Positions 1 through 64,000 of a stretch of DNA of 64,000 nt are shown here, one piece after another (position 1 is the first letter of the stretch; every line of letters starts with the position of its first letter). Under the pieces are notes generated by a model, which saw only the letters and a list, made by a program, of their open reading frames with translations, was not told the DNA's origin and did not search any database. A program made the translations under genes and the position numbers. Origin of the DNA: Dysgonamonadaceae bacterium. Its GTDB lineage: Bacteria; Bacteroidota; Bacteroidia; Bacteroidales; Dysgonomonadaceae. The stretch spans positions 374 through 64,373 of the forward strand of contig JAISYO010000043.1 of the NCBI GenBank assembly GCA_031269865.1, given 5' to 3'.

Positions 1-3
1 CTA

Positions 4-2265
4 TTGATTTCTACGGGTGTGATCGGCTATCTGCCCCCGATCAACGAATTGGAAAACCCCATCGACAAATACGCATCGCAAGTCATTTCTTCGGACGACA
101 AACTGCTTTTTACCTATTCAGACGACAAAGAAAACCGCATTTTTGTGGATTATTCCGATTTGTCGCCCTACCTCGTGCAAGCGTTGGTGGCAACGGAAGA
201 CCAACGGTTTTACGGACATTCGGGCATCGACGCCATAGGTTTGGCTCGTGCCATTGTGAAAACGATGATATTGCAAAATAGTGATGGTGGCGGAGGGAGC
301 ACGATCACACAGCAATTGGCGAAACAGCTTTATACTAATAAGGGGAAAAGGAGGGCGAAAAATAAAATGCAGCGCATCTTCCAAAAACCGGTTGAGTGGG
401 TTATCGCCGTACAGTTGGAACGGCAGTACACCAAAGAAGAAATCATCAACCTCTATCTCAACGAATACGATTTCAATTATAGCGCGATAGGCATCGAATC
501 CGCCGCGCACACTTATTTTGGCGTTGCGCCGAAAGACTTGAAGGTGGAAGAAGCGGCTATGTTGGTGGGAATGCTGAAAAATGCAGCCCTATACAATCCG
601 GTACGGCGAGCCGAACTAACCAAAAAACGGCGCGACGTGGTATTGGCGCAGATGAGGAAGGCGGGACATTTGACGAAACAACAAACGGACTCGCTAAAAC
701 AGATGCCCATAAAGCTGAAATTCCATCGTTTGGAACACGTGGATATTCCTGCGCCCTACTATCGGCAATACCTCGGCATCATTATGATGGCAAAAAAGCC
801 GGAACGCAAAAATTACCCCGAACAGTGGCAGCAGCAACAATTCATAGAAGATTCCCTCGCGTGGAAAAACAATCCGCTATACGGTTGGTGCAACAAACAT
901 AAAAAAACGGACGGTTCGAACTACAACATTTATACCGACGGCTTAAAAATCTACGCCACCATCGACTCGCGGATGCAGAAATATGCGGAAGATGCTGTTA
1001 CGGAACACTTGGGAGGCTACCTGCAACCCTTGTTCGAAAAAGAAAAAGCAGGCAGGGCTTACGCCCCCTTTTCAAGCGACGTGAAAAATCGGGTGGAAGA
1101 ACTGATGACCAACGCCATGAGGCAGACGGATCGTTATCGGCTTGCAAAAAAAGCAGGCAAGAAAGAGGGCGAAATCCTCAACGAGTTCAAGAACAAGAAA
1201 TACGATATGAAGGTGTTCTCGTGGAAAATGGGAGAAGTAGATACGATAATGACGCCTTGGGATTCAATCCGTTACCACAAATCGTTTTTGCGAACCGGAT
1301 TGATGGCGATGAGCCCCGTAACGGGACACGTGAAGGCTTACGTGGGTGGACCCAATTTCCGTTTTTTCAAATACGATATGGTTAGCACCGGAAAACGACA
1401 GATTGGTTCAACCATCAAACCCTTCCTCTATTCCTTGGCGATGGAAGAAGGTATGACGCCCTGCGATCAGCTCATTCACGAAGCGCAAACGCTGATTCTC
1501 GAAACGGGCGAGCCGTGGACACCCGACAATCCCGGCGCAAGTAGGGTGGGCGAAGAAGTAACCATCAAATGGGGGTTGCAAGTATCAAGCAATTGGGTAA
1601 CGGTTTTTCTGATGAAACAGTTTTCGCCTTACGCATTCGTGCGGCTGTTGAAATCATTCGGGTTGAAAAATAACATTCCCCCGGTGGTTTCGTTGTGCTT
1701 GGGTTCTTGCGAGGCATCGGTTTCCGAAATGACGAGCGGCTACACGACATTTGCCAATCGCGGTATCCGTATTGATCCGGTACTCGTAACCCGCATCGAA
1801 AATTCTTACGGGGACGTGCTGGATTCTTTCTCTCCCAACGTGTCCGAAATCTTTGGGGAAAACACAAACTATAAGATGCTCGATATGTTGCGAGGGGTAA
1901 TTGACGGCGGAACGGGAAACCGCCTTCGCAGAAATTACAACCTGAAAGGGCAGATGGGCGGAAAAACTGGGACTAGCCAAGAAAATTCCGACGGTTGGTT
2001 TATGTCCTTTACCCCCGATATTGTAGTCGGTTGCTGGGTAGGTGGCGAAGACCGCTCTGTCCATTTCGACCGAATGGATTACGGACAAGGCGCGAGTATG
2101 GCACTGCCTATCCAAGGCTTGTTCTATCAGAAAATATATGCCGATTCTTCGCTAAATATGAAGGACGACGGCGAGTTCGAATCCGGCAATCCCTGCGCCG
2201 GAGGCGGATTTTTCTTTCAGGACGAAGACGATTCGTTGGAAGGCATCGACGATTTGTTTCAATAG
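4..2265 (+). CDS. mrcA: Class A penicillin-binding protein 1A (glycosyltransferase/transpeptidase); 5' end probably cut by the window edge
   Basis: GT51 motifs EDQRFYGHSGID and GGSTITQQLAK. Transpeptidase SxxK (STIKP), SxN (SSN) and KTG (KTGTS). The frame is open to position 1 and no N-terminal membrane anchor is seen. Confidence 0.9.
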   Translation: MISTGVIGYLPPINELENPIDKYASQVISSDDKLLFTYSDDKENRIFVDYSDLSPYLVQALVATEDQRFYGHSGIDAIGLARAIVKTMILQNSDGGGGSTITQQLAKQLYTNKGKRRAKNKMQRIFQKPVEWVIAVQLERQYTKEEIINLYLNEYDFNYSAIGIESAAHTYFGVAPKDLKVEEAAMLVGMLKNAALYNPVRRAELTKKRRDVVLAQMRKAGHLTKQQTDSLKQMPIKLKFHRLEHVDIPAPYYRQYLGIIMMAKKPERKNYPEQWQQQQFIEDSLAWKNNPLYGWCNKHKKTDGSNYNIYTDGLKIYATIDSRMQKYAEDAVTEHLGGYLQPLFEKEKAGRAYAPFSSDVKNRVEELMTNAMRQTDRYRLAKKAGKKEGEILNEFKNKKYDMKVFSWKMGEVDTIMTPWDSIRYHKSFLRTGLMAMSPVTGHVKAYVGGPNFRFFKYDMVSTGKRQIGSTIKPFLYSLAMEEGMTPCDQLIHEAQTLILETGEPWTPDNPGASRVGEEVTIKWGLQVSSNWVTVFLMKQFSPYAFVRLLKSFGLKNNIPPVVSLCLGSCEASVSEMTSGYTTFANRGIRIDPVLVTRIENSYGDVLDSFSPNVSEIFGENTNYKMLDMLRGVIDGGTGNRLRRNYNLKGQMGGKTGTSQENSDGWFMSFTPDIVVGCWVGGEDRSVHFDRMDYGQGASMALPIQGLFYQKIYADSSLNMKDDGEFESGNPCAGGGFFFQDEDDSLEGIDDLFQ

Positions 2266-3292
2266 CTAAGAGCCTTGTTTTTTTCAAATACGGATTAAAG
2301 AGGGTTTGGATGTTTGGGCGTTTCGGAACAATGTGCTAATGTGCTAATAATGGTTTTCCATCTTCGTTCCGTTCCACGACACGGAATCTCACGCGGAATC
2401 CCCTTGTTTTCTTAGCCCTTCTCTTTTTGTCCTTTCCCCCATTTATATTCCTACGGAATGTGAAATTTAGACGAAAAGACAAAAGACTAATGCGAGTGAT
2501 GGCACACTCCCTCATTCGCATTGTCAATATTGCAGTTGGTAAAACTAACCCTTGATTTGTCGGTAATGTAAGTGGCTTTATTTATATTTACTTCGGAAAA
2601 ATTAATGTCCGAGTTTTCCTTTGCCGAAACAAAAACTTCATTCAGCGTTATTCTTTTATTGCCTTTTAACCCACATTGCAACCCGTCAGGTCACAAAACG
2701 TTGAAAATCGTCTGAGTCCATTTTTTCAAATTCCGATTTGTGCACTACAAATTTTCGTTTAGAGAAAGGTTGTGATTTGTATTTAAGACGGCGACAGATA
2801 GCCTCCGCTTTGTGATTCGGCTCGCTGCGCCGGCGGCTGAGAATGACTTCATCGTACCGGTTTTGAGAAACTGTCAAAACCGATACTTTTTCCGGATTAT
2901 TATCCTGTATGTCAAATAGTTCATCCCATCATTTTATATGCCGGCAGCGTTTGCGGATGATCCGGCGAACCTGATTCAACTCCTCTGCGTTTATCAATCC
3001 GTTGAGAAAACCAACGTTGAGCAAGGGTGCGGTGACAAACCCTGCCCGTTTCGTTGCGATAGCTTTCTGCCGGCTGCCGGATTGCGCCGTATGGAGAATC
3101 TGAAATACATGGCTGCAAAGTTAATCCATAACCCACTGATTGTCAATACCCCTGTGCACTACAAACGCAAATTCCCGAAATATAATCTTTGATTGTCAAC
3201 GAGCTGCTTTTTTTATGCAGCTTAAATCGCCCCCAAACAACTGATTTTTGATAGATTTTATTTGCTTTTGGGAGGAAATGCTGCAATGTGGG

Positions 3293-5212
3293 TTAAAATT
3301 CATTATAATCCAACCAAACCTTCATCTCGCCCGCCTCGCGGTTGTCCCACGAATAATACGGAATCAGCGTGAATTGTCCGCTTTCCGATTCCGCCGTGAT
3401 GGTTTCCACCCCGTTGAGCAGTCCGGCGTTGAAGTTGGCTGTAAATTTCGTGTCGGGATTAAGCGATATTTTGTCAAAATCCTTATTGTCAATTTGTTCC
3501 GCACAATAAACGATGGGACCGCGCTGAACGGCGCGTTTGCCCTCGTCTTCTTTTACGTTCGGATTGGCGGCAACGACTTCGACAGGCATTTTGAACGAAA
3601 TAGTCAGTTTATCGGTGGGATTCCACTTTCTGTTAATCACAAAATATCCTTTGTCTATCACATTGCTTTTATATCCTTTCTCTGTATAAAGTTCCACTTC
3701 GTCCTTAAAGTAGAAAGTCCCTTCCCAAATGCCGTGTTTTTCGTTAATTCTGTCATATATAAAGCAGTAATCCTTACACCATTCGGGGATTCTCACTCTG
3801 ATTTCGCCTTCAAAGGGTTTATCGGCACCGTCAATGTGCAGGGTCGCGTTTCCGTCCCAAGGATAATTCGTTTCCATACGCAGTTTAACTTTGTTGTTAC
3901 CAACTTGTATTTCAGCCGAATTGCCAATAAACAAGTTTACCCAAATCGCATTTTCCGACACGCCGTAGATATAATTGCCGATGGACGGCAGAAAGCGCGA
4001 AATTTGGCTCGGGCAACAAGCGCAACCGTACCACGCCTGACGGTGGTGCGTGCCGTGCGAGGCAAGCGGATTGACGTAGAAAAACCGATCGCCGGCAAGC
4101 GAAATCCCTGCCAATGCGCCGTTGTACATTGAGCGTTCGAGCACATCAATGTATTTTGAGTCGCCGGTAAACTGATTCATTCGCCAATTCCAATACACCA
4201 TACCGACAGAAGCGCAGGTTTCGCAGTAGGCATCGTAGTTGGGCAAATCGTAATCTTCCGTAAAGCCTTCGTTATGGCGCGACGAGCCGATGCCGCCCGT
4301 AACGTACATATTGCGCAGCACAACGTCGTCCCAAAGGCGGTGCATCGCAGCAATATAGCCCGAATCCTGCGTGTAGGCGGCAACGTCAGCCATTCCGCAA
4401 TAGAGGTACATTGCACGCACGGCGTGTCCGGCGATGTCAGTCATCTCGCGCACGGGCGCATCGTCCTGATAGTATTTCGGATTCCATTGCCCTTCGTCGC
4501 CTTTGCTACCGTGTCCGTGTCCGCGCTCTTCGAGCAACCAATTGGCAAAATCAAGATATTCCTTTTTACCCGTTACGTTGTACAGCTTAACCAACGCAAG
4601 CTCAACTTCTTCGTGTCCCGGAACCCAATGGCGTTTGCCCGGTCCGAACACCGACATAATGTGCCGAGCCATCTTTTCCGACACATCGAGCAACTTCCTT
4701 TTTCCGGTTGCCCGATAATACGCCACGGCAGCCTCAAACAGATGTCCGGCGCAATACATTTCGTGCTTGTCCATATTCGTCCAACGCTTGTCCAAGCCCG
4801 TGAGCGTGTAGAAGGTGTTGATGTAACCGTCCGGTTGTTGGGCGGCGGCGAACTTGTCAATCCACTCGTCGGCTTTCGCTTCCAAGGCAGCATCGGGGTT
4901 ATTTATCAGCGAATAAGCAATGCCTTCGAGTGCCTTGTAAACGTCGGAATCGTCAAAGAAAATCCCCGAATGTTCGCCTTTGCCCTTCGCCGCGTTCTCG
5001 AAATTGCGGATACGCCCCGTCTGATTTTCAATCTGATCGATGCAGACAGACAGCGTTGTCGTAGCGTGGCTTTTCAGCCGGGGTTGCCAAAAGTTGTCGG
5101 TTATCTTCACGTGCGAAAAATCAACAGGCTCAATGAGTTTCAACGACTTGCCTTTGTCGGCGTAACCGAAAAGCGCAAAGCTCATCAGTATCAATAACGG
5201 AATCTTTTTCAT
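3293..5212 (-). CDS. Glycoside hydrolase family 127 (DUF1680, beta-L-arabinofuranosidase-like), secreted
   Basis: 639 aa with a signal peptide. Cys-rich blocks CETCASVGMVYWNW and GCACCPSQISRFLPS are typical of the GH127 Cys/Zn centre. Confidence 0.8.
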   Translation of the reverse strand: MKKIPLLILMSFALFGYADKGKSLKLIEPVDFSHVKITDNFWQPRLKSHATTTLSVCIDQIENQTGRIRNFENAAKGKGEHSGIFFDDSDVYKALEGIAYSLINNPDAALEAKADEWIDKFAAAQQPDGYINTFYTLTGLDKRWTNMDKHEMYCAGHLFEAAVAYYRATGKRKLLDVSEKMARHIMSVFGPGKRHWVPGHEEVELALVKLYNVTGKKEYLDFANWLLEERGHGHGSKGDEGQWNPKYYQDDAPVREMTDIAGHAVRAMYLYCGMADVAAYTQDSGYIAAMHRLWDDVVLRNMYVTGGIGSSRHNEGFTEDYDLPNYDAYCETCASVGMVYWNWRMNQFTGDSKYIDVLERSMYNGALAGISLAGDRFFYVNPLASHGTHHRQAWYGCACCPSQISRFLPSIGNYIYGVSENAIWVNLFIGNSAEIQVGNNKVKLRMETNYPWDGNATLHIDGADKPFEGEIRVRIPEWCKDYCFIYDRINEKHGIWEGTFYFKDEVELYTEKGYKSNVIDKGYFVINRKWNPTDKLTISFKMPVEVVAANPNVKEDEGKRAVQRGPIVYCAEQIDNKDFDKISLNPDTKFTANFNAGLLNGVETITAESESGQFTLIPYYSWDNREAGEMKVWLDYNEF

Positions 5213-5230
5213 AGGATTATTTTTTAGATT

Positions 5231-6433
5231 TTACTCAACCTCAATTCGCGCAGTGAAAATCAGGCGGCGATCTTTGGGGATTTCGGCGGATTTCCAAATA
5301 TCGGTGATGTTGCGGAACACTTTGCCTTTGAAAACCGTTTTGCCCTTGGCTTTTACCGTGATGGGCTTGTCGAAATCAATCATTTCATCATTCACGTTGA
5401 TATACAACGTTTTATAATCGTTTTTCAGGATAGTGAAGCTGTTGCCCGCGTGTTCCACGATGGCGGTTTTGCCGGAAACGGCTTCCGTTTCGGGGACTGA
5501 CAGCCAATAGAACGACGCTTGGGACACCTCGTCTTGCATCCAAGCCACTTTCGTTGGGTAGGGGTTGCGGACAAACTGCGCCATCCAATGAATCGCCGTG
5601 GTGTCCACCCGATCCATCCAATGCCCTTTCCCCTCGATGATGTGCGTTTCGTGGGCGTATCCGCCTTTGTCAGCTACGGCTATGCTGTCCAACCAATTGC
5701 CATAAATACGGGTTTCTTTGTTGCGATCGTATGCGCCGTCGTTGGCACCCACCCAAAGCATCATACCGATATTTCGGACGTTGAGCAAGGATATGCCGCC
5801 GGGGTGTCCCGCCATCATACTTGCCGCCGCCCAACGATCAGCCATACGCGGCGCCATACGATAAACGCCGTCGCCACCTGCGGAATAGCCGAGTAGATAC
5901 ACGCGATCGGGGTTCACGCCTTCGGTAAGTATCGCGGCGCGGATAATGCGATCGAAGAACGCGCCGACGTGGGGCTGATGCCACATATTCCACGCATCAA
6001 CCGCCGCACGGGGCGACAAATAAACCCCTTCGGCAGGCTTGTACAGCCGTGTTTGGTTGAGCCACTGTCCATCGTTCGCCTCGGTGGTGGTGCCGCCACC
6101 GCCGTGCATCGAGATGTAGAGCGAACGTCCGCCTTCCGGCTTTTCCCCGTAGATGCGGTAATCTATGGGCATAATCAGGCTGTCGGCACGCATACAGCGC
6201 GTAATCCATTCGTGGCGCAACGAGCGGAAATCTTTCTGCAAAAAATACGCATAAACGGTTTGCACCGCAGAATCGGCATCTGCCTTCGACAATGCCGTGC
6301 TTGCGAAACCCTGCTTCTCTATCGCGCCGGAAGCACCGTTTTTAATCCATTGTTGCAATTTTACCACCGACTGCGCCTGCAGCAAACCGAACGCGCCGAC
6401 AAAGAAACAAGCCAACAAAAATTTCATCTTCAT
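5231..6433 (-). CDS. Secreted alpha/beta-hydrolase-fold esterase (possible carbohydrate esterase)
   Basis: Signal peptide, oxyanion-like HGGGG, and nucleophile elbow GYSAGG. It sits directly downstream of GH127 on the same strand. Confidence 0.6.
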   Translation of the reverse strand: MKMKFLLACFFVGAFGLLQAQSVVKLQQWIKNGASGAIEKQGFASTALSKADADSAVQTVYAYFLQKDFRSLRHEWITRCMRADSLIMPIDYRIYGEKPEGGRSLYISMHGGGGTTTEANDGQWLNQTRLYKPAEGVYLSPRAAVDAWNMWHQPHVGAFFDRIIRAAILTEGVNPDRVYLLGYSAGGDGVYRMAPRMADRWAAASMMAGHPGGISLLNVRNIGMMLWVGANDGAYDRNKETRIYGNWLDSIAVADKGGYAHETHIIEGKGHWMDRVDTTAIHWMAQFVRNPYPTKVAWMQDEVSQASFYWLSVPETEAVSGKTAIVEHAGNSFTILKNDYKTLYINVNDEMIDFDKPITVKAKGKTVFKGKVFRNITDIWKSAEIPKDRRLIFTARIEVE

Positions 6434-6467
6434 AAGAAACTGTTTAAATTTTGTATTTTATCCAGCT

Positions 6468-6475
6468 GCAAAGAT
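6468..6475 (-). promoter_or_regulatory. Bacteroidetes -7 promoter box TATCTTTG (TAnnTTTG) for the esterase/GH127 unit
   Basis: Plus strand reads CAAAGATA, 35 nt upstream of the ATG at 6433. Confidence 0.5.
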
Positions 6476-6814
6476 AGTGATTATATCATAGAAAATACCC
6501 TTCGCCACCGCAAGGTTGCAACTTGTGCCTGTGTCATTGGTTTAGCAGGAACTCATCATCTCTTTTTCTAAACGATGTTTTTGCAAGCGAAACGCTCGCT
6601 TTTAGCCCGATGTAGCGCAGGACACTACGCCGAGCGGGGCATTAATCAAGTCCATTGCTTTTATTCTCAAATATCAGTTTTCCTAAAATTTTCACACCCT
6701 CATCGCTTAATAAAAATCTATCCCCCAGCTCCTCGTTATAAGCCGGATATATCGCTTGCATATTCATATAATAGAAACCCCGTTTGGTACGATATTTAAT
6801 CTTTCTTCTTTATT

Positions 6815-8908
6815 TTACCCAATCCGCCCCCATTCATAGCGGTTTCCGCTCAAACGGCTCAGTTGCTGTTTCAGCACAAGGTGGGCGGGTTGTTCCAAGC
6901 GCAAGTCTTTCTCTATCACTTCGCTTGCAACCTCGCGGGCGCGATAAAGGATGTCGCTGTCGCGGACGATGTCCGCTATTTTCAGGCTGAACGGAATGCC
7001 ACTCTGTTGCGTGCCTTCGAGATCGCCGGGACCGCGCAACTTCAAGTCGGCTTCGGCAATGAAAAAGCCGTCGTTGCTTTCCGTCATAATTTCCATACGG
7101 CGGCGCGTGTCCGCCGAAAGCTCGTAAGGCGTAATCAACACGCAATACGACTGTTCCGCACCACGCCCGACACGTCCGCGAAGCTGATGCAGTTGCGAAA
7201 GCCCGAAGCGTTGTGCGCTCTCGATAACCATTACCGATGCGTTCGGCACGTTTACCCCCACCTCGATGACGGTGGTTGAAACCATTATCTGCGCTTCGTT
7301 GGCGATGAATTTCTGCATCACTTCGTCTTTTTCGGCGGGTTTCATTCGTCCGTGCATCTTCACGACGGCAAATTCAGGGAATGCCGCCGATATTTGGCGA
7401 TAACCTTCTTCAAGGTTCTGCAAATCAATCTTTTCGCTTTCTTCGATCAAGGGGTAAACGATGTACACCTGCCTTCCGCGCTGAATTTCTTTCCGCAGGA
7501 AATCGAAGAGCGCACCGCGTTTTTTCTCGTAGCGGCGCAGGGTTTGAATGGCTTTTCGTCCGGGGGGCAGTTCGTCGATGACAGACAAGTCCAAGTCGCC
7601 GTAAACCGTCATCGCGAGGGTGCGCGGAATGGGTGTCGCCGTCATAACCAACACGTGGGGCGGACGTTCGTTTTTCGTCCAAAGCCTTGCGCGTTGTTCC
7701 ACGCCGAAGCGGTGCTGTTCGTCAATAACCACGAAACCGAGGTTGTGAAACTGCACCGTGTCCTCAATGAGCGCGTGCGTGCCGATGAGAATCTGCAAGT
7801 CGCCCGATTGCAGGGCGTCGTGAATGCGTTCGCGTTCCGCTTTTTTTGTCGAGCCTGTCAGCAACGCCACGCTCACGCCCATATCCGACAACCATTCGGA
7901 AAAGGTTTGGAAATGTTGCGTGGCGAGAATTTCGGTGGGCGCCATCAGGCAAGACTGAAATCCGTTGTCGAGCGCGATGAGCATCGTCATCAGCGCGACA
8001 AGCGTTTTGCCGCTGCCCACGTCGCCCTGCAACAAGCGGTTCATCTGCTTGCCCGAAGCGGTGTCCTGCCGTATTTCGCGGATAACCCGTTTTTGGGCGT
8101 TCGTCAGCTCGAAGGGGATATGCTTCTCGTAGAAAGTATTGAGGTAAAGCCCCACTTTTTTGAACACAAGTCCGTTGAGTTTTGATTTTTTGTCCGCCGA
8201 ATAGCGCAGGATATTCAACTGAATGAAAAACAGTTCCTCGAATTTCAGGCGGTATTCCGCATTGCGCAGCAATATGGGATTTTTGGGGAAGTGTATGTTT
8301 TCGATGGCATCGTGAAGCGGCATCAGGTGCAGGGCGGCCACTATGTCGGGCGAGAGCGATTCGGGCATCTGCTCTTTGAGTATCGCGAAAGCGTTCCCGA
8401 TGATTTTCTGCATCGCCTTCGAGTTGAGAAAGTGCGATTTCATCTTCTCGGTGGTGTTGTAGAAAGCGAAAAGCCCTTCGGGGCGATCGTCTTCCGAGAG
8501 GCAGGCGTCGATGTCGGGGTGGGGAATGTTGTATTTCTTCCCGAATAGCGCGGGCTTGCCGAAAACAATGTATTCGGTGTTCGTCCTGTATTTGCTCTCG
8601 ACAAATTTAAGTCCTTGAAACCAAACCAAATCCACAAATCCGGTGCCGTCGGTAAAATGCGCCACGAGGCGTTTTTTCCGTCCCTCGCCGAAGGTTTCAA
8701 ACGCCGTGATCTTCCCTTTCAGCTGAATGTAGGGCATCGCCCCGTCGATTTCGTGCGCGTAATACAACCTGCTTCTGTCCACATAGCGATAGGGGTAATA
8801 CCGCAACAAGTCGCCGAGCGTGAAGATGTCGAGTTCCTTGTTGAGAATCTCGGCTTTCTTCGGTCCAACGCCGGGGACGAATTTTATGTCGGTTTGCAGG
8901 ATATTCAT
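6815..8908 (-). CDS. recG: ATP-dependent DNA helicase RecG
   Basis: 697 aa with an N-terminal wedge/OB region, Walker A GDVGSGKT and DEQH box VIDEQHRFGV. Confidence 0.95.
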   Translation of the reverse strand: MNILQTDIKFVPGVGPKKAEILNKELDIFTLGDLLRYYPYRYVDRSRLYYAHEIDGAMPYIQLKGKITAFETFGEGRKKRLVAHFTDGTGFVDLVWFQGLKFVESKYRTNTEYIVFGKPALFGKKYNIPHPDIDACLSEDDRPEGLFAFYNTTEKMKSHFLNSKAMQKIIGNAFAILKEQMPESLSPDIVAALHLMPLHDAIENIHFPKNPILLRNAEYRLKFEELFFIQLNILRYSADKKSKLNGLVFKKVGLYLNTFYEKHIPFELTNAQKRVIREIRQDTASGKQMNRLLQGDVGSGKTLVALMTMLIALDNGFQSCLMAPTEILATQHFQTFSEWLSDMGVSVALLTGSTKKAERERIHDALQSGDLQILIGTHALIEDTVQFHNLGFVVIDEQHRFGVEQRARLWTKNERPPHVLVMTATPIPRTLAMTVYGDLDLSVIDELPPGRKAIQTLRRYEKKRGALFDFLRKEIQRGRQVYIVYPLIEESEKIDLQNLEEGYRQISAAFPEFAVVKMHGRMKPAEKDEVMQKFIANEAQIMVSTTVIEVGVNVPNASVMVIESAQRFGLSQLHQLRGRVGRGAEQSYCVLITPYELSADTRRRMEIMTESNDGFFIAEADLKLRGPGDLEGTQQSGIPFSLKIADIVRDSDILYRAREVASEVIEKDLRLEQPAHLVLKQQLSRLSGNRYEWGRIG

Positions 8909-8946
8909 TTTTCAGATTTCAAGGTTGGAATCCGAAACCGCGCCTC

Positions 8947-10227
8947 CTACCACGCAAAGAGCGGATAATCTTTCATTATCCCGTTCACTTTTTTACGGAC
9001 AGAGGCGATTACGCCATCGTTTTCGGGGTTAGAAAGCACGGTATCAATCATTTCCACAATTTCGCCCATCAGGGCTTCTTTCGCGCCCCGCGTGGTAATG
9101 GCGGGGGTGCCGAAGCGCAAGCCCGACGTTTGGAAGGGGCTGCGGCTATCGAAGGGAACCATATTTTTGTTGGTGGTAATGTCGGCGTTTACCAAGGCTT
9201 TTTCGGCTACTTTCCCCGTCAAGCCGGGAAATTTGGTGCGCAAATCCACCAAGATGCAATGGTTGTCCGTTCCGCCCGAAACCACATTGAAACCCTTGTC
9301 GATAAACGCCTGAGCCATCGACGCGGCGTTTTTCTTCACTTGCGTTTGATACACCTTGTAGGACTCGTCCAAGGCTTCGCCAAACGATACCGCTTTGGCG
9401 GCGACGACGTGTTCCAAGGGACCGCCCTGAATGCCAGGGAACACCGCCGAGTCGAGCAGGGCGGACATCATTTTCGTTTCGCCTTTGGGCGTTTTCAGCC
9501 CCCAAGGGTTTTCAAAATCTTTTCCGAGCAGGATAGCCCCACCGCGCGGTCCGCGCAGGGTTTTGTGCGTGGTGGTGGTTACGATATGCGCGTGTTGCAG
9601 AGGGTTGTCGAGCAGTCCGGCGGCAATCAGTCCGGCAGGGTGCGCCATATCCACCATAAAAATCGCGCCGATTTCGTCAGCCACCTTGCGAATGCGGGCA
9701 TAATCCCATTCGCGGGTGTAAGCCGACGCACCGGCGATGATGAGTTTCGGGCGTTCGGTGCGGGCAACGCTTTCCAACTGTTCGTAATCGATTTGTTGGT
9801 TGTCCTCGCGCACGTTGTATTCCAATGCGTGGAACATTAACCCCGAAAAATTGACGGGCGAACCGTGCGAAAGGTGTCCGCCGTGCGAGAGGTTGAGTCC
9901 GAGGAACTTATCGCCCGCCTTCAAGCAAGTGATGAAAACGGCGGCGTTGGCTTGCGCACCCGAATGGGGTTGCACGTTAGCCCATTGCGCCCCGAAAAGT
10001 TTTTTCAGGCGATCAATCGCCAACTGCTCGCTCAAATCCACTATCTCGCAACCGCCGTAGTAACGGCGTCCGGGGTAGCCCTCGGCATATTTGTTTGTGA
10101 GGACGGAACCCATCGCTTCCATAACCTGTTTGCTCACGAAATTTTCGGAAGCGATCAGCTCGATTCCCTTCAATTGCCGTTGCTCTTCCCTTTCAATAAT
10201 GTCGAAAATCTGCGTGTCTCTATTCAT
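8947..10227 (-). CDS. glyA: Serine hydroxymethyltransferase
   Basis: 426 aa with the PLP-lysine block [14 protein letters not shown]. Confidence 0.97.
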
Positions 10228-10269
10228 TTTTTTATTGATTTCTTATTTTTTATTTCTAACTTCTTATTT

Positions 10270-10806
10270 TCAAACCACTTGGTTTCCAGGCTTTACCTTT
10301 TTCGAGGGGTAAATCAGCGAATACGAGCCGTCGGCATCTTGCGCCGAAAGAATCATACCCTCGCTCATCAATCCGCGCAGTTTTCGCGGCTCGAAGTTGG
10401 CGACGAAACAAACCTGCCTGCCCAAGAGTTCCTGCGGATCGGGATAATGCTCGGCGATGCCCGAAAGAATGGTGCGTCCGCCCATTCCGTCCTCGATTTT
10501 GAAGCGCAAGAGCTTGTCGGATTTCGGCACTTTTTCACATTCCAGCACCGTGCCTACGCGAATATCCAATTTCTCAAAATCCTCGAAAGCCACGCTTTCC
10601 TTCACTTTAGGCAGGGGCTTTCCATCGGCTTGCTCGGCAAGCGCGTTGGCGGTTTTCGTGTCCTGCAATTTTTTTATCTGCACCTCAATTACCTCGTCCT
10701 CAATCTTTTCGAACATTAGCGACACCTCGCCGAGCGCGTGTCCTGCGGGAAGCAGCTCGGTTTTGCCGAAGTCGTCCCACGTAAGTTGTTTCTTTTTGTC
10801 TGTCAT
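10270..10806 (-). CDS. Stand-alone tRNA-binding (Trbp111/EMAP-like) protein resembling the C-terminal end of methionyl-tRNA synthetase
   Basis: 178 aa. The C-terminal OB-fold block is [27 protein letters not shown]...[11 protein letters not shown]...[20 protein letters not shown]. The N-terminal ~60 aa look like the tail of the MetRS anticodon-binding domain. No catalytic domain lies upstream. Confidence 0.75.
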
Positions 10807-10834
10807 ATATCTTTCTACGAATTTTCCTAAGCCA

Positions 10835-10842
10835 CAAAAGTA
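10835..10842 (-). promoter_or_regulatory. -7 promoter box TACTTTTG for the tRNA-binding-domain gene
   Basis: Plus strand reads CAAAAGTA, 29 nt upstream of the ATG at 10806. Confidence 0.45.
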
Positions 10843-10872
10843 GGAAAAAGTTTTGATTTATCTTTCTAAAAA

Positions 10873-10929
10873 GGACGAAAAGACGAAAGGGCAAAAGACA
10901 ATTGAGAATGGAAAATGGAAAATGAGGGG
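10873..10929. repeat. Stop-codon-rich low-complexity word tract (GACGAAAAGACGAAAGGGCAAAAGACAATTGAGAATGGAAAATGGAAAATGAGGGG)
   Basis: Read directly from the sequence. Similar tracts occur at 11238-11296, 15704-15750, 25561-25616, 27815-27905, 28137-28180, 42428-42466 and 51698-51723. Confidence 0.8.
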
Positions 10930-10956
10930 AAAAAATGTCTGGGCGGTTGGAAGTTC

Positions 10957-11020
10957 GGATGTTTGGGTACGCCGTCATTCCGTTCCGTGCCACGACACGG
11001 AATCTCACGCGGAATCCCCT
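10957..11020 (+). repeat. Mosaic repeat core: GGATGTTTGGG - GCCGTCATTCC - hairpin TTCCGTG/CACGGAA - GGAATCCCC (copy 2)
   Basis: Near-identical to 15781-15828. It is related to 2331-2404, 32214-32280, 38824-38878 (rc), 42351-42420 (rc) and 34503-34553 (rc). Confidence 0.85.
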
Positions 11021-11084
11021 AAACCATTATTTACGCCGCAGGCGTTGTATATCAATAAAAATGCAAACGTCGTCCACGCGCTTT

Positions 11085-11195
11085 TCCCCGTTAGGGGATA
11101 CACGGATTCAATTACGAATTTGTGAATGTCCTACGGACAATTGGGTTCGGGGGGGATACCTCTATTCTATTGATATAAATGCCCCGGCGGGCAAA
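11085..11195. repeat. Hairpin-array module ending in ATTCTATTGATAT plus a GC hairpin
   Basis: Hairpins CCCC-GTTA-GGGG, GTCC-TAC-GGAC and GCCC-CGGC-GGGC. The 13-mer ATTCTATTGATAT at 11164-11176 is also at 34415-34427. Confidence 0.7.
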
Positions 11196-11306
11196 AAAGA
11201 CAAACACCCACCCTTTTTCCTCTTCATTCTTAATTTTTAATTCGTAATTCGTAATTGTCTTCCCTCATTTTCAATTTTCAATTTTCAATTTTCATTAGAA
11301 TTTTCT

Positions 11307-11314
11307 TATCTTTG
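11307..11314 (+). promoter_or_regulatory. -7 promoter box TATCTTTG for lgt
   Basis: 26 nt upstream of the ATG at 11340. Confidence 0.5.
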
Positions 11315-11339
11315 TGCCACAAATTAAAACGAAAAAATT

Positions 11340-12179
11340 ATGCTACTAACCGTAACGTGGGACATAGATCCCACCCTTTTCAGCATTCTTGGGCGCGAAA
11401 TCCGTTGGTACGGACTGCTATGGGTTATCGGGCTGATAGTTGCCGTGTTCATCGTGCAACGTATCCTCACGACAGAAAAACGCCCCGAAAAATGGTTCGA
11501 CTCGCTATTCGTTTATATGATGGTGGGCATCATCGTGGGCGCGAGATTGGGGCATTGCCTCTTTTATACGCCCAAGGATTACCTCGCCCACCCGCTCGAA
11601 ATCCTGAAAATATGGGAAGGCGGGCTGGCGAGCCACGGCGGTGTCATCGGTATCATCATCGCGGTGTTGCTCTACTCGAAATACGTAACGAAAATCACGC
11701 CCTTGTGGACTTTCGATCGCGTGATGGTTCCCACCGGATTCACGGCGGCGATGATACGGCTCGGAAACCTGATGAACCACGAAATTTACGGCTGTCCCAC
11801 CGACGCACCGTGGGGTTTCCGCTTCATCACAAACATTCACTATTGGCAGGAAGGGGCTGCGCCCATCTATTCCGAGCCTTCGCACCCCACGCAGATATAC
11901 GAAGCCCTTGTCTATCTCGCGATTTTCGCCGTTACGATGCACCTCTATTGGAAAACCAAGGCGAAAGACAAGCCGGGCTTGATTCTCGGCGTGGGCATCA
12001 CGCTAATTTTCGTGGCGCGTTTCTTCATCGAATTTATTAAGAACGTGCAGGTTAATTCGGAAATCGCGATGCGCGACAGCACCGGGCTGATTCTTGGGCA
12101 ATGGCTCAGTATCCCCTTCATCGCGTGGGGCATTTGGCTCATTTGGAACGCCTGCCGAAAAGCCGAGAAATTGAAGTAA
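11340..12179 (+). CDS. lgt: Prolipoprotein diacylglyceryl transferase
   Basis: 279 aa polytopic membrane protein with blocks GLASHGGVIG, RLGNLMNHEIYG and HPTQIYEAL. Confidence 0.9.
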   Translation: MLLTVTWDIDPTLFSILGREIRWYGLLWVIGLIVAVFIVQRILTTEKRPEKWFDSLFVYMMVGIIVGARLGHCLFYTPKDYLAHPLEILKIWEGGLASHGGVIGIIIAVLLYSKYVTKITPLWTFDRVMVPTGFTAAMIRLGNLMNHEIYGCPTDAPWGFRFITNIHYWQEGAAPIYSEPSHPTQIYEALVYLAIFAVTMHLYWKTKAKDKPGLILGVGITLIFVARFFIEFIKNVQVNSEIAMRDSTGLILGQWLSIPFIAWGIWLIWNACRKAEKLK

Positions 12180-12210
12180 AAAATTATTTTTCAGGCATTT
12201 ATTTTTTATT

Positions 12211-13410
12211 ATGTACAAATCGTTCAACATTTCAGACAACATTTTTTACGTAGGGGTTAATGATCGCAGCAAACAGCTCTTCGAGAACATTTGGCCCCTG
12301 CCTAAAGGTGTGTCCTACAATTCCTACCTTATCCGCGACGAAAAAGTGGCGTTGATAGACGCCGTCGATATTTGCTATTCCGAATTATTCTTCAACAAAG
12401 TAGATGCGGTGTTGGGCAAAACGCCCATCGACTACCTCATCATCAACCACATGGAACCCGATCATTCGGGCGCGATAGCGTGGCTCGTCAATCGTTACCC
12501 CGACATACAAATCGTTGGGAACAACCGCAGCGCCGATATGCTGAAAGGATTCTACAACATTAGCGATAACGTGCTAATCATCAAGGATAAGGAAAGCCTC
12601 TCGTTGGGGAAATGCAACCTGCAATTTTTCCTCACGCCGATGGTGCATTGGCCCGAAACGATGATGACTTACGCCCAAGAATACAAAACGATTTTCACGG
12701 GCGACGCCTTCGGCTCTTTCGGCACGCTCGACGGGGCTGTCCTCGATTGGCAAACCGTCCCCGAAAAATACGAGGACGAAATGATACGCTACTATTCCAA
12801 CATTGTCGGGAAATACGGCTCTCAGGTGCAGGTGGCGTTGAAAAAATTGGCGGACGTGGAAATAGAAACCATCTGCTCTACGCACGGTCCGGTGTGGACG
12901 AAAAACGAGAACCTCGACAAAGTCGTCGCCCTCTACGACAAGCTCAGCCGATACGATTCCGACAAGGGATTAGTCATCGCCTACGGTAGTATGTATGGCA
13001 ACGTGGAACAGGTGGCGGAAGTCATCGCGGCGGAAGCCGCCGCCAACGGCATCAAACACATTGTGTTACACAACGTTTCGAAAAGCCACAATTCGGAAAT
13101 CCTTCGCGACATCTTCAAATACCGGGGCTTGCTCATCGGTTCGCCCACCTACAACAACAAGCTCTACCCCGGCGTTGAGTCCCTTCTTTCCGCCATTCAA
13201 AACAGGGCGATGAAGAACCGATATTTCGGGTATTTCGGCGGTTTTACCTGGGCGGGGGCTGCCGTCAAGCATTTGAAGGAATTTGCCGAGAACAGCGGTT
13301 TCGAAATCGTGGAACCGTCGGTGGAAATCAAGCAGTCGCTCAACGAAAGCACCTTCGAGAGTGCCGTCGCGCTCGGACGGAATATGGCGGAAAAATTAAA
13401 CAACCTCTAA
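12211..13410 (+). CDS. FprA-type flavodiiron protein (metallo-beta-lactamase fold plus flavodoxin domain)
   Basis: 399 aa with the di-iron motif HMEPDHSG and a C-terminal flavodoxin-like GSPTYNN block. Confidence 0.85.
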   Translation: MYKSFNISDNIFYVGVNDRSKQLFENIWPLPKGVSYNSYLIRDEKVALIDAVDICYSELFFNKVDAVLGKTPIDYLIINHMEPDHSGAIAWLVNRYPDIQIVGNNRSADMLKGFYNISDNVLIIKDKESLSLGKCNLQFFLTPMVHWPETMMTYAQEYKTIFTGDAFGSFGTLDGAVLDWQTVPEKYEDEMIRYYSNIVGKYGSQVQVALKKLADVEIETICSTHGPVWTKNENLDKVVALYDKLSRYDSDKGLVIAYGSMYGNVEQVAEVIAAEAAANGIKHIVLHNVSKSHNSEILRDIFKYRGLLIGSPTYNNKLYPGVESLLSAIQNRAMKNRYFGYFGGFTWAGAAVKHLKEFAENSGFEIVEPSVEIKQSLNESTFESAVALGRNMAEKLNNL

Positions 13411-13423
13411 AAAACAATAAATT

Positions 13424-14233
13424 ATGAGACTAATCATTCAGCCCGATGCGGATCTTATGGCACAATGGGCAGCCAATTACATCGCCGCAAAAATCAACAA
13501 GGCAAAGCCGACCCCCCAACAGCCCTTCAAGTTGGGCTTGCCCACCGGATCATCGCCCCTGAAAACTTACAAGGCACTCATCAAACTGTATGAGCAGGGG
13601 GCGGTTTCGTTCGCAAACGTCATCACGTTCAATATGGACGAATACGTGGGCTTGCCCCAAAGCCACCCCGAAAGCTACTACTCATTTATGTGGGATAACT
13701 TTTTCAGCCACATCGACATTCCGAAGGAAAACGTGCATATCCTCAACGGCAACGCGCTCGATTTGGAATTGGAATGTCGCGCCTACGAAGACACCATCAA
13801 AATGGTGGGCGGCATCGACCTGTTTTTGGGCGGCATCGGTCCCGACGGACACATCGCGTTCAACGAGCCGGGCTCGTCTTTGAATTCCCGCACCCGCGTG
13901 AAAACGCTGACTACCGACACCATCATCGCCAATTCGCGCTTCTTCGACAACGACGTGAACAAAGTTCCGAAAACGGCTCTTACCGTGGGCGTTGGCACGG
14001 TTCTCGACGCCAAAGAAGTGCTGATCCTTGTCAATGGGCACCACAAATCGCGAGCCTTGCGCCACGCGGTGGAAGGCGGAATCACGCAAATGTGGACGAT
14101 CAGCGCGTTGCAACTGCACCCGAAAGGCATCATCGTTTGCGACTACGACGCTTGCGCCGAACTGAAAGTGGGCACCTACAAGTATTTTCTCGACATCGAA
14201 CACGACAACCTTGATCCGCAAGCCTTGTTGTAA
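13424..14233 (+). CDS. nagB: Glucosamine-6-phosphate deaminase
   Basis: 269 aa with blocks [17 protein letters not shown] and [15 protein letters not shown]. Confidence 0.93.
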
Positions 14234-14251
14234 ACCAATAAAAACAGCACT

Positions 14252-15703
14252 ATGCCGACGACAGCCTTCCTGAAACGGACGGCCTTTGCCTGTCTGTTGA
14301 TTTCGCTTCCGCTAATCCTCGCCGCCCAAACGCCCTTGCAACAATTCCTGCGCAACCCGGCGTTGAAACACGCTTCGGTGGGCGTAAACGTGGTGGATTT
14401 GGGCAGCGGCAAAACCCTTTTGTCGCACAACGCCGAAAAATCGCTCACGCCCGCATCGGTTCAAAAGCTGATCACAACGGCGGCGGCGGTGGAAATGTTC
14501 GGCGCGGATTTCCGCTACACCACCCTTGTGGCGTTGGACAAAAACGATGCCTCGCGCATATTGGTTGTCGGCACGGGCGATCCGACACTCGGCAGCAGCG
14601 CGTTCGACGACAACCCCAACGCCTTCTTCATCAACTGCGCATCGGAACTGAAAAACAAATTGCCTGCGGACAAAAAATATTCGCTTTACGTGGTGGACAA
14701 CCTTTTCGGCTACGAGGGCGTTTCCCCCGAATGGACGTGGGTGGATATGGGAAATTATTATGCGGCAGGGGCTTACGGCATCAGCGTTTTCGACAATACC
14801 TACAACCTGTTTTTCAACACGACAAAGCGCGATTCCTGCCCTCAAATCCTTCGCACCGAACCTTCGATAAAAGGCTTAACTTTCGATAATTACCTGACGC
14901 TGAACACGTCTGGGCAAGACAACGGCTACATTTACGGCGCACCCTTCGCGGTTGAGCGAAGCGTTCGCGGCAATATCCCGGCAGGACGGGCAGAGTTCAG
15001 CATCAAGGGCGATATTCCCGATCCGGGCTTGTTGCTCGGCGAAACGATGGCGGAATACCTGCGCAATGCAGGTTTCGAAATCGAAAAAGTGGAAACGGCG
15101 CGAAAAAATTTCGTCGCGCAACTTTGCGAAACAGACAAAACCCTGCCTTACAGCATCGGCAAAACGCTTTTCGAACACCGTTCACGTCCGTTGAGTGAGA
15201 TTATCCGCGAAGTAAACGTGCAGAGCAACAACCATTACGCCGAACACCTGATCCGCAGCATCGGGCGAAGCAAAAACGCGGCGATTTACAGCGACGCCTT
15301 GCAGGAAGGCATTGATGCCACCGCCTTTTTTTGGAAGTCGAAAGGCATTGACACCGAGGCGCTAACAATGTACGACGGTTGCGGACTTGCCCCGCAAAAC
15401 ACCGTCAGCCCCAAATTCCTAACCCATTTACTGACGTATATGTACGCCGGAAAAAACGCCACCGTCTTTTTCGATTCGTTGCCGAAGGCAGGGGAAGAAG
15501 GCACGGTGCGCAGCTTTATGGCGAACACGGCGTATAAGGGTAAAATCCACGCGAAAAGCGGCAGCATCGGCGGTGTGCAGAGCTATGCCGGGTATCTGAT
15601 CGCGGACAACAAGAAATTGGCTTTTTCGGTAATGATCAATAAGTTCAACGGCACACGAACAGAGGTAAGGCATGCCGTCGAAAAGTTGTTGGCGGGGTTG
15701 TAA
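14252..15703 (+). CDS. dacB: D-alanyl-D-alanine carboxypeptidase/endopeptidase (PBP4, peptidase S13)
   Basis: 483 aa with a signal peptide, SxxK (ASVQK) and a KTG-like KSGS near the C-terminus. Confidence 0.8.
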   Translation: MPTTAFLKRTAFACLLISLPLILAAQTPLQQFLRNPALKHASVGVNVVDLGSGKTLLSHNAEKSLTPASVQKLITTAAAVEMFGADFRYTTLVALDKNDASRILVVGTGDPTLGSSAFDDNPNAFFINCASELKNKLPADKKYSLYVVDNLFGYEGVSPEWTWVDMGNYYAAGAYGISVFDNTYNLFFNTTKRDSCPQILRTEPSIKGLTFDNYLTLNTSGQDNGYIYGAPFAVERSVRGNIPAGRAEFSIKGDIPDPGLLLGETMAEYLRNAGFEIEKVETARKNFVAQLCETDKTLPYSIGKTLFEHRSRPLSEIIREVNVQSNNHYAEHLIRSIGRSKNAAIYSDALQEGIDATAFFWKSKGIDTEALTMYDGCGLAPQNTVSPKFLTHLLTYMYAGKNATVFFDSLPKAGEEGTVRSFMANTAYKGKIHAKSGSIGGVQSYAGYLIADNKKLAFSVMINKFNGTRTEVRHAVEKLLAGL

Positions 15704-15760
15704 ATTACGAATGAAAGGGTAAAGGGTTAAGAGTAAAAGGTTAAGGGGGGGGATTTGCGA

Positions 15761-15828
15761 ATGTGCTTAATAAAGGTTTTCCGTCATTCCGTTTCGTGCC
15801 ACGACACGGAATCTCACACGGAATCCCC
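15761..15828 (+). repeat. Mosaic repeat (copy 3): ATGTGCTTAATAAAGGTTTTCCGTCATTCC - hairpin - GGAATCCCC
   Basis: It directly follows the stop-rich word tract 15704-15750 after the dacB stop. It is paralogous to 2331-2404 and 10971-11020. Confidence 0.85.
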
Positions 15829-15960
15829 TAAAATTCAATTTTTATACTATTGTATTTCAACTATTTAGTGTATTTATTTGCTAAAACTATACTTTTCAAG
15901 CTATTTTCAGCAAATAATTTTATCTAAGCATTGATTGATAGGATTTTGATAATTCCCCTC

Positions 15961-16521
15961 TTATTCCTTTATTATTTCTTCCAATTCCACCTCGAAAACC
16001 AAGGTGGTGTATCCTTCTATCGTTTGGCTGCTGCCACTATACCCCGACGAACCGTAGCCCAATTTCCAAGGAATCCAAACTTCCCATTTATCCCCCACAA
16101 CCATATATTGAAGGGCGGTGGAAAAACCGTCCACGACATTCGATACCGAAAAGGTGGCAGGTATTTCGAGGGACTTGTCAAATTCTATTTTATTGGTAAT
16201 GAAGTTCCCGTTGCTCTCATCAACGTAAGTATCCCCTTTTGTCCAATCGAATCTTTTGTACCAACCCACGTATTTAACCTTTACCTTGTCAGAGAAAAGG
16301 GGGCTTTCGGTTCCGCTTCCCGCTTTCAACACCTTATAGGCGATGGAACCGTTCTTCGATTGCGATTCCAACTTCGTGTAGCCGGAACTTGCGGCGGTTT
16401 TTGCAAAGGCGGCTTCGTTTGCCTCTTTCCACACCGTGTCGATTTCTTCTTTGTCTTTTTCGCAAGCCGAGAAAAGCAGGGCGGAAGCGAAAAGGAAGAA
16501 TACTAAATGTTTCAGTTTCAT
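15961..16521 (-). CDS. FKBP-type peptidyl-prolyl isomerase, lipoprotein
   Basis: 186 aa with lipobox LLFSAC and a C-terminal FKBP block (GYGSSG...TLVFEVELEEI). Confidence 0.7.
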   Translation of the reverse strand: MKLKHLVFFLFASALLFSACEKDKEEIDTVWKEANEAAFAKTAASSGYTKLESQSKNGSIAYKVLKAGSGTESPLFSDKVKVKYVGWYKRFDWTKGDTYVDESNGNFITNKIEFDKSLEIPATFSVSNVVDGFSTALQYMVVGDKWEVWIPWKLGYGSSGYSGSSQTIEGYTTLVFEVELEEIIKE

Positions 16522-16522
16522 T

Positions 16523-18067
16523 TTATTCTGCTATTTTTTTCAATAAATGTTTCAAATCGGTTTGTTTGGCAATCGCATCGCCGAGCGAATCAATGACGGC
16601 ACGTTCCTGCGCCATCGTGTCGCGATGACGGATCGTTACCGTGTTGTCTTCCAACGTTTGATGATCAACCGTTACGCAGAACGGCGTCCCGATGGCATCT
16701 TGACGGCGGTAGCGTTTGCCGATGCTGTCTTTCTCGTCGTACTGACAGGCGAAATCAAATTTGAGCGAGTCGATGATTTCACGCGCTTTTTCGGGCAGTC
16801 CGTCTTTTTTTACCAAGGGCAACACCGCCAATTTCACGGGGGCGAGCATCGGCGGCAGTTTCAGCACCACGCGGCTGTCATTTTCGAGTTGTTCCTCGTG
16901 ATACGCGGCAGCGAGCACGGAAAGGAACATTCTATCGACACCGATGGACGTTTCAATCACGTAAGGGACGTAGGATTTATTGAGTTCGGGATCGAAGTAT
17001 TGCAGTTTCTTGCCGGAATACTTTTCGTGGCTGCCCAAATCGAAATCGGTGCGGGAATGAATCCCTTCCACCTCTTTGAAGCCGAAAGGCATCTCAAACT
17101 CAATGTCGGTGGCGGCGTTGGCGTAATGCGCCAACTTGTCGTGATCGTGAAAACGATATTTTTCCGCACCGAAACCCAAGGCTTGATGCCACGCCATACG
17201 CAGTTTTTTCCAATACTCGAACCACTTCAATTCCTCGCCCGGCTGAACGAAGAACTGCATTTCCATCTGCTCAAATTCGCGCATACGGAAAATAAATTGC
17301 CTGGCAACTATCTCATTTCTAAAAGCCTTGCCAATTTGTGCGATGCCGAAGGGGATTTTCATACGTCCCGTTTTCTGCACGTTGAGGAAATTCACGAAAA
17401 TGCCCTGCGCCGTTTCGGGACGAAGATAAACTTTCATCGCGCCGTCGGCGGTGGAACCCATCTCGGTGGAAAACATCAGGTTGAACTGCCGTACTTCCGT
17501 CCAATTTCTTGTGCCTGAAATGGGGCAAACAATCTCTTCATCGACAATGATTTGGCGAAGCTCTTCGAGGTTCGTTTCGTTCAAGGCTTTGGCGAAACGG
17601 GAATGCACCTCGTCGCGTTTCGCCTGATTTTCAAGCACGCGAGGGTTGGTTTCGCGGAATTTTTGTTCGTCGAAACTCTCGCCGAAGCGTTTGGCGGCTT
17701 TTTCAACTTCCTTGTTGATTTTATCGTCGATTTTCGCAAGGTATTCTTCGATCAGCACGTCGGCGCGGTAGCGCTTCTTGCTGTCCTTGTTGTCGATGAG
17801 CGGATCGTTGAAGGCATCTACGTGTCCCGAAGCCTTCCAAATGGTGGGGTGCATAAATATCGCAGAATCAATGCCTACCACGTTTTCGTGCAGCAAAGTC
17901 ATACTTTCCCACCAATACTTTTTAATGTTGTTTTTCAGCTCAACGCCCATCTGTCCGTAATCATAGACTGCGCTAAGCCCGTCGTAAATCTCGCTCGATT
18001 GGAACACAAAACCGTATTCCTTGCTATGCGAAACCAATTTTTTAAAAACGTCTTCCTGTTGTGCCAT
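16523..18067 (-). CDS. glyQS: Glycine--tRNA ligase (alpha2 type)
   Basis: 514 aa with class II motifs (FRNEI, FRMREFEQME) and a C-terminal anticodon-binding domain. Confidence 0.95.
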   Translation of the reverse strand: MAQQEDVFKKLVSHSKEYGFVFQSSEIYDGLSAVYDYGQMGVELKNNIKKYWWESMTLLHENVVGIDSAIFMHPTIWKASGHVDAFNDPLIDNKDSKKRYRADVLIEEYLAKIDDKINKEVEKAAKRFGESFDEQKFRETNPRVLENQAKRDEVHSRFAKALNETNLEELRQIIVDEEIVCPISGTRNWTEVRQFNLMFSTEMGSTADGAMKVYLRPETAQGIFVNFLNVQKTGRMKIPFGIAQIGKAFRNEIVARQFIFRMREFEQMEMQFFVQPGEELKWFEYWKKLRMAWHQALGFGAEKYRFHDHDKLAHYANAATDIEFEMPFGFKEVEGIHSRTDFDLGSHEKYSGKKLQYFDPELNKSYVPYVIETSIGVDRMFLSVLAAAYHEEQLENDSRVVLKLPPMLAPVKLAVLPLVKKDGLPEKAREIIDSLKFDFACQYDEKDSIGKRYRRQDAIGTPFCVTVDHQTLEDNTVTIRHRDTMAQERAVIDSLGDAIAKQTDLKHLLKKIAE

Positions 18068-18263
18068 ACGTTTGCGTATAGGATTATCCTATTTATTTTT
18101 ACTTTTCATTCTTAAAATACCCCGATTGAAATCGGGGGGGGTTATTAAACCTTGTAAAGGTTTTCCGTACATCGTATCGGTGTGCAAAGTAAATGCTTTT
18201 TTTTGAAAAATGCGTATGCTTTTTCCTAATATGCTTTAATTTCTTGCGCCGAGAATAGATTTT

Positions 18264-18378
18264 ACCCGTTGGCGGAATTAAAAAAGCGCATACTTTAATT
18301 GTCCTATTTGCCTATTATTTAATTGATATACAGCTTTTTATATCATTATTTTTTTTATTATTAATTCCGCCAACGGGT
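18264..18378. repeat. Perfect 18-bp inverted repeat ACCCGTTGGCGGAATTAA / TTAATTCCGCCAACGGGT flanking 79 bp of AT-rich DNA
   Basis: Arms at 18264-18281 and 18361-18378, read directly. It abuts the truncation point of the IS110 relic. Confidence 0.85.
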
Positions 18379-18559
18379 TAGATTTAAATAGATACTTGTA
18401 CTTTCCATCGCTACCCGACCGCAGCCATATTCTACCAGCGTTTTCGAGTTCCGGGGTGAGCGTCCCGTAACGTCCCTCTAAATTTTTTTCGCCCTGTTCG
18501 TCCAATATACACGCAAATACACTATCTTTGTGCACGTCAAGGCCACAACATCTGTCCAT
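18338..18559 (-). pseudogene. IS110-family transposase N-terminal relic
   Basis: The first ~45 aa, MDRCCGLDVHKDSVFACILDEQGEK...TLTPELEN, match the IS110 DEDD N-terminus (G-[IL]-D-V-[HS]-K-D-S). The rest of the ~350 aa protein is absent. Confidence 0.55.
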
Positions 18560-18600
18560 AAACTTACATTTTAATTGTGAAACAATTATTTTTATCGCTG

Positions 18601-18608
18601 CAAAGATA
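18601..18608 (-). promoter_or_regulatory. -7 box TATCTTTG upstream of the IS110 relic
   Basis: Plus strand reads CAAAGATA, 42 nt upstream of the ATG at 18559. Confidence 0.35.
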
Positions 18609-18807
18609 GCTATTGTACTTCGAGTACGGCAGTAAGCGCGACAGGGGTGGCCTTGATTTTTATCTCACGCGCTTGGAAAACCCAAGTTTTTCATCTAATT
18701 TTGCTCCCGATTTTGAACAGAGTTTAAAGGAACTTCGGCTCTGTGAAGAAATTAAAAACGAAAAATTAGATTTAGAAGTTCCCAAAAATTTAAACGAGTT
18801 CTAAATA

Positions 18808-19179
18808 TTGAAAGTTATAAAAAAAAATCAAAATTTACGAGTTGTCTTGATTAATGCGTTGAGCGCGTTAACATTAATTTTTAGTTCCTTTTCTTGTAGC
18901 GATGATTATGATTATAAAATCATGACATTAAAAGTTGGTACACAAAAGGTAAAGTATGAGATTCCATTTGGCGGTTCAACCGTAATGGGCTATGCCGTTA
19001 CCGATTCAGACAACAATAAATTTGCAATTAATTATATACATGACTTTGAGGATAAATATGAAGAAGGATATGAATATGTTATTAAAGTGAAGGCTATTAG
19101 CAGCAAAAAGTACATAGGAGAAGATGTACTTAGTCCTTCTTATTATCTTATAAAGATTATAAGCAAAGTGAAAGTATAA
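18808..19179 (+). CDS. Small hypothetical lipoprotein (possibly DUF4377-like) in visibly AT-rich DNA
   Basis: 123 aa with a signal peptide, lipobox FSSFSC, and an EEGYEYVIKVKA block. The domain assignment is from memory only. Confidence 0.45.
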   Translation: MKVIKKNQNLRVVLINALSALTLIFSSFSCSDDYDYKIMTLKVGTQKVKYEIPFGGSTVMGYAVTDSDNNKFAINYIHDFEDKYEEGYEYVIKVKAISSKKYIGEDVLSPSYYLIKIISKVKV

Positions 19180-19351
19180 CCTCAGTTTCGGACAAGATAT
19201 TTTTTTAGTATGAATATCCGCAAAGAGACCTATCGTCTAAAAAGTATCCATATTGGTTTGGCATCGTATAAGGACGAAATTAGGCTTATGAATCAGACGG
19301 AAAATGTTATTTTTGCAAATCAAAAATTTTTAATTCATCCACACACGAGAT

Positions 19352-20851
19352 ATGGCGGGAGGAATGAAAACATTGGCGAAGGAAACTGCCATTTACGGCG
19401 TAAGCAGCATTTTGGGGAAATTCTTGAATTGGCTGCTGACACCGTTGTGGAGTTATGTACTTATCAATCAGTCGCAAATGGGCGAAGTGGGGCTTCTGTA
19501 CAGTTGGACGGCGTTGATCATCGTCGTTTTGACTTACGGAATGGAAACCGGACTTTTCCGCTTCGCGAACAAGGAAAAGGAAAATCCGAACACCGTTTAT
19601 TCCACCACGCTCATCAGCATCGGGGCTACTTCGTTGCTTTTCGTGGCGGTGGCGATATTGTTTTTGCAACCCTTCAGCACCGTTTTCGGTAGTCCCAACA
19701 TCAAACCGCACTACGTCCTGCTGCTGACGATTATTCTCGGATTAGATGCGTTCAGCGCGATACCCTTCGCATACCTGCGGTTTCAGAAACGCCCGATCCG
19801 CTTTGCCTCTATCCAAATCCTGAACGTGGTGGCAACCATCGTGTTCAACCTGTTTTTCTTTGTCGCCTGTCCGTGGTTGGCGGTTAAATTCCCCGAAACT
19901 TTTGCGTGGTTCGACATTCGCAACGGTGTTGATTTTATTCTCATTTCCAATCTCTTGGCATCGTCTATCCGATTATTGCTTCTCTCGCCGCAACTCAACG
20001 TGAAATATGTTTTCGATGCGAAACTGCTTCGGAAAATGCTCGCCTATTCGCTTCCGTTGCTCGTGTTGGGCTTCGCGGGAATTATGAATCAGATCCTCGA
20101 CAAGATTCTTTACCCCTACCTGTCCACCGAACCTGACTTTATGGAACAATTGGGCGTTTATTCGGCATCGTTTAAGATCGCCGTAATTATGGTTATGTTC
20201 GCCCAAGCCTTCCGTTACGCCTTCGAGCCGTTCATTTTTGCGAAAAACAAAGAGCCGGGCAACGACAACCGCAACGCCTATTCCGAGGCGACACGCTATT
20301 TCATTCTCTTCGGGCTGCTCATTTTCTTGGCGGTAACGGGTTATATGGACATTATCAAATACTTGCTGAAATCAACCTACCACGAAGGATTGCAAATCGT
20401 CCCCATCGTGATGATAGGCGAACTGTTTTTCGGCGTTTATTTCAACTTGTCGTTGTGGTACAAACTAACCGACAAGACGCAGTGGGGGACTTACCTCTCG
20501 ATTTTCGGACTGGCGATAACGCTGGCGATAAATATCCTCTTCGTGCCGCAATTCGGGTATATGGCTTGCGCGTGGGCTTCGTTTTTCGCCAACGTCGCGA
20601 TGATGCTCGCCTCTTATTTCCTCGGACAGAAGTACTACCCGATCAACTACAATCTGAAATCGGCGGCGACTTTTTTCGCGCTGGCGCTGGTGTTGTACGC
20701 CGGCATCGCGCTCTCGCACCGATATGTCGGCTCGGTTTGGTTGCGATTGCTCATCAACAGCGTTATTGTGGCGGTTTATATGCTGGCAGTTATCAAAAAA
20801 GAAGTACCTTTGCGGGAAATTCCCGTCATCGGGCGTTATTTCAAAAAATAG
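19352..20851 (+). CDS. MOP-superfamily polysaccharide/oligosaccharide flippase (Wzx-like)
   Basis: 499 aa with about 12-14 hydrophobic helices. The start may instead be the Met of MKTLAKE at 19364. Confidence 0.7.
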   Translation: MAGGMKTLAKETAIYGVSSILGKFLNWLLTPLWSYVLINQSQMGEVGLLYSWTALIIVVLTYGMETGLFRFANKEKENPNTVYSTTLISIGATSLLFVAVAILFLQPFSTVFGSPNIKPHYVLLLTIILGLDAFSAIPFAYLRFQKRPIRFASIQILNVVATIVFNLFFFVACPWLAVKFPETFAWFDIRNGVDFILISNLLASSIRLLLLSPQLNVKYVFDAKLLRKMLAYSLPLLVLGFAGIMNQILDKILYPYLSTEPDFMEQLGVYSASFKIAVIMVMFAQAFRYAFEPFIFAKNKEPGNDNRNAYSEATRYFILFGLLIFLAVTGYMDIIKYLLKSTYHEGLQIVPIVMIGELFFGVYFNLSLWYKLTDKTQWGTYLSIFGLAITLAINILFVPQFGYMACAWASFFANVAMMLASYFLGQKYYPINYNLKSAATFFALALVLYAGIALSHRYVGSVWLRLLINSVIVAVYMLAVIKKEVPLREIPVIGRYFKK

Positions 20852-20881
20852 AAAACAGTTTAATATAGATTTTACAAAAAA

Positions 20882-23014
20882 ATGAAAAAGATTTTCCTTA
20901 CTTTATCCGTTGTTTTATTGGCGTTGGCGGCAAAAGCCGACGAAGGAATGTGGCTGCTAAAAGAGCTGAACCGCGAGAGCGTTGCCCGTATGAAAGAATT
21001 GGGTTTCACGTTCCCCATCAACAAGTTGTACGACGAGAACAACCCTTCGCTGAAAGACGCGGTGGTTATTTTCGGGCGCGGTTGTTCGGGCGTGGCGGTT
21101 TCCGATCAGGGGCTTATTTTTACCAACCACCATTGCGGTTACGGCAACATTCAGAAACTGAGTTCCGTTGAACACGATTACCTGAAAGACGGTTTCGCCG
21201 CCACCAAAAAGGCGGACGAGCTTCCTGCCGATGGACTTACCGTTTCGTTTTTGCGCAGTATGGACGAAGTTACCGATCAAATCCTGCCGAAAGTGCCGTT
21301 GGTGTTGAGCGAGATACAGCGCAGCAAACTCATCGATTCGCTCACGAACGACATTCTGCAAGTCTATGAAAAAAATCCTTTCCTTTCCGCACGCATCATT
21401 CCTTTTTACAACAGAAACAAATACTACAAGGTGGTTTACGACGTTTTCCGCGATGTGCGCTTGGCGGTAGCGCCCTCTTCGTCCCTCGGAAAATTTGGTG
21501 GCGACACCGACAACTGGATGTGGCCCCGCCAAACCTGCGATTTTTCGGTTTTCCGCGTATATGCCGACAAAAATAACAAACCTGCCGAATACAACGTCGG
21601 GAACGTGCCCTACAAACCCAAATACGTGGTTCCAGTTTCGTTGGCTGGCGTGAAAGAAAACGATTACGCAATGACTATCGGCTATCCGGGCAGCACCAAC
21701 CGCTATTTGTCGTCGTGGGGTATCCGCCAAATGATGGAATCGGAAAACAAACCCCGCATCGAGGTGCGCGGCGTGAAGCAGGATATTTGGAAAAGCGCGA
21801 TGGTTAAAAGCGATGCCATCCGCATCAAATACGCCTCGAAATACGCCGGAAGTTCCAACTATTGGAAAAACGCGATGGGAATGAACGAGGCGCTCGTCAG
21901 ACTGAACGTGCTGGCGAAAAAAGAAAAATTGGAAGCGGGCTTAGCCAAGTGGATTGCTTCAAGCCCCGCCAACAAAGCCAAATACGGCGGTATGCTCGAC
22001 ACCCTGCGCAACGCCTACACCCAATCGGACGAGCAGGCGAAATACATTACCTATTTCCTCGAAACCTTCAACAATGGCATCGAGCTGATCCGTTTCGCCA
22101 ACACCATCTTACAATTCGACGCCAACGGCACGGAAGAGGACAAAGAAGATTTCGTCAAGGATCGGTTGATCAATTCATACAAGGACTACGAGCCGGAACT
22201 CGACAAGAAAGTGCTTCCCGCCCTGATGAAGCTGTACGCCGAGCGCGTTCCCGAAGAATACCACCCCGACATTTACAAAACCATCGCCGATGATTTCGGC
22301 GGCGATTACCAAAAATATGCCGATTGGTTATTTGACAACTCTAAATTCGTGGACTTCCCCACCTTAATTGAATTATTGAAAACCGCCGACACGCAAGAGC
22401 TGATCAAAGATCCGGCGATGAAACTCGCCCTTTCGGTGCAGGATATGGGCTACGAACTGACGGCAGGGAAAATGATGGCGGACTACGAAAAAATTATGGG
22501 AAGCGAACGCCAATTTATGGTTGCCCTGATGGAAATGAAACAAGGGGTTGCATTCTATCCCGACGCCACCTTCACGCAACGCCTCAGCTACGGCTCGGTA
22601 AAAGGATACCAACCGCGCGATGCCGTTTGGTACGACTATCTCAGCACCACCAACGGCGTTTTGGAAAAACAAAAGCCGGGCGATCCCGAATTTAATGTGC
22701 AACCCCGCATCCTCGATTTGTTGAGGCAGGGGGACTTCGGACAGTATGCCGACAAGCAGGGGAAACTGAACGCCTGTTTCCTTTCCAACAACGACATTAC
22801 CGGTGGAAATTCCGGCAGTCCGGTGTTCAACGGAAAAGCCGAACTGATCGGCTTGGCTTTCGACGGCAATTGGGAAGCGTTGAGCGGCGACATTGTTTTC
22901 GAACCCGAAATGCAACGCACCATCAGCGTGGACATTCGCTACGTGCTTTACACGATCGACAAGGTTATGAACGCGCCCCAACTCATCAAAGAATTGACGG
23001 TGGCGAAGAAATAA
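20882..23014 (+). CDS. S46-family dipeptidyl-peptidase (DPP7/DPP11 type)
   Basis: 710 aa with a signal peptide followed by DEGMWL, catalytic His block NHHCGY and Ser block GGNSGSPV. Confidence 0.9.
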   Translation: MKKIFLTLSVVLLALAAKADEGMWLLKELNRESVARMKELGFTFPINKLYDENNPSLKDAVVIFGRGCSGVAVSDQGLIFTNHHCGYGNIQKLSSVEHDYLKDGFAATKKADELPADGLTVSFLRSMDEVTDQILPKVPLVLSEIQRSKLIDSLTNDILQVYEKNPFLSARIIPFYNRNKYYKVVYDVFRDVRLAVAPSSSLGKFGGDTDNWMWPRQTCDFSVFRVYADKNNKPAEYNVGNVPYKPKYVVPVSLAGVKENDYAMTIGYPGSTNRYLSSWGIRQMMESENKPRIEVRGVKQDIWKSAMVKSDAIRIKYASKYAGSSNYWKNAMGMNEALVRLNVLAKKEKLEAGLAKWIASSPANKAKYGGMLDTLRNAYTQSDEQAKYITYFLETFNNGIELIRFANTILQFDANGTEEDKEDFVKDRLINSYKDYEPELDKKVLPALMKLYAERVPEEYHPDIYKTIADDFGGDYQKYADWLFDNSKFVDFPTLIELLKTADTQELIKDPAMKLALSVQDMGYELTAGKMMADYEKIMGSERQFMVALMEMKQGVAFYPDATFTQRLSYGSVKGYQPRDAVWYDYLSTTNGVLEKQKPGDPEFNVQPRILDLLRQGDFGQYADKQGKLNACFLSNNDITGGNSGSPVFNGKAELIGLAFDGNWEALSGDIVFEPEMQRTISVDIRYVLYTIDKVMNAPQLIKELTVAKK

Positions 23015-23272
23015 GTACCTTCGTCAGTTTATCATTCCGCTTGCGACAAGGCAATGCGGAAGCCCAGACTATCGCTGCGATAGTCTGGGCTTCCAAAATC
23101 GCGAACCGAAACGACAAATTCGTAGGGCGAGCTGTGATCAAACGAAACGCCATTCACGGTTTCAGTGTAATTGCGCGTTTGCCGAGAAAATGCTTGCAAG
23201 GCAAAGGATTATCGTTGTTGGAAGTAGATTTTTGTTCATCATTCGGCGTAGTTATAAAAGTTTAATTTACAA

Positions 23273-24484
23273 TTACTTAAACAAGCGGAGCCCCCTCGAT
23301 TTCTTTTCTTTTTTGGCTTCCGAAGGCGGTACCGTCAGGTAGTTTTTCACGGGGTTTCCGTATATATTGATGATGCAGCTGCGCAGAAAAGCCGCGTCCC
23401 GCCTCGGCATCACTATCTTATCTATCTGCCTTTCGAGGTATTTCTCGAACCTGCCCACGTCCTTCGACGTATAATTGCGCTTAAACGTCGTCGTGCCCGT
23501 CATCAAGTCGTAGGCGACATAATTGAAGGGAAGGAAAACATAATTCCTATAAATTTCGGCGTCAATCAATTCGGCGGTTTTCTGTGTGAAATCGGAATGG
23601 TTCAGCGTGGAATCAATTTTGTCGAATTGGGGGTTGATACATTCCCCGAACTTGAAATAAACGTGCCCCTTAAATCCCACAAGCCCGGTAATCATACTTT
23701 CCAAATCGTCCATCAAGGTTTTTTTGAATTCGGGGTTGTCGCGCTTCAACTGCATCTCTTTTGCTTTGAGGTAATCGCAGGGATCCAACTCGTAAGAGAA
23801 AGTCAATGGGGTTATATTCAAATCTTTAAGTGTCTTCAACGGGGAAGTGTCCCCCGACAACGAGAGCATTTTCAACAGGCTTGCCTGCGTTTTATCGTCC
23901 GAATTTTTAGCCCGCCCCTCGCGTTGGGCAATCCACACGGATTCTTTGTTATCCACGACGACGTGGTGTATGTAATCCGACAGGTGCTTTGCCGCTTCCA
24001 ACTTCTGCCTGAGCGTCGCGCTTCTTTTCACGATGAAACTCTTGTTCAGCCGCATCAGGTTGGAAATCCACGGATAAATCAGCAGGTTGTCCCCGATGGC
24101 TACTTCGGTGGTTGACAAGCCTTTACTCATCATTCCGATATTGAGGAAAGAGGCGTCCAAGATAATATCGCGATGATTGGATATGAAAACCTGGCTTTCG
24201 CCCCCGCGCATCACTTTATCCCAATTGAGGCCCTCTACGCCGAGCGTCGTTTTCTTTATCAAATTGGCAAAAACCGGATAAATCACGCCCAGCTGAAAGT
24301 CGGATATGGTTTTGCACGCACCCATATTCGATTCGAGATCGCCCCATTTTATCGGTTTGATAAAAGGTTCGACAGCCCGCCTGAAATAATAATTCGTCAG
24401 CAAATCCTTGATGGTTGCGACAGCCTCGTCGTCCCTGAGCGGACGAATATCGTCGAAAGGTTTATCGGCTTTTGTTTTTATCAT
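23273..24484 (-). CDS. PlsC-family acyltransferase (HX4D)
   Basis: The NHRDIILD motif is present. I chose the start at Met16 of the tracked ORF (MIKTKADKPF), 7 nt after the ddl stop. The longer ORF would overlap ddl by 38 nt. Confidence 0.7.
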   Translation of the reverse strand: MIKTKADKPFDDIRPLRDDEAVATIKDLLTNYYFRRAVEPFIKPIKWGDLESNMGACKTISDFQLGVIYPVFANLIKKTTLGVEGLNWDKVMRGGESQVFISNHRDIILDASFLNIGMMSKGLSTTEVAIGDNLLIYPWISNLMRLNKSFIVKRSATLRQKLEAAKHLSDYIHHVVVDNKESVWIAQREGRAKNSDDKTQASLLKMLSLSGDTSPLKTLKDLNITPLTFSYELDPCDYLKAKEMQLKRDNPEFKKTLMDDLESMITGLVGFKGHVYFKFGECINPQFDKIDSTLNHSDFTQKTAELIDAEIYRNYVFLPFNYVAYDLMTGTTTFKRNYTSKDVGRFEKYLERQIDKIVMPRRDAAFLRSCIINIYGNPVKNYLTVPPSEAKKEKKSRGLRLFK

Positions 24485-24491
24485 AACGATT

Positions 24492-25484
24492 TTATCTTTC
24501 GGCTGTTTCCTGAATACTTTCAAATTCAATTATATCGTCCAAAACAGCCTTCATCGACAATCCGGCGGCTACCACTTGTTGCGGTATAAAACTTGTAACA
24601 GTCATACCCGGTGTCGTGTTCACTTCGAGAAGCACCGGATTGCCGTTAGATACGATGAAATCGGCGCGGATAATCCCTTTTGCACCCACCCAATCGTAGA
24701 TTTGCGCCGTCAAGTCCTGAATTTTTTTCGTCATCTCGTCGGGGATACGCGCCGGGGTTATTTCCTGCACCTGCCCTCTGTACTTGGCTTTATAATCAAA
24801 AAATTCGTTTTTCGGCATCACTTCGGTTAAGGGCAGGACGGTAAGCCCCTTCGCCGTCTTGAAACAACCGCAGGTAACTTCCGTGCCCGGCACAAAACTT
24901 TCCACGATGACTTCCGGCGCTTCCTCGAAGGCACTTTTTATCGCCATTTGCAATTGCGACGGCTCTTTTACCTTCGTGGTTGCGAAACTCGATCCGCCCA
25001 CGTTGGGCTTCACGAAAACAGGCAGTCCGAGCCGAGCCACGATTGCCGCGCCGTCATAAGCTGTGCCGCGCCGAATGAGTAGCGAATCCGCCACCTGCAC
25101 GCCGAAACTCGCCAAGTATCTATTGCAAGTGAATTTGCTGAAAGTCAGTGCCGAAGCCAACACGCCACAATTGGAATACGGTATGCCCTGCATATCGAGA
25201 TAGCCCTGCAAGGTGCCATCTTCGCCGGGGGTGCCGTGAACAGTAATGTAGGCAAAGTCGAAGCGTTTTTTCTCGCCGCGATACGTAAAGCTGAACGTGT
25301 TTTTATCAACCGGGTATATCACGCCCTTGTATTCCACCTTCCACGAATGACGGTTGATTTTTACCATATATACCTTGTACTTACTTTTGTCGATAAAAGA
25401 ATAGATGCCTTTGGCACTTCGTGCCGAGACTTCCCTTTCGGACGAGTATCCGCCCCAAACAATTGCAATTTTCTTTCTTCTCAT
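24492..25484 (-). CDS. ddl: D-alanine--D-alanine ligase
   Basis: 330 aa ATP-grasp protein with blocks LHGTPGEDG-like VHGTPGEDGTLQG and LEVNTTPGMT. Confidence 0.93.
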   Translation of the reverse strand: MRRKKIAIVWGGYSSEREVSARSAKGIYSFIDKSKYKVYMVKINRHSWKVEYKGVIYPVDKNTFSFTYRGEKKRFDFAYITVHGTPGEDGTLQGYLDMQGIPYSNCGVLASALTFSKFTCNRYLASFGVQVADSLLIRRGTAYDGAAIVARLGLPVFVKPNVGGSSFATTKVKEPSQLQMAIKSAFEEAPEVIVESFVPGTEVTCGCFKTAKGLTVLPLTEVMPKNEFFDYKAKYRGQVQEITPARIPDEMTKKIQDLTAQIYDWVGAKGIIRADFIVSNGNPVLLEVNTTPGMTVTSFIPQQVVAAGLSMKAVLDDIIEFESIQETAER

Positions 25485-25613
25485 ACAATTATTTTATTTT
25501 TGTTGGTGTATGCAACCTTCGATGATTTCTATAATTCTCATTATCAATCACTCCCCCCTTAATTCCTAATTCCAAACACCCAAACCTCATTCTCAATTCT
25601 TATTTCTTATTTC

Positions 25614-26687
25614 TCACCGCATTGCCGTATAACCCCGCCACTTGTCAATCACGGCTTGCATATCCGCCGGAAGGGGACTGGCGAAAAACAGCTCTTCCCT
25701 CGTGCGCGGGTGCACAAAACCCAAGGTTTCGGCGTGAAGGCACTGTCGCGGACAAATCGCAAAGCAGTTATACACAAACTGTTTGTACTTCGCGAAATGC
25801 GTTCCGCGCAAGATTTCGTTTCCGCCGTAACGCTCGTCGTTGAACAAGGGGTGCCCGATATATTTCAGATGCACACGTATTTGATGCGTGCGCCCCGTTT
25901 CCAAACGGCATTGCACGAGCGTAACGTAGCCGAAGCGTTCCAACACCTTGTAGTGCGTAACGGCAGGTTTGCCCTGTTCCCCGTCGGGAAAAACGCGCAT
26001 CAACATTCTGTCCTTCGGATCGCGCCCCAAATTCCCCTCGATGCGCCCCTCGTCGTTTTCCACGTTCCCCCAAACCAAGGCGACGTATTGTCTTTTCGTC
26101 GTCTTTTTGTAAAACTGCGCCGACAAATCGGTTTTCGCTTCGGGCGTTTTCGCGACGAGCAGCAGCCCCGACGTGTCTTTGTCGATGCGGTGCACCAAGC
26201 CCAAGCGCGAGTCGTCCATCTCGATGCCCTCTTCGTAGCGCAGATAATACGCGAGCGCGTTTACCAATGTCCCCGTGTAATTTCCGTGTCCAGGGTGCAC
26301 CACCAATCCGGCAGGTTTGTCGATAACTAACAGATCATCGTCCTCATACACAACGCGAAGGGGTATGTCTTCGGGAACGATTTCAAGCTCGCGGCGCGGC
26401 GTGTCCATCACGATAGAGATCACGTCCTCAGGCTTCACTTTGTAGCTCGACTTCACGGCGACGTCGTTCACGAGGATACACCCGGCGTCAGCCGCCTGTT
26501 GGATACGGTTGCGCGAGATGCCCTCTATGCGATCAAACAAAAATTTGTCGATGCGCAACAAACCCTGCCCCTTATCCGCCACAAAGCGAAAATGCTCGTA
26601 TTTTTGTCCCTTGTCCAAATCGGAAGAAAAATCTTCGTCATCTTCCATAAAATCGCGTATATCTATGTCGCTATCAGCCACTTTCAA
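25614..26687 (-). CDS. rluD: RluA-family 23S rRNA pseudouridine synthase (RluD-like)
   Basis: 357 aa with an S4 domain and the catalytic block HRIDKDTSGLLL. Confidence 0.9.
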   Translation of the reverse strand: MKVADSDIDIRDFMEDDEDFSSDLDKGQKYEHFRFVADKGQGLLRIDKFLFDRIEGISRNRIQQAADAGCILVNDVAVKSSYKVKPEDVISIVMDTPRRELEIVPEDIPLRVVYEDDDLLVIDKPAGLVVHPGHGNYTGTLVNALAYYLRYEEGIEMDDSRLGLVHRIDKDTSGLLLVAKTPEAKTDLSAQFYKKTTKRQYVALVWGNVENDEGRIEGNLGRDPKDRMLMRVFPDGEQGKPAVTHYKVLERFGYVTLVQCRLETGRTHQIRVHLKYIGHPLFNDERYGGNEILRGTHFAKYKQFVYNCFAICPRQCLHAETLGFVHPRTREELFFASPLPADMQAVIDKWRGYTAMR

Positions 26688-26695
26688 AAGGAAAA

Positions 26696-27370
26696 TTAAA
26701 AGAATTGCCCGTCCAAGTCGTCTTGCGAGGACGCTTGGGTTTCCCGTCCGTCAGGCGGGACAATGGAATTGCCGTCCACCCCAAGGGAATCGGGCATCAC
26801 GCCGCCGCCGTTGCCCACAACGAGTTTCAGCGCGGAACCGGCGGGCACTTTTTCATCGGGCGAAAGCCTCTTCCCCCGATATTCCACGCCGATGACCAAA
26901 CCCTCGTACTGCGAAGGTATCCGCTCGATGTCTATCTGCGTGAAACCGATGGAATTGAGCAACGCCAACGCCTGTCGTGAAGAGTAATCCATCACGCCCG
27001 GCACGGCTACCTGCTGCGGATTTTTTGAGTAAACGGTAACGTAAATGGCTCGCCCCTTCTTCACTTTGTTGTCGGCTTTCGGTATTTGCGACAAGATGGC
27101 GCCGGGTACGGAATTTTTTCGGTATATCGAATCAACTATTTCTGCGTGAAGCCCTTTCGATGTCAATATTACCTTTGCCTCGTTCATTTGCAAGCCGTAG
27201 AGCGACGGCACAATCACATCGTTGTTGTGCCGCGTGTAGATCCGCAGCAAAAAAAGCGTCAGCAGCAAAAGGCACAAGGCAAGCACGGCAACCGCCAAGA
27301 GATTTTTGACGATGCTGTTCCCCAAAAAGCCCCGGACGTCCCGATTGTATTTTTTCTTATTCATAAGCAA
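26696..27370 (-). CDS. Membrane-anchored PASTA-domain protein
   Basis: 224 aa with one TM helix followed by two PASTA-like repeats (VPSLYGLQMNEAKVIL..., VAVPGVMDYSSRQALALL...). Confidence 0.65.
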   Translation of the reverse strand: MLMNKKKYNRDVRGFLGNSIVKNLLAVAVLALCLLLLTLFLLRIYTRHNNDVIVPSLYGLQMNEAKVILTSKGLHAEIVDSIYRKNSVPGAILSQIPKADNKVKKGRAIYVTVYSKNPQQVAVPGVMDYSSRQALALLNSIGFTQIDIERIPSQYEGLVIGVEYRGKRLSPDEKVPAGSALKLVVGNGGGVMPDSLGVDGNSIVPPDGRETQASSQDDLDGQFF

Positions 27371-27410
27371 TGAGAACCTTTAAGTTAAACGAAACCTCGC
27401 GTTTCCCACA

Positions 27411-27418
27411 CAAAAATA
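27411..27418 (-). promoter_or_regulatory. -7 box TATTTTTG for the PASTA-rluD-ddl-acyltransferase unit
   Basis: Plus strand reads CAAAAATA, 41 nt upstream of the ATG at 27370. Confidence 0.45.
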
Positions 27419-27456
27419 GGTAAAAGTTTGCACCTGCACAAAAGAAAAACACAAAA

Positions 27457-27482
27457 GCAAGAATAACCGCTTGTATTCTTGC
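27457..27482 (-). terminator. Intrinsic terminator of rpmH
   Basis: 9-bp stem GCAAGAATA/TATTCTTGC. It is followed on the minus strand by TTTTGTGTTTTTCTTTT, about 90 nt after the rpmH stop. Confidence 0.5.
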
Positions 27483-27571
27483 TTCCCTATTCGGTAGAAA
27501 AAACTTTTTCAGAATGTGTCTTTGAATTTTTTTCCGACAAACGGCGTTCCTCGCAAAATTCAAAGCCTCGC

Positions 27572-27718
27572 TCAATACTCGTCGGACACCGATAACTTGG
27601 CGCGACCTTTTGCACGACGGCTCGCAAGCACTTTCCGTCCGTTTTTGCTTGCCATACGGCTACGGAATCCGTGTTTGTTTTTTCTCTTTGTGTTCGAAGG
27701 TTGGAATGTTCTTTTCAT
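27572..27718 (-). CDS. rpmH: 50S ribosomal protein L34
   Basis: My hand translation gives [48 protein letters not shown] (48 aa). This ORF is not in the ORF track. Confidence 0.9.
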
Positions 27719-27761
27719 CGTTATATTTATTTTTTGTTTTGTCGATTTTACATACGGGTTG

Positions 27762-27769
27762 CAAAATTA
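27762..27769 (-). promoter_or_regulatory. -7 box TAATTTTG for rpmH
   Basis: Plus strand reads CAAAATTA, 44 nt upstream of the ATG at 27718. Confidence 0.45.
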
Positions 27770-27911
27770 GACAAAATAGTTGAATTGTCCAACTCTCTCC
27801 CAATTTTTTTTTTGCTAATCCCAAGAATCAAGAACCAAGAGCCAAGAATCAAGGCAATTGACAATGAAAGGTTAAAGGCTAAGGATAAAAAGGTTAAAGG
27901 GAATACAGAAT

Positions 27912-28110
27912 TAAGAAACTGTTTAAATTTTAACGAACTATTTTATTATATGCCTTATAAACTGTTCTCAGCTTCTTTTTCCTGCTCTTTTAAGCGTCTT
28001 TTTCACTTTTAATTTTTGATTTAGCCCGCTAAATCTTCAACTGAAAAGCAAAAAATCCATCTTGAAATAGCTATAAAAAAAGATGAGCCGTAAAATTTAA
28101 ACAGCTTCTA
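27912..28110. repeat. MITE-like element with imperfect terminal inverted repeats (TAAGAAACTGTTTAAATTTTAACG ... CGTAAAATTTAAACAGCTTCTA)
   Basis: The left ~95 bp (27912-28005) is repeated at 45253-45337. The 20-nt core TAAGAAACTGTTTAAATTTT is also at 6433-6452. Confidence 0.6.
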
Positions 28111-28209
28111 AGAGGGCGGTGCACCGTCATTCCGTCTTGGCTTTTGGCTTTTAGCCCTCAATTTTCCATTCTTTTCCAAAAAACATTTTGCAGTTTGAGA
28201 AAAATACTC

Positions 28210-28217
28210 TATATTTG
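28210..28217 (+). promoter_or_regulatory. -7 box TATATTTG with a -33-like TTTG (28187-28190) for tRNA-Glu/rpsT
   Basis: 19-nt spacing between the two boxes. It lies 52 nt upstream of the tRNA 5' end. Confidence 0.55.
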
Positions 28218-28268
28218 CACCCTCAATTTGAGCAGCCCCCTTTTGAGCGGGTGTTTGGATTGTCCGAT

Positions 28269-28343
28269 GGCCCATTCGTCTATCGGTTAGGACGCAAGAT
28301 TTTCATTCTTGAAAGAGGGGTTCGATTCCCCTATGGGCTACCA
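28269..28343 (+). tRNA. tRNA-Glu (anticodon UUC), CCA encoded
   Basis: Hand-folded cloverleaf: acceptor GGCCCAT/ATGGGCT, D stem GTCT/GGAC, anticodon stem CAAGA/TCTTG with loop TTTTCAT, T arm AGGGG-TTCGATT-CCCCT, then ACCA. Confidence 0.9.
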
Positions 28344-28381
28344 ATAATAATAAGAAAACATATTTTTTCAGTCGAATAAAA

Positions 28382-28636
28382 ATGGCAAATCACAAATCAG
28401 CAGAAAAAAGAATCAGACAGACAAAAGTTCGTCGCCTGAGCAATCGCTATGTTGCCCGCACTACCCGCAACTCGGTACGCAAACTACGCGCCACCACCTC
28501 GAAAGAGGAAGCACAAAAAATGTATCCCGAAGTTTGCTCTATGTTGGACAAGTTGGCGAAGAAAAACGTAATCCATCAGAACAAAGCGAACAATCTGAAA
28601 TCCAAATTGGCTTTGCACGTCAATAAATTGGCTTAA
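28382..28636 (+). CDS. rpsT: 30S ribosomal protein S20
   Basis: 84 aa. The N-terminus [13 protein letters not shown] is typical of S20. Confidence 0.95.
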
Positions 28637-28733
28637 AGGACGTTTCCGTCCCGCATATCGTTTAAGTTGAGGTCGTCAATCGCAGTTGGCGACCTTTTCT
28701 CTTTCCCCATATTGCAACTTGCGCCAAAGTTTG

Positions 28734-28741
28734 TATCTTTG
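28734..28741 (+). promoter_or_regulatory. -7 box TATCTTTG for the pan-coa cluster
   Basis: 39 nt upstream of the panB ATG at 28780. Confidence 0.5.
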
Positions 28742-28779
28742 CCGCGGATTTAATTCGGGAAAACTTCAAAAGAAAACAG

Positions 28780-29595
28780 ATGGATCAGAAATTCACTATA
28801 AATTCATTCGGGCAACGCAAGGCTGCGAGGCGGAAAATCGCGATGCTTACCGCTTACGATTATTCCACCGCACGGCTGTTGGACGAAGCCGGCATCGACG
28901 TGCTGTTGGTTGGCGACTCGCTCGGAATGGTGGTGCAGGGCAACGAAAACACCCTTCCCGTAACTGTCGACGAGATGATTTACCACGCCAAAGCCGTGAA
29001 AAAAGGGGCGAAAAACGCCTTCATATTGGTGGATATGCCCTTCCTGTCCTACCACGTTTCCGTTGAAGAGGCGGTTCGAAACGCGGGGCGGATCATCAAG
29101 GAAAGCGATGCCAACGCGGTAAAGATAGAGGGGGGCGACAAGGTTCTCGAAGCCATTTCAGCCATCATCGCCGCGCAAATCCCCGTCGTCGGGCATTTGG
29201 GGCTTACGCCTCAATCGGTGCACGTTTTCGGGGGCTTCAAGGTGCAGGGTAAAAACAGCGGGCAGGCGCAAAAAATCGTCGATCAGGCGAAACGCTTGGA
29301 ACAAGCCGGCGTTTGCGCCATCGTGCTCGAATGTGTGCCTTGGGAACTTGCCCGTGTCATTACCGACACGCTGACAATCCCCACAATCGGTATCGGCGCA
29401 GGAAGATATTGCGATGGGCAGGTGTTGGTTATCAACGATATGTTGGGGCTGTCGGGCGATTTCGCCCCGAAATTCGTCAAACGCTTTGCCGACGTGGGCA
29501 AAATGCTGAAAAGCGCAGTTGGGGGCTATATCCGTGAAATCAACGACGGCGATTTTCCCACGGAACAACATAGTTTCACGTCGAAAAACGATTAA
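28780..29595 (+). CDS. panB: 3-methyl-2-oxobutanoate hydroxymethyltransferase
   Basis: 271 aa with blocks MLTAYD, LVGDSLGMV and VKIEGG. Confidence 0.95.
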   Translation: MDQKFTINSFGQRKAARRKIAMLTAYDYSTARLLDEAGIDVLLVGDSLGMVVQGNENTLPVTVDEMIYHAKAVKKGAKNAFILVDMPFLSYHVSVEEAVRNAGRIIKESDANAVKIEGGDKVLEAISAIIAAQIPVVGHLGLTPQSVHVFGGFKVQGKNSGQAQKIVDQAKRLEQAGVCAIVLECVPWELARVITDTLTIPTIGIGAGRYCDGQVLVINDMLGLSGDFAPKFVKRFADVGKMLKSAVGGYIREINDGDFPTEQHSFTSKND

Positions 29596-29615
29596 CCGCT
29601 AAACACGCTAAAAAA

Positions 29616-30458
29616 ATGATTATCGATAAAATAGAACCCCTTCGCGAATACCTCAACGGAAAAAGGCGGACAGGACTGCGCGTAGGGCTTGTCCCCACGA
29701 TGGGCTATCTGCACGAAGGACACCTTTCACTCATTCGCAGGGCGAAAAAAGAAAACAACGTGGTGGCAGTCAGCATTTTTGTGAACCCCACGCAGTTTGC
29801 GCCCAACGAAGATTTCGAGGCTTATCCACGCGACATCGCTCGCGACCACGCATTGGCGACCGAAGCAGGTGCCGACGTCGTTTTCCATCCCGGCGTGGCG
29901 GAAATGTATCCGCCCAACAGCAGCACCTTTGTGGAAGTTGGGGGCGAGATGACGAAAGTGTTGTGCGGTACTTCGCGCCCCACTCATTTCAGGGGCGTTA
30001 CCACGGTGGTAAATATGCTTTTCAACATCGTGAACCCCGACAACGCCTATTTCGGACAAAAAGACGCGCAACAAGCCGCCGTCATCGAAAAAATGCTGCG
30101 CGATTTGCATCTCGGCATCAACATCGTCGTTTGCCCCATCGTGCGCGAAACGAGCGGGTTGGCGATGAGTTCCCGCAACAAATACCTTTCGGAAGCGGAA
30201 AAAACAGCCGCGCTCGTCCTAAGCCGTTCATTAGCCGCGGCGAAACGCGCCATCGACAAGGGACAGCGCAGCAGTGCCGAAATCGCAAAGATGATTACCG
30301 AACAAATCAGCAAAGAGCCTATGGCTAAGATTGATTACGTTTCGGTTTACAGCTACCCCGATTTAGTTGCGGTGGAAAAAATAGAAGCCCGGACGCTTGT
30401 CGCGTTGGCGGTACGATTCGGGAAAACGCGCTTAATTGACAACATCATCATCGAATAA
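29616..30458 (+). CDS. panC: Pantoate--beta-alanine ligase
   Basis: 280 aa with the HxGH block PTMGYLHEGHLSL. Confidence 0.95.
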   Translation: MIIDKIEPLREYLNGKRRTGLRVGLVPTMGYLHEGHLSLIRRAKKENNVVAVSIFVNPTQFAPNEDFEAYPRDIARDHALATEAGADVVFHPGVAEMYPPNSSTFVEVGGEMTKVLCGTSRPTHFRGVTTVVNMLFNIVNPDNAYFGQKDAQQAAVIEKMLRDLHLGINIVVCPIVRETSGLAMSSRNKYLSEAEKTAALVLSRSLAAAKRAIDKGQRSSAEIAKMITEQISKEPMAKIDYVSVYSYPDLVAVEKIEARTLVALAVRFGKTRLIDNIIIE

Positions 30459-30464
30459 AAATTT

Positions 30465-30821
30465 ATGTTACTTCAAATCCTCAAAGCAAAAATTCATCGC
30501 GCCACCGTTACCGACGCAAATCTCAATTACAAGGGCAGCATTACCATCGACAAGGCATTGTTGATGAAAAGCGGTATCCTGCCTTTTGAAAAAGTGGACG
30601 TGGTAAATATCAACAACGGCGAACGATTTTCGACATACGTCATCGAGGCGGAAGAAAACAGCGGGACAATCTGCCTCAACGGTGCGGCTGCCCGGCTCGT
30701 GCAACCGCAAGACAAAATCATCGTGATGGCATACGCGCTGATGGACGAAAAAGAAGCGGAAACGCATTCGCCCGTCGTTTTGCTGATGGATGAGGACAAC
30801 CGTATTTTAACCCGACAATGA
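30465..30821 (+). CDS. panD: Aspartate 1-decarboxylase (pyruvoyl proenzyme)
   Basis: 118 aa with KIHRATVT and the self-cleavage site YKG-SITID. Confidence 0.95.
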
Positions 30822-30822
30822 G

Positions 30823-31617
30823 ATGCTACGTTTCGTAATCACGGCAGGGGGAACCGAAGAAAATATCGACGGCGTGCGGAAAATTACCAATTTCAGCACG
30901 GGTACGCTCGGTTGGCTGATGCTCGAAACGCTGCTTGAAAAAATGCGCGAAATCGGGCGGGCGGATTTTTCGGTTGATTACATTCACGGAACCCACGCCC
31001 TGAAACGCGAACTGCCCAACGCTATCGCCCGACAAGTCCGTTTCTTGCCCGTAAGCGATGCCCGAAGCGCGTACAACAAGGTTTTCGAGGTGTTGAAAAA
31101 CAGCCATATAGACGTATTTATCCACTCGATGGCGGTTTCCGACTTCACTTTTTCGTATGCCTCGCCGCTCGCAAACCTTGCGCGTGAGATTTTTGAAAAG
31201 ACGACTGCCGAAGGAGAACCCTCGCTTGCCGACATCGAAGGCATTTTGCGGAACCCCGAAGCGAAATTTTCGGAAGGGGAAAAAATCGCCTCTTCCGCCG
31301 AAATTGTTTTCGGCTTGAAACCCACGGAAAAAATCATTTCGCAAATCAAACGCCTAAGCCCGAAAACCTACCTTGTCGGGTTCAAGCTGTTGAGGAACGC
31401 CGACGAAACGGAACTGCTGCGCGCAGCCCGAAAATTAGAGCAGGACAACGCTTGCGACGCCATCCTCGCCAACGATTTATCGTGCATCTCGCAAGAACGG
31501 CACGAAGCCGTTTTGTTGAAACGCGGCGAAATCATCGGCTCGGCAACGAGCAAGGAAGCGATTGCCGAAATGGTAGTGAAACATTGTGTGCATCAGTTAA
31601 AAATCAACGAAATATGA
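30823..31617 (+). CDS. coaB: Stand-alone phosphopantothenate--cysteine ligase (CoaB)
   Basis: 264 aa. The block ITAGGTEENIDGVRKITNFSTG is typical of the DFP/CoaB domain. There is no flavoprotein domain in this ORF. Confidence 0.75.
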   Translation: MLRFVITAGGTEENIDGVRKITNFSTGTLGWLMLETLLEKMREIGRADFSVDYIHGTHALKRELPNAIARQVRFLPVSDARSAYNKVFEVLKNSHIDVFIHSMAVSDFTFSYASPLANLAREIFEKTTAEGEPSLADIEGILRNPEAKFSEGEKIASSAEIVFGLKPTEKIISQIKRLSPKTYLVGFKLLRNADETELLRAARKLEQDNACDAILANDLSCISQERHEAVLLKRGEIIGSATSKEAIAEMVVKHCVHQLKINEI

Positions 31618-32144
31618 AAAATATCCTAATCGGCGTAACGGGCGGAATTGCCGCCTACAAAGCTATCGAGGTGGTAAACGCCCTGCGCAAGAAAGGACAC
31701 AACGTAAGGGTTGTGATGACGAAATCGGCTCAGGAATTTATCCGCCCGCTCACTTTTCAAGCCATATCCGGCAATCAAGTCATTACCAATATGTTCGATG
31801 CCGATGATTCCTCTCATATCTCGCACATCGAGTTGGCTAAAAACGCCGACGTGTTCGCCATCGTGCCCGCCACGGCAAACATCATCGGGAAAATGGCTTC
31901 CGGCATCGCGGACGATATGCTCTCAACCATCGCGATGGTGGTGCGTTGCCCGTCCGTCATCGCCCCCGCGATGAACACGCTAATGTACGAAAACCGCATC
32001 GTGCAAGAGAACATCGGCAAACTCAAATCGCGCGGCTTTACCGTCCTCGACACCGACAGCGGCTTGCTCGCTTGTGGCGACACCGGAAAAGGAAAACTGC
32101 TGCCGTGGGAAACTATCGTGGCTGAAATTGAGCGGTTTTTGTGA
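31614..32144 (+). CDS. coaC: Stand-alone phosphopantothenoylcysteine decarboxylase (CoaC flavoprotein)
   Basis: Starts at MKNILIGVTGGIAAYKA, with the PAMN motif present. The ATG overlaps the coaB TGA (ATGA). I treat the longer tracked ORF from 31452 as a spurious extension. Confidence 0.85.
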   Translation: MKNILIGVTGGIAAYKAIEVVNALRKKGHNVRVVMTKSAQEFIRPLTFQAISGNQVITNMFDADDSSHISHIELAKNADVFAIVPATANIIGKMASGIADDMLSTIAMVVRCPSVIAPAMNTLMYENRIVQENIGKLKSRGFTVLDTDSGLLACGDTGKGKLLPWETIVAEIERFL

Positions 32145-32213
32145 TTTTGCTGAAATAAAATAAGGGTTGGGGGGATTCAATTTCTGAAACGTTCCGGGCA
32201 TTTTTGGCTACGC

Positions 32214-32280
32214 CACCCCTGAAAGGGGTACCCTCATCCCGTTCCGTGCCACGACGATGGAACCTGACACGGAATCCCCT
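32214..32280 (+). repeat. Mosaic repeat (copy 4): hairpin CCCCTGAAAGGGG, then a CATCCCGTTCCGTGCCACGAC...GGAATCCCC variant
   Basis: Read directly from the sequence. It lies between coaC and the convergent FISUMP gene. Confidence 0.75.
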
Positions 32281-32296
32281 GTTTCCTGGCTCTATC

Positions 32297-33604
32297 TCAA
32301 TTCATCACGCAACGGACTGACAGTCCGTACTTGCGATAGCTGGAGCTCGTGCTCACACCACCGGAAGAGATGAACAAGATACCCGAATAATCATGTACCA
32401 AACCGTAGTGCGCGGCACTCCAATAGTTGCCGTAGGTGCCCTGATTGAACATAGCGGAGCCGAGATGCTGGCCCGCCGCCGGCAAAAATAAGGTGTTGCC
32501 GCCTGCGTCGGTAAACTCGTAACCGTTGATACCGAGGGATTCGGTTTTCCATCCTTTCGTTGACAGGTTCTTCAAAGCGGTAAACTCCTCTGTCGTCGGC
32601 AGACGCCAACCCGGAGGGCAGGGACCTTTGTCGTTGTTCCAATCGGTGCCTGTCGGGGTAGTAAAGTCCCAATCGCCGTTGCCCCACGCCTTATTCCTGT
32701 TCCACTGGTAGAAGCTGCCGTAATCATAACTGTTTGTGGCGAACTTGCCACCGTCGTCATCCGTACCGTCGCCTTCCACGTTGCTTTCCGCCCAAATCGT
32801 GTTGTTTGTCACGAAAGCGGTCTTCCAGGGGCGTTCTTCGGGTTTGGGGAAGGGGGCGGTGTAGCGCATCTGCGGCGAGAAGGTCTTGGTAAAGCCCTGC
32901 TGCTCGGCGTCGGCGGTGCCTGCCGTGCCGCGGAGGATTACACGGAAAACGCCGTTCGTTATCGAAAAAGAGGAGGGGTCGAAACCGACGTACAGGGTCA
33001 GCGCGTTGCCGCTTATCGCGAAGGGGGTGGCAGCCGTGAGCGTTTCCGCGCAGCTTTTGGTGGCGTCGGCGGCTTGCAAAGTCACTTTCTGCACGTTGCC
33101 GATCGCAGGGATGCCCGTCAGCGCGAGTTTCATGATGGACGTTTCCCATTTCAACGTCTGGTTGTCTATGGTGGCGAGGGTCGCGAACTTCGGCGAGCGT
33201 GCCTTGAAGGTAAATTCGGGGTTCTCGTTCCCCGAAATGGTCGTTTCGACGTTCTCGTAATACAGGTCGTAAGCGGCGCCCGCGGGGATCGTCCCCTCAC
33301 CCACCTTCAATTTGAACGTGCCGTAGGGGTCGCCGGTGGAATACTCGTAAGTTACCGTGCCGAGTAAGTTATCCGACAGGTCGTAGCTGTTCAGTTTCAA
33401 TTCCTCGTCGCCCTCCCAAGTGAATTTGATGGCGGCGTCGTCGTAGGTTGCGCGGGTTTCGACCGCGTCCGTGCCCACCGTGATTTTTTCGGGGGCTTGC
33501 AGCAAGGTCGCTTCCGTCATTGCCGCCTCGTCTTCGGATTGGGTGCAGGATGCGCCAATCGCGACACCCATAAAGAGGGTGCAGATCATTCTCGTTGGTT
33601 TCAT
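32297..33604 (-). CDS. Surface lipoprotein with a C-terminal FISUMP (Fibrobacter succinogenes major paralogous) domain
   Basis: 435 aa with lipobox GASCT. C-terminal blocks are FYQWN, CPPGWRLPT..EF, LFLPAAG, YWSA and SVRCV. Confidence 0.75.
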   Translation of the reverse strand: MKPTRMICTLFMGVAIGASCTQSEDEAAMTEATLLQAPEKITVGTDAVETRATYDDAAIKFTWEGDEELKLNSYDLSDNLLGTVTYEYSTGDPYGTFKLKVGEGTIPAGAAYDLYYENVETTISGNENPEFTFKARSPKFATLATIDNQTLKWETSIMKLALTGIPAIGNVQKVTLQAADATKSCAETLTAATPFAISGNALTLYVGFDPSSFSITNGVFRVILRGTAGTADAEQQGFTKTFSPQMRYTAPFPKPEERPWKTAFVTNNTIWAESNVEGDGTDDDGGKFATNSYDYGSFYQWNRNKAWGNGDWDFTTPTGTDWNNDKGPCPPGWRLPTTEEFTALKNLSTKGWKTESLGINGYEFTDAGGNTLFLPAAGQHLGSAMFNQGTYGNYWSAAHYGLVHDYSGILFISSGGVSTSSSYRKYGLSVRCVMN

Positions 33605-33617
33605 AGCCTTAATTTTT

Positions 33618-33776
33618 TTATGTTGTCATTGATGGATATTCTTCGCCGGGTCCGAAGAGCTTTGCTTCGCCGCTGCCGCCGCTGCCGAAATCGATCGCGA
33701 ACATACTGTTGTGCTTTACCGCGAACTCCTCGAAGCTGGGTTTCGAGTACGCTTTTTTTTCGTTCTTTTCGTTCAT
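33618..33776 (-). CDS. Candidate 52-aa small protein immediately upstream of the FISUMP lipoprotein gene
   Basis: My hand translation gives MNEKNEKKAYSKPSFEEFAVKHNSMFAIDFGSGGSGEAKLFGPGEEYPSMTT. It has an A-rich initiation region and stops 13 nt before the FISUMP ATG. I recognise no homolog. Confidence 0.35.
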   Translation of the reverse strand: MNEKNEKKAYSKPSFEEFAVKHNSMFAIDFGSGGSGEAKLFGPGEEYPSMTT

Positions 33777-34058
33777 TTGTTTTAAATTTTAAATTGTTGT
33801 TTTACTTTTTTTGATTATGAGTGGTTGATGAATTCCTTTTTCAGTTTCGCCGCTACCGCGCAAGTCCCCCTGCCTCCCTTTCCGCAAGAGGGGCTATTGC
33901 CGCACGAACGCATTCGTGCGGCGACGGGGTGCGGGATTGCGCCCGCCCCGGATATTTTTCGTCGTGCTCGTTGGGATACGCCCCCTTTCCAAAAAAATTT
34001 CCCTTACTTTGCGGTTTTTTGAAAACGACAAAGCGGGAGGGCGGGAATATCAGTAGGT

Positions 34059-34119
<61 letters not shown>

Positions 34120-34217
34120 GCAAAAAATCTGACGCCGCCAAACTTTCCGCCCGCTTTTTCGCTGTAAAAATCACACTTCATAGCCTTGTTAGCATTATTA
34201 TGGTTGCATATTAACGG

Positions 34218-34225
34218 CAAAGATA
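34218..34225 (-). promoter_or_regulatory. -7 box TATCTTTG pointing through the (CA)28 tract toward the small ORF and FISUMP gene
   Basis: Plus strand reads CAAAGATA. It is the only consensus box I see upstream of 33776 on the minus strand. Confidence 0.35.
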
Positions 34226-34299
34226 AAAATTAATTTTTATAAACCGCATCAATTTTAGCGAAATATTTTTATGCGAGTCCCAAAAAAGTGGATTTTTCA

Positions 34300-34445
34300 C
34301 ACAACGGCATCCCTGGCGGGATTGGAGTATCGTGAAAGCATCCCGTCAGGGATGCTAAGCTCGGTAGAAAATGACACCACAGCCAATTTTCGCATCCCAT
34401 CGGGATGCAACCCCATTCTATTGATATGCAACGCCTGCGGCGCAA
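34300..34445. repeat. Hairpin-array module (three GCATCCC-N3/4-GGGATGC-type hairpins, then ATTCTATTGATAT plus a GC hairpin)
   Basis: Hairpins at about 34308-34322, 34338-34355 and 34392-34408. The 13-mer is at 34415-34427. Confidence 0.75.
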
Positions 34446-34502
34446 ATAAAAAAATCTGCGTTTATCGGCGCGCTATCCGTGTCATCGGCGTTCTAAAAAA
34501 CA

Positions 34503-34553
34503 GGGGGATTGCGGGGCAAGCCCGCAATGACGGTGCGCTTTCATTAGCACATT
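34503..34553 (-). repeat. Mosaic repeat variant (copy 7, rc): GTGCTAATG - GCACCGTCATTGC - hairpin GCGGG/CCCGC - AATCCCC
   Basis: Plus strand reads GGGGATTGCGGGGCAAGCCCGCAATGACGGTGCGCTTTCATTAGCACATTATC. Confidence 0.75.
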
Positions 34554-34620
34554 ATCAAAACGCCCGAAGCCATAAAATAAGATTCCTGTAATTTTATTTT
34601 GAAATTTGTATTTTTTGTTG

Positions 34621-34628
34621 TATCTTTG
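34621..34628 (+). promoter_or_regulatory. -7 box TATCTTTG for higBA
   Basis: 32 nt upstream of the higB ATG at 34660. Confidence 0.5.
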
Positions 34629-34659
34629 CAAGCAAAATACAAAAGAAAATCATTCCTAA

Positions 34660-34953
34660 ATGAGAATTATTGCTCATCGAACGATCGTAGAATATGGAAA
34701 TCGGTACAGCGATGCGAAAACGGCACTCGACGCTTGGTATCGGGTGGCAAAAGCGGCTGAATGGAAAAATTTCCAAGACGTAAAGAATACGGTTGGAAGT
34801 GCCGATTATGCTAGAAATCGGCGTTTCGTGTTCAATATCAAGGGCAACGATTATCGTTTGGATGTGAAAATACTATTTGTTCAGAAAATCGTTTACATCC
34901 GGTTTATCGGGACACACAAAGAATATGACAAAATAGATTGCCCAACCATTTAA
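34660..34953 (+). CDS. higB: Type II toxin HigB (mRNA interferase, HigB_toxin/PF09907 type)
   Basis: 97 aa. The sequence MRIIAHRTIVEY...W.NF.DVK......D....R.VFNIKGNDYRL...I.F....VYIRFIGTH.EYD is characteristic of the family. It sits upstream of an HTH antitoxin. Confidence 0.85.
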   Translation: MRIIAHRTIVEYGNRYSDAKTALDAWYRVAKAAEWKNFQDVKNTVGSADYARNRRFVFNIKGNDYRLDVKILFVQKIVYIRFIGTHKEYDKIDCPTI

Positions 34954-34966
34954 AATTCAAAACATT

Positions 34967-35329
34967 ATGGCAAAAATTAAAGACGATGGCCAATACCAGG
35001 TTTTGCTCAAAAGAGTGGAAACCTTGATGGAAACGGTGCAGGAAGACACGCCGTCGAGCAACCCCGATTTTATTGAGTTGGATTTGCTTGCCGATTTGGT
35101 TGAAGAATACGAAATGGAACATTACCCTGTCGGACAACCCGATTTGTCGGACATTTTGAAATTACGAATGTACGAAATGCAATTGACACAAAAATCATTG
35201 GCGGAATTGCTTGGCGTCAGCGCACCGCGCATTTCGGAATACCTGCGCGGCAAAGCCAAACCGACATTCCCCATAGCGCGTATTATGCACCACAAACTGC
35301 AAATCGACGGCAATCTGATTTTGGCATAA
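34967..35329 (+). CDS. higA: HigA-type antitoxin (C-terminal XRE HTH)
   Basis: 120 aa with the HTH block LTQKSLAELLGVSAPRISEYLRGK, starting 13 nt after the higB stop. Confidence 0.8.
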   Translation: MAKIKDDGQYQVLLKRVETLMETVQEDTPSSNPDFIELDLLADLVEEYEMEHYPVGQPDLSDILKLRMYEMQLTQKSLAELLGVSAPRISEYLRGKAKPTFPIARIMHHKLQIDGNLILA

Positions 35330-35370
35330 CAGCGTTGCGCGGTTTTTAACGCCGTACTTGGCGCAAAAAC

Positions 35371-37668
35371 CTACTCCCTCACAATCTTAAACTTGGCATA
35401 TTTGAGCAAGAGTTGCTTTTGTCCCGACGATTCAAAATCGACAAAGGCACGGCGGTTGCCATCGTCCTGCTCCACCGAAAGGACTTTGCCGCGCCCGAAA
35501 CGTTCGTGCTCAATGGTGTCGCCCGCCCGCAACGCCTTGGCTTCCTCAGGCAAGGAAGCCAACGAGCCGTTTGCCACTTGCAGGGGGACGGTGTGGCGCG
35601 GCGCGGCGCGGAAAGATGTCGGCGCGGTGGACAGTGTACGACTTTCGCGTTGCTGCCGCATCGTGTTCCAAAATCCGTCGGACGGGGCGGCGAGGGTGTT
35701 GCGCTCCATCGACAGCAAATTGGCGTCGATGTCGGACAAGAAACGGCTTTGGCTTGCGGAATTTATCTGTCCGTTTTTGAAACGGCTTTTGGCAAAGGTA
35801 ATGGTGCAGGTTTTTTCGGCGCGGGTAATGGCGACGTAAAACAATCGGCGTTCCTCTTCCAAGCCCCGAATATCGGCTTTCGCCATCGCCGAGGGGAACA
35901 AATCTTCCTCCATTCCCACCACGAACACGTGCCCGAACTCCAAGCCTTTCGAGGCGTGGACAGTCATCAGCGTTACTTTTTCGTTCCCCGATTCCTTGTC
36001 GGTGTCCTGATCGGTAAGCAACGAAACTTCCGAGAGGAAATCCACGAGGGTTACCTCCTCATCGCCCTGTTCCTGACGCGATTCCACAAACTCGTTCATC
36101 GCATTGAGCAACTCCTGAATGTTTTGTGCACGGCTCATTCCTTCGGGTGTCATATCGTCGTAAGCGTCTTTGGCGATGCCTGTATTTTTGATGACGAGTT
36201 GTGCCAAGTCGTAGGCGTTCAGCTCGTTGCTCTTGGCGATAAGCTCATCGACAAGCCCACAAAAGTCAGCCAATTTCTTTGCTGTGCCCGAATTAACGTT
36301 CAGGTTGTATTCCAAGGGCGCGGAAAGCACCTGCCACAAGCTCACGCCCTGCCCTTGCGCCGTGTCGGAAATCTTCTTTACCGTAACATCGCCGATGCCA
36401 CGCGCCGGATAATTGATGACACGGCGGAAAGCCTCTTCGTCGCCCGGATTGACAATCAGCCGGAAATAGCCGATCACGTCTTTGATTTCTTTCCGTTGAT
36501 AGAACGACAAACCGCCGTAGATGCGGTAAGGGATATTGATTTTGCGCAAGGATTCCTCGAAGATGCGCGATTGCGCGTTGGTGCGGTAGAGAATGGCAAA
36601 TTCGCCGTAGTTGGCGTGGCGTTCGAGGTGGATACGCGCAATTTTATTGGCGACGATCACTCCTTCCTCGAAATCGGAAAATGCGCCGGCAATTTCCACC
36701 TTCTCGCCCACTTCGTTTTCGGAATAAACGTCCTTGAAAATCTGTTCTTTGTTCTTCTTGATGAGGCTGTTGGCGGCGTTCACGATATTTTGCGTGGAAC
36801 GATAGTTGCGTTCGAGCTTGAAAACCCGTGTTTCGGGATAGTTTGATTTGAATTTCAATATGTTATCTATATTCGCCCCACGAAACGAATAGATGCTCTG
36901 CGCATCGTCGCCCACCACGCACACGCGATGGTGCGCATCTACCAACTGCTTCACGATGAGGTGCTGCGCAAAATTGGTATCCTGATACTCGTCCACCAAA
37001 ATGTATTGGAATTGGTTGCGGTATTTTTCCAACACGTCGGGATTGTCGCGAAACAGCAGGTTGGTATAAACCAACAAATCGTCGAAATCCATACTGTTGG
37101 CGGAACGAAGCCGATGCTGATACTGCTGATAAATCTCGAAAAGGCGCGCACGCCCCGAATGCCGATCGTACTCCGTTAATTCCCCGTTGCGGGCGTACAT
37201 GGCAGGCGTAATCAAGGCGTTTTTCGCCCTCGAAATTTGGTTGTGCACGCTGCCCGGCTTATATGCTTTTTCGGTGTCCAAACCCATATCTTTGATAATG
37301 CGCTTGATAAGGTTGTTGGAATCCGCCGAATCGAAAATCGTGAAGTTGGATTGAAAGCCGATGCGCTCGGCTTCCATCCTCAAAATACGCGCGAAAATGG
37401 AATGGAAGGTACCCATCCACAACCGCCGCGCCCGTTTTTCGCCCACCAACTCGGCGATGCGCGTTTTCATCTCGCGGGCGGCTTTGTTGGTAAACGTGAG
37501 CGCGAGGATATACCACGGCGGAAGTCCCTGTTCGAGCAGGTAGGCGATTTTGTAAGTCAGCACGCGCGTTTTTCCCGAACCAGCCCCGGCAATAACCAGC
37601 GAAGGTCCGTCGCAAAATTCAACCGCCGCCTGCTGAGCCGGATTTAACTGACTGAGGATTTCTTCCAT
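35371..37668 (-). CDS. UvrD/PcrA/Rep-family ATP-dependent DNA helicase
   Basis: 765 aa with Walker A AGAGSGKT and motif II LVDEYQDTN. Confidence 0.9.
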   Translation of the reverse strand: MEEILSQLNPAQQAAVEFCDGPSLVIAGAGSGKTRVLTYKIAYLLEQGLPPWYILALTFTNKAAREMKTRIAELVGEKRARRLWMGTFHSIFARILRMEAERIGFQSNFTIFDSADSNNLIKRIIKDMGLDTEKAYKPGSVHNQISRAKNALITPAMYARNGELTEYDRHSGRARLFEIYQQYQHRLRSANSMDFDDLLVYTNLLFRDNPDVLEKYRNQFQYILVDEYQDTNFAQHLIVKQLVDAHHRVCVVGDDAQSIYSFRGANIDNILKFKSNYPETRVFKLERNYRSTQNIVNAANSLIKKNKEQIFKDVYSENEVGEKVEIAGAFSDFEEGVIVANKIARIHLERHANYGEFAILYRTNAQSRIFEESLRKINIPYRIYGGLSFYQRKEIKDVIGYFRLIVNPGDEEAFRRVINYPARGIGDVTVKKISDTAQGQGVSLWQVLSAPLEYNLNVNSGTAKKLADFCGLVDELIAKSNELNAYDLAQLVIKNTGIAKDAYDDMTPEGMSRAQNIQELLNAMNEFVESRQEQGDEEVTLVDFLSEVSLLTDQDTDKESGNEKVTLMTVHASKGLEFGHVFVVGMEEDLFPSAMAKADIRGLEEERRLFYVAITRAEKTCTITFAKSRFKNGQINSASQSRFLSDIDANLLSMERNTLAAPSDGFWNTMRQQRESRTLSTAPTSFRAAPRHTVPLQVANGSLASLPEEAKALRAGDTIEHERFGRGKVLSVEQDDGNRRAFVDFESSGQKQLLLKYAKFKIVRE

Positions 37669-37688
37669 TTATTCAGCACGATTTTACA

Positions 37689-38261
37689 TTACAAACCGCC
37701 GGGGTTGTTCCTCATTTCTTTGTATTTTTTGCAGGGAAGGTGGATTTGGAAGCCCAAATTCAGCAGCAGCCCGTTGCGGCTTCCGCTTCCGAGATTGCCG
37801 TCGTATAGCAACGATGCTTCCAAGGCAATGGCGTCGGTAAGGAAATAGGCGTATCCTGGTCCGAAATTCAGGTTAAACATTAAGTCGCCACCTGTCGCGC
37901 CCCCTATTCCTGCCCCGGCTTCCAAAAACCAACGTCCGTGCTGCAAGAAATTGTCCACGCCCTGCTCGCCGGGTCCCAAATAATACCGCCCGAACGCGCC
38001 GACGCCGTATTCGTAGATCGCTTTCACATTTTTTACCTTGCTGGCGCCCAACTTCACTTGTCCGCCAACCGCTACGTTGTCTTGGATAAAATACCCGACT
38101 TTCGGCGTCAAGAGGATACTCGTTTTCCCTGCGCTGCCGAATGTCAGTTGCGCATTCGCCAACGAACCGCCCACGAGCGTACTTCCTTCTTCAATTTGCG
38201 CGTTGGCAATCCCTGCCGAACACAACAACGCTACACACGTTGCCCATAGTAACTTTTTCAT
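37689..38261 (-). CDS. Small outer-membrane beta-barrel (porin-family) protein
   Basis: 190 aa with a signal peptide and alternating aromatic/Gly-rich beta-strand pattern. Confidence 0.6.
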   Translation of the reverse strand: MKKLLWATCVALLCSAGIANAQIEEGSTLVGGSLANAQLTFGSAGKTSILLTPKVGYFIQDNVAVGGQVKLGASKVKNVKAIYEYGVGAFGRYYLGPGEQGVDNFLQHGRWFLEAGAGIGGATGGDLMFNLNFGPGYAYFLTDAIALEASLLYDGNLGSGSRNGLLLNLGFQIHLPCKKYKEMRNNPGGL

Positions 38262-38352
38262 AATGTAAATTATTAAATTTTAAATTATTATTATTAAAGT
38301 AAAGCCGCCACCTTGCGGATTTCGGCAAGGTGTTTGCTTAACTTGCTATCCT

Positions 38353-38514
38353 TTATAATGATTTGTAATGTCTATCAGAGAACAAATTGTAATTTATACA
38401 TTTCAAATAACCATTGACGACTTGTGGCTGATAACGGTGTTTTTTGTCCGTTGTTTTGCTATTTTCGTACAATTCACGCAAATAGTCTTTTTCAAATTCT
38501 ATATCCATATCCAT
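38353..38514 (-). pseudogene. N-terminal relic of a HigB-like 'plasmid maintenance system killer' toxin
   Basis: My hand translation gives MDMDIEFEKDYLRELYENSKTTDKKHRYQPQVVNGYLKCINYNLFSDRHYKSL*. The FEKDYLRELYE..K..DKKHR.QPQ.. block is typical of the family. The ORF is truncated at about half the normal length. Confidence 0.5.
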
Positions 38515-38646
38515 ATCCGATATTTGTTCGCTGCGAAGGTAACACTATTTTTTGTATTCACAAAAAGAGTGAATGTCTTTTTTTTTGCGGGAAACAGACT
38601 AAAAAAAGTTTTCAATAAAAAAACCTCTGTTTTTTGAGGGCTAAGA

Positions 38647-38868
38647 TTGTGTCCGCAAACCCTAATCCTGCGCACCTTGGGAGAAGACGGACTCGTGAAG
38701 CGGAAAACCTATCCCGAAATCCCGCCGCGGGTGGAATACTCGCTCACGGAAGCAGGACAATCGCTCATTCCCCACATTCAGGGCTTAGTCGATTGGGTGT
38801 TGCAACACAAAATTGAAAATAAAGGGATTCCGCGTCAGGCGTGGAATGACGGCGAACCCTCACATTAG
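38647..38868 (+). pseudogene. C-terminal relic of an HxlR-family transcriptional regulator
   Basis: LRTLGEDGLVKRKTYPEIPPRVEYSLTEAGQSL.P....L..W is the wing/C-terminal half of HxlR. The N-terminal half is missing, and the 3' end reads into a mosaic repeat. Confidence 0.6.
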
Positions 38869-38878
38869 TACATTAGCA
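38824..38878 (-). repeat. Mosaic repeat (copy 5, rc): GCTAATGTACTAATG - GCCGTCATTCC - hairpin - GGAATCCC
   Basis: Plus strand reads GGGATTCCGCGTCAGGCGTGGAATGACGGCGAACCCTCACATTAGTACATTAGCA. Confidence 0.8.
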
Positions 38879-39453
38879 AATTCTTCCTTATTATAGCACC
38901 TTCGACAAAGGGGTTGGTATTCCTGCCTCTCGCCCAGCAACACCTGTTTATCGTTGGGGACGAGGCGAAACGAGTAGTTTGCCAAACGTCCGCAACGGAC
39001 GCAAATGGCGTGAACCTTGCTCACGTCGTCGGCGATGGCGCACAAGCCGGGCATCGGTCCGAAGGGGACACGCCGAAAATCCATATCGAGCCCTGCAACG
39101 ATTACGCGCAAGCCCTGATCGGCAAGCTGTTGACACACGTCCACCAGCCCCTCGTCAAAAAATTGGGCTTCGTCGATGCCCACCACCTCCACCTCGGACG
39201 ACAACAAGAGGATATTGCTCGAATGTTCCACCGAGGTGGAAGGAATGGAATTTTTGTCGTGGGAAACCACCTCCTCTTCGGAATAGCGCACATCGACTGC
39301 CGGCTTGAAAATCTCTACTTTTTGCCGTGCGATTTTCGCCCGTTTCAGGCGGCGCAGCAATTCTTCGGTTTTGCCGGAAAACATCGAACCGCAGATAACC
39401 TCGATGCTGCCGCGCCTTCGCGTTTCTTCTATGTCTTTTTCACTGTAACTCAT
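38860..39453 (-). CDS. tdk: Thymidine kinase
   Basis: 197 aa with P-loop [11 protein letters not shown] and C-terminal Zn-ribbon cysteines. Confidence 0.93.
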
Positions 39454-39480
39454 TCGTTTTCTTCTTTAAGCCGTCCGCCG

Positions 39481-42102
39481 TCAATGTTGTTTTCCTTTTA
39501 CTATTTTCTTGATTTCGTTTAGTTTGTTCAGGGCTTCGATGGGCGTGAGGTTGTTCACGTCGAGCGTGAGGATTTCGTCGCGCACTTGACTCAACACCGG
39601 ATCGTCCAACTGAAAAAAGCTCAGTTGGTAGCCCTCGCGTTTTTCTACAATGTTGTCGATGGGTTTTTTGATGCCTTCCCTACGGTTGTTCGACTCCATT
39701 TCTTTCAAGATGGAATCGGCGCGTCTGGTAATGCTTTGCGGCATTCCAGCCATCTGTGCCACGTGGATACCGAAGCTATGTCCGCTGCCGCCCGGCACGA
39801 GTTTCCGCAGGAAGATGATGCGGTTGTCGATTTCCTTTACCGCCACGTTGTAATTCTTTATCCGCTTGAAGGATTTTTCCATCTCGTTCAGCTCGTGGTA
39901 ATGCGTGGCGAAAAGCGTTTTGGCACGCGCCTTGGGGTGTTCGTGAATGTATTCCACGATAGCCCACGCGATAGAAATGCCGTCGTAGGTGCTTGTGCCG
40001 CGCCCCAGCTCGTCGAAAAGCACCAAACTGCGATTGGAAAGGTTGTTGAGGATATTGGCGGCTTCGTTCATTTCCACCATAAAAGTGGATTCGCCGAGCG
40101 AAATGTTATCCGATGCGCCCACGCGCGTAAAAACCTTGTCCACCCACCCGATTTTCGCCGAGTCCGCAGGGACGAAACACCCTATTTGCGCAAGAATGAC
40201 GATGAGCGCGGTTTGCCGCAGCAACGCCGATTTACCTGCCATATTCGGACCGGTAATGATGACGATCTGCTGTTTTTCGCCGTCGAGATACACGTCGTTG
40301 GCGATAAACGGCTCATCGGGCGGAAGTTGCTTCTCGATAACCGGGTGGCGTCCGTTTTTTATTTCTATCACGTCCGAATCGTTCAATTCGGGGCGGATAT
40401 ATTTGTAGGCACGCGAAACGTTGGCGAAGGACAACAGGCAGTCGGCTCGCGCAACGATATTTGCATTGATCTGAATGGCAGGGATATATTCCATCAGGCT
40501 CTCAACGAGCGCGTTGTAAAGTTGTGTTTCCAACGAAAGGATTTTTTCTTCCGCGCCCAATATCTTGTTTTCGTATTCCTTCAACTCTTCGGTAATGTAG
40601 CGTTCCGCGCCCACCAACGTCTGCTTGCGAACCCAATCTTGTGGCACTTTGTCTTTGTGCGTGTTGCGCACCTCGATGTAATACCCGAAAACGTTGTTGA
40701 AATTGATTCTGAGCGAGGAAATCCCCGTTTTTTCGATTTCGCGTTGTTGAAGGCGTATCAGGTAATCTTTTCCCGAATAGGAGATTTCGCGCAGTTCGTC
40801 CAATTCACTGCTCACGCCCTTGCGGATAATTCCCCCTTTATTGAGCTGCGCGGGCGGATCGGCGACGATTTCCTTTTCTATCCGCCTGCGGATAACCGGG
40901 CAGGTGTTCAACTTCTCGCCCATTTCGCGCAGACTGCCGTTGTCGGAAGCGCGGAAGGCTCTGCCGATGGGTTCGATGGCGGCGAGGGCTACTTTCATCT
41001 GCACCACTTCGCGAGGGGAAATGCGCCCGACGGCGGCTTTCGAGATCAGTCGTTCCAAATCGCCGATGAGCGATATTTTTTCTTCGAGAAGGGTTTTCAG
41101 TTCCGGTTCGCGGAAGAAATTTTCCACCACGTCCAGGCGGCTTTCGACAGCTTTCAGGTCTTTCAGCGGAAACACAATCCATCGGCGAAGCAGCCGCGCC
41201 CCCATCGGCGAGATGGTTTTGTCTATGACGTCGAGCAAAGATTTCCCGCCCTCGTTCATCGTGGACAGCAACTCCAAACTGCGCACCGTGAATTTGTCGA
41301 GGCGCACGTAACGATCTTCCTCGATGCGCCGAAGCGAAAGAATGTGTCCAACGTTTGTGTGTTGCGTGAGATCGAGGTAATACAAAATCGCACCCGAAGC
41401 CACAACCCCCAGCAGCAGGTTGTCCACGCCAAAACCTTTTAGGTTCATCGTCTTAAAATGTTTCAACAGGCGATCGCGGGCAGCATTTTCGGTAAAAACC
41501 CAGTCGTCGAGTTCAAACAAGAGGTAGGACGTCCCGAAATGCTCCTCAAATTTTTTCTTGCTTCCCCTTTCTATCAGGATTTCTTTCGGCGAAAAATTGG
41601 AAAGCAGTTTGTCGATGCTGTCCCGCACACCTTCGGTAGTCAGAAATTCCCCGGTGGAAACGTCGAGGAAGGATACGCCAAACAAGGTGTTGGTAACGGA
41701 ATAAACCGAGCAAAGAAAATTGTTCTCTTTGTGATTGAGAATGTTATCGTTGATGGAAACGCCCGGCGTAACCACCTCGGTAATGCCGCGCTTCACGATT
41801 TTTTTCGTCAGTTTGGGATCTTCCAACTGATCGCAAATCGCCACCCTTTTCCCTGCACGCACCAATTTGGGAAGGTAAGTGTCGAGGGCGTGGTGCGGAA
41901 ACCCTGCCAACTCCACGTGCTGCGCGGAACCGTTTGCGCGGCGCGTGAGTGTGATTCCGAGTATCTCGGACGCAACAATGGCGTCGTCCGAAAAAGTTTC
42001 ATAGAAATCGCCCACCCGAAACAACAAAACGGCATCGGGGTGCTGCCTTTTTATCTCGCAGTACTGCTTCATCAACGGCGTTTCTACAATATCTTTGCTC
42101 AC
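39481..42102 (-). CDS. mutS: DNA mismatch repair protein MutS
   Basis: 873 aa with Walker A GPNMAGKS and the block [12 protein letters not shown]. Confidence 0.97.
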
Positions 42103-42136
42103 GTCCTTACTCCTTATCTTTTAAAAAAATGAACAA

Positions 42137-42144
42137 CAAAGATA
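42137..42144 (-). promoter_or_regulatory. -7 box TATCTTTG for mutS
   Basis: Plus strand reads CAAAGATA, 35 nt upstream of the ATG at 42102. Confidence 0.5.
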
Positions 42145-42350
42145 AAAAAAGAATGAGAACCGATTGAAATTTTAACGAATTATTTTTTTTTCTGAACGCA
42201 GATGATGCAGATAGCACAGATTTTTTTTTTATTTTGTCCTTTTGTCTTTTCATCCTTTCAAAACCCGTATTTCCCCAAGCACCCTTGGCAGCCAAAAACG
42301 GCACACACAAAATCGCCCTTATTTTCCATTCCCCCTTTGTTGGGGCTTTG

Positions 42351-42420
42351 GGAGGAACGGAACGGAATGACGGCACGCATTTCCATTAGCACATTGACAT
42401 ATTGGCAAATTAGCACATTA
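42351..42420 (-). repeat. Mosaic repeat (copy 6, rc): two GTGCTAAT boxes - ATGGAAATGCGTGCCGTCATTCCGTTCC
   Basis: The minus strand reads AATGTGCTAATGGAAATG. It shares the 16-mer AATGTGCTAATGGAAA with the start of the four-helix-bundle pseudogene at 57141. Confidence 0.8.
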
Positions 42421-42430
42421 TCCCCCCCTC

Positions 42431-43126
42431 TCAATTCTCAATTCTTAATTTCCCTCTCAATTCCTTCACGCCTTCCGACGCGCCTTTGCGAATGAAAAAA
42501 ACGTCCTTGCGCGAGGTGCTAACCTCTTTCGGATCAATCAGATAAATGGGAATGTCTCTCGGCACGTAATTGATCAATCCGGCGGCGGGATACACGTTCA
42601 GGGACGTGCCGATGACGACGAAAACGTCCGCCAGCCGTGCCACTTCCACTGCCTCGTCGAACATCGGCACGGCTTCGCCGAACCAGACAATGTGCGGACG
42701 CAACTGAAAACCCTTTTCGCATTTGTCGCCCCATTTCACTTCGTAATTTTCGGGGGACAATTCGTAAACCAGCGACTCGTCGCCCGTGGAACGCACTTTT
42801 GTCAGCTCGCCGTGCAGGTGCAAAACCTGCGAACTTCCGGCGCGTTCGTGCAGGTTGTCCACGTTTTGCGTGATGATGCGCAGCTCGAAATCTTTTTCGA
42901 GCGCAGCCAGACCGAGGTGTCCCTCGTTAGGCTTCACGTCCAACAGCTGTTTGCGGCGCGTGTTGTAGAATTCCAACACCAATTGCGGGTTCGCCGCGAA
43001 ACCTTCGGGCGTGGCAACCTGTTCAACCGGATATTTGTCCCACAACCCGCCCGAATCGCGGAAGGTGGAAATCCCGCTTTCGGCACTCATTCCTGCGCCC
43101 GTAAGCACAACCAATCGTCTTTTCAT
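42431..43126 (-). CDS. cobB: NAD-dependent protein deacylase (Sir2/CobB family)
   Basis: 231 aa with blocks GAGMSAESGISTFR, QNVDNLHERAG and LHGEL. The last codons (..LRIEN*) are encoded by a word tract. Confidence 0.88.
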   Translation of the reverse strand: MKRRLVVLTGAGMSAESGISTFRDSGGLWDKYPVEQVATPEGFAANPQLVLEFYNTRRKQLLDVKPNEGHLGLAALEKDFELRIITQNVDNLHERAGSSQVLHLHGELTKVRSTGDESLVYELSPENYEVKWGDKCEKGFQLRPHIVWFGEAVPMFDEAVEVARLADVFVVIGTSLNVYPAAGLINYVPRDIPIYLIDPKEVSTSRKDVFFIRKGASEGVKELRGKLRIEN

Positions 43127-43213
43127 TGTCTTTTCCTCCGTCTTTTAATCTTGTTTTCACAACAAATTTACTTTTTTATTATATAAAAGTGAGGTTTATT
43201 CGCAAGAAAATAG

Positions 43214-43221
43214 TACTTTTG
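43214..43221 (+). promoter_or_regulatory. -7 box TACTTTTG for the FKBP pair
   Basis: 66 nt upstream of the ATG at 43287. Confidence 0.45.
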
Positions 43222-43286
43222 TCAGCATTTATTTAAAGATTAGCCCGTAACATAGCGGGCGCCATTCAAAAAAAAGAAAAAAGTAG

Positions 43287-43871
43287 ATGGACAAATTAAG
43301 TTACGCCTTGGGAATGAGCTTGGCTTACAACCTCGTTCAATCTGGCATCAAAGACATTGACATAGAATCGTTTACCAAAGCGTTTTCGGCTGTCGTGGGC
43401 AATGCCAATCCCGATATGAGCACCCAAGAAGCCAACCAAACCATACAAGCCTATTTCAGCCAAAAGCAGGGAACGGCATCGACAAAAAACAAGGCGGAAG
43501 GAGAAGCCTTCCTCGCGCAAAACAAGACGAAAGAAGGCGTTATCGTCCTGCCGAGCGGCTTGCAATACGAGATATTGAAGGAAGGCACGGGTCCGAAACC
43601 GAAAGCTACCGATCGTGTAAAAACGCATTACCACGGCACGCTGATCGACGGAACCGTGTTCGACAGCTCGGTGCAGCGGGGGCAACCCTCCACTTTCGGC
43701 GTGAACCAAGTCATCAAAGGTTGGGTGGAAGCCCTGCAACTGATGCCGTTAGGCTCGAAATGGCGGCTCTATATCCCTTCGGATTTGGCTTACGGCTCGC
43801 AAGGGGCAGGCGGCAGCATAGAGCCTGACTCGGCTTTGATTTTCGACATCGAACTTCTTGGAATTGAGTAA
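43287..43871 (+). CDS. FKBP-type peptidyl-prolyl cis-trans isomerase (FklB-like)
   Basis: 194 aa with HYHGTLIDGTVFDSS and a C-terminal LIFDIELL block. Confidence 0.85.
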   Translation: MDKLSYALGMSLAYNLVQSGIKDIDIESFTKAFSAVVGNANPDMSTQEANQTIQAYFSQKQGTASTKNKAEGEAFLAQNKTKEGVIVLPSGLQYEILKEGTGPKPKATDRVKTHYHGTLIDGTVFDSSVQRGQPSTFGVNQVIKGWVEALQLMPLGSKWRLYIPSDLAYGSQGAGGSIEPDSALIFDIELLGIE

Positions 43872-43934
43872 AAAGAACTTAGAACATTAACAAATAAATT
43901 TCATTTTTTAAAAACAATTATTTATTCAACAAGT

Positions 43935-44960
43935 ATGAAAAAGAATGGTCTTTACGCACTCGCTGCGTTACTAATCGGGGGCTTGGCATTCGTGTCCTGC
44001 ACCGGAAGCTCTGCTCCGGCAACGTCCCTCAAAAATTCGGTGGACAGCCTTTCTTACGCCTGCGGCGTGAATGTGGTTAACGAGGTTGGCTTACTGCAAT
44101 ACCTCGAACAATCAGGCGTATTGGAAAGCGCCTCGAACATTGATTACGAATACCAAATGAAAATCGCCGTTGCCGATTCCACTCAAAAAACCGCGTTGGA
44201 AAAAGAATACAAGGCGAAATTGGATTCGGTAAACAAAATCAACGCCCCTAAATTGGACGGGTTTATCAAAGGCTTGAAAAAGGCATTCGCAACAAGCGGC
44301 GAAGGAAACGAATCCTACCTGCAAGGGTTGGGTGTCGGACAACAAATCTCGAAAGGAATGTTGCCCCAAATCACTTCCGTCATATTCGGTAACGACTCAA
44401 CGAAGAAAGTCAATACCAATCAATTTCTCGCCGGACTGATCGGCTCGTTGAAAAACGGCAAGTTGGCAATTGAAAAAACCGACGCGAACGAACTCGTTCA
44501 AACGGCAGCCACTGCTGCGCAGGAAGCCGCCCAAAAGAAACAGGAAGAGGAACTTAAAGTTCAGTACAAAGATTCCATCGCCGCCAGCGAAGCTTTCTTG
44601 GCTGAAAACGCGAAACGCCCGGGCGTAACGGTTACGGAAAGCGGTTTGCAATACGAAATCCTCAAAAAAGGCAACGGTCCTATCCCCACAGACACTGATC
44701 AAGTGGAAGTGGATTATCACGGCACTTTGCTCAACGGCACCGTGTTCGACAGCTCAGTGAAAAGTGGACAACCCGCCACCTTCGGCGTAACCCAAGTGAT
44801 AAAAGGTTGGACGGAAGCCCTGAAATTGATGCCGGTAGGCTCGAAATGGAAACTCTATATCCCCTACGATTTGGCTTACGGCACACAAGACGGGGGACTC
44901 ATCAAACCCTTCTCTACACTTGTTTTCGAAGTGGAACTGAAAAGCATCGTGAAGAAATAA
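43935..44960 (+). CDS. FKBP-type peptidyl-prolyl isomerase, lipoprotein with a long N-terminal domain (Mip/FkpA-like)
   Basis: 341 aa with lipobox FVSCT and C-terminal blocks DYHGTLLNGTVFDSS and LVFEVEL. Confidence 0.8.
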   Translation: MKKNGLYALAALLIGGLAFVSCTGSSAPATSLKNSVDSLSYACGVNVVNEVGLLQYLEQSGVLESASNIDYEYQMKIAVADSTQKTALEKEYKAKLDSVNKINAPKLDGFIKGLKKAFATSGEGNESYLQGLGVGQQISKGMLPQITSVIFGNDSTKKVNTNQFLAGLIGSLKNGKLAIEKTDANELVQTAATAAQEAAQKKQEEELKVQYKDSIAASEAFLAENAKRPGVTVTESGLQYEILKKGNGPIPTDTDQVEVDYHGTLLNGTVFDSSVKSGQPATFGVTQVIKGWTEALKLMPVGSKWKLYIPYDLAYGTQDGGLIKPFSTLVFEVELKSIVKK

Positions 44961-45032
44961 AGCGTCAATCGTCAAGGATTGATAAAAAGAGGCGGCTTTT
45001 GAATAGAGCCGCCTATTTTTTTTGACGGAAAA
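44948..45032 (+). repeat. 85-bp direct repeat, left copy (last codons of the FKBP gene plus an intrinsic terminator GAGGCGGCT-N9-AGCCGCCT-T8)
   Basis: 81/85 positions are identical to 47432-47516 by my manual alignment. Confidence 0.85.
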
Positions 45033-45035
45033 TAT

Positions 45036-45101
45036 TGCTGGCGCAAGTTTGTAACTTGTGCCTATTTTTGTACAGGCACGGCTTGCAAAGCCGCGCCAGC
45101 A
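45036..45101. repeat. Cloverleaf-like multi-hairpin element (closing stem TGCTGGCGC/GCGCCAGCA enclosing three hairpins)
   Basis: Inner hairpins are AAGTT-TGT-AACTT, TGCCT-N10-AGGCA and CGGCTT-GCA-AAGCCG. A related GCAAGGTTGCAACTTGTGCCTG lies at about 6510-6535. Confidence 0.6.
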
Positions 45102-45197
45102 GCACGAATATTGGCTTTTTGCTCTGAAATCGAAGGAATTGTCGGGTCAGATTGCATTTTTTTTTATAAAAAAACGATGGATTTCAAATTTATAATT

Positions 45198-45205
45198 TAT
45201 CTTTG
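45198..45205 (+). promoter_or_regulatory. -7 box TATCTTTG upstream of the second FISUMP gene
   Basis: 197 nt upstream of the ATG at 45402. The presumed 5' UTR contains the 45253-45337 repeat. Confidence 0.4.
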
Positions 45206-45252
45206 CTATCAATATGAAATAAAATATAACCGTAACATCATGGGCGATGAAA

Positions 45253-45337
45253 TAAGAAACTGTTTAAATTTTAACGAAATGTTTTATTAAAAGTATTCTC
45301 AGCTACTTTTTTCTGCTCTTTTAAGCGTCTTTTTTAC
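45253..45337 (+). repeat. Second copy of the ~95-bp repeat seen at 27912-28005
   Basis: The first 26 nt are identical and the last ~45 nt nearly identical. One internal indel separates them. Confidence 0.75.
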
Positions 45338-45401
45338 TATGAACGTTCCAAATGGACTGAAAATAGATCCTAATCCAATATTAATTTAAAACGACAAGAC
45401 A

Positions 45402-47444
45402 ATGAAAAAATGGTTTGAAACTTTCAACAAAACAGTTTGCCTGCTGCTCGTGGCTGGTTTGGCAAGCGCGGCGTTTTCTTCGTGTTCGAAGGACGAAGGA
45501 AACGACAATGGGAATCCCGACGGCGATATTCCGCCAGCGGTAGTGAATATGCAATCCGCCGCCGTCAGCGGCACGGTTTTCGATGTCGATGGCAACCCGC
45601 TTGACGGCGTGGCGGTTACTTCCGGCACGGCAAGCGCCACCACGGTGGGCGACGGCACTTTTTCGCTCAGCCAGGTAAACACGCAGTTGGGACGCGCCGT
45701 CCTGAAATTCGAGAAAGACGGCTATTTCACGCTTGTTCGCGCCAACGTCAAAAATAGCGACATGTACGTGGAAGTCGTTTTGAAACAGAAGGACAACAGC
45801 AACACAAGCTCGCAGTCCACATTCGATGCGGCTTCCGCCAAGACACTTTCCGTGGGTGGCATGAAAGTGAACGTTCCCGCCTCGGCGTTCGTGCGCGAGG
45901 ACGGCACGGCGTATTCCGGCACGGTAAATGCCGATATGTTCTACTTGGATCCGAAAGACGAGCAGTTTGCGGAAATGATGCCGGGCGGCGATTTGTCGGG
46001 ACTGCGCAGCAACAACACCGAGGCGCAACTGATTTCCTACGGCATGACGGACGTGATATTTACCGACGACGCCGGCAGGCGGCTGCAACTCGCGTCCGGC
46101 AAGGAATCGGAACTCACTTTTCCCATTCCGGCGGGAATGACCGGCAACGCGCCCGAAACCATGCCGCTGTGGTCTTTCGACGAAGAGCGGGGCATTTGGC
46201 GAGAGGAAGGTACGGCAACCAAATCGGGCAATGTGTATGTCGGCAAAGTGAAACATTTCTCGTGGGTAAATCTGGACTATCCCGAAAGGCTGGTAAAAAT
46301 CAAAGGAAAAGTTACCGACTGCCAAAACAAGCCGGTAGCCTACGTACAAATAACTGCCGAACAGACTGACGATAAAAACAACGGTACGGTGGCTTTTACC
46401 TACATCAACGGCGAATACATCCTCTATGTACCGACAAATACTGCGGTTACAGTCTCAATAAAAAGCGAGGACTATTGGGGTTACACACCTGAAATTTCAT
46501 ACAATATAGCGGCTCAGTCGGCGGAGACGACGATTACCCAAAATTTCAGCCTGCCATGCGCTGTAACCGTCAATGGCAAAGTTACCGATTGCGCCGATGT
46601 TCCCATTGCGCATATCAGGATAGACATAGAGCAGCAGGGGAAAGCACCCCGTTCCGTTTACGCCAACGCTAACGGGGAATATACGGCAAAGGCACTTACC
46701 AATATCCCGGTTACCCTTTCGGTAACGTCCTACTTTTACGGAAATAAATCCCATACGATTCCGGGCCAAAGCGAAAATTCGGTTGTTACGCAAGATTTCA
46801 AGATGAACTGCTACTATCAGCAAGGCTACGAAGGCGTAGTTATCAACGGCGTTACGTGGGCACCCTGCAACGTGGGTTCGCCCGGCACTTTTGCCAAATC
46901 GCCCGAAAAAGTCGGGATGTTTTACCAATGGAACAGCAAGCTGGGCGGGACATACAGCGATGGTTCCTTCGTCAATTCCGATGGCGGTGATAATTGGGAC
47001 GGCTATTCAGGTTCAACCGACGCGGAATGGACTGCCGCCAACGATCCTTCTCCTGAGGGTTGGCGCGTGCCAACGGATGACGAGCTGGGAACATTGCTCG
47101 ATGCCGAAAAAGTTAGCGCCGAATGGACTACCCTGAACGGCGTGATCGGCAGATCCTTTACCGACAAGGCAAGCGGCGCTTCCATCTTTTTGCCCGCTGC
47201 CGGCTGGATATGGATATACGATGATGGGTTACAAAATGTCGATGTCGATTGGGGAGGATACTATTGGAGTGGTACTGTTGATGCTAACGGAGGAGGCGTG
47301 GTCGTCACGGATAACAGTAAAACACGCGCTACTACGTGGAGAGACGGTTCCTACGCTTTCGGACTGTGCTTCAACAGCGAGGACACGTACAAATATAGTA
47401 ATTCCACCATCTACGGGTGTTCCGTCCGTAGCGTGAGGAAATAA
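45402..47444 (+). CDS. Large surface lipoprotein: repeated carboxypeptidase-regulatory-like (CarboxypepD_reg) beta-sandwich domains plus a C-terminal FISUMP domain
   Basis: 680 aa with lipobox FSSCS. There are several G-V-V-D..G.P-like repeats (SGTVFDVDGNPLDGV, KGKVTDCQNKPVA, NGKVTDCADVPIA). C-terminal blocks are FYQWN, EGWRVPT..EL, FLPAAG, YYWS and SVRSV. Confidence 0.75.
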   Translation: MKKWFETFNKTVCLLLVAGLASAAFSSCSKDEGNDNGNPDGDIPPAVVNMQSAAVSGTVFDVDGNPLDGVAVTSGTASATTVGDGTFSLSQVNTQLGRAVLKFEKDGYFTLVRANVKNSDMYVEVVLKQKDNSNTSSQSTFDAASAKTLSVGGMKVNVPASAFVREDGTAYSGTVNADMFYLDPKDEQFAEMMPGGDLSGLRSNNTEAQLISYGMTDVIFTDDAGRRLQLASGKESELTFPIPAGMTGNAPETMPLWSFDEERGIWREEGTATKSGNVYVGKVKHFSWVNLDYPERLVKIKGKVTDCQNKPVAYVQITAEQTDDKNNGTVAFTYINGEYILYVPTNTAVTVSIKSEDYWGYTPEISYNIAAQSAETTITQNFSLPCAVTVNGKVTDCADVPIAHIRIDIEQQGKAPRSVYANANGEYTAKALTNIPVTLSVTSYFYGNKSHTIPGQSENSVVTQDFKMNCYYQQGYEGVVINGVTWAPCNVGSPGTFAKSPEKVGMFYQWNSKLGGTYSDGSFVNSDGGDNWDGYSGSTDAEWTAANDPSPEGWRVPTDDELGTLLDAEKVSAEWTTLNGVIGRSFTDKASGASIFLPAAGWIWIYDDGLQNVDVDWGGYYWSGTVDANGGGVVVTDNSKTRATTWRDGSYAFGLCFNSEDTYKYSNSTIYGCSVRSVRK

Positions 47445-47516
47445 ACCGTCAATCGTCAAGGATTGATAAAAAGAGGCGGCTTTTGAATAGAGCCGTCTCT
47501 TTTTTTTGACGGAAAA
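47432..47516 (+). repeat. 85-bp direct repeat, right copy (last codons of the FISUMP gene plus the same terminator)
   Basis: 81/85 positions are identical to 44948-45032. Confidence 0.85.
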
Positions 47517-47552
47517 ACAACAAAGACGGTGCACGGCATCGTCTTTGTTGTT
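47516..47552. terminator. Bidirectional intrinsic terminator between the FISUMP gene and ilvC
   Basis: Perfect 13-bp stem AACAACAAAGACG/CGTCTTTGTTGTT, with T-runs following on both strands. Confidence 0.7.
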
Positions 47553-47571
47553 TTTCGGGATTCTTATCCCA

Positions 47572-48618
47572 TCAATTATTTTCTGGACGCAATTTGCGAA
47601 CCACCGCCCCGGTCTGCCACATTTCGCTGTCGTGCAGGATTTTCAGCTCGGCTTCGAGCTTCACTCGGTAATCGGGTTGCGAGTTGGAATCAATGGAACG
47701 TTGCGCCTCGTTGCCGCAAGCCACTTCTGCGTAGAGTTTTTCAAAAACAGGCTTTGTGGCATCGTGGAAAGGTACCATCCAGTCGAGCGCACCGCGTTGA
47801 GCGGTAGTCGAGCAGTTGGCATACATCCAGTCCATACCGTTGGCTGCGAACAGCGGTCCGAGCGATTGCGTGAGTTCTTCCACCGTTTCGTTGAAGGCTT
47901 CCGAAGGCGAGTGTCCGTTTTCGCGCAGCACTTCGTATTGTGCCAACAACAAACCTTGAATCGCGCCCATCAGCGTACCGCGCTCGCCGGTCAAGTCGGA
48001 ATAAACCTCGCGTTTGAAAGTAGTTTCGAACAAATAGCCCGAACCAACGCCGATGCCCAAGGCGATAACGCGCTCTTTTGCCTTTCCGGTTGCGTCTTGG
48101 AAAATCGCGTAACTTGAATTTAAACCCCTGTTTTCGAGAAACATCGTGCGAAGACTCGTACCCGAACCTTTCGGCGCGATAAGGATTACGTCCACATCGG
48201 ACGGGGGGACAATCCCAGTGCGTTCTTTGAAGGTAATGCCGAAGCCGTGCGAAAAATAGAGCGCCTTGCCTGCCGTCAGGTGTTTTTTCACGGTTTCCCA
48301 AAGGGCGATCTGCGCCGCATCGGACAACAGATATTGAATAACCGTGCCGCGCTTGCAAGCCTCTTCGATTTCGAAAAGCGTTTCGCCCGGCACCCAACCG
48401 TCGGCGACGGCTTTGTCCCAGGTCTTGCTGTCTTTGCGCTGCCCGACGATCACGTTGAAACCGTTATCGCGCAGGTTGAGCGACTGCCCCGGACCTTGCA
48501 CACCGTAACCGATAACGGCTATCGTTTCGTTTTTAAGCACTTCACGCGCCTTACTCAAAGGAAATTCATCGCGGGTAACAACGTTTTCTTCTACCCCGCC
48601 AAAATTCATTTTTGCCAT
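47572..48618 (-). CDS. ilvC: Ketol-acid reductoisomerase
   Basis: 348 aa with the Rossmann block IGYGVQGPGQSLNLRDNG. Confidence 0.95.
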   Translation of the reverse strand: MAKMNFGGVEENVVTRDEFPLSKAREVLKNETIAVIGYGVQGPGQSLNLRDNGFNVIVGQRKDSKTWDKAVADGWVPGETLFEIEEACKRGTVIQYLLSDAAQIALWETVKKHLTAGKALYFSHGFGITFKERTGIVPPSDVDVILIAPKGSGTSLRTMFLENRGLNSSYAIFQDATGKAKERVIALGIGVGSGYLFETTFKREVYSDLTGERGTLMGAIQGLLLAQYEVLRENGHSPSEAFNETVEELTQSLGPLFAANGMDWMYANCSTTAQRGALDWMVPFHDATKPVFEKLYAEVACGNEAQRSIDSNSQPDYRVKLEAELKILHDSEMWQTGAVVRKLRPENN

Positions 48619-48700
48619 TTTTTTGTTTGTTTTTGATTGCCGGATTTTATTTTCCCGACAAATATAATGAATAAATAATTTTCAGTTCAGAAATTGTTTC

Positions 48701-49258
48701 TCAATGTTTGTTCTCTTTTTTGTCTTCCTCGCGTTTGGAAAGCATATCGCTCAGCCGCTCAACCTTCGATTTTGTGATGGCGACACGCCCCGAACGGATA
48801 AACTGCAACACGCCGATGCTTTCGCTCAATTCCTCGAACAGCGCCTGCGTGTCTTTGTAATGCCCGGTTTTTTGGATAACCGTCGCGTGTTCGCTCACGT
48901 CCAAGATACGGGCGTTGTGCTTGCGGACGAGCTTTTCCACCATATTGGTAGCCAACAATTTGGACGTATCTATCTTGTATAGGGCGATTTCCTGATGCAC
49001 CAATTCGGCATTGGTATTGTAATACGCCTTCAAAATATCGACGCGCTTATCAATTTGGCGAACCAATTTTTTCATCGCCTCTTCGGTTTCGGAAAACGCG
49101 GTAATCGTGAACTTGTGGATACCTTGTATGGCGGAAGGCGATACCGACAACGTTTCGATATTGATCTGCCTGCGCGTGAAAATGGTGGTAATCTGATTCA
49201 GGACACCGACTGCGTTTTCGGAAAAAATAGTAATGGTGTATAATGTTTTTTCTTCCAT
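48701..49258 (-). CDS. ilvN: Acetolactate synthase small (regulatory) subunit
   Basis: 185 aa with the ACT-domain N-terminus ITIFSENAVGVLNQITTIFTRRQINIESL. Confidence 0.9.
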   Translation of the reverse strand: MEEKTLYTITIFSENAVGVLNQITTIFTRRQINIETLSVSPSAIQGIHKFTITAFSETEEAMKKLVRQIDKRVDILKAYYNTNAELVHQEIALYKIDTSKLLATNMVEKLVRKHNARILDVSEHATVIQKTGHYKDTQALFEELSESIGVLQFIRSGRVAITKSKVERLSDMLSKREEDKKENKH

Positions 49259-49271
49259 AATCGTGAATTTT

Positions 49272-50975
49272 TTAAATTGTATGTCCGTTTCCCAACAAAA
49301 TGTTGGTAACGCAGGTGCCGGCAGGAATCATCGGGTAAACCATACCCTTTGTTTCCACCGCGACTTCGAGCAGGTAAGCGCCCTTATGCGTCAGCATCTC
49401 GTCAATCGCCGCGTCCAAATCGCCGCGCTCGGTAACTTTTTTCCCTTTTATCCCGTATGCTTCGGCAATTTTGATGAAATCGGGGTTTTTCATCTGTGTT
49501 TCCGAATAGCGTTCGTCGAAAAACAACTCTTGCCATTGGCGCACCATTCCCAAAAAATTATTGTTCAGCAAAATGATTTTCACATCAACCCCGTGTTCCA
49601 TAATCGTGCCAAATTCCTGAATCGTCATCTGCAAACCGCCGTCGCCCACGAAAACACAAACCTTGCGATCGGGTGCGCCATATTTCGCCCCGATAGCGGC
49701 GGGAAGTCCGAAACCCATCGTCCCCAAACCGCCGGACGTTACCATACTGCGCGATTGGGTGTACTTGAAATAACGGGTGCCCATCATCTGATTTTGCCCC
49801 ACGTCGGTAACGCAAACGGCTTTGTTTCCGGTGGCTTCCGTTATTTTATTGACGACTTCGCCCATTTTTATCGCGCCTTCCGCCGGGTGCAGTTCGTCAT
49901 CGATCACACAACGGCGCTCTTTTTCGTAAAGCGGCTTAAATTCGCCGATCCAATCCGCGTGGGAATTTTTTTCCATCAGTGCCGTTACCAAGGGCAGGGT
50001 TTGTTTGGCGTTGCCAAGCACTTTTACCGTGGTTTTCACGTTTTTGTCCATCTCGGCACGATCGATGTCGAAATGTATCACTTCCGCTTGCTTGGCATAG
50101 GTATTCAAATCGCCCGTAACGCGATCGTCGAAACGCATTCCGATGGCAATCAGCACGTCGCACTCGTTCGTTTTCAGATTGGGGGCGATATTGCCGTGCA
50201 TTCCCAACATTCCCATATTCAAGGAATGATTGGAAGGAACAGCCGACAAGCCCAAGATGGTGGAACCGAAGGGGATATTCCCTTTTTCGAGAAAAGCTAT
50301 CAACTCTTTTTCGGCGTTGCCGAGGATAACGCCCTGCCCCACCAACGCCAAGGGTTTTTTGGCGCGGTTGATGAGTTCGGCGGCTTGTTTTATCTTTTCC
50401 ATACAAGATTCTATTTCAGGTTGATAGCTGCGCAGGAAAGTCGTTTTTCCATACGAAAATTCACATTCCTTGGTTTGCGCGTCTTTTGCAATGTCGAGAA
50501 CCACCGGTCCCGGCCTTCCGCTCGCGGCGATATAAAATGCCCGCGATACCGCCCACGGAACATCTTCCACGCGGCGAATCTGATACGCCCATTTTGTTAC
50601 CGGTTGTGTTACCCCGATCACGTCCGCTTCCTGAAAAGCATCTGAACCCAACAACGAGGAAGCCACCTGCCCCGAAATAACCACCAACGGCGTGCTGTCC
50701 ATCATCGCATCGGTTATGCCGGTAATGGCATTGGTTGCGCCGGGTCCCGAAGTTACCAACGCCACGCCCACTTTTTTAGAAACCCTTGCATAGCCTTGCG
50801 CGGCGTGTATCGCCCCTTGCTCGTGGCGGACGAGGATATGCTTTATATCGTTTTTGTGATCATACAATGCATCGAATACGGGCATTATCGCACCGCCCGG
50901 ATAACCGAAAATGGTATCCACCCCTTCGTGTAACAACGATTGCAGCAGCGCCTCGCTTCCTGTTAAATTTCTCAT
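49272..50975 (-). CDS. ilvB: Acetolactate synthase large subunit
   Basis: 567 aa with the TPP-binding block GDGGLQMTIQEF. Confidence 0.95.
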   Translation of the reverse strand: MRNLTGSEALLQSLLHEGVDTIFGYPGGAIMPVFDALYDHKNDIKHILVRHEQGAIHAAQGYARVSKKVGVALVTSGPGATNAITGITDAMMDSTPLVVISGQVASSLLGSDAFQEADVIGVTQPVTKWAYQIRRVEDVPWAVSRAFYIAASGRPGPVVLDIAKDAQTKECEFSYGKTTFLRSYQPEIESCMEKIKQAAELINRAKKPLALVGQGVILGNAEKELIAFLEKGNIPFGSTILGLSAVPSNHSLNMGMLGMHGNIAPNLKTNECDVLIAIGMRFDDRVTGDLNTYAKQAEVIHFDIDRAEMDKNVKTTVKVLGNAKQTLPLVTALMEKNSHADWIGEFKPLYEKERRCVIDDELHPAEGAIKMGEVVNKITEATGNKAVCVTDVGQNQMMGTRYFKYTQSRSMVTSGGLGTMGFGLPAAIGAKYGAPDRKVCVFVGDGGLQMTIQEFGTIMEHGVDVKIILLNNNFLGMVRQWQELFFDERYSETQMKNPDFIKIAEAYGIKGKKVTERGDLDAAIDEMLTHKGAYLLEVAVETKGMVYPMIPAGTCVTNILLGNGHTI

Positions 50976-50981
50976 ATATTT

Positions 50982-51608
50982 TTAAATATCGTTTTTGTAA
51001 AATGTATCTATTTCCCAATTTATCGGGTTATTTTCAATGTATTCCGCAATCGTCCCGTGTTCGTGTTGGTCACGGATAATGTGTTCGTGATAATTGCGTT
51101 GCCAAACGGAAAAATCTAATTGTTTGGAAACGGCAGATTTATAACCTCGCATAATCGCACCCACCGTTTGCGATGGCGACCGTAGGGGCGTATTACATAC
51201 GCCCTGATTGCATACGCCCTGATTGCATACGCCATTATCAAATTCATTATCCATTATTTTATTATTTATTGGCGTATTATTTATTGGCGTATTATTTGAG
51301 GGCGTATGCAATACGCCCCTACACGCATCATCGAATTTTGTAACAATTTCCACAATCGCGTGAAAATGATTGGGCATCACAATGAAATTATGTAATTGCA
51401 CATTTGGGCGTAATTCTACCGTTTTTAACCATTCGTTGTGTGCAATTTTTCCCGCATCGTTTAAAATCATTTTTCCACCCGGAATTTCCCCAAACAAACA
51501 TTCCCGATTTTGTACGCAAACGGTTACAAAATATAATCCCACCTGCGAATAATCGTATTCACGCAGGCGAATGCTACGGCGGTGGTGTATATCGGGGTTA
51601 TAGGGCAT
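50982..51608 (-). CDS. RAYT/IS200-like Y1 (HUH) transposase-family protein with an internal repeat-encoded insert
   Basis: 208 aa with HUH block MPNHFHAIV and a C-terminal WQRNYHEHIIRD...YIENNP block. The middle (NTPINNTPINN...GVCNQGVCNQGVCNTPL) is encoded by 15-bp tandem repeats and two GGGCGTAT-N3-ATACGCCC palindromes. Confidence 0.8.
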   Translation of the reverse strand: MPYNPDIHHRRSIRLREYDYSQVGLYFVTVCVQNRECLFGEIPGGKMILNDAGKIAHNEWLKTVELRPNVQLHNFIVMPNHFHAIVEIVTKFDDACRGVLHTPSNNTPINNTPINNKIMDNEFDNGVCNQGVCNQGVCNTPLRSPSQTVGAIMRGYKSAVSKQLDFSVWQRNYHEHIIRDQHEHGTIAEYIENNPINWEIDTFYKNDI

Positions 51609-51702
51609 TTTTATTTTTTTATTGCAATTACCAAAATCGGTGTTTTCATTTCACACAAAACAAATGAAGAGTCTTTCAAAATAGCAAATATCTTTTTCAT
51701 TT

Positions 51703-53559
51703 TCAATTTTCAATTACCCTCACTGCCCCTTTATCTGCCGACGACACCATACTTGCATAAGCCTGTAACGCTTTGGAAATTACTCGATTACGGTCTTTCG
51801 GCGTGAATGCGTTTTTGCCTCGTGCAAACTCTGCGTTGCGGCGATTTTGCAATTCTTCGTCGGAAAGCAACACGTTGATTGAACGCTTGGGAATGTCTAT
51901 TTCTATCGTGTCGCCGTCCCTTACCAAGCCTATCGCGCCACCTGCCGCCGCTTCGGGTGAAACGTGCCCGATGGACAAGCCCGACGTACCGCCCGAAAAA
52001 CGTCCATCGGTAATCAAGGCGCAATCTTTACCCAAATGGCGGGCTTTGATATACGAGGTGGGATAGAGCATTTCCTGCATTCCGGGTCCGCCTTTGGGTC
52101 CTTCGTAGATGATGACGACAACGTCGCCCGACTGCACTTTTCCGCCGAGTATGTCCTCGCAAGCATCGTCCTGCGATTGAAAAACCTTGGCGGTGCCTGA
52201 AAATTTCCAAATGCTCTCGTCCACCCCTGCCGTCTTGACGACACAACCGTCGAGGGCAATGTTCCCTTTCAGTATCGCCAAACCGCCGTCCTTGCTGTAA
52301 GCGTGCGCCAAGTCGCGGATACAACCGTTCTCGCGATCGGCGTCGAGCGCGGCGTACCGTTCGTTTTGCGAACCCATCGCTAAATTGAATCGCTGCGCGG
52401 GTGCGGACGAATAAATATCTTTTGCCGCCGCCGATACGTCGTTGGCGGTAGCGGAATAGCTTGCGATGGCTTCCGACAGAGAAAGCCCATCGACACGCCC
52501 CACCGAGGTGTCAATCAAAGCCCCTTTGTGCAATTCGCCCAAAATGTTCAAAATTCCGCCGGCGCGGTTCACGTCCTGAATATGGTATTTTTTTGTGTTG
52601 GGCGCGACTTTGCAGATGCAGGGGACTTTGCGCGACAAGGCGTCTATGTCGTCCATCGTGAAACGGACTTCTGCCTCGCGAGCAATCGCCAACAAGTGCA
52701 GGATCGTGTTCGTTGAACCGCCCATCGCAATATCGAGCGACATCGCATTGAGAAAGGCAGGGCGCGTGGCTATGTTCCTCGGCAAAACGCTTTTGTCGCC
52801 CTCAGCATAATAGCGATGCGCATTTTCCACGATTTGCCTCGCCGCTTTTTTGAACAATTCAATGCGGTTGGCGTGCGTGGCAACGATGGTGCCGTTTCCG
52901 GGCAACGCCAACCCGATGGCTTCGTTCAGGCAGTTCATCGAGTTTGCCGTGAACATTCCCGAACAAGAACCGCAGGTGGGGCAAGCCAAGCGTTCGAGAT
53001 CCAACACCCGTTTATCGGAAACGGACTCGTCGGCGGACTCAATCATCGCGTCAATCAAATCCACTTGCTCCCCGTCTATCTTTCCTGCTTCCATCGGTCC
53101 GCCCGAAACAAAAATCGCGGGGATATTCAGGCGCATCGCAGCCATCAGCATTCCCGGCGTGATCTTGTCGCAGTTGCTGATACAAACCAAGGCATCAGCT
53201 TTGTGCGCATTAACCATATATTCCACCGAATCGGCAATCAAGTCGCGCGAAGGAAGGGAATACAACATACCGTCGTGCCCCATAGCGATGCCATCGTCCA
53301 CCGCAATGGTGTTGAATTCGGCGGCGAAACAACCCAATTTCTCAATTTCGGCTTTCACTACCTGCCCTATTTCGTGCAGATGCACGTGCCCCGGCACAAA
53401 CTGCGTGAAAGAATTGGCTATCGCGATAATCGGCTTTCCCATCTGTTCCTCAGTCATACCGTTGGCTCGCCAAAGCGCACGCGCCCCCGCCATGCGGCGC
53501 GAGAAGCGATCGCCCCGGAAGGCTATTTTATTCTTGGACGAATTATCCTTGTCTCTCAT
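51703..53559 (-). CDS. ilvD: Dihydroxy-acid dehydratase
   Basis: 618 aa with the CDKITPGM block and Fe-S cysteines. Confidence 0.95.
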
Positions 53560-53597
53560 TTTTTCAATTATTCAAAAAAACATTGATAATCTGATAA

Positions 53598-54668
53598 TTA
53601 TAATGAGCGTATGGCTTTCACAATCCATTCGCCCACCTCACTTGTCGAGTGGGCGGTTGCGCCGTCGGCAATGTCTTCGGTAACGATACCGGCGTCCATA
53701 CTCGCGGTTACAGCCCGACGAATCGCCGCGCCTTCTTCCATTCGGCTGAAAGCATATTCAAACATCAACGCGGCAGAGAGAATGGTAGCCAAGGGATTCG
53801 CTATGTTTTTTCCTGCGGCTTGCGGATAAGAACCGTGAATGGGTTCGAAAACCGACGTATGCACGCCCATAGATGCGGAAGGCAGCATACCCAACGATCC
53901 GGTAATCACGGAAGCTTCATCGGTAAGAATGTCGCCGAAAAGGTTTTCCGTTACCAACACGTCGAAACTTTTAGGAAATTGAATGATGCGCATCGCGGCG
54001 TTGTCCACAAACATATATTCGGTTTCGATGTCGGGATATTGCGGGGCGATTTCTTGCGCGATCTGCCGCCACAAGCGCGACGTGGCAATGACGTTAGCCT
54101 TGTCCACAACGGTAACTTTCTTGCGGCGTTGCCCTGCAAATTTATACGCCAAGTGCAAGATGCGTTCCACCTCTTCGCGGGTATAAACGCAGGTGTCGTA
54201 GGCGGTATTGCCGTCTTCGCTACGCCCTTGCGGACGTCCGAAATACATTCCCCCCGTCAGTTCGCGAATGCAGACAAAATCGGCGCCGTTTACCAAATCG
54301 GCACGAAGCGGCGATTTATGAATCAGCGACGGGAAAGTGCTGACGGGGCGGATATTGGCATACAAACCCAATTCTTTGCGCATTTTCAGCAAACCCTGTT
54401 CGGGGCGCACTTTCGCGTTGGGGTTGTTGTCGAATTCGGGCGATCCGATCGCGCCAAAAAGCACCGCATCGGATTCCATACAGATTTTATGGGTTTCATC
54501 GGGATACGGATTTCCGGTTTGGCGAATGGCACACGCGCCCATCAATCCTTCTTTGTACGTCAATTCGTGTCCGAATTTTTCGCAAACGGCTTTCGTTACG
54601 TCCAAAGCCTGTTTCACAATCTCAGGTCCGATTCCGTCGCCCGGAAGTACAGCTATGTTCAATTTCAT
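53598..54668 (-). CDS. leuB: 3-isopropylmalate dehydrogenase
   Basis: 356 aa with the [12 protein letters not shown] block. Confidence 0.95.
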
Positions 54669-54685
54669 AGGATATATATATTATT

Positions 54686-56239
54686 TTAGGGCAATTGTAT
54701 ATTTTTAAACGTGGGTATATTTCCGCTCTCAACCATATTCAGCATCTTCATCGTGGCTTTGATGGCGGCGGCGGTTTGATCGATGTCTAAACCCCTCGTT
54801 TTGAAAACCTTACCTTCCGATCGCCACGTGATGATGGTTTGCACGTAGGCGTTCGTTTTCCCACCGGGGGGAATCACAACCACATAATCAAGCAGTTCGG
54901 GGACGGGTTTGCCCAAGGACTGATAAATTTTGTACATTGCTTTTGAAAAAGCGTGGTATTGTCCGTCCCCTACCGCAGTTTGCTGATATTCTTCCCCTTT
55001 TATCGAGAGTTTCACGGTTGCCGTGGGGCGAAGCCCGTCAGTCAGTGTCAGCGAATAATTGAGCATACGGATTTCTTGATTTTCGACGCCGTTTTTCAGA
55101 ATGTCGGAAACGAGATAGGGCAGCTCGTCGATGCTGACGGATTGTTTTTTGTCGCCCAACTCAATGACGCGGGCGGTTACTTTTTTCATCGTTTCTTCAT
55201 CGACATCGATGCCCAATGCTTCGAGGTTTTTGAAGATATTCGCCTTGCCGGACGTTTTCCCCAAGGCGTATTCGCGTTCGCGCCCAAAGCGTTCGGGGGA
55301 AAGCTGGCTCGCGTAGAGGTTTTTTTTCTTGTCGCCATCGGCGTGGATACCTGCCACTTGCGTGAAAACATTGTCGCCGATAACCGGACGGTTGTTCGGA
55401 ATGCGCACACCCGAATAGCTTTCCACAATCTTGCTGATGTGGTAAACGTTCTGCTCATTGACATTGGTTTTCAGCTTCAAATGATCGTGGATAACCGCGA
55501 CAACGCTTGTCAAGGGCGCATTTCCGGCGCGTTCGCCCAATCCGTTCACGGTTACGTGTGCGCCTTTCACGCCGGCTTTCAAGGCTTCGAAAACGTTAGC
55601 GACGGCGAAGTCGTAATCGTTGTGGGCGTGGAAATCGAAATGCAAGCCGGGGTAACGGGAAATCATTTTTCTGCAAAACTCTGCCGTTTCGTCGGGGCTC
55701 AATATGCCGAGCGTATCGGGAAGCATAAAACGAAGGACGGCTTCGTTTTTCAATCCATCCATCATCTGAAAAACGTAATCCTGCGAATCGCGCATTCCGT
55801 TCGACCAATCTTCGAGGTAAACGTTTACCTTGATTCCCATTCGCTGCGCGTGTCCGATAACCTCTTTGATGTCTTTGAGATGCTCTTCCTCCGTTTTCCG
55901 AAGTTGGTATTTGCAATGCTTTTCGGAACCTTTGCAAAGAAGATTTACCACCCGGCAACCGGCATTCTTTATCCATTCGAGCGAAAGGGTTCCGTCCACA
56001 AAACCAAGTACTTCCACGCGATCGAGGTGTCCGCGCCCGGTAGCCCATTGCACGACTTTTTTTACCGACTCGTATTCGCCGTCCGACACGCGAGCCGATG
56101 CTATTTCTATCCTGTCCACGCACAATTCTTCGAGCAACAGTCGCGCAATGCTGACTTTTTCGGGGGAAGCAAACGATACCCCCGAAGTCTGCTCGCCGTC
56201 GCGTAGCGTGGTGTCCATTATTTCAATCAACGTGCTCAT
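54686..56239 (-). CDS. cimA: Second LeuA-family synthase, probably (R)-citramalate synthase
   Basis: Contains LRDGEQ, HAHNDYDFAVAN and a C-terminal LeuA_dimer-like region. I set the start at [17 protein letters not shown], 1 nt after the leuD stop. The tracked ORF extends spuriously into leuD. The citramalate versus isopropylmalate call is an inference. Confidence 0.75.
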   Translation of the reverse strand: MSTLIEIMDTTLRDGEQTSGVSFASPEKVSIARLLLEELCVDRIEIASARVSDGEYESVKKVVQWATGRGHLDRVEVLGFVDGTLSLEWIKNAGCRVVNLLCKGSEKHCKYQLRKTEEEHLKDIKEVIGHAQRMGIKVNVYLEDWSNGMRDSQDYVFQMMDGLKNEAVLRFMLPDTLGILSPDETAEFCRKMISRYPGLHFDFHAHNDYDFAVANVFEALKAGVKGAHVTVNGLGERAGNAPLTSVVAVIHDHLKLKTNVNEQNVYHISKIVESYSGVRIPNNRPVIGDNVFTQVAGIHADGDKKKNLYASQLSPERFGREREYALGKTSGKANIFKNLEALGIDVDEETMKKVTARVIELGDKKQSVSIDELPYLVSDILKNGVENQEIRMLNYSLTLTDGLRPTATVKLSIKGEEYQQTAVGDGQYHAFSKAMYKIYQSLGKPVPELLDYVVVIPPGGKTNAYVQTIITWRSEGKVFKTRGLDIDQTAAAIKATMKMLNMVESGNIPTFKNIQLP

Positions 56240-56240
56240 C

Positions 56241-56837
56241 TCAGTAGGCGAAAACGCGCTGTTTTTCGTAAGATTCAATTTTGTCTTTGTTCGACAGCAG
56301 GAAATCAATGTCGTCCAATCCGTTGAACAAACAGGCTTTTTTGTAGGGGTTGATCTCAAAAGACTCGCTTTTCCCCGTTTTGTTGTCCGTGATGGTTTGC
56401 GCTTCCAAATCCACGCTCAGCGTCGTTTTGGGGTTTTCGCCGACATTTTTGAATATCTCTGCCAAAAATCCGGGGCTGACGACGACGGGCAATATGCCGT
56501 TGTTCAGCGCGTTGTTGCGGAAAATATCGGCGAAGAAACTCGACACGACAACCTTGAAGCCGTAGCCTGCAATTGCCCACGCTGCGTGTTCGCGACTACT
56601 GCCCGAACCGAAATTTTTTCCGGCGAGCAAGATCTGTCCGCTGTATGTGGGATTGTTCAGCACGAAATCTTTTTTGGGTTCGCCCGATTTTTCGTAACGC
56701 CAATCGGCGAAAAGATTGTCGCCAAAGCCCTTTTTGTCAGTCGCTTTCAGAAACCGCGCCGGGATAATCTGATCGGTATCCACATTCTCAATCGGAAGCG
56801 GCACGGCTGTACTTGTTAATGTTGTGAATTTGTCCAT
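56241..56837 (-). CDS. leuD: 3-isopropylmalate dehydratase small subunit
   Basis: 198 aa with the [13 protein letters not shown] block. Confidence 0.93.
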
Positions 56838-56882
56838 CTTATTTCTAATATGCTAATAAATAATGCGCTAATATGCTAATGT

Positions 56883-57141
56883 TTAGTTCATTGATTTTTT
56901 AGCAGAATTTATAATGCTTGTCAATAATTTCTTTATTTCAGTTATCTTTTCCAACAAATCCTCTTTGAATGGGTAACTATCTGAATATTTGCACAATTGC
57001 GCCAATGGACGTTCCACTTCGGACAAGTCGCTTTGCTATGTCGAATTTCTTCTCGTCTTCCAATTGCTCTGAAAATGCAACAATTTTCAACGCAAAGTCG
57101 AAAGTCAAATCCACAATCCTATTTCCTGTCTTCCTTTCCAT
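56883..57141 (-). pseudogene. Decayed four-helix-bundle protein gene (23S rRNA intervening-sequence protein family, TIGR02436-like)
   Basis: Frame 1 gives MERKTGNRIVDLTFDFALKIVAFSEQLEDEKKFDIAKRLVRSGTSIGAIVQIFR*. A second frame gives the family C-terminus DSYPFKEDLLEKITEIKKLLTSIINSAKKSMN*. The middle helix is missing. It is flanked by ATTAGCA-type boxes (56845-56881 and 57138-57150). Confidence 0.55.
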
Positions 57142-57151
57142 TAGCACATTA

Positions 57152-58546
57152 TCACATTGTCCTCGGATCGCTTATCCGCCCCGTTACCGCCGCAGCAGCC
57201 GCAATCAGCGGACTTGCCAAAATCGTGCGTGCGCCCGGTCCCTGTCGCCCTTCAAAATTGCGGTTCGACGTCGAAACGGCATATTTCCCTGCCGGAACTT
57301 TGTCGTCGTTCATCGCCAAACAAGCCGAACAGCCGGGTTGCCGCAGTTCAAACCCTGCCTCTTCGAGAATCTTGCCGATGCCTTCTTCCTCGATTTGCTT
57401 GCGCACCTGCCAACTTCCCGGCACAAGCCACGCCGTTACGCGATCGGCTTTGCGTTTGTCTTTCACGAAGTTGGCGAAAACGCGGAAATCTTCGATGCGC
57501 CCGTTTGTGCAACTGCCAAGGAAAACATAATCAATGGCTTTCCCTTCGAGTTTCTCGCCTGCGGAAAAGCCCATATATTGCAAGGATTTCTCGAAGGATT
57601 TTTTTCCGGCATCGTCAATCTCATTCAGTGTCGGGATAGAGCCGTCGATGGGCATTCCCATTCCGGGATTGGTGCCGTAGGTTATCATAGGTTTTATCAG
57701 GGCACAATCGAAAGTAACTTCCTTGTCGAAAGTCGCCCCTTCGTCGGTTTTCAGGGTTTTCCAAACCGCCAATGCCGTTTCCCATCTTTCCCCTTTCGGC
57801 GCAAATTCGCGTCCTTTCACGTAATCGAAGGTAATTTCGTCCGGCGCAATCAAGCCGCCACGTGCACCCATCTCGATGCTCAGGTTGCACAACGTCATAC
57901 GTTCTTCCATCGACAAGGCACGAACCACTTCGCCCGAATACTCTACGAAATACCCTGTCGCACCGCCTGTTGTCAGCCGTGAAATCATATACAATGCCAA
58001 ATCTTTCGCGCCAACGCCTTTCTGCAACTTGCCCTCGAAATTGATGCGCATCGTTTTCGGACGGCTCTGCAAGACACATTGCGAGGCAAGCACCATTTCC
58101 ACTTCGCTCGTGCCGATGCCGAAGGCTATGGCGCCGAAAGCACCGTGGGTAGAGGTGTGGCTGTCGCCGCAAACGATAGTCATACCCGGTTGGGTGTAAC
58201 CGTTTTCGGGACCGACAACGTGGACGATTCCGTTTTTCGCATTGCCCAAGCCGTAGTAAGCCAGCCCAAAATCCACGGCGTTTTTCGCCAATGTATCCAC
58301 CTGAAAACGAGATATTTCATCGCGAATGGGCTGATCTTGGTTCAACGTGGGGATATTGTGATCGGCTGTCAGCGTCGTCTGTTGCGGACGAAAAACGCTC
58401 AGCCCGCGCTTGCGCAATCCAGCAAAAGCCTGAGGGCTTGTTACTTCGTGGCACAAGTGGCGGTCGATATACAATTGTGTCGGTCCGTCTTGGACACTCG
58501 TAACTACGTGCGCGTCCCATATTTTTTCGAACAATGTCTTCTTCAT
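57152..58546 (-). CDS. leuC: 3-isopropylmalate dehydratase large subunit
   Basis: 464 aa with the aconitase-family blocks [12 protein letters not shown] and GSCTNGR. Confidence 0.95.
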
Positions 58547-58572
58547 ATCCTTTATCCTTTTAATCCTAAATA

Positions 58573-60060
58573 CTATTCCGCAAACTTATTCACGGCATCA
58601 ACAAAGGCTTCCACCGAAGCGGCGACAATATCGGTGTTGGCTGAAAAGCCGTAGTACAGCGAGCCTTTGTGTTCCACCTGCATATGCACTTTTCCCACGT
58701 CGTCACTACCCCGATTGATCGCCTGTATCAGAAATTCTTGGATCACGGTTTCGCGGCTGATAATTCGCTTTACCGCTTTGATGGCGGCGTCCACCGGACC
58801 GTTTCCGGTTGCGGAAGCCTCGAAATGTTCTCCTGCGATATTCAAACCGATGCTCGCCACGTGGCGAACGCCGACACCGCAGGTTACTTGCAGGTATTCC
58901 ACCTTGATGCGGTGCGATTTGCTTTGGCGTCCAATCATCGACAAAATGTCGTCGTCTTTAATGTCTTTTTTCTTGTCAGCCAATTCGAGAAATTTTTGGT
59001 AGGCATCGTCCAATTCCCCGTTATCGAGCTGCACGCCCAGCAGGTTTAAGCGGCTTTTCAGCGCGGCGCGTCCGCTACGGGCGGTAAGCACGATGGCGTT
59101 GTCGTCGATGCCCACGTCTTTCGGATCAATGATTTCGTAAGTCTGCACATTTTTCAGCACCCCGTCCTGATGGATTCCCGATGAGTGCGCGAAAGCGTTG
59201 CGCCCCACAATCGCCTTGTTCGGCTGCACCGGCATACTCATCAACGCCGACACCAAACGGCTCGTGGAATAGATCTTCTGCGTGTTGATATTGGTTTCGT
59301 AACCCAATTCCTTGTGGCTTTTCAACGCCATCACAACCTCTTCCAACGAAGTGTTCCCTGCGCGTTCGCCGATGCCGTTGATGGTGACTTCCACCTGCCG
59401 CGCGCCGTTCAGCACGCCAGCCAGCGAATTGGCGGTAGCCATACCCAAGTCCTGATGGCAATGGGTGGAAAGAATGGCATTTTTCATATCCACGTGATCA
59501 ATCAAGTATTTGATCTTCGCGCCGTATTCCTGCGGAAAGCAGTAGCCGGTAGTGTCGGGGATATTTACCACGGTCGCTCCGGCATCGACGACAGCCTGCA
59601 CCACACACGCAAGGTATTCGTTATCGGTGCGTCCGGCGTCCTCGGCATAAAATTCCACGTCGTCCACGTAGCGGCGAGAGAGCTTCACGGCGTAAATGGC
59701 GCGTTCGATAATCTCGTCGCGGTTGGAATTAAACTTATACTTAATGTGGTAGTCGGAAGTCCCGATTCCAGTGTGAATGCGTTTGCGCTTAGCAAATTTA
59801 AGAGCTTCGGCAGCCACTTCAATGTCTTTGTCCACGGCGCGTGTGAGGGCGCAGATTACGGGCCACGTAACCGCCTTAGAAATTTCCACTACGGAATTGA
59901 AGTCGCCCGGACTTGAAATGGGGAAACCTGCCTCTATCACATCAACCCCCAAGAGTTCCAAGGCTTTGGCAACCTGAATTTTCTCGATCGTATTCAATTG
60001 ACAGCCGGGAACTTGTTCACCGTCCCTCAGGGTGGTGTCAAAAACATACACTTTTTCCAT
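58573..60060 (-). CDS. leuA: 2-isopropylmalate synthase
   Basis: Starts at [16 protein letters not shown], with [12 protein letters not shown] and a C-terminal LeuA allosteric domain. The 25-codon upstream extension in the ORF track covers the predicted terminator, so I reject it. Confidence 0.93.
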
Positions 60061-60087
60061 CTTGTTATGATTCAATTTTATTTTTAA

Positions 60088-60120
60088 GAAAAAACCTTCC
60101 CCACAAGTGTGTGAGAAAGG
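60088..60120 (-). terminator. Attenuator terminator upstream of leuA
   Basis: Minus-strand RNA is CCUUUCUCACA-CACU-UGUGGGGAAGG, an 11-bp stem including G-U pairs, followed by UUUUUU. It lies 28 nt before the leuA ATG. Confidence 0.65.
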
Positions 60121-60165
60121 CTTCAATCTTTTCAACTATATCATTTACATATTGATACGTCAATC

Positions 60166-60231
60166 TCACACACTGAACGATTCCAGTAGTAGAATAGAAA
60201 TGACGAGAATATCAATATTGTTGTTGTACAT
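60166..60231 (-). CDS. Predicted leu-ilv leader peptide MYNNNIDILVISILLLESFSV
   Basis: 21 codons, with 9 of the 11 codons at positions 6-16 being Ile/Leu/Val. The stop UGA is embedded in the anti-terminator arm. Confidence 0.55.
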   Translation of the reverse strand: MYNNNIDILVISILLLESFSV

Positions 60232-60267
60232 AATCGGTTTAGAACACGTTATTTTTTGAAATTGCTT

Positions 60268-60275
60268 GCAAAGTA
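60268..60275 (-). promoter_or_regulatory. Near-consensus -7 box TTACTTTG for the leader/leu-ilv transcript
   Basis: Plus strand reads CAAAGTAA, 37 nt upstream of the leader ATG. It has one mismatch to TAnnTTTG. Confidence 0.35.
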
Positions 60276-60390
60276 AAAGCAAAAAACCCAAACTGCAAAA
60301 TGTTTTTCGGTTTTTTCTTTATTAAAATTACATTTTTCTCGTTTTTGCTTCATTCTTTTTTTTTGAGGTGCCATATTCGCTATTGATTTT

Positions 60391-60574
60391 GCCCTTCGCC
60401 CGTGAGGGCGTAATCTGCATAACCGTGAGCAAGGCGAAGCCGCAGCTTACGGTAAGTCATCTTCCCAACTCCACCCCGTAGCGGGTAGCACCCGTCAGGT
60501 TCAACCCGCTTCGGGGTTGGGGCGGAGGGGGCATTCTGTCCGCAGGTTGCGCTTCGCTTACCTGCGGTTATGCA
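60391..60574. repeat. Long quasi-palindromic, multi-hairpin GC-rich element of unknown function
   Basis: Perfect 10-bp closing stem TGCATAACCG (60416-60425) / CGGTTATGCA (60565-60574). Inner hairpins lie at 60423-60452, 60474-60516 and 60540-60567, preceded by GCCCT-N9-AGGGC (60391-60409). Confidence 0.6.
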
Positions 60575-60772
60575 AATTTTGTTCCTTCGAGACATTTTTT
60601 TCGGTTTGAGCGAGCATCTTTGCGAAACTGCCATATACTCCTCAATTTTTAGAAATTTCGGCGGATGCTTAAACCAACGCTGCTTACAAACCTGAGTTTT
60701 GGATAAGAGATTTGGCTGCGGTTCAAAAAATTACTATCTTCGCCCTCGCAATGAGAATAATTTTCAACGATT

Positions 60773-61249
60773 TTGAGAAAAGCAAAACGAGAAATAACGG
60801 ATAAAGACGGCTTGGCGGCTGTTCTCGCGGCGTGCGATGTGTGCCGTATCGGACTCTACGATGCCGCCGCCGCGGAAGTGTATATCGTGCCGTTGAACTT
60901 CGGCTACGATTTTGACGACGGACGGCTGACGCTTTGGTTTCATTGCGCTCGCGAAGGCAGGAAACTCGATTTGGTTGGCGACGGCTCGAAAGCCGGCTTT
61001 GAAATGGATTGCAAGCACGCGCTACGGACGGGCGACACGGCTTGCCGCTTCTCGATGAACTACGAAAGCATTATCGGAAGCGGTTTTATCCGCCCTGCCA
61101 TCAATGTGGCAGAGAAGATGCACGGCTTGGAACGCCTGATGGCGCACTACGGCGGCAGCGGACTGCCGTTCAGCGAAGAACCCCTCGCGTTGGCTGCTGT
61201 TTTACGACTTGACGTTGAGATGTTTACAGGAAAAAGATTGAATAAATAA
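60773..61249 (+). CDS. Pyridoxamine 5'-phosphate oxidase-family protein (Nim-like, Pyridox_ox_2)
   Basis: 158 aa. The N-terminus (M)RKAKREITDKDGL...CRIGL.....YIVPLNFGY is typical of the family. The start is TTG. Confidence 0.7.
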   Translation: MRKAKREITDKDGLAAVLAACDVCRIGLYDAAAAEVYIVPLNFGYDFDDGRLTLWFHCAREGRKLDLVGDGSKAGFEMDCKHALRTGDTACRFSMNYESIIGSGFIRPAINVAEKMHGLERLMAHYGGSGLPFSEEPLALAAVLRLDVEMFTGKRLNK

Positions 61250-61399
61250 AATCTATTGTGCATTTGCAAGAAATTACTCCGTAGGAGTTTTCCGTGAATA
61301 ACCCCCGATGCAATCGGGGGCAGGCAAGTCGTCATTGCGGGCTTGACCTAATGCTAACAATTTTGCCATCCGATTACTTATTTCAAAAAAAACAATCTC

Positions 61400-62041
61400 T
61401 TACGCCCCAAAAATTATCCGTATAATATCCGTTTCCACTTCAAAGCTGTATTTTCGCCCTTTGTCGTCCAAAAAACTTTTCAGCTCTTCGATGCTTGGGT
61501 AGTCATCTTTCCCAACGAAATGCCTTGCATCGTCAATCAGGATAATGGGATTTCCACCGTGGGGATAGATGGCTTCCAATTCCGAAAACAAGGGGCATTT
61601 CTTTTCCCCCGGATTATTTCCGGCGGTAACGCCCCCGGAATAATGTCCGTCCAACCAAAAGATGACGTTTTCGTTGATTTCGGAAAGGACGGACGGCAAT
61701 ATGCGGGCGGAATCGCCGTGCCAAATTTTGATATGCTTGTATTTTTTGAACCTCTCAACTGCCCGCGTGTAATAATAGTCTGCCAATTCAATGGAATGCA
61801 GCGATTTAAAATTTTTCCGCTGCATATAAATCATTTCCCCGGTATAAGTTCCGGTTTCCACAAGCACATTGTAGCCAGACTGCCGTTGGTAGTGCCGTAT
61901 CACGTCTTGTTTTATCGGGTGGGGGGCAGGCAGGGGCTTGCCGCTTTTTTCCCATTTTTTTCGTTGCATATTGCCTTCGACACGTTTCAAGGCGTCAAAC
62001 AATTGTGCCGGCAATGCTTTTTGGATAAATAAGTGACTCAT
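61400..62041 (-). CDS. Class I SAM-dependent methyltransferase (unknown substrate)
   Basis: 213 aa with the SAM-binding-like block VLVETGTYTGEM and an acidic loop SIELAD. The family assignment is weak. Confidence 0.5.
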   Translation of the reverse strand: MSHLFIQKALPAQLFDALKRVEGNMQRKKWEKSGKPLPAPHPIKQDVIRHYQRQSGYNVLVETGTYTGEMIYMQRKNFKSLHSIELADYYYTRAVERFKKYKHIKIWHGDSARILPSVLSEINENVIFWLDGHYSGGVTAGNNPGEKKCPLFSELEAIYPHGGNPIILIDDARHFVGKDDYPSIEELKSFLDDKGRKYSFEVETDIIRIIFGA

Positions 62042-62068
62042 TTATAAGTTATTTTTTAGGGTTTATCT

Positions 62069-63334
62069 CTATCCAAAATCATCGAACATCAACATTTCCG
62101 GCGGAACGCCGAGGCTGTCGAGCATTCCCTTCACGGCGTTTGCCATCGGACCGGGACCGCACATATAGTATTCAATGTCTTCGGGTTCATCGTGGTTTTT
62201 CAGGTAATTATCGAGAATAACCTGATGGATAAACCCAACCGGCCCCGTCCAATTATCTTCGGGGCGAGGTTCCGACAAGGCGATGTGGAATGAAAAATTG
62301 GGATATTCTTTTTCGATGGCGCGGAAATCTTCCTCGTAGAAAATTTCGTTTTTCGAGCGTGCGCCGTACCAAAACGACACTTTCCTGTCGGTAACCTTCA
62401 ATGTCTTGAAAAGGTGCAGCAGTTGCGAGCGCAAGGGCGCCATACCCGCGCCGCCGCCGATAAACATCATCTCGCGCTTGGTGTCGAGCAGAAGGTGGAA
62501 ATCGCCATAAGGACCCGACATTTTCACTTTGTCGCCTGGCTTCAAGTTGAAGATATAGGACGATGCGATTCCGGGGTTCACGTCCATCCAACCGCCTTTC
62601 GCCCTGTCGAACGGTGGCGTGGCAATGCGCACGTTGAGCGTGATGATATTTCCTTCTGCCGGATAATTCGCCATCGAGTAGGCGCGGACGGTTTCCTCGC
62701 CGTTTTTCGCATCGAGCATCCACAACTTGAATTTGTCCCATTCCGATTTGAAACGCTCATCGACGCTCATATCGGTGTATTTGACGGACTCGTAGGCAGG
62801 AATCCTGATTTGGCTGTACGAACCCGGCTTGAAATCGATCGTTTCGCCTTCCGGCAATTTTACCACAAATTCTTTGATGAACGAAGCCACATTGTTGTTG
62901 GAAACCACTTCGCAATCCCATTCCTTGATGCCAAAAACGGCTTCTGGAATCGAGATGGACAGGTTTTCCTTTACCTTTACCTGACAGCTCAAACGCCAAT
63001 GCGCCTGCTGTTCTTTCCGGCTAAAATGCCCTTTTTCCGTCGGCAAAATTTCGCCGCCGCCCTCTACTACACGGCAACGGCATTGCCCACAAGTTCCGCC
63101 GCCGCCGCAGGCGGAAGAAAGAAAAATATGCTGCGATTGCAGGGTGCTCAACAATGTGGCACCCATCGGCACATCTAAATTCTTCGATCCGTTGATTCCG
63201 ATTTTCACATTACCGGACGGTATCAATTTCGATTTGGCAACTAAAATAATCACAACGAGAATCAAGATGATTACCAAGAAAACCACAACGCTTGCAATAA
63301 TCGTCAATCCTGCCGCATTCAACAATATACTCAT
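62069..63334 (-). CDS. nqrF: Na+-translocating NADH:quinone oxidoreductase subunit F
   Basis: 421 aa with an N-terminal TM helix, 2Fe-2S block CGGGGTCGQC and FAD block RAYSMAN. Confidence 0.95.
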   Translation of the reverse strand: MSILLNAAGLTIIASVVVFLVIILILVVIILVAKSKLIPSGNVKIGINGSKNLDVPMGATLLSTLQSQHIFLSSACGGGGTCGQCRCRVVEGGGEILPTEKGHFSRKEQQAHWRLSCQVKVKENLSISIPEAVFGIKEWDCEVVSNNNVASFIKEFVVKLPEGETIDFKPGSYSQIRIPAYESVKYTDMSVDERFKSEWDKFKLWMLDAKNGEETVRAYSMANYPAEGNIITLNVRIATPPFDRAKGGWMDVNPGIASSYIFNLKPGDKVKMSGPYGDFHLLLDTKREMMFIGGGAGMAPLRSQLLHLFKTLKVTDRKVSFWYGARSKNEIFYEEDFRAIEKEYPNFSFHIALSEPRPEDNWTGPVGFIHQVILDNYLKNHDEPEDIEYYMCGPGPMANAVKGMLDSLGVPPEMLMFDDFG

Positions 63335-63351
63335 TTCTTATTCTTTTTTTC

Positions 63352-63966
63352 TTAAATGTTTATCCCTGAAAAACTCATAAACCCGATTGCCATCAACGCC
63401 GTGATGATGAAGGTTATGCCCAATCCTTTCAAGGGTTTGGGAACGTCGGAATAGGCTAATTTTTCGCGAATGGCTGCCATCCCCACAATCGCCAACAGCC
63501 AACCGATGCCGGAACCGAAAGCGTAAGCGGTAGCCGTGCTGACATTGGGAAACTCGCGCTGCTGCATAAAGAGCGAACCGCCGAGAATGGCGCAGTTCAC
63601 GGCGATGAGCGGCAGGAAAATTCCCAACGACAAGTACAAAGCCGGACTGAAACGCTCGATGATCATTTCCACGAGTTGCGTAACCGAGGCGATAACCGCG
63701 ATAAAAATCAGCAGGCTGAAAACACTCAGATCCACGTCTTTGTATTCTTCGCCCAACCAAACCAACGCCCCGTTCTTCAATATGTAATTCTCAATCAGAT
63801 AGTTCAAGGGCAACGTCAGCACAAGCACAAAGGTTACCGCAATGCCTAATCCCAACGCCGTCTTCACGTCTTTCGACACCGCCAAAAACGAACACATACC
63901 CAAAAAGTATGCGAAAACCATATTATCTACAAATATCGATCGTACTATTATATTTATGGAATCCAT
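63352..63966 (-). CDS. nqrE: Na+-translocating NADH:quinone oxidoreductase subunit E
   Basis: 204 aa polytopic membrane protein with an NqrE/RnfA-like sequence. It is adjacent to nqrF. Confidence 0.93.
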   Translation of the reverse strand: MDSINIIVRSIFVDNMVFAYFLGMCSFLAVSKDVKTALGLGIAVTFVLVLTLPLNYLIENYILKNGALVWLGEEYKDVDLSVFSLLIFIAVIASVTQLVEMIIERFSPALYLSLGIFLPLIAVNCAILGGSLFMQQREFPNVSTATAYAFGSGIGWLLAIVGMAAIREKLAYSDVPKPLKGLGITFIITALMAIGFMSFSGINI

Positions 63967-63969
63967 ATC

Positions 63970-64000
63970 CTAATTATTTAGTTTGTTTCTTCTTGAAGCT
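63970..64000 (-). CDS. nqrD: 3' end of the upstream nqr gene (presumably nqrD), cut by the window edge
   Basis: An open frame ends ...SFKKKQTNN* 3 nt before the nqrE ATG. Identity is inferred only from the conserved nqrDEF order. Confidence 0.4.
   Translation of the reverse strand, partial: ASRRNKLNN

Follow-up and report, generated by a model that had tools for sequence, protein, structure and literature searches.

The open reading frame (ORF) between ilvD and ilvB of a Dysgonamonadaceae bacterium most probably encodes a subclass-2.4-type RAYT that carries its cognate REPIN, in frame, within a loop of the protein. In this reading, to which we assign a probability of roughly 85%, the gene is a lineage-specific insertion between ilvD and ilvB and is without flanking REPs. 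The window analyzed is the whole 64-kb stretch of DNA surrounding the gene, and all positions given are those of the window. A preliminary description had drawn attention to a transposase-like gene with palindromes and tandem repeats inside its own ORF. That observation as such is confirmed as real, but the arrangement is ordinary rather than new, because REPs within genes of this RAYT subclass were described in 2018 (Quentin, Siguier, Chandler, and Fichant 2018, BMC Genomics 19:475; PMC6006769).

The RAYT gene and its genomic context

The RAYT ORF is flanked by ilvD and ilvB, and all three genes are on the - strand (Table 1). The translated ORF contains both MPNHFHAIV and WQRNYHEHIIRD, as stated when the gene was first called apparently intact. 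The coordinates likewise agree with its reported placement, in the same orientation as its neighbors within the ilvD-ilvB interval and with a stop 6 nt before the ilvB ATG: the stop codon occupies 50982-50984 and the ATG occupies 50975-50973. The ilvB N terminus is at least 7 amino acids shorter than in the relatives whose ilvB was compared. The ATG at 51608 was taken as the RAYT start because the N terminus that follows from it, MPYNPDIHHRRSIRL, is conserved in the family alignment (A1). In the public annotation of this metagenome-assembled genome (MAG), the ORF start is placed 22 codons too late.

Scans of the 94-nt spacer that separates ilvD from the RAYT gene found neither a REP nor, on the - strand, a terminator-like site. 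A scan for sigma-70 promoters and terminators, which does not model Bacteroidota promoters, gave nothing above shuffled sequences. Expression of the RAYT gene may depend on read-through from ilvD, and ilvBNC would be transcribed through the RAYT gene. Among 46 family loci, a crude ORF proxy showed no co-orientation bias beyond that usual for neighboring genes; the neighbor orientations were ++ at 10 loci, +- at 9, -- at 5, and -+ at 2, the remainder being uncallable. Co-orientation is seen in all four of the closest contexts for which genes were called, a number too small to count.

Table 1. Positions in the window of the RAYT gene, its neighbors, and its internal features
Feature	Position	Strand	Basis or remarks
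ilvB (context)	49272..50975	-	ORF list
RAYT / TnpA_REP gene, intact ORF, 208 aa	50982..51608	-	ORF list and profile/fold matches
Predicted catalytic tyrosine Y190 (EYIENNP)	51039..51041	-	Aligned to vdYIyiNP of 4ER8
WQRNYHEHIIR, counterpart of the GTAG-guide-binding segment	51072..51104	-	HMM alignment to 4ER8
REPIN-like inverted REP dimer, one long hairpin	51171..51333	.	Inverted repeat I1 and folding
REP copy 1, GTAG + GGGCGTAT-tac-ATACGCCC, 23 nt	51182..51204	+ (foot antisense to gene)	Pattern and hairpin scans
Tandem array 1, 2.8 x 15 bp (ATTGCATACGCCCTG)	51192..51233	.	Tandem Repeats Finder
Tandem array 2, 2.5 x 15 bp (TATTATTTATTGGCG)	51260..51297	.	Tandem Repeats Finder
REP copy 2, GTAGGGGCGTATTGCATACGCCC, 23 nt	51300..51322	- (foot on gene sense strand), inverted relative to copy 1	Scans
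HUH motif, H81-F82-H83	51360..51368	-	H81 and H83 invariant in A1; aligned to HMH of 4ER8
Spacer from ilvD stop to RAYT start, 94 nt, A+T-rich	51609..51702	-	REP and terminator scans
ilvD (context)	51703..53559	-	ORF list

Identity of the encoded protein

The encoded protein is predicted to be a RAYT, or TnpA_REP, an endonuclease of the HUH/Y1 type that acts on single-stranded DNA and recognizes GTAG-footed REP hairpins. Its sole NCBIfam match was REP_Tyr_transpos (NF047646), an equivalog model built on canonical RAYTs, and the score of 56.8 bits falls under the 80-bit cutoff. Pfam Y1_Tnp was matched at 21.9 bits, under its gathering score of 23. The NF047646 match is divided into two stretches by the central insert, a split that would account for the sub-cutoff scores. 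The HUH motif, the single tyrosine, and the GTAG-binding residues are all present. A search with the protein returned 7756 homologs, among which the sole other record of the gene is an identical one (P0001). The family profile matches only 4ER8, the E. coli TnpA_REP, among solved structures, and 4ER8_A was also the top Foldseek match (E 1.1e-6, TM 0.62 on target), with the transposases of IS608 and ISDra2 as secondary fold matches.

The residues of E. coli TnpA_REP that bind the GTAG guide are W94, Q95, E100, H101, and R104 (PMC6006769), and in the HMM alignment to 4ER8 they are aligned to W169, Q170, E175, H176, and R179. Across alignment A1, W169, R171, E175, I177, and I178 are invariant and Q170, N172, and R179 are found in at least 90% of sequences, while H176, the residue aligned to E. 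coli H101, is absent from the conserved columns listed. Y190, I191, N194, and P195 are invariant as well. By the alignment, the predicted catalytic tyrosine is Y190, in EYIENNP, and not, as a point of correction, the Y of WQRNY. The counterpart of Y190 in 4ER8 is Y115, numbered from the printed alignment. Messing and colleagues are said to have identified Y115 as the catalytic residue of the E. coli enzyme.

The same fold would be expected of an autonomous insertion sequence of the IS200/IS605 type, moved via subterminal hairpins, and the secondary matches to IS608 and ISDra2, the weak Pfam Y1_Tnp match, and the clear insertion of the gene at this site could all be taken in that sense. However, TnpA_REP is the best match in both sequence and fold, and the protein has the motif for GTAG binding by which RAYTs are told apart. 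Neither border of the insert has a hairpin or an inverted repeat, no second copy of the RAYT gene or of its REPIN lies within the 64-kb window, and the hairpins that do exist are central to the gene rather than terminal. We regard an IS200/IS605 insertion sequence as largely refuted and give it hardly any probability. Of the original designation of the protein as a RAYT/IS200-like Y1 transposase, the RAYT-type HUH/Y1 part stands on profile and fold, and "IS200-like" holds only at the superfamily level.

A REPIN within the coding sequence

An in-frame REPIN occupies the center of the gene (51171-51333), and REP arms duplicated in tandem, with a 15-bp period, pad it out. Two exact matches to the palindrome GGGCGTAT-N3-ATACGCCC are located where they had been reported, at 51186-51204 and 51300-51318, compared with a chance expectation of about 0.02 matches per window, and there is no third exact copy in the 64 kb. 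GTAG feet stand on the outer sides of the two (51182-51185 on the + strand and 51319-51322 on the - strand), and apart from the resulting inverted pair the window has no perfect hairpin with a GT[AG]G foot. No REP was found within about 1 kb of the RAYT gene, including the 94-nt upstream and 6-nt downstream spacers, nor elsewhere in the 64 kb outside the gene, in agreement with the earlier remark that no IS ends or REP pairs flank it. The locus is in this respect not a REPtron, in which the gene is flanked by its own REPs. A CT dinucleotide spans the 3' edge of both REP stems.

Both palindromes belong to the interior of a single long imperfect inverted repeat (I1) with arms at 51171-51237 and 51267-51333, each 67 nt long and 72% complementary. 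The resulting super-hairpin of about 160 nt was calculated to fold at -40 kcal/mol as DNA (z -7.6) and at -79.6 kcal/mol as sense RNA (z -8.6). Two inverted REPs and a spacer that form a single long hairpin make up a REPIN, and this is the architecture found at 51171..51333. An Rfam search of the region returned only sub-threshold plant-miRNA hairpin models, because the region forms a long hairpin.

Both tandem arrays derive from the REPs. Array 1 is a repetition of the loop and 3' arm of REP copy 1, and its sense strand encodes GVCNQ repeats; array 2 repeats part of the 5' arm, pairs with array 1 in the long hairpin, and encodes NTPIN repeats. The preliminary description had given two 15-bp arrays of three copies each, encoding GVCNQGVCNQGVCNTPL and NTPINNTPINN. 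The arrays are there and both peptides are present in the translation, but Tandem Repeats Finder counts 2.8 and 2.5 copies in place of three. At the protein level, the REPIN DNA encodes residues ~93 to 144, the loop that connects the HUH strand to the next helix. In an AF2 model, residues 93-144 have a pLDDT below 50 and no secondary structure, and the core is at 85-98.

Internal hairpins in homologs and dispersed REPs in metagenomes

A perfect hairpin of at least 8 bp is present in the linker between the HUH motif and the conserved W in 59 of 71 homolog genes, compared with 2% of shuffled linkers; the same test applied to other segments of the genes gave 1 to 4 of 71. The homologs range from 171 to 286 amino acids, and the variation in length is confined to the HUH-side loop, which is repetitive. 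Inner stems vary from gene to gene, with the GGGC/GCCC base and the GTAG/CTAC feet kept. The GT[AG]GGG foot is read in two frames (39 cases in one, 15 in the other); the third frame, in which TAG would be a stop, is never used. In 25 of 28 arrays the tandem period is divisible by 3. This avoidance of stop frames, together with the periods in multiples of 3, points to purifying selection on the ORF across the family. Double-foot REP forms are also present in homologs. At several loci, for example L068, L011, and L205, the internal REP is identical to the REPs flanking the same gene, while one homolog (L207/L208) has an internal REPIN only, the same configuration as in the ilv-locus RAYT. Arrays of repeated arms occur outside genes as well, upstream of the RAYT in L206 and in the REPINs L100 and L139.

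The REP itself is widely dispersed. A scan of metagenomes yielded at least 120 stretches with this REP, and 77 of the 80 stretches retained had no nearby RAYT by tblastn, with which a regex-based classification agreed. Many of these REPs are inverted dimers with spacers of 20 to 70 nt, the same in sequence and architecture as the in-gene REPIN. The checks proposed earlier had included whether the central segment is hypervariable across homologs, whether it regularly holds the palindrome, and whether the palindrome recurs beyond the gene. The size range and repetitiveness of the loop, the frequency of hairpins, and the dispersed REP/REPIN copies in other genomes bear out all three, the number of further REPIN copies within the 64-kb window being zero. 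The preliminary description is thereby supported by each of the comparative checks it had proposed that were run.

These comparisons bear on whether the repeats are instead a low-complexity or pentapeptide-like domain selected for its peptide, with the palindromes a by-product of codon choice. Some homologs do have precomputed Pfam pentapeptide (PF01469) matches, and certain motifs are recurrent, such as GVLHTP and GVCNTPL. Yet the reading frame of one and the same DNA palindrome differs between homologs (GVLHTP versus AYCIRP; VGA... versus RG...), and replacements of V by E are paired with replacements of T by S, as stem complementarity demands (GGCGTAT/ATACGCC versus GGCGAAT/ATTCGCC). Identical sequences are furthermore found in non-coding flanks, and the segment is modeled without secondary structure and with low confidence. 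A peptide domain is disfavored, and we consider it very improbable; it is presumably the DNA element, rather than the peptide, that is conserved.

It is also conceivable that the hairpin was selected mainly as an RNA element, one that throttles RAYT translation or shapes the stability or polarity of an ilvD-RAYT-ilvBNC transcript. The folding energy of the sense RNA and the lack of a terminator-like site on the - strand of the ilvD-ilvB interval would suit such a role, and Di Nocera et al. (2013; PMC3733652) have suggested that RAYT genes rely on read-through for their expression and that REP hairpins can lower it. On the other hand, the same sequence is found as REPs outside genes, in either orientation; the GTAG/CTAC feet are conserved, and RNA folding alone would not need them; and the Rfam matches are only spurious. 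Selection mainly at the RNA level seems to us unlikely.

Recent insertion into the ilv cluster

Relatives with 82 to 88% identical ilvB, reached by an ilvB homology search, have ilvD directly upstream of ilvB with no RAYT between them. The GC content of the RAYT gene is 40%, compared with 51 to 54% in its neighbors, and its closest homologs are located at unrelated sites: downstream of pyrBI, within an efflux operon, and upstream of a gene for an aminoacyl-tRNA synthetase. From these comparisons, the RAYT gene, about 0.7 kb in length, is a recent, lineage-specific insertion in the short ilvD-ilvB spacer of the Dysgonamonadaceae bacterium.

Two ideas on how the insert might be delimited were set aside. 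A 12-nt direct repeat that brackets the insert (family D4) was considered as a target-site duplication; by a rough estimate, 800 A+T-rich bases would contain about one such match by chance, and the repeat is therefore only noted. A circularly permuted mobile unit with its ends at the internal REPIN was rejected because the N- and C-terminal halves of the RAYT are in the normal order.

The gene might also be a decaying remnant, the REPIN having landed in a horizontally acquired RAYT whose ORF is still open by chance or recency and which is functionless here. The anomalous GC content, the missing gene in close relatives, and the family scores under curated cutoffs are all in keeping with a remnant. 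So is the situation of the REPs: since none is found elsewhere in the 64 kb, either flanking or dispersed, the enzyme may be without a dispersed substrate in this genome and could be decaying. Against a remnant, the ORF is full length, with a conserved N terminus and all of the catalytic and guide-binding residues. In-frame internal REPs are moreover the rule in the family, stop frames are avoided and repeat periods kept to multiples of 3, and the L207/L208 homolog likewise has its REPIN only inside the gene. We consider a functionless remnant quite improbable, and favor an insertion of an intact subclass-2.4-type RAYT.

Comparison with described RAYT, REP, and IS200/IS605 systems

The closest parallel is TnpA_Y1 subclass 2.4, which is abundant in Bacteroidetes and Cyanobacteria (PMC6006769). 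Proteins of this subclass have a variable insertion between beta3 and alphaC, and short DNA repeats account for the length heterogeneity of this variable domain; in-frame REPs stand between HuH and Y (PMC6006769). The ilv-locus RAYT likewise has the insertion with its short repeats, and it has two REPs in frame. Subclass 2.4 REPs have a GT[AG]G foot and three G-C pairs at the base of the stem, which the ilv-locus REP matches, and besides the canonical form, double-foot and inverted-dimer forms of them are known (PMC6006769). Indeed, Table S1 of that study lists the identical 23-mer, GTAGGGGCGTATTGCATACGCCC, among the REPs of subclass 2.4. The RAYT is thus probably of the subclass 2.4 type, an assignment that rests on the common features and the common REP and not on the authors' profiles. 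It departs from the published description in two respects: most subclass 2.4 genes have REPs at a distance of at most 1 kb on either side, whereas the ilv-locus RAYT has none in 64 kb outside the gene, and it is wedged 6 nt upstream of ilvB in an amino acid biosynthesis cluster.

The E. coli TnpA_REP/REPtron (4ER8; Messing et al. 2012; Ton-Hoang et al. 2012) has in common with the ilv-locus RAYT the fold, the HUH motif, the WQ..EH..R segment, and the YIxxNP tyrosine. However, it is only about 17% identical and lacks the 50-residue insert, and its REPs, longer and with bulges, are found strictly outside genes, on the flanks of the RAYT gene, whereas those of the ilv locus lie within it. The geometry of the ilv-locus REP is identical to that of the 23-nt REP of the S. 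maltophilia REPtron (REP_Sm; Corneloup et al. 2021, NAR 49:6982; PMC8266576), which consists of GTAG, an 8-bp perfect stem, and a 3-nt loop. The S. maltophilia TnpA_REP cleaves its 23-nt REP in vitro at a CT next to the hairpin, and the GTAG/CTAC feet matter for protein-DNA recognition (PMC8266576). That REPtron belongs to another subclass (group 3 / 2.5) and has extragenic, abundant REPs; the ilv-locus RAYT, in contrast, is known from sequence alone.

REPINs, as defined by Bertels and Rainey (2011, PLoS Genet 7:e1002132), are two inverted REPs and a spacer that form a long hairpin, as is the case here. They differ in that the ilv-locus copy is in frame in the RAYT's own coding sequence and that the 64-kb window shows no population of REPINs. 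The TnpA proteins of the IS200/IS605 family (IS608, ISDra2) have in common with RAYTs the HUH/Y1 fold and the logic of a hairpin plus a guide tetranucleotide (PMC8266576), but the ilv-locus RAYT is without subterminal end hairpins, is single copy in the window, and has the RAYT-specific GTAG-binding motif. A more distant likeness is to the Rickettsia palindromic elements (RPEs) and intragenic REPs, reviewed by Di Nocera et al. (2013; PMC3733652), in which genes remain functional despite in-frame palindromes in regions that form loops or surfaces. These elements, however, hit unrelated genes at scattered positions, whereas in RAYTs of the ilv-locus type the palindrome is in the gene of its cognate enzyme and at the same position family-wide.

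Possible roles of the internal REPIN

The internal REPs would fold when the DNA is single stranded, and they are predicted to be bona fide substrates of the enzyme that the gene encodes. The in-frame duplications of REP arms and the length variability of the family may have come about by replication slippage at the hairpin or, alternatively, by RAYT-catalyzed cleavage and rejoining at the CT beside the stem. Slippage alone could make the tandem repeats, with the RAYT uninvolved.

The functional options for an internal REP are those of a seed, a cis substrate, or a regulator, and this is the question left by the 2018 description. With a REP kept in its ORF, the RAYT gene could pass from one genome to another as a bare 0.7-kb unit, as in the ilvD-ilvB spacer, where no flanking REPs accompany it, and as a seed the internal REP would serve as the template for founding a new REP/REPIN population. 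The near-universal, position-fixed, and frame-independent hairpins and the orphan loci (ilv and L207) are compatible with such a seed and are not a demonstration of it. That the in-gene REPIN is in fact a selected, self-contained seed, a cis substrate, or a sensor or regulator of its own gene, and not a tolerated passenger, strikes us as rather doubtful.

The main yield of the analysis is a correct annotation: a subclass-2.4-type RAYT with an in-frame REPIN, acquired recently within a branched-chain amino acid cluster. A RAYT with no visible REPs in the 64-kb window other than those within its own coding sequence is a clean example from nature, and for that reason it offers a convenient test case for deciding between a neutral insertion in a tolerant loop and a functional part of the RAYT-REP system. 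For the organism itself, the insertion could affect the expression of ilvBNC, provided that transcription of the ilv operon runs through an RNA hairpin of about -80 kcal/mol.

A REPIN within an intact RAYT gene

The RAYT (TnpA_REP) gene between ilvD and ilvB is intact, and its β3-αC loop is encoded by a REPIN, that is, two GTAG-footed hairpins (REPs) in inverted orientation, of the family's cognate REP type. The genes ilvN and ilvC also lie downstream in the same orientation, and 6 nt separate the RAYT stop codon from the ilvB ATG. Public annotation gives 186 aa for the identical MAG gene (P0001), with a start placed too late, 22 codons downstream of MPYNPDIHHRRSIRL (window 51543 to 51608). 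Because this N-terminus is conserved, the correct gene model is, on sequence grounds, the full 208-aa ORF and not the 186-aa version. The preliminary description had placed a Y1 transposase gene with palindromes and tandem repeats inside its own ORF in the ilv operon. Its site and orientation, the short gap to ilvB, and the positions of both palindromes were accurate, its interpretation was correct, and the finding is real.

Features of the RAYT locus
Feature	Position	Strand	Details
ilvB	49272..50975	co-oriented with RAYT	downstream neighbor
RAYT ORF	50982..51608	-	208 aa
ilvD	51703..53559	co-oriented with RAYT	upstream neighbor
Palindromes	51186-51204, 51300-51318		GGGCGTAT-N3-ATACGCCC
15-bp tandem array	51192-51233		2.8 copies, Tandem Repeats Finder
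15-bp tandem array	51260-51297		2.5 copies, Tandem Repeats Finder
Long inverted repeat (arms)	51171-51237, 51267-51333		imperfect
Antisense ORF	51173-51343	+	open, 56 codons
Imperfect direct repeat	50984-50995, 51686-51697		12 nt, AAATATCGTTTT / AAATATCTTTTT

The two palindromes are the only exact matches to their sequence in the window, against a chance expectation of 0.02. Both are inner parts of a single long imperfect inverted repeat, unseen in the preliminary description, which folds into one hairpin of -40 kcal/mol as DNA (z -7.6) and -79.6 kcal/mol as sense RNA (z -8.6); no shuffled sequence folded as well in either form. The hairpin could have a regulatory role at the RNA level, which could coexist with the DNA-level explanation. 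GTAG stands outside each palindrome (GTAGGGGCG, + strand at 51182 and - strand at 51322), which makes each a 23-nt unit composed of GTAG, an 8-bp stem, and a 3-nt loop, the two units being inverted relative to each other. This geometry, with its perfect stem, is identical to that of the Stenotrophomonas (S. maltophilia) REP, which its TnpA_REP cleaves at an adjacent CT, and in one system GTAG plays a part in selecting the cleavage site (Corneloup et al. 2021, PMC8266576). Both stems in the window have a CT across their 3' edge, which may be used for cleavage here. The 23-mer at 51300 to 51322 is the same as GTAGGGGCGTATTGCATACGCCC, given as a REP of subclass 2.4 in Table S1 of the TnpA_Y1 classification (Quentin, Siguier, Chandler, and Fichant, BMC Genomics 2018, PMC6006769).

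The + strand at 51184 to 51342, within the antisense ORF, encodes a peptide 47% identical to RAYT residues 97 to 149 (tblastn E 5e-8). The antisense strand encodes a RAYT-like peptide because the REPIN is palindromic, and the similarity is most likely a by-product of this symmetry.

Protein family, fold, and key residues

The only family matches were to Pfam Y1_Tnp (21.9 bits, under the gathering score of 23) and NCBIfam REP_Tyr_transpos (56.8 bits, under the cutoff of 80, and split into two stretches). A homology search gave 7756 relatives, with lengths of 171 to 286 aa among the best matches. Aligning 26 of these showed good conservation in two parts, the N-terminal half up to MPNHFH and the C-terminal half, which runs from RSPSQTxGAIVRGYKS by way of WQRNYxEHIIR to YIxNNP, with a repetitive segment of hypervariable length between them. 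The alignment profile matched a single solved structure, 4ER8, E. coli TnpA_REP in complex with a REP hairpin. Invariant Y190 (EYIENNP) aligns to E. coli Y115, reportedly shown to be the catalytic residue by Messing et al. in 2012. WQRNYHEHIIR aligns to the E. coli segment containing W94, Q95, E100, H101, and R104, which contact the GTAG guide (PMC6006769). The alignment-based AlphaFold2 model has a core pLDDT of 85 to 98 and is structurally closest to 4ER8_A (E 1.1e-6), followed by the ISDra2 and IS608 transposases. Residues 93 to 144 fall below 50, lack secondary structure, and map to 51177 to 51332, exactly the long DNA hairpin.

The hairpin is conserved as DNA among homologs

Recurrent peptide motifs bordering the variable region are the translated palindrome. 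GVLHTP and GVCNTP correspond to GGC GTA TNN NAT ACG CC, and the variants GELHSP and GECNSP to GGCGAAT..ATTCGCC, the V-to-E and T-to-S changes reflecting a single base pair from its two sides; AYCIRP results when the palindrome is read in another frame. Eighty genomic loci from many phyla were fetched, and 71 genes were parsed. In 59 of the 71, the HUH-to-W linker held a perfect hairpin of at least 8 bp; the figure was 2% after shuffling of the linkers and 1 to 4 genes of 71 for the coding parts on the N- and C-terminal sides. Both checks that the preliminary description proposed for the center of the gene, on hypervariability and on a palindrome in every homolog, came out in its favor, the palindrome being present in nearly all. 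Nearly all linker hairpins take the form (GTAG)GGGC-xxxx-loop-xxxx-GCCC(CTAC), with an inner stem that varies from gene to gene, either as a single "double-foot" hairpin or, as in the window gene, as a pair, the left hairpin having GTAG on its 5' side and the right one CTAC on its 3' side. Among linker hairpins in the parsed genes, the sense-strand GT[AG]GGG foot is in frame 0 in 39 cases and in frame 1 in 15, and never in the frame that creates a TAG stop; of 28 tandem arrays in the linkers, 25 have periods divisible by three. At several loci (e.g., L068, L011, L007, and L047), hairpins identical to the internal one stand in the noncoding flanks of the same gene. Family-wide, a DNA element is conserved at a fixed position whatever the frame, under selection for an open ORF. 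The tests run here disfavor reading the linker as a protein-level repeat domain.

The nearest RAYT homologs (57 to 61% identity) occupy unrelated sites, likewise co-oriented with their neighbors. The Viscerimonas tarda homolog follows pyrBI, with REPINs upstream, inside, and downstream. The L206 homolog (3896 to 4471, 59% identity, among the closest) lies in an efflux operon between genes for an outer-membrane efflux protein and an RND adaptor; it carries six in-frame REP hairpins in tandem with a 30-nt period, and the 3' arm of its upstream extragenic REP is repeated three times with a 21-nt period. The L207/L208 homolog precedes an aminoacyl-tRNA synthetase gene and, like the window gene, has an internal REPIN only.

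The element as a dispersed repeat

Scanning of metagenome contigs for GTAGGGGCGTAT-N3-ATACGCCC gave at least 120 stretches. RAYT-like sequence was absent by tblastn from 77 of the 80 retained loci, which makes this exact REP a repeat dispersed in other genomes. Inverted dimers with 20- to 70-nt spacers (GTAGGGGCGTATnnnATACGCCC ... GGGCGTATnnnATACGCCCCTAC) are frequent among the copies and match the internal element of the window in architecture. Some copies (L100, L139) carry tandem duplications that take in a REP arm, as does the extragenic REP upstream of the L206 RAYT, so the 15-bp arrays are a habit of the REP family and not a peculiarity of coding sequence.

On contig L100 (1528 to 1631), a 520-codon open reading frame contains this REPIN together with a 3 x 21-nt tandem repeat that takes in a REP arm; no RAYT-like sequence is present on the contig, and the REPIN seems to lie in frame within an unrelated gene. 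Contig L134 (284 to 1126) contains a tandem array of ~84-nt units with one GTAGGGGCGTAT-N3-ATACGCCC REP each; a CRISPR array was ruled out, as the inter-REP sequence is near-identical between units.

Insertion into the ilv operon

The closest ilvB relatives (88%, 84%, and 82% identity), Proteiniphilum saccharofermentans among them, share the order leuA-leuB-ilvD-ilvB-ilvN-ilvC with the window, but there ilvB directly follows ilvD after 33 to 167 nt, with no gene between. By this comparison, the RAYT gene is a lineage-specific insertion. Its GC content (40%, versus 51% for ilvB, 54% for ilvD, and 49% for the whole window) is consistent with recent horizontal acquisition. The window IlvB has 567 aa, almost all relatives having 570 to 614, and it is shorter by at least 7 residues at the N-terminus (MRNLTGSEALL versus MKEEHSNNPVLSGSEALI; start at window 50955 to 50975); the insertion may therefore have remodeled the ilvB start. 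The imperfect direct repeat brackets the RAYT gene almost exactly, and excising the interval with one repeat copy would leave an ilvD-ilvB spacer of ~25 nt, close to the 33 nt of one relative (L081). The repeat could be insertion microhomology, or chance.

As the preliminary description had held for flanking REP pairs, no REP lies in the 94-nt upstream or 6-nt downstream spacer, and neither a further GT[AG]G-footed hairpin nor another copy of the REPIN nor a RAYT paralog occurs in the rest of the 64 kb. An IS200/IS605-type insertion sequence is disfavored by the tests run here. The gene is possibly a decaying orphan, as the absence of other REPs from the window would suggest, but its ORF is intact and retains every key residue.

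Convergent ORFs (20882..23014, +; 23273..24529, -) flank a perfect 17-bp palindrome at 23058 to 23094 (GGAAGCCCAGACTATCG-ctg-CGATAGTCTGGGCTTCC). The palindrome is unrelated to the REP family and probably acts as a bidirectional terminator.

Possible function

From the biochemistry of other TnpA_REP proteins, the internal REPs would fold in single-stranded DNA and serve as enzyme substrates. The arm duplications, and the length variation throughout the family, may come from slippage or from RAYT-catalyzed cutting and rejoining at the hairpins; the encoded peptide is presumably a tolerated surface loop. The gene would be expressed by read-through from ilvD. Quentin et al. described an insertion domain between β3 and αC, highly variable in length and sequence, with heterogeneity explained by short DNA repeats, as well as two kinds of REP, a canonical one with three G-C pairs at the base of the stem and a "double foot" one (PMC6006769). 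The window RAYT is a typical member of a described class, and its subclass may be Group 4 of Bertels et al. 2017, common in Cyanobacteria and Chlorobia and with few associated repeats (PMC5581495). With an internal REPIN only, the locus is a clean case for testing the purpose of an in-gene REP.

Follow-up and report, generated by a model that had tools for sequence, protein, structure and literature searches.

The window analysed here is a stretch of 64,000 nucleotides from a Dysgonamonadaceae bacterium (contig JAISYO010000043.1). It contains a 12.5-kb set of genes for branched-chain amino acid (BCAA) synthesis that are all encoded on one strand, in the order leuA-leuC-leuD-cimA-like-leuB-ilvD-(Y1 transposase-like ORF)-ilvB-ilvN-ilvC. 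The individual genes are:

58573–60060, minus strand: leuA, 2-isopropylmalate synthase, 495 amino acids (NCBIfam NF002086, 721 bits, residues 2–494)
47572–58546, minus strand: co-directional gene string that follows leuA, made up of the nine entries below
57152–58546, minus strand: leuC
56241–56837, minus strand: leuD
~54686–56245, minus strand: cimA/leuA2-like gene
53598–54668, minus strand: leuB
51703–53559, minus strand: ilvD
50982–51608, minus strand: Y1 transposase-like ORF
49272–50975, minus strand: ilvB
48701–49258, minus strand: ilvN
47572–48618, minus strand: ilvC

The start of leuA is placed at the ATG at 60060 and not at the TTG at 60135, because its relatives align from residue 1. 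The original prediction stated that the ORF track hides a regulatory element under a false N-terminal extension of leuA. This is correct for the terminator, which is covered by the TTG extension (58573–60135), but not for the leader mini-ORF, which lies outside it. The leu–ilv string is probably a single transcription unit. The gap between leuB and ilvD measures 38 nt and that between leuC and leuD 314 nt; the latter, together with the inserted Y1 transposase-like ORF, could carry signals of its own. A simple terminator scanner found no internal terminators above chance in the string, and a second attenuator motif (for example before ilvD or ilvB) is absent from it, with a single intragenic chance match at 52757.

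The region immediately upstream of leuA contains the following features:

60296–60299, minus strand: −33-like promoter element TTTG, read from the sequence; in relatives an aligned TTTG precedes the −7 box by ~19 nt
60269–60276, minus strand: −7-like promoter element TTACTTTG, with one mismatch to TAnnTTTG
60166–60231, minus strand: leader mini-ORF of 21 sense codons plus UGA, MYNNNIDILVISILLLESFSV (ATG 60231–60229, TGA 60168–60166)
60201–60220, minus strand: 5′ strand of an outer long-range helix, codons 4–10, CAAUAUUGAUAUUCUCGUCA, paired with 60163–60148 in the minimum free energy (MFE) fold
60184–60216, minus strand: regulatory codon run, codons 6–16, with four Ile (AUU), four Leu (CUC, CUA, CUA, CUG) and one Val (GUC)
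60164–60198, minus strand: inner 1:2 hairpin, codons 12–17 (60198–60182) with 60177–60164, present in the MFE fold and in the RNAalifold consensus of 31 relatives
60164–60174, minus strand: 5′ arm of the antiterminator (region 2), AGUGUGUGAGA, containing the leader UGA at 60168–60166
60148–60163, minus strand: 3′ strand of the outer helix, UUGACGUAUCAAUAUG, directly after the stop codon
60089–60120, minus strand: intrinsic terminator, with stem 60120–60110/60105–60095, loop CACU 60109–60106 and U6 60094–60089
60106–60116, minus strand: 3′ arm of the antiterminator (region 3), UCUCACACACU, formed by the distal part of the terminator 5′ arm and the terminator loop

The elements at 60299–60269 are named after what we take, from the Bacteroides literature, to be the Bacteroidota-type promoter consensus, and would put a putative transcription start near 60262 on the minus strand. 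In the upstream alignment the motif T(A/T)CTTTGCA is kept in the Dysgonomonadaceae relatives and the canonical TAnnTTTG is seen at the Bacteroides and Parabacteroides loci. The distance from the promoter motif to the leader ATG is 30–38 nt throughout the relatives compared. As this conserved promoter is located upstream of the mini-ORF, the leader terminator should belong to a transcript that starts just before the mini-ORF. A sigma-70-like site at 60163–60135 inside the leader, proposed by a simple promoter scanner, was disregarded, as primary promoters of Bacteroidota have another consensus and conservation falls on the upstream elements instead. The leuA start site is absent among the entries listed in a dRNA-seq table of transcription start sites of B. 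thetaiotaomicron, for which cells from rich medium were used. A GC-rich stretch upstream of the promoter (60391–60505) has no repeat within the window and its structure is not unusual.

Codons 6–16 of the mini-ORF encode I D I L V I S I L L L, nine of the eleven thus being Ile, Leu or Val, and no Trp codon is present anywhere in the ORF. This enrichment in a 5′ leader ORF matches the end products of the downstream leu and ilv genes, as in attenuators of the leader-peptide class. Two of the four leader Leu codons (50%) are CUA, a codon that is otherwise rare in the window, at 0.9% of 423 Leu codons counted over 11 genes. In the leaders of relatives CUA makes up 38% of the Leu codons.

The intrinsic terminator follows the leader ORF and precedes the first structural gene, again as in this class. 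Its 5′ arm CCUUUCUCACA (60120–60110) and 3′ arm UGUGGGGAAGG (60105–60095) form 11 base pairs, including two G–U pairs, and the leuA ATG at 60060 follows the U-tract after a spacer of 28 nt (60088–60061). The simple terminator scanner does not list this hairpin (60120–60089), probably because its maximal stem (GAAGCC...GGUUUU) consumes part of the U-run. Region 2 (60174–60164) is the exact reverse complement of region 3 (60116–60106) over 11 bp, and the resulting antiterminator, which shares a strand with the terminator, excludes the latter. The original prediction had described each of these elements from the letters alone. The mini-ORF running from 60231 to 60166 with its nine BCAA codons out of eleven at positions 6–16 agrees with the sequence exactly in coordinates and codons; the 11-mer that contains the UGA stop is indeed perfectly complementary to 60116–60106; and the 11-bp stem, CACU loop and U6 ending 28 nt before leuA are recovered base by base.

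Folding of the leader (60240–60085, minus strand) with RNAfold yields −50.3 kcal/mol (z = −6.3), and none of 200 shuffled sequences is as stable. In isolation both alternative hairpins form, with −18.6 kcal/mol for the terminator and −21.2 kcal/mol for the antiterminator, in line with the pair of competing structures that had been proposed for comparison. In the MFE fold the outer helix joins codons 4–10 to the segment after the stop and encloses the inner 1:2 hairpin. Among 31 Dysgonomonadaceae sequences 78% of the alignment cells of this helix are paired, against 29–52% when the partner strand is slid, and its pair 34–103 occurs as UA (14), CG (5), AU (2) and GC (2). For the inner 1:2 hairpin 94.5% of the cells are paired in the Dysgonomonadaceae alignment, against 35–66% after sliding; double changes are few and the covariation is weak, and in single-sequence folds its stability is modest, with a mean z of about −1. 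Evidence for this hairpin comes from that alignment and from the single-sequence folds. RNAalifold predicted no pairs for a cross-family 1:2 consensus on 68 sequences, because the register of the hairpin is lineage-specific. The inner hairpin probably links the Leu codons with the antiterminator arm and would in this way sequester region 2.

An equilibrium fold of the full leader carrying a ribosome footprint was tried as a switching test and rejected, as the terminator is always part of the MFE structure, whatever the position of the ribosome. Equilibrium thermodynamics alone therefore cannot show switching, and truncated transcripts were folded instead. For the same reason the model depends on co-transcriptional kinetics and on the assumed +13 edge of the ribosome. 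For these folds the transcript ended ahead of region 4, and the ribosome was placed on it with its leading edge at +13. With the A-site on codons 6–16, 10–11 of the 11 antiterminator pairs form, at −20 to −23 kcal/mol. Seven pairs remain with the A-site on codon 17, and from codon 19 onwards there are none. Given the assumed +13 edge, the fold simulation thus reproduces the geometry of the attenuator class. In this model the antiterminator arm is covered when the ribosome has reached the stop codon and free when it is stalled on the branched-chain codons, as had been postulated for this leader.

The comparison was extended to 77 leuA upstream regions from Dysgonomonadaceae, Bacteroidaceae, Tannerellaceae, Apibacter and Flavobacteriaceae, which cover at least five families and two orders. 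A mini-ORF was counted if it starts with ATG, encodes 12–45 amino acids and has at least six Ile, Leu or Val within an eight-residue window. Such an ORF is found in 72 of the 77 regions, ~150–250 nt upstream of leuA, compared with 9% of the reverse complements and 8.7% of shuffled sequences, so that the predicted conservation of a BCAA-rich mini-ORF is borne out. The N- and C-termini of the leaders and the length of the ORF (15–28 amino acids) vary, while the Ile/Leu/Val core, the frame and the in-frame stop are kept, and the indels in the leader alignment are multiples of 3 nt. The nucleotides of the Ile/Leu/Val region are themselves strongly conserved (AUUCUACUUCUGG).

Covarying stems had also been anticipated, and the alignment of 68 sequences contains them. 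The terminator arm CCUUUCUCAC is nearly invariant, with 94.2% of its cells paired; the stem measures 11–15 bp in the window, and a U-run of 4–8 follows the hairpin directly in nearly all relatives. For the antiterminator, the core GUGAG of which is invariant or nearly so, 84.6% of the cells are paired, against 30–64% with the partner slid, and five pairs show double changes. Pair 80–156 is found as AU (29), GC (28) or GU (5) and pair 79–157 as GC (25) or AU (19). This covariation is not explicable by the terminator, since the covarying positions sit in the terminator loop, and it supports the mutually exclusive pairing that is typical of the class. At least ten distinct compensated variants of the arms are present, including a change from G–C to A–U within the core in Apibacter (L062), and compensated changes (UGU/ACA versus GG/CC) also set the window apart from its closest relatives. 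Most helix positions do not covary because the core sequences are so conserved, and the count of independent events is modest because the covarying pairs follow lineages.

A protein-blind search of metagenomes with the pattern GTGAG-N25-55-CCTTTCTCAC-N3-16-GAAAGG returned 120 matches. Of these, 81 are directly upstream of leuA, 24 precede ilvD(-ilvB) and several others are next to further ilv genes, BCAA operons accounting for about 90% in total. Some ten matches have neither a leader nor a U-tract. In the ilvD-linked copies the leaders are rich in Val, as in MTSQRIYTILVLVVLLLVNNQR, and the RNA switch core is unchanged; the leaders of the Bacteroides leuA copies contain Ile and Leu only. On this basis we lean towards an uncatalogued, phylum-wide RNA family in Bacteroidales and Flavobacteriales that would regulate leuA and ilvD operons, with considerable room for doubt. 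Its members would share a three-way switch that hardly varies (GUGAG/CCUUUCUCAC/GAGAAAGG) with the stop codon usually inside the antiterminator arm, and their leaders would be retuned for each operon, towards Ile/Leu for leu and towards Val for ilv.

We interpret the element upstream of leuA as a leader-peptide transcription attenuator that would sense how far the tRNAs for Ile, Leu and, less strongly, Val are charged and control read-through into leuA and the downstream leu–ilv genes. From sequence, covariation, gene association and thermodynamic geometry taken together we assign this reading a probability of roughly 85%. It agrees with the ribosome-mediated Ile/Leu/Val attenuator of the original prediction. 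The promoter, leader ORF, terminator, antiterminator and geometry of such an attenuator are all present and are conserved well beyond this genome. The following model presumes that the mini-ORF is translated, that transcripts terminate or read through, and that the outcome responds to amino acids. Transcription would start at the Bacteroidota-type promoter near 60262 and produce a leader RNA with two mutually exclusive folds. In one, region 3 (60116–60106 plus the rest of the 5′ arm) would pair with region 4 (60105–60095) and, with the U6 tract, constitute the intrinsic terminator; in the other, region 3 would pair with region 2 (60174–60164) as the antiterminator. On untranslated RNA, region 2 would be held in the 1:2 hairpin with the Leu codons, enclosed by the helix between codons 4–10 and the post-stop segment. 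Termination would therefore be the default without translation. When BCAAs are plentiful, the ribosome would reach the UGA and cover region 2, the terminator would form and most transcripts would end at about 60089. When charging of Ile-, Leu- or Val-tRNA is low, the ribosome would stall within codons 6–16, which include the two rare CUA codons. The stalled ribosome would melt the 1:2 structures and leave region 2 free to pair with region 3 ahead of the synthesis of region 4, resulting in read-through.

The strong nucleotide conservation of the Ile/Leu/Val region, part of which also forms the 1:2 hairpin, could reflect a constraint on the RNA rather than on the peptide. The switch would then be real but would respond to some ligand instead of to translation, for example a protein, uncharged tRNA or a small molecule of the ppGpp kind, and the mini-ORF would be incidental to a conserved RNA. 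We judge this to be very unlikely. In 72 of 77 regions an ATG is maintained together with an open frame and an in-frame stop, despite varying termini and lengths (15–28 amino acids), indels come in multiples of three, the rare CUA codon is enriched in the leaders, and the leaders turn Val-rich in ilvD-linked copies while the switch core stays constant. Moreover, neither T-box nor ykkC/ppGpp nor any other Rfam model matches the window or six representative loci, and no large conserved structured domain is left once the ORF is set aside. In a different alternative, the leader peptide might regulate leuA after transcription initiation mainly by a route other than intrinsic termination, such as Rho-dependent termination, altered mRNA stability or an effect on leuA translation. 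The leuA start lies only 28 nt past the U-tract, and structure around the start codon generally affects translation initiation in Bacteroidota. This has a similarly low likelihood, given that the conserved U-run directly after the hairpin in nearly all relatives is the signature of intrinsic termination and that the leuA start region lies outside the hairpin.

The core of the peptide (ILVISILLL) is hydrophobic and conserved, as would be expected if the mini-ORF encoded a functional small membrane peptide and the hairpin were merely its terminator or an insulator before leuA. Such a function would account poorly for an ORF end that always overlaps the arm complementary to the terminator, for the covariation of this complementarity, and for the association with two kinds of BCAA-biosynthesis operon with matching amino-acid content. 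As termini and length are not conserved and the rarest Leu codon is used, we consider it extremely unlikely. Finally, ORFs rich in Ile, Leu and Val do appear in ~9% of AT-rich controls, and a short ORF in an AT-rich intergenic region next to an ordinary terminator left from the upstream gene might arise by chance. This explanation is effectively refuted by the covariation, the 72 of 77 mini-ORFs and the gene association in the pattern-only search, to which the conservation across two orders and the conserved promoter upstream of the mini-ORF can be added.

Attenuation itself is a textbook mechanism, and the conceptual surprise is therefore small; a BCAA attenuator in Bacteroidota is, as far as checked, not yet catalogued. 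We know of no demonstration of transcription–translation coupling in Bacteroidota, which mostly do without initiation led by a Shine–Dalgarno sequence. If the family is real, its ubiquity would imply tight coupling in this phylum despite Shine–Dalgarno-independent initiation, and the leader would be a tractable system in which to address this question. Bacteroidota are the dominant Gram-negative phylum of the gut and their cis-regulatory RNAs are sparsely catalogued: an Rfam-based survey lists only two RNA-motif regulogs in Bacteroidaceae (PMC3766115). The attenuator family would supply a seed for an Rfam covariance model, and could serve in gut Bacteroides as a natural readout of how well Ile-, Leu- and Val-tRNAs are charged; the BCAAs that gut microbes release are linked to the metabolism of the host. 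For the annotation, it means a corrected leuA start at 60060 and the addition of the leader mini-ORF, which is currently unannotated.

No Rfam 15 family matches the element, either in a permissive scan of 59800–60700 or in a scan at gathering thresholds of the whole window and six representative loci. The Leu_leader model (RF00512) gives no match on 59800–60700 even at E ≤ 10 and none at its gathering threshold in the whole window, and there is no covariance-model match to Bacteroid-trp (RF01692), T-box or ykkC/ppGpp in the window or the six representative loci. The only model that aligns over the whole element is Phe_leader (RF01859), at 60220–60086, with 20.1 bits against a gathering threshold of 55 (E = 1.3), a score below family membership; the common architecture is a long hairpin followed by a terminator. 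A description of a Bacteroidales leuA or ilv leader was not found in the accessible full-text literature. With neither an Rfam 15 family nor an accessible paper, the statement that no Bacteroidales leu–ilv leader of this form has been described holds as far as checked, although the same motif is present inside a published Flavobacterium region (see below). The abstract of Vitreschak and coworkers from 2004 is said to mention attenuators 'in some cases' in Bacteroidetes/Chlorobi. An earlier priority is therefore possible, and this work (Vitreschak et al. 2004, FEMS Microbiol Lett 234:357) and that of Lopatovskaya et al. 2010 (Mol Biol 44:128), both comparative genomics, may have predicted the element before.

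Multivalent attenuation at ilvGMEDA (ilvL) and ilvBN (ivbL) of E. coli is textbook knowledge. Like the element described here, these leaders are rich in all three BCAAs and control ilv genes through multivalent sensing (general citation in PMC10272879). Their fold and sequence are unrelated to those seen here, where a single attenuator precedes a fused leu and ilv string and where relatives use separate leuA (Ile/Leu) and ilvD (Val-rich) copies. The enterobacterial leu leader (leuL, RF00512; mechanism summarized in PMC5314783) likewise has a run of Leu codons, alternative 1:2, 2:3 and 3:4 hairpins and a terminator just before leuA. In contrast to leuL, with which it has no sequence or covariance-model similarity, our element mixes Ile, Leu and Val in its peptide, has its stop codon within the antiterminator arm and combines a Bacteroidota-type promoter with the absence of a Shine–Dalgarno sequence. 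Wessler and Calvo reportedly noted in 1981 that the E. coli leu leader run includes the rare CUA.

Within the phylum, the Bacteroid-trp leader (RF01692) is also a predicted leader-peptide-type cis-regulatory RNA of amino-acid biosynthesis genes (Weinberg et al. 2010, PMC2864571), but has Trp regulatory codons and a trp operon downstream. From transcriptome data, Guerin et al. 2021 proposed that leader peptides attenuate four operons of Flavobacterium psychrophilum, namely ilvE, his, phe and trp (PMC9723704, supplementary D9, Table S7). The published ilvE 5′ region carries the motif GAGUGAG...AAGCCUUUCUCA...GAGAAAGGCUUUUUUUU and contains two tandem units ATGACAACAAATACAATTATTATT...TTCGAGTGAGT...AAGCCTTTCTCATTCACTTGAGAAAGGCTTTTTTTT (PMC9723704). 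It belongs to an operon starting with ilvE, not leuA, and to Flavobacteriales, not Bacteroidales, and its authors name another upstream ORF of 25 amino acids (MRKFNIIPSIIIAIVIITTAKGML) and do not describe a conserved switch or family (PMC9723704). Nevertheless, it shares with the leuA leader the phylum, the control of BCAA genes and the core GUGAG/CCUUUCUCA/GAGAAAGG, with the stop codon inside GUGAG (PMC9723704).

Reading the minus strand over 59900–60500 recovers all of the leader elements at the coordinates of the original prediction. They are listed here together with a promoter motif.

60299–60296 and 60276–60269, minus strand: promoter motif, matching one conserved in relatives
60231 (ATG) to 60168–60166 (UGA), minus strand: leader mini-ORF MYNNNIDILVISILLLESFSV, 21 codons as read from the sequence
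60174–60164, minus strand: antiterminator arm AGUGUGUGAGA, with the leader stop inside it
60120–60110 and 60105–60095 (stem), loop CACU, U6 at 60094–60089, minus strand: terminator, 11 bp including two G-U pairs

Ile, Leu or Val is specified by nine of the eleven codons 6–16 of the mini-ORF, as had been claimed. The complementarity predicted between the antiterminator arm and the terminator region is likewise perfect: AGUGUGUGAGA is the exact reverse complement of UCUCACACACU (60116–60106), which comprises the distal part of the terminator 5′ arm and the hairpin loop. The U-tract ends 28 nt before the leuA ATG (60060). The 156-nt leader is far more stable than its shuffled versions (−50.3 kcal/mol, z = −6.3; 0 of 200 shuffles fold equally well). 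The hairpin is absent from the output of a simple terminator scanner, likely because the maximal stem takes up part of the U-run. The leuA gene itself is the ORF 60060–58573 (NCBIfam, 721 bits). As NCBIfam coverage starts from residue 2 and the LeuA alignment with all relatives begins at residue 1, the TTG extension of leuA to 60135 is spurious. The original prediction was thus correct in calling this extension false, but it covers the terminator and not the mini-ORF that it was said to hide.

The leader is followed on the minus strand by leuA, leuC, leuD, a citramalate-synthase-like leuA paralogue, leuB, ilvD, a Y1/REP-type transposase-like ORF, ilvB, ilvN and ilvC. The closest matches of LeuA are from Proteiniphilum and Petrimonas (84–89% identity), which places the window in the Dysgonomonadaceae. 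The intergenic gaps are short except for the 314 nt between leuC and leuD (56838–57151, minus strand), where a truncated ORF (56977–57147) resembles the 23S rRNA intervening-sequence/four-helix-bundle protein family. With 25.4 bits against Pfam PF05635, under the cut-off of 33.8, it probably represents the decayed remains of a selfish gene within the operon. The transposase-like ORF (50982–51608, minus strand, 208 amino acids) lies on the operon strand between ilvD and ilvB and ends 6 nt before ilvB; its resemblance to REP-associated tyrosine transposases and IS200-like Y1 transposases is sub-threshold (NCBIfam 56.8 bits, cut-off 80; Pfam 21.9 bits, cut-off 23). A search for a further copy of the leader motif found none, and internal terminator-like sites in the string are not in excess over chance.

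Conservation was assessed in the 330 nt upstream of leuA from 77 species-level genomes (Dysgonomonadaceae, Bacteroides/Phocaeicola/Mediterranea, Tannerellaceae, Apibacter and Flavobacteriaceae MAGs). A mini-ORF starting with ATG, encoding 12–45 amino acids and having at least six Ile, Leu or Val within a stretch of eight residues is present in 72 of the 77 regions, compared with 9% of their reverse complements and 8.7% of shuffles. These leaders, for example MNTHSIAILVISILLLEDFRG (Petrimonas), MNQSFIHILLCGIIILLAKVGGSECRA (Bacteroides) and MSSFTNIISIILILGQPQGE (Apibacter), differ in length and at their termini but keep the branched-chain core, the reading frame and a stop in that frame, and the indels in the alignment are multiples of three. 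Four loci (L021, L051, L057 and L070), mostly from Prevotellaceae or Prevotella MAGs, have neither such a mini-ORF nor the CCUUUCUCAC terminator within the 330 nt, which points to loss in particular lineages or to another arrangement of the operon. In Bacteroides hominis (L045:1-2193) the leuA leader lies directly 3′ of the end of an rRNA operon (23S, 5S rRNA).

The RNA switch is conserved as well. The terminator 5′ arm (A/G)CCUUUCUCAC is almost invariant in relatives and the terminator is paired in 94.2% of the sequence-by-pair entries of the alignment (68 sequences). Every leader ORF has the antiterminator core GUGAG(A) close to its end; the UGA of this core is the leader stop in nearly all ilvD-linked copies and in Dysgonomonadaceae, while in Bacteroides the core reads as Ser-Glu and the ORF stops 10 nt later. 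The antiterminator helix is 84.6% paired, versus 30–64% with its 3′ partner slid out of register, and double changes occur at five pairs. Covariation is clear at the pairs extending into the terminator loop (pair 80–156: AU 29, GC 28, GU 5; pair 79–157: GC 25, AU 19). Compensated arm variants include GGGUGAGA/UCUCACCC, UAGAGGGUGAGA/UCUCACUUUCUG, AGGAUGAG/CUCAUCCU and the AGUGUGUGAGA/UCUCACACACU of the window, as well as GGAAGUGAG/CUCACUUCC with the further extensions GU..AC, UU..AA and C..G. Since the covarying positions are unpaired in the terminator, they specifically back the alternative fold. The arm changes track lineages, so that the independent events number about ten rather than dozens.

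Folding of the full transcript always gives the terminator as the most stable state, as is usual for attenuators. We therefore folded RNA ending at 60106 or 60100, in which region 3 (60116–60106) has been made and the terminator 3′ arm, region 4 (60105–60095), has not, and simulated the ribosome by deleting all RNA up to a point 13 nt beyond the A-site codon's first base. The full antiterminator forms when the A-site holds any of codons 6–16 (10–11 of 11 pairs, −20 to −23 kcal/mol); seven pairs remain at codon 17, four at codon 18 and none from codon 19 to the stop. The last Ile/Leu/Val codon is thus the last stall position that leaves the arm free, in agreement with the proposal that a ribosome at the stop codon masks it. 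As isolated hairpins the antiterminator is slightly stronger than the terminator (−21.2 versus −18.6 kcal/mol).

Metagenome contigs were searched with the pattern GTGAG-N25-55-CCTTTCTCAC-N3-16-GAAAGG, which uses no protein information, and downstream genes were assigned by blastx against the window's own enzymes. Of 120 loci, 81 have leuA beginning within about 150 nt and 24 are followed by the start of ilvD, usually with ilvB next; a handful are next to other ilv genes. About ten have neither a leader ORF nor a U-tract and resemble chance matches. Ahead of ilvD-ilvB, the same GUGAG/CCUUUCUCAC switch comes with Val-rich leaders such as MTSQRIYTILVLVVLLLVNNQR, MLHTSINLAVLHIIRVVVLKSRA and MIRPGNGLVILLLVLSPPV (loci L082, L091, L095, L103, L110, L134, L178 and others). 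Val is missing from the Bacteroides leuA leaders, which have Ile and Leu; a single Val accompanies Ile and Leu in the Dysgonomonadaceae leader, which here lies ahead of a fused leu-ilv string. The peptide is retuned per operon over a constant RNA scaffold, which is hard to explain unless ribosomes read the ORF. Codon choice is also biased. CUA makes up 0.9% of the 423 Leu codons in 11 window genes, compared with two of the leader's four Leu codons and 38% of those in relatives' leaders, and AUU accounts for 84% of leader Ile codons versus 37% in genes. The Escherichia coli leu leader is also known to use rare regulatory codons, and the bias may in part reflect structural constraints on these nucleotides.

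RNAalifold on 31 Dysgonomonadaceae sequences returns the terminator and one further element, a 1:2 hairpin that pairs the Ile/Leu codons UUCUACUUCUGG with UCGGAGGGUGAG and ties the Leu codons to the antiterminator arm. This hairpin is 94.5% paired, versus 35–66% when slid, with only six double-change entries. An outer helix (60220–60201/60163–60148) joins leader codons 4–10 to the 16 nt that follow the stop (78% paired versus 29–52% slid) and shows genuine covariation (UA 14, CG 5, AU 2, GC 2 at one pair). Most single-sequence folds from other families contain an equivalent hairpin in a differing register, and no cross-family consensus was found for it; here the model is less secure.

The promoter motif, TTTG-N19-T(A/T)CTTTGCA, is conserved in relatives 30–38 nt before the leader ATG, and Bacteroides loci have a canonical TAnnTTTG at this position. 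Its location just before the mini-ORF argues that the leader starts its own transcript rather than ending that of an upstream gene. The region's best sigma-70-type match (60135–60163, minus strand; TTGACG-17-TATAGT with an upstream TG, 10/12) falls within the leader, 3′ of the stop codon and 5′ of the terminator; relatives do not conserve it as such, and it is probably irrelevant in Bacteroidota. Just upstream of the promoter, a GC-rich stretch (60391–60505, minus strand) stands out from the AT-rich intergenic region. No repeat of it occurs in the window, its fold is unremarkable (z = −0.79), and an overlapping 84-amino-acid ORF (60380–60634) has no family match.

The leader matches no Rfam 15 family at threshold, either in the window or in six representative loci; at E ≤ 10 the sole overlapping alignment is Phe_leader (20 bits, gathering score 55). 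The only gathering-threshold match in the 64 kb window is a tRNA gene (28269–28340, plus strand). Bacteroid-trp is a Bacteroidota precedent listed in Rfam (PMC2864571), and a RegPrecise survey has just two RNA-motif regulogs for Bacteroidaceae (PMC3766115). A Bacteroides thetaiotaomicron transcriptome paper says of some long 5′ UTRs that they have sORFs recalling leader peptides, and no more. Streptococcus leuA leaders were still published as new in 2016 (PMC5314783). Guerin et al. (2021) put forward attenuation by leader peptides in the Flavobacterium psychrophilum ilvE, his, phe and trp operons (PMC9723704, supplement) and highlighted a 25-amino-acid ORF in the 437 nt ilvE 5′ region (Table S7, THC0290_N_0324). 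This region contains three tandem leader units, of which that ORF is the first. Units 2 and 3 are of the MTTNTIIIISIIIRSFE type with the stop in GAGUGAG, each followed by AAGCCUUUCUCA...GAGAAAGGCUUUUUUUU; the authors pass over these units without comment (PMC9723704), and on their motifs they are members of the family of the window leader.

The interpretation of the leader as a ribosome-read branched-chain amino-acid attenuator is supported, and the comparative evidence for this predicted role is strong. It appears to belong to a widespread and formally undescribed Bacteroidota family, for which Vitreschak (2004) and Lopatovskaya (2010) may hold earlier Bacteroidetes predictions. The attenuation mechanism itself is textbook. 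The family is useful for annotation and for Rfam, and would be evidence for ribosome–RNA polymerase coupling in a phylum without Shine–Dalgarno-led initiation. Although it lies outside every catalogued RNA family, its predicted working mode is like that of the classical enterobacterial leu and ilv attenuators.
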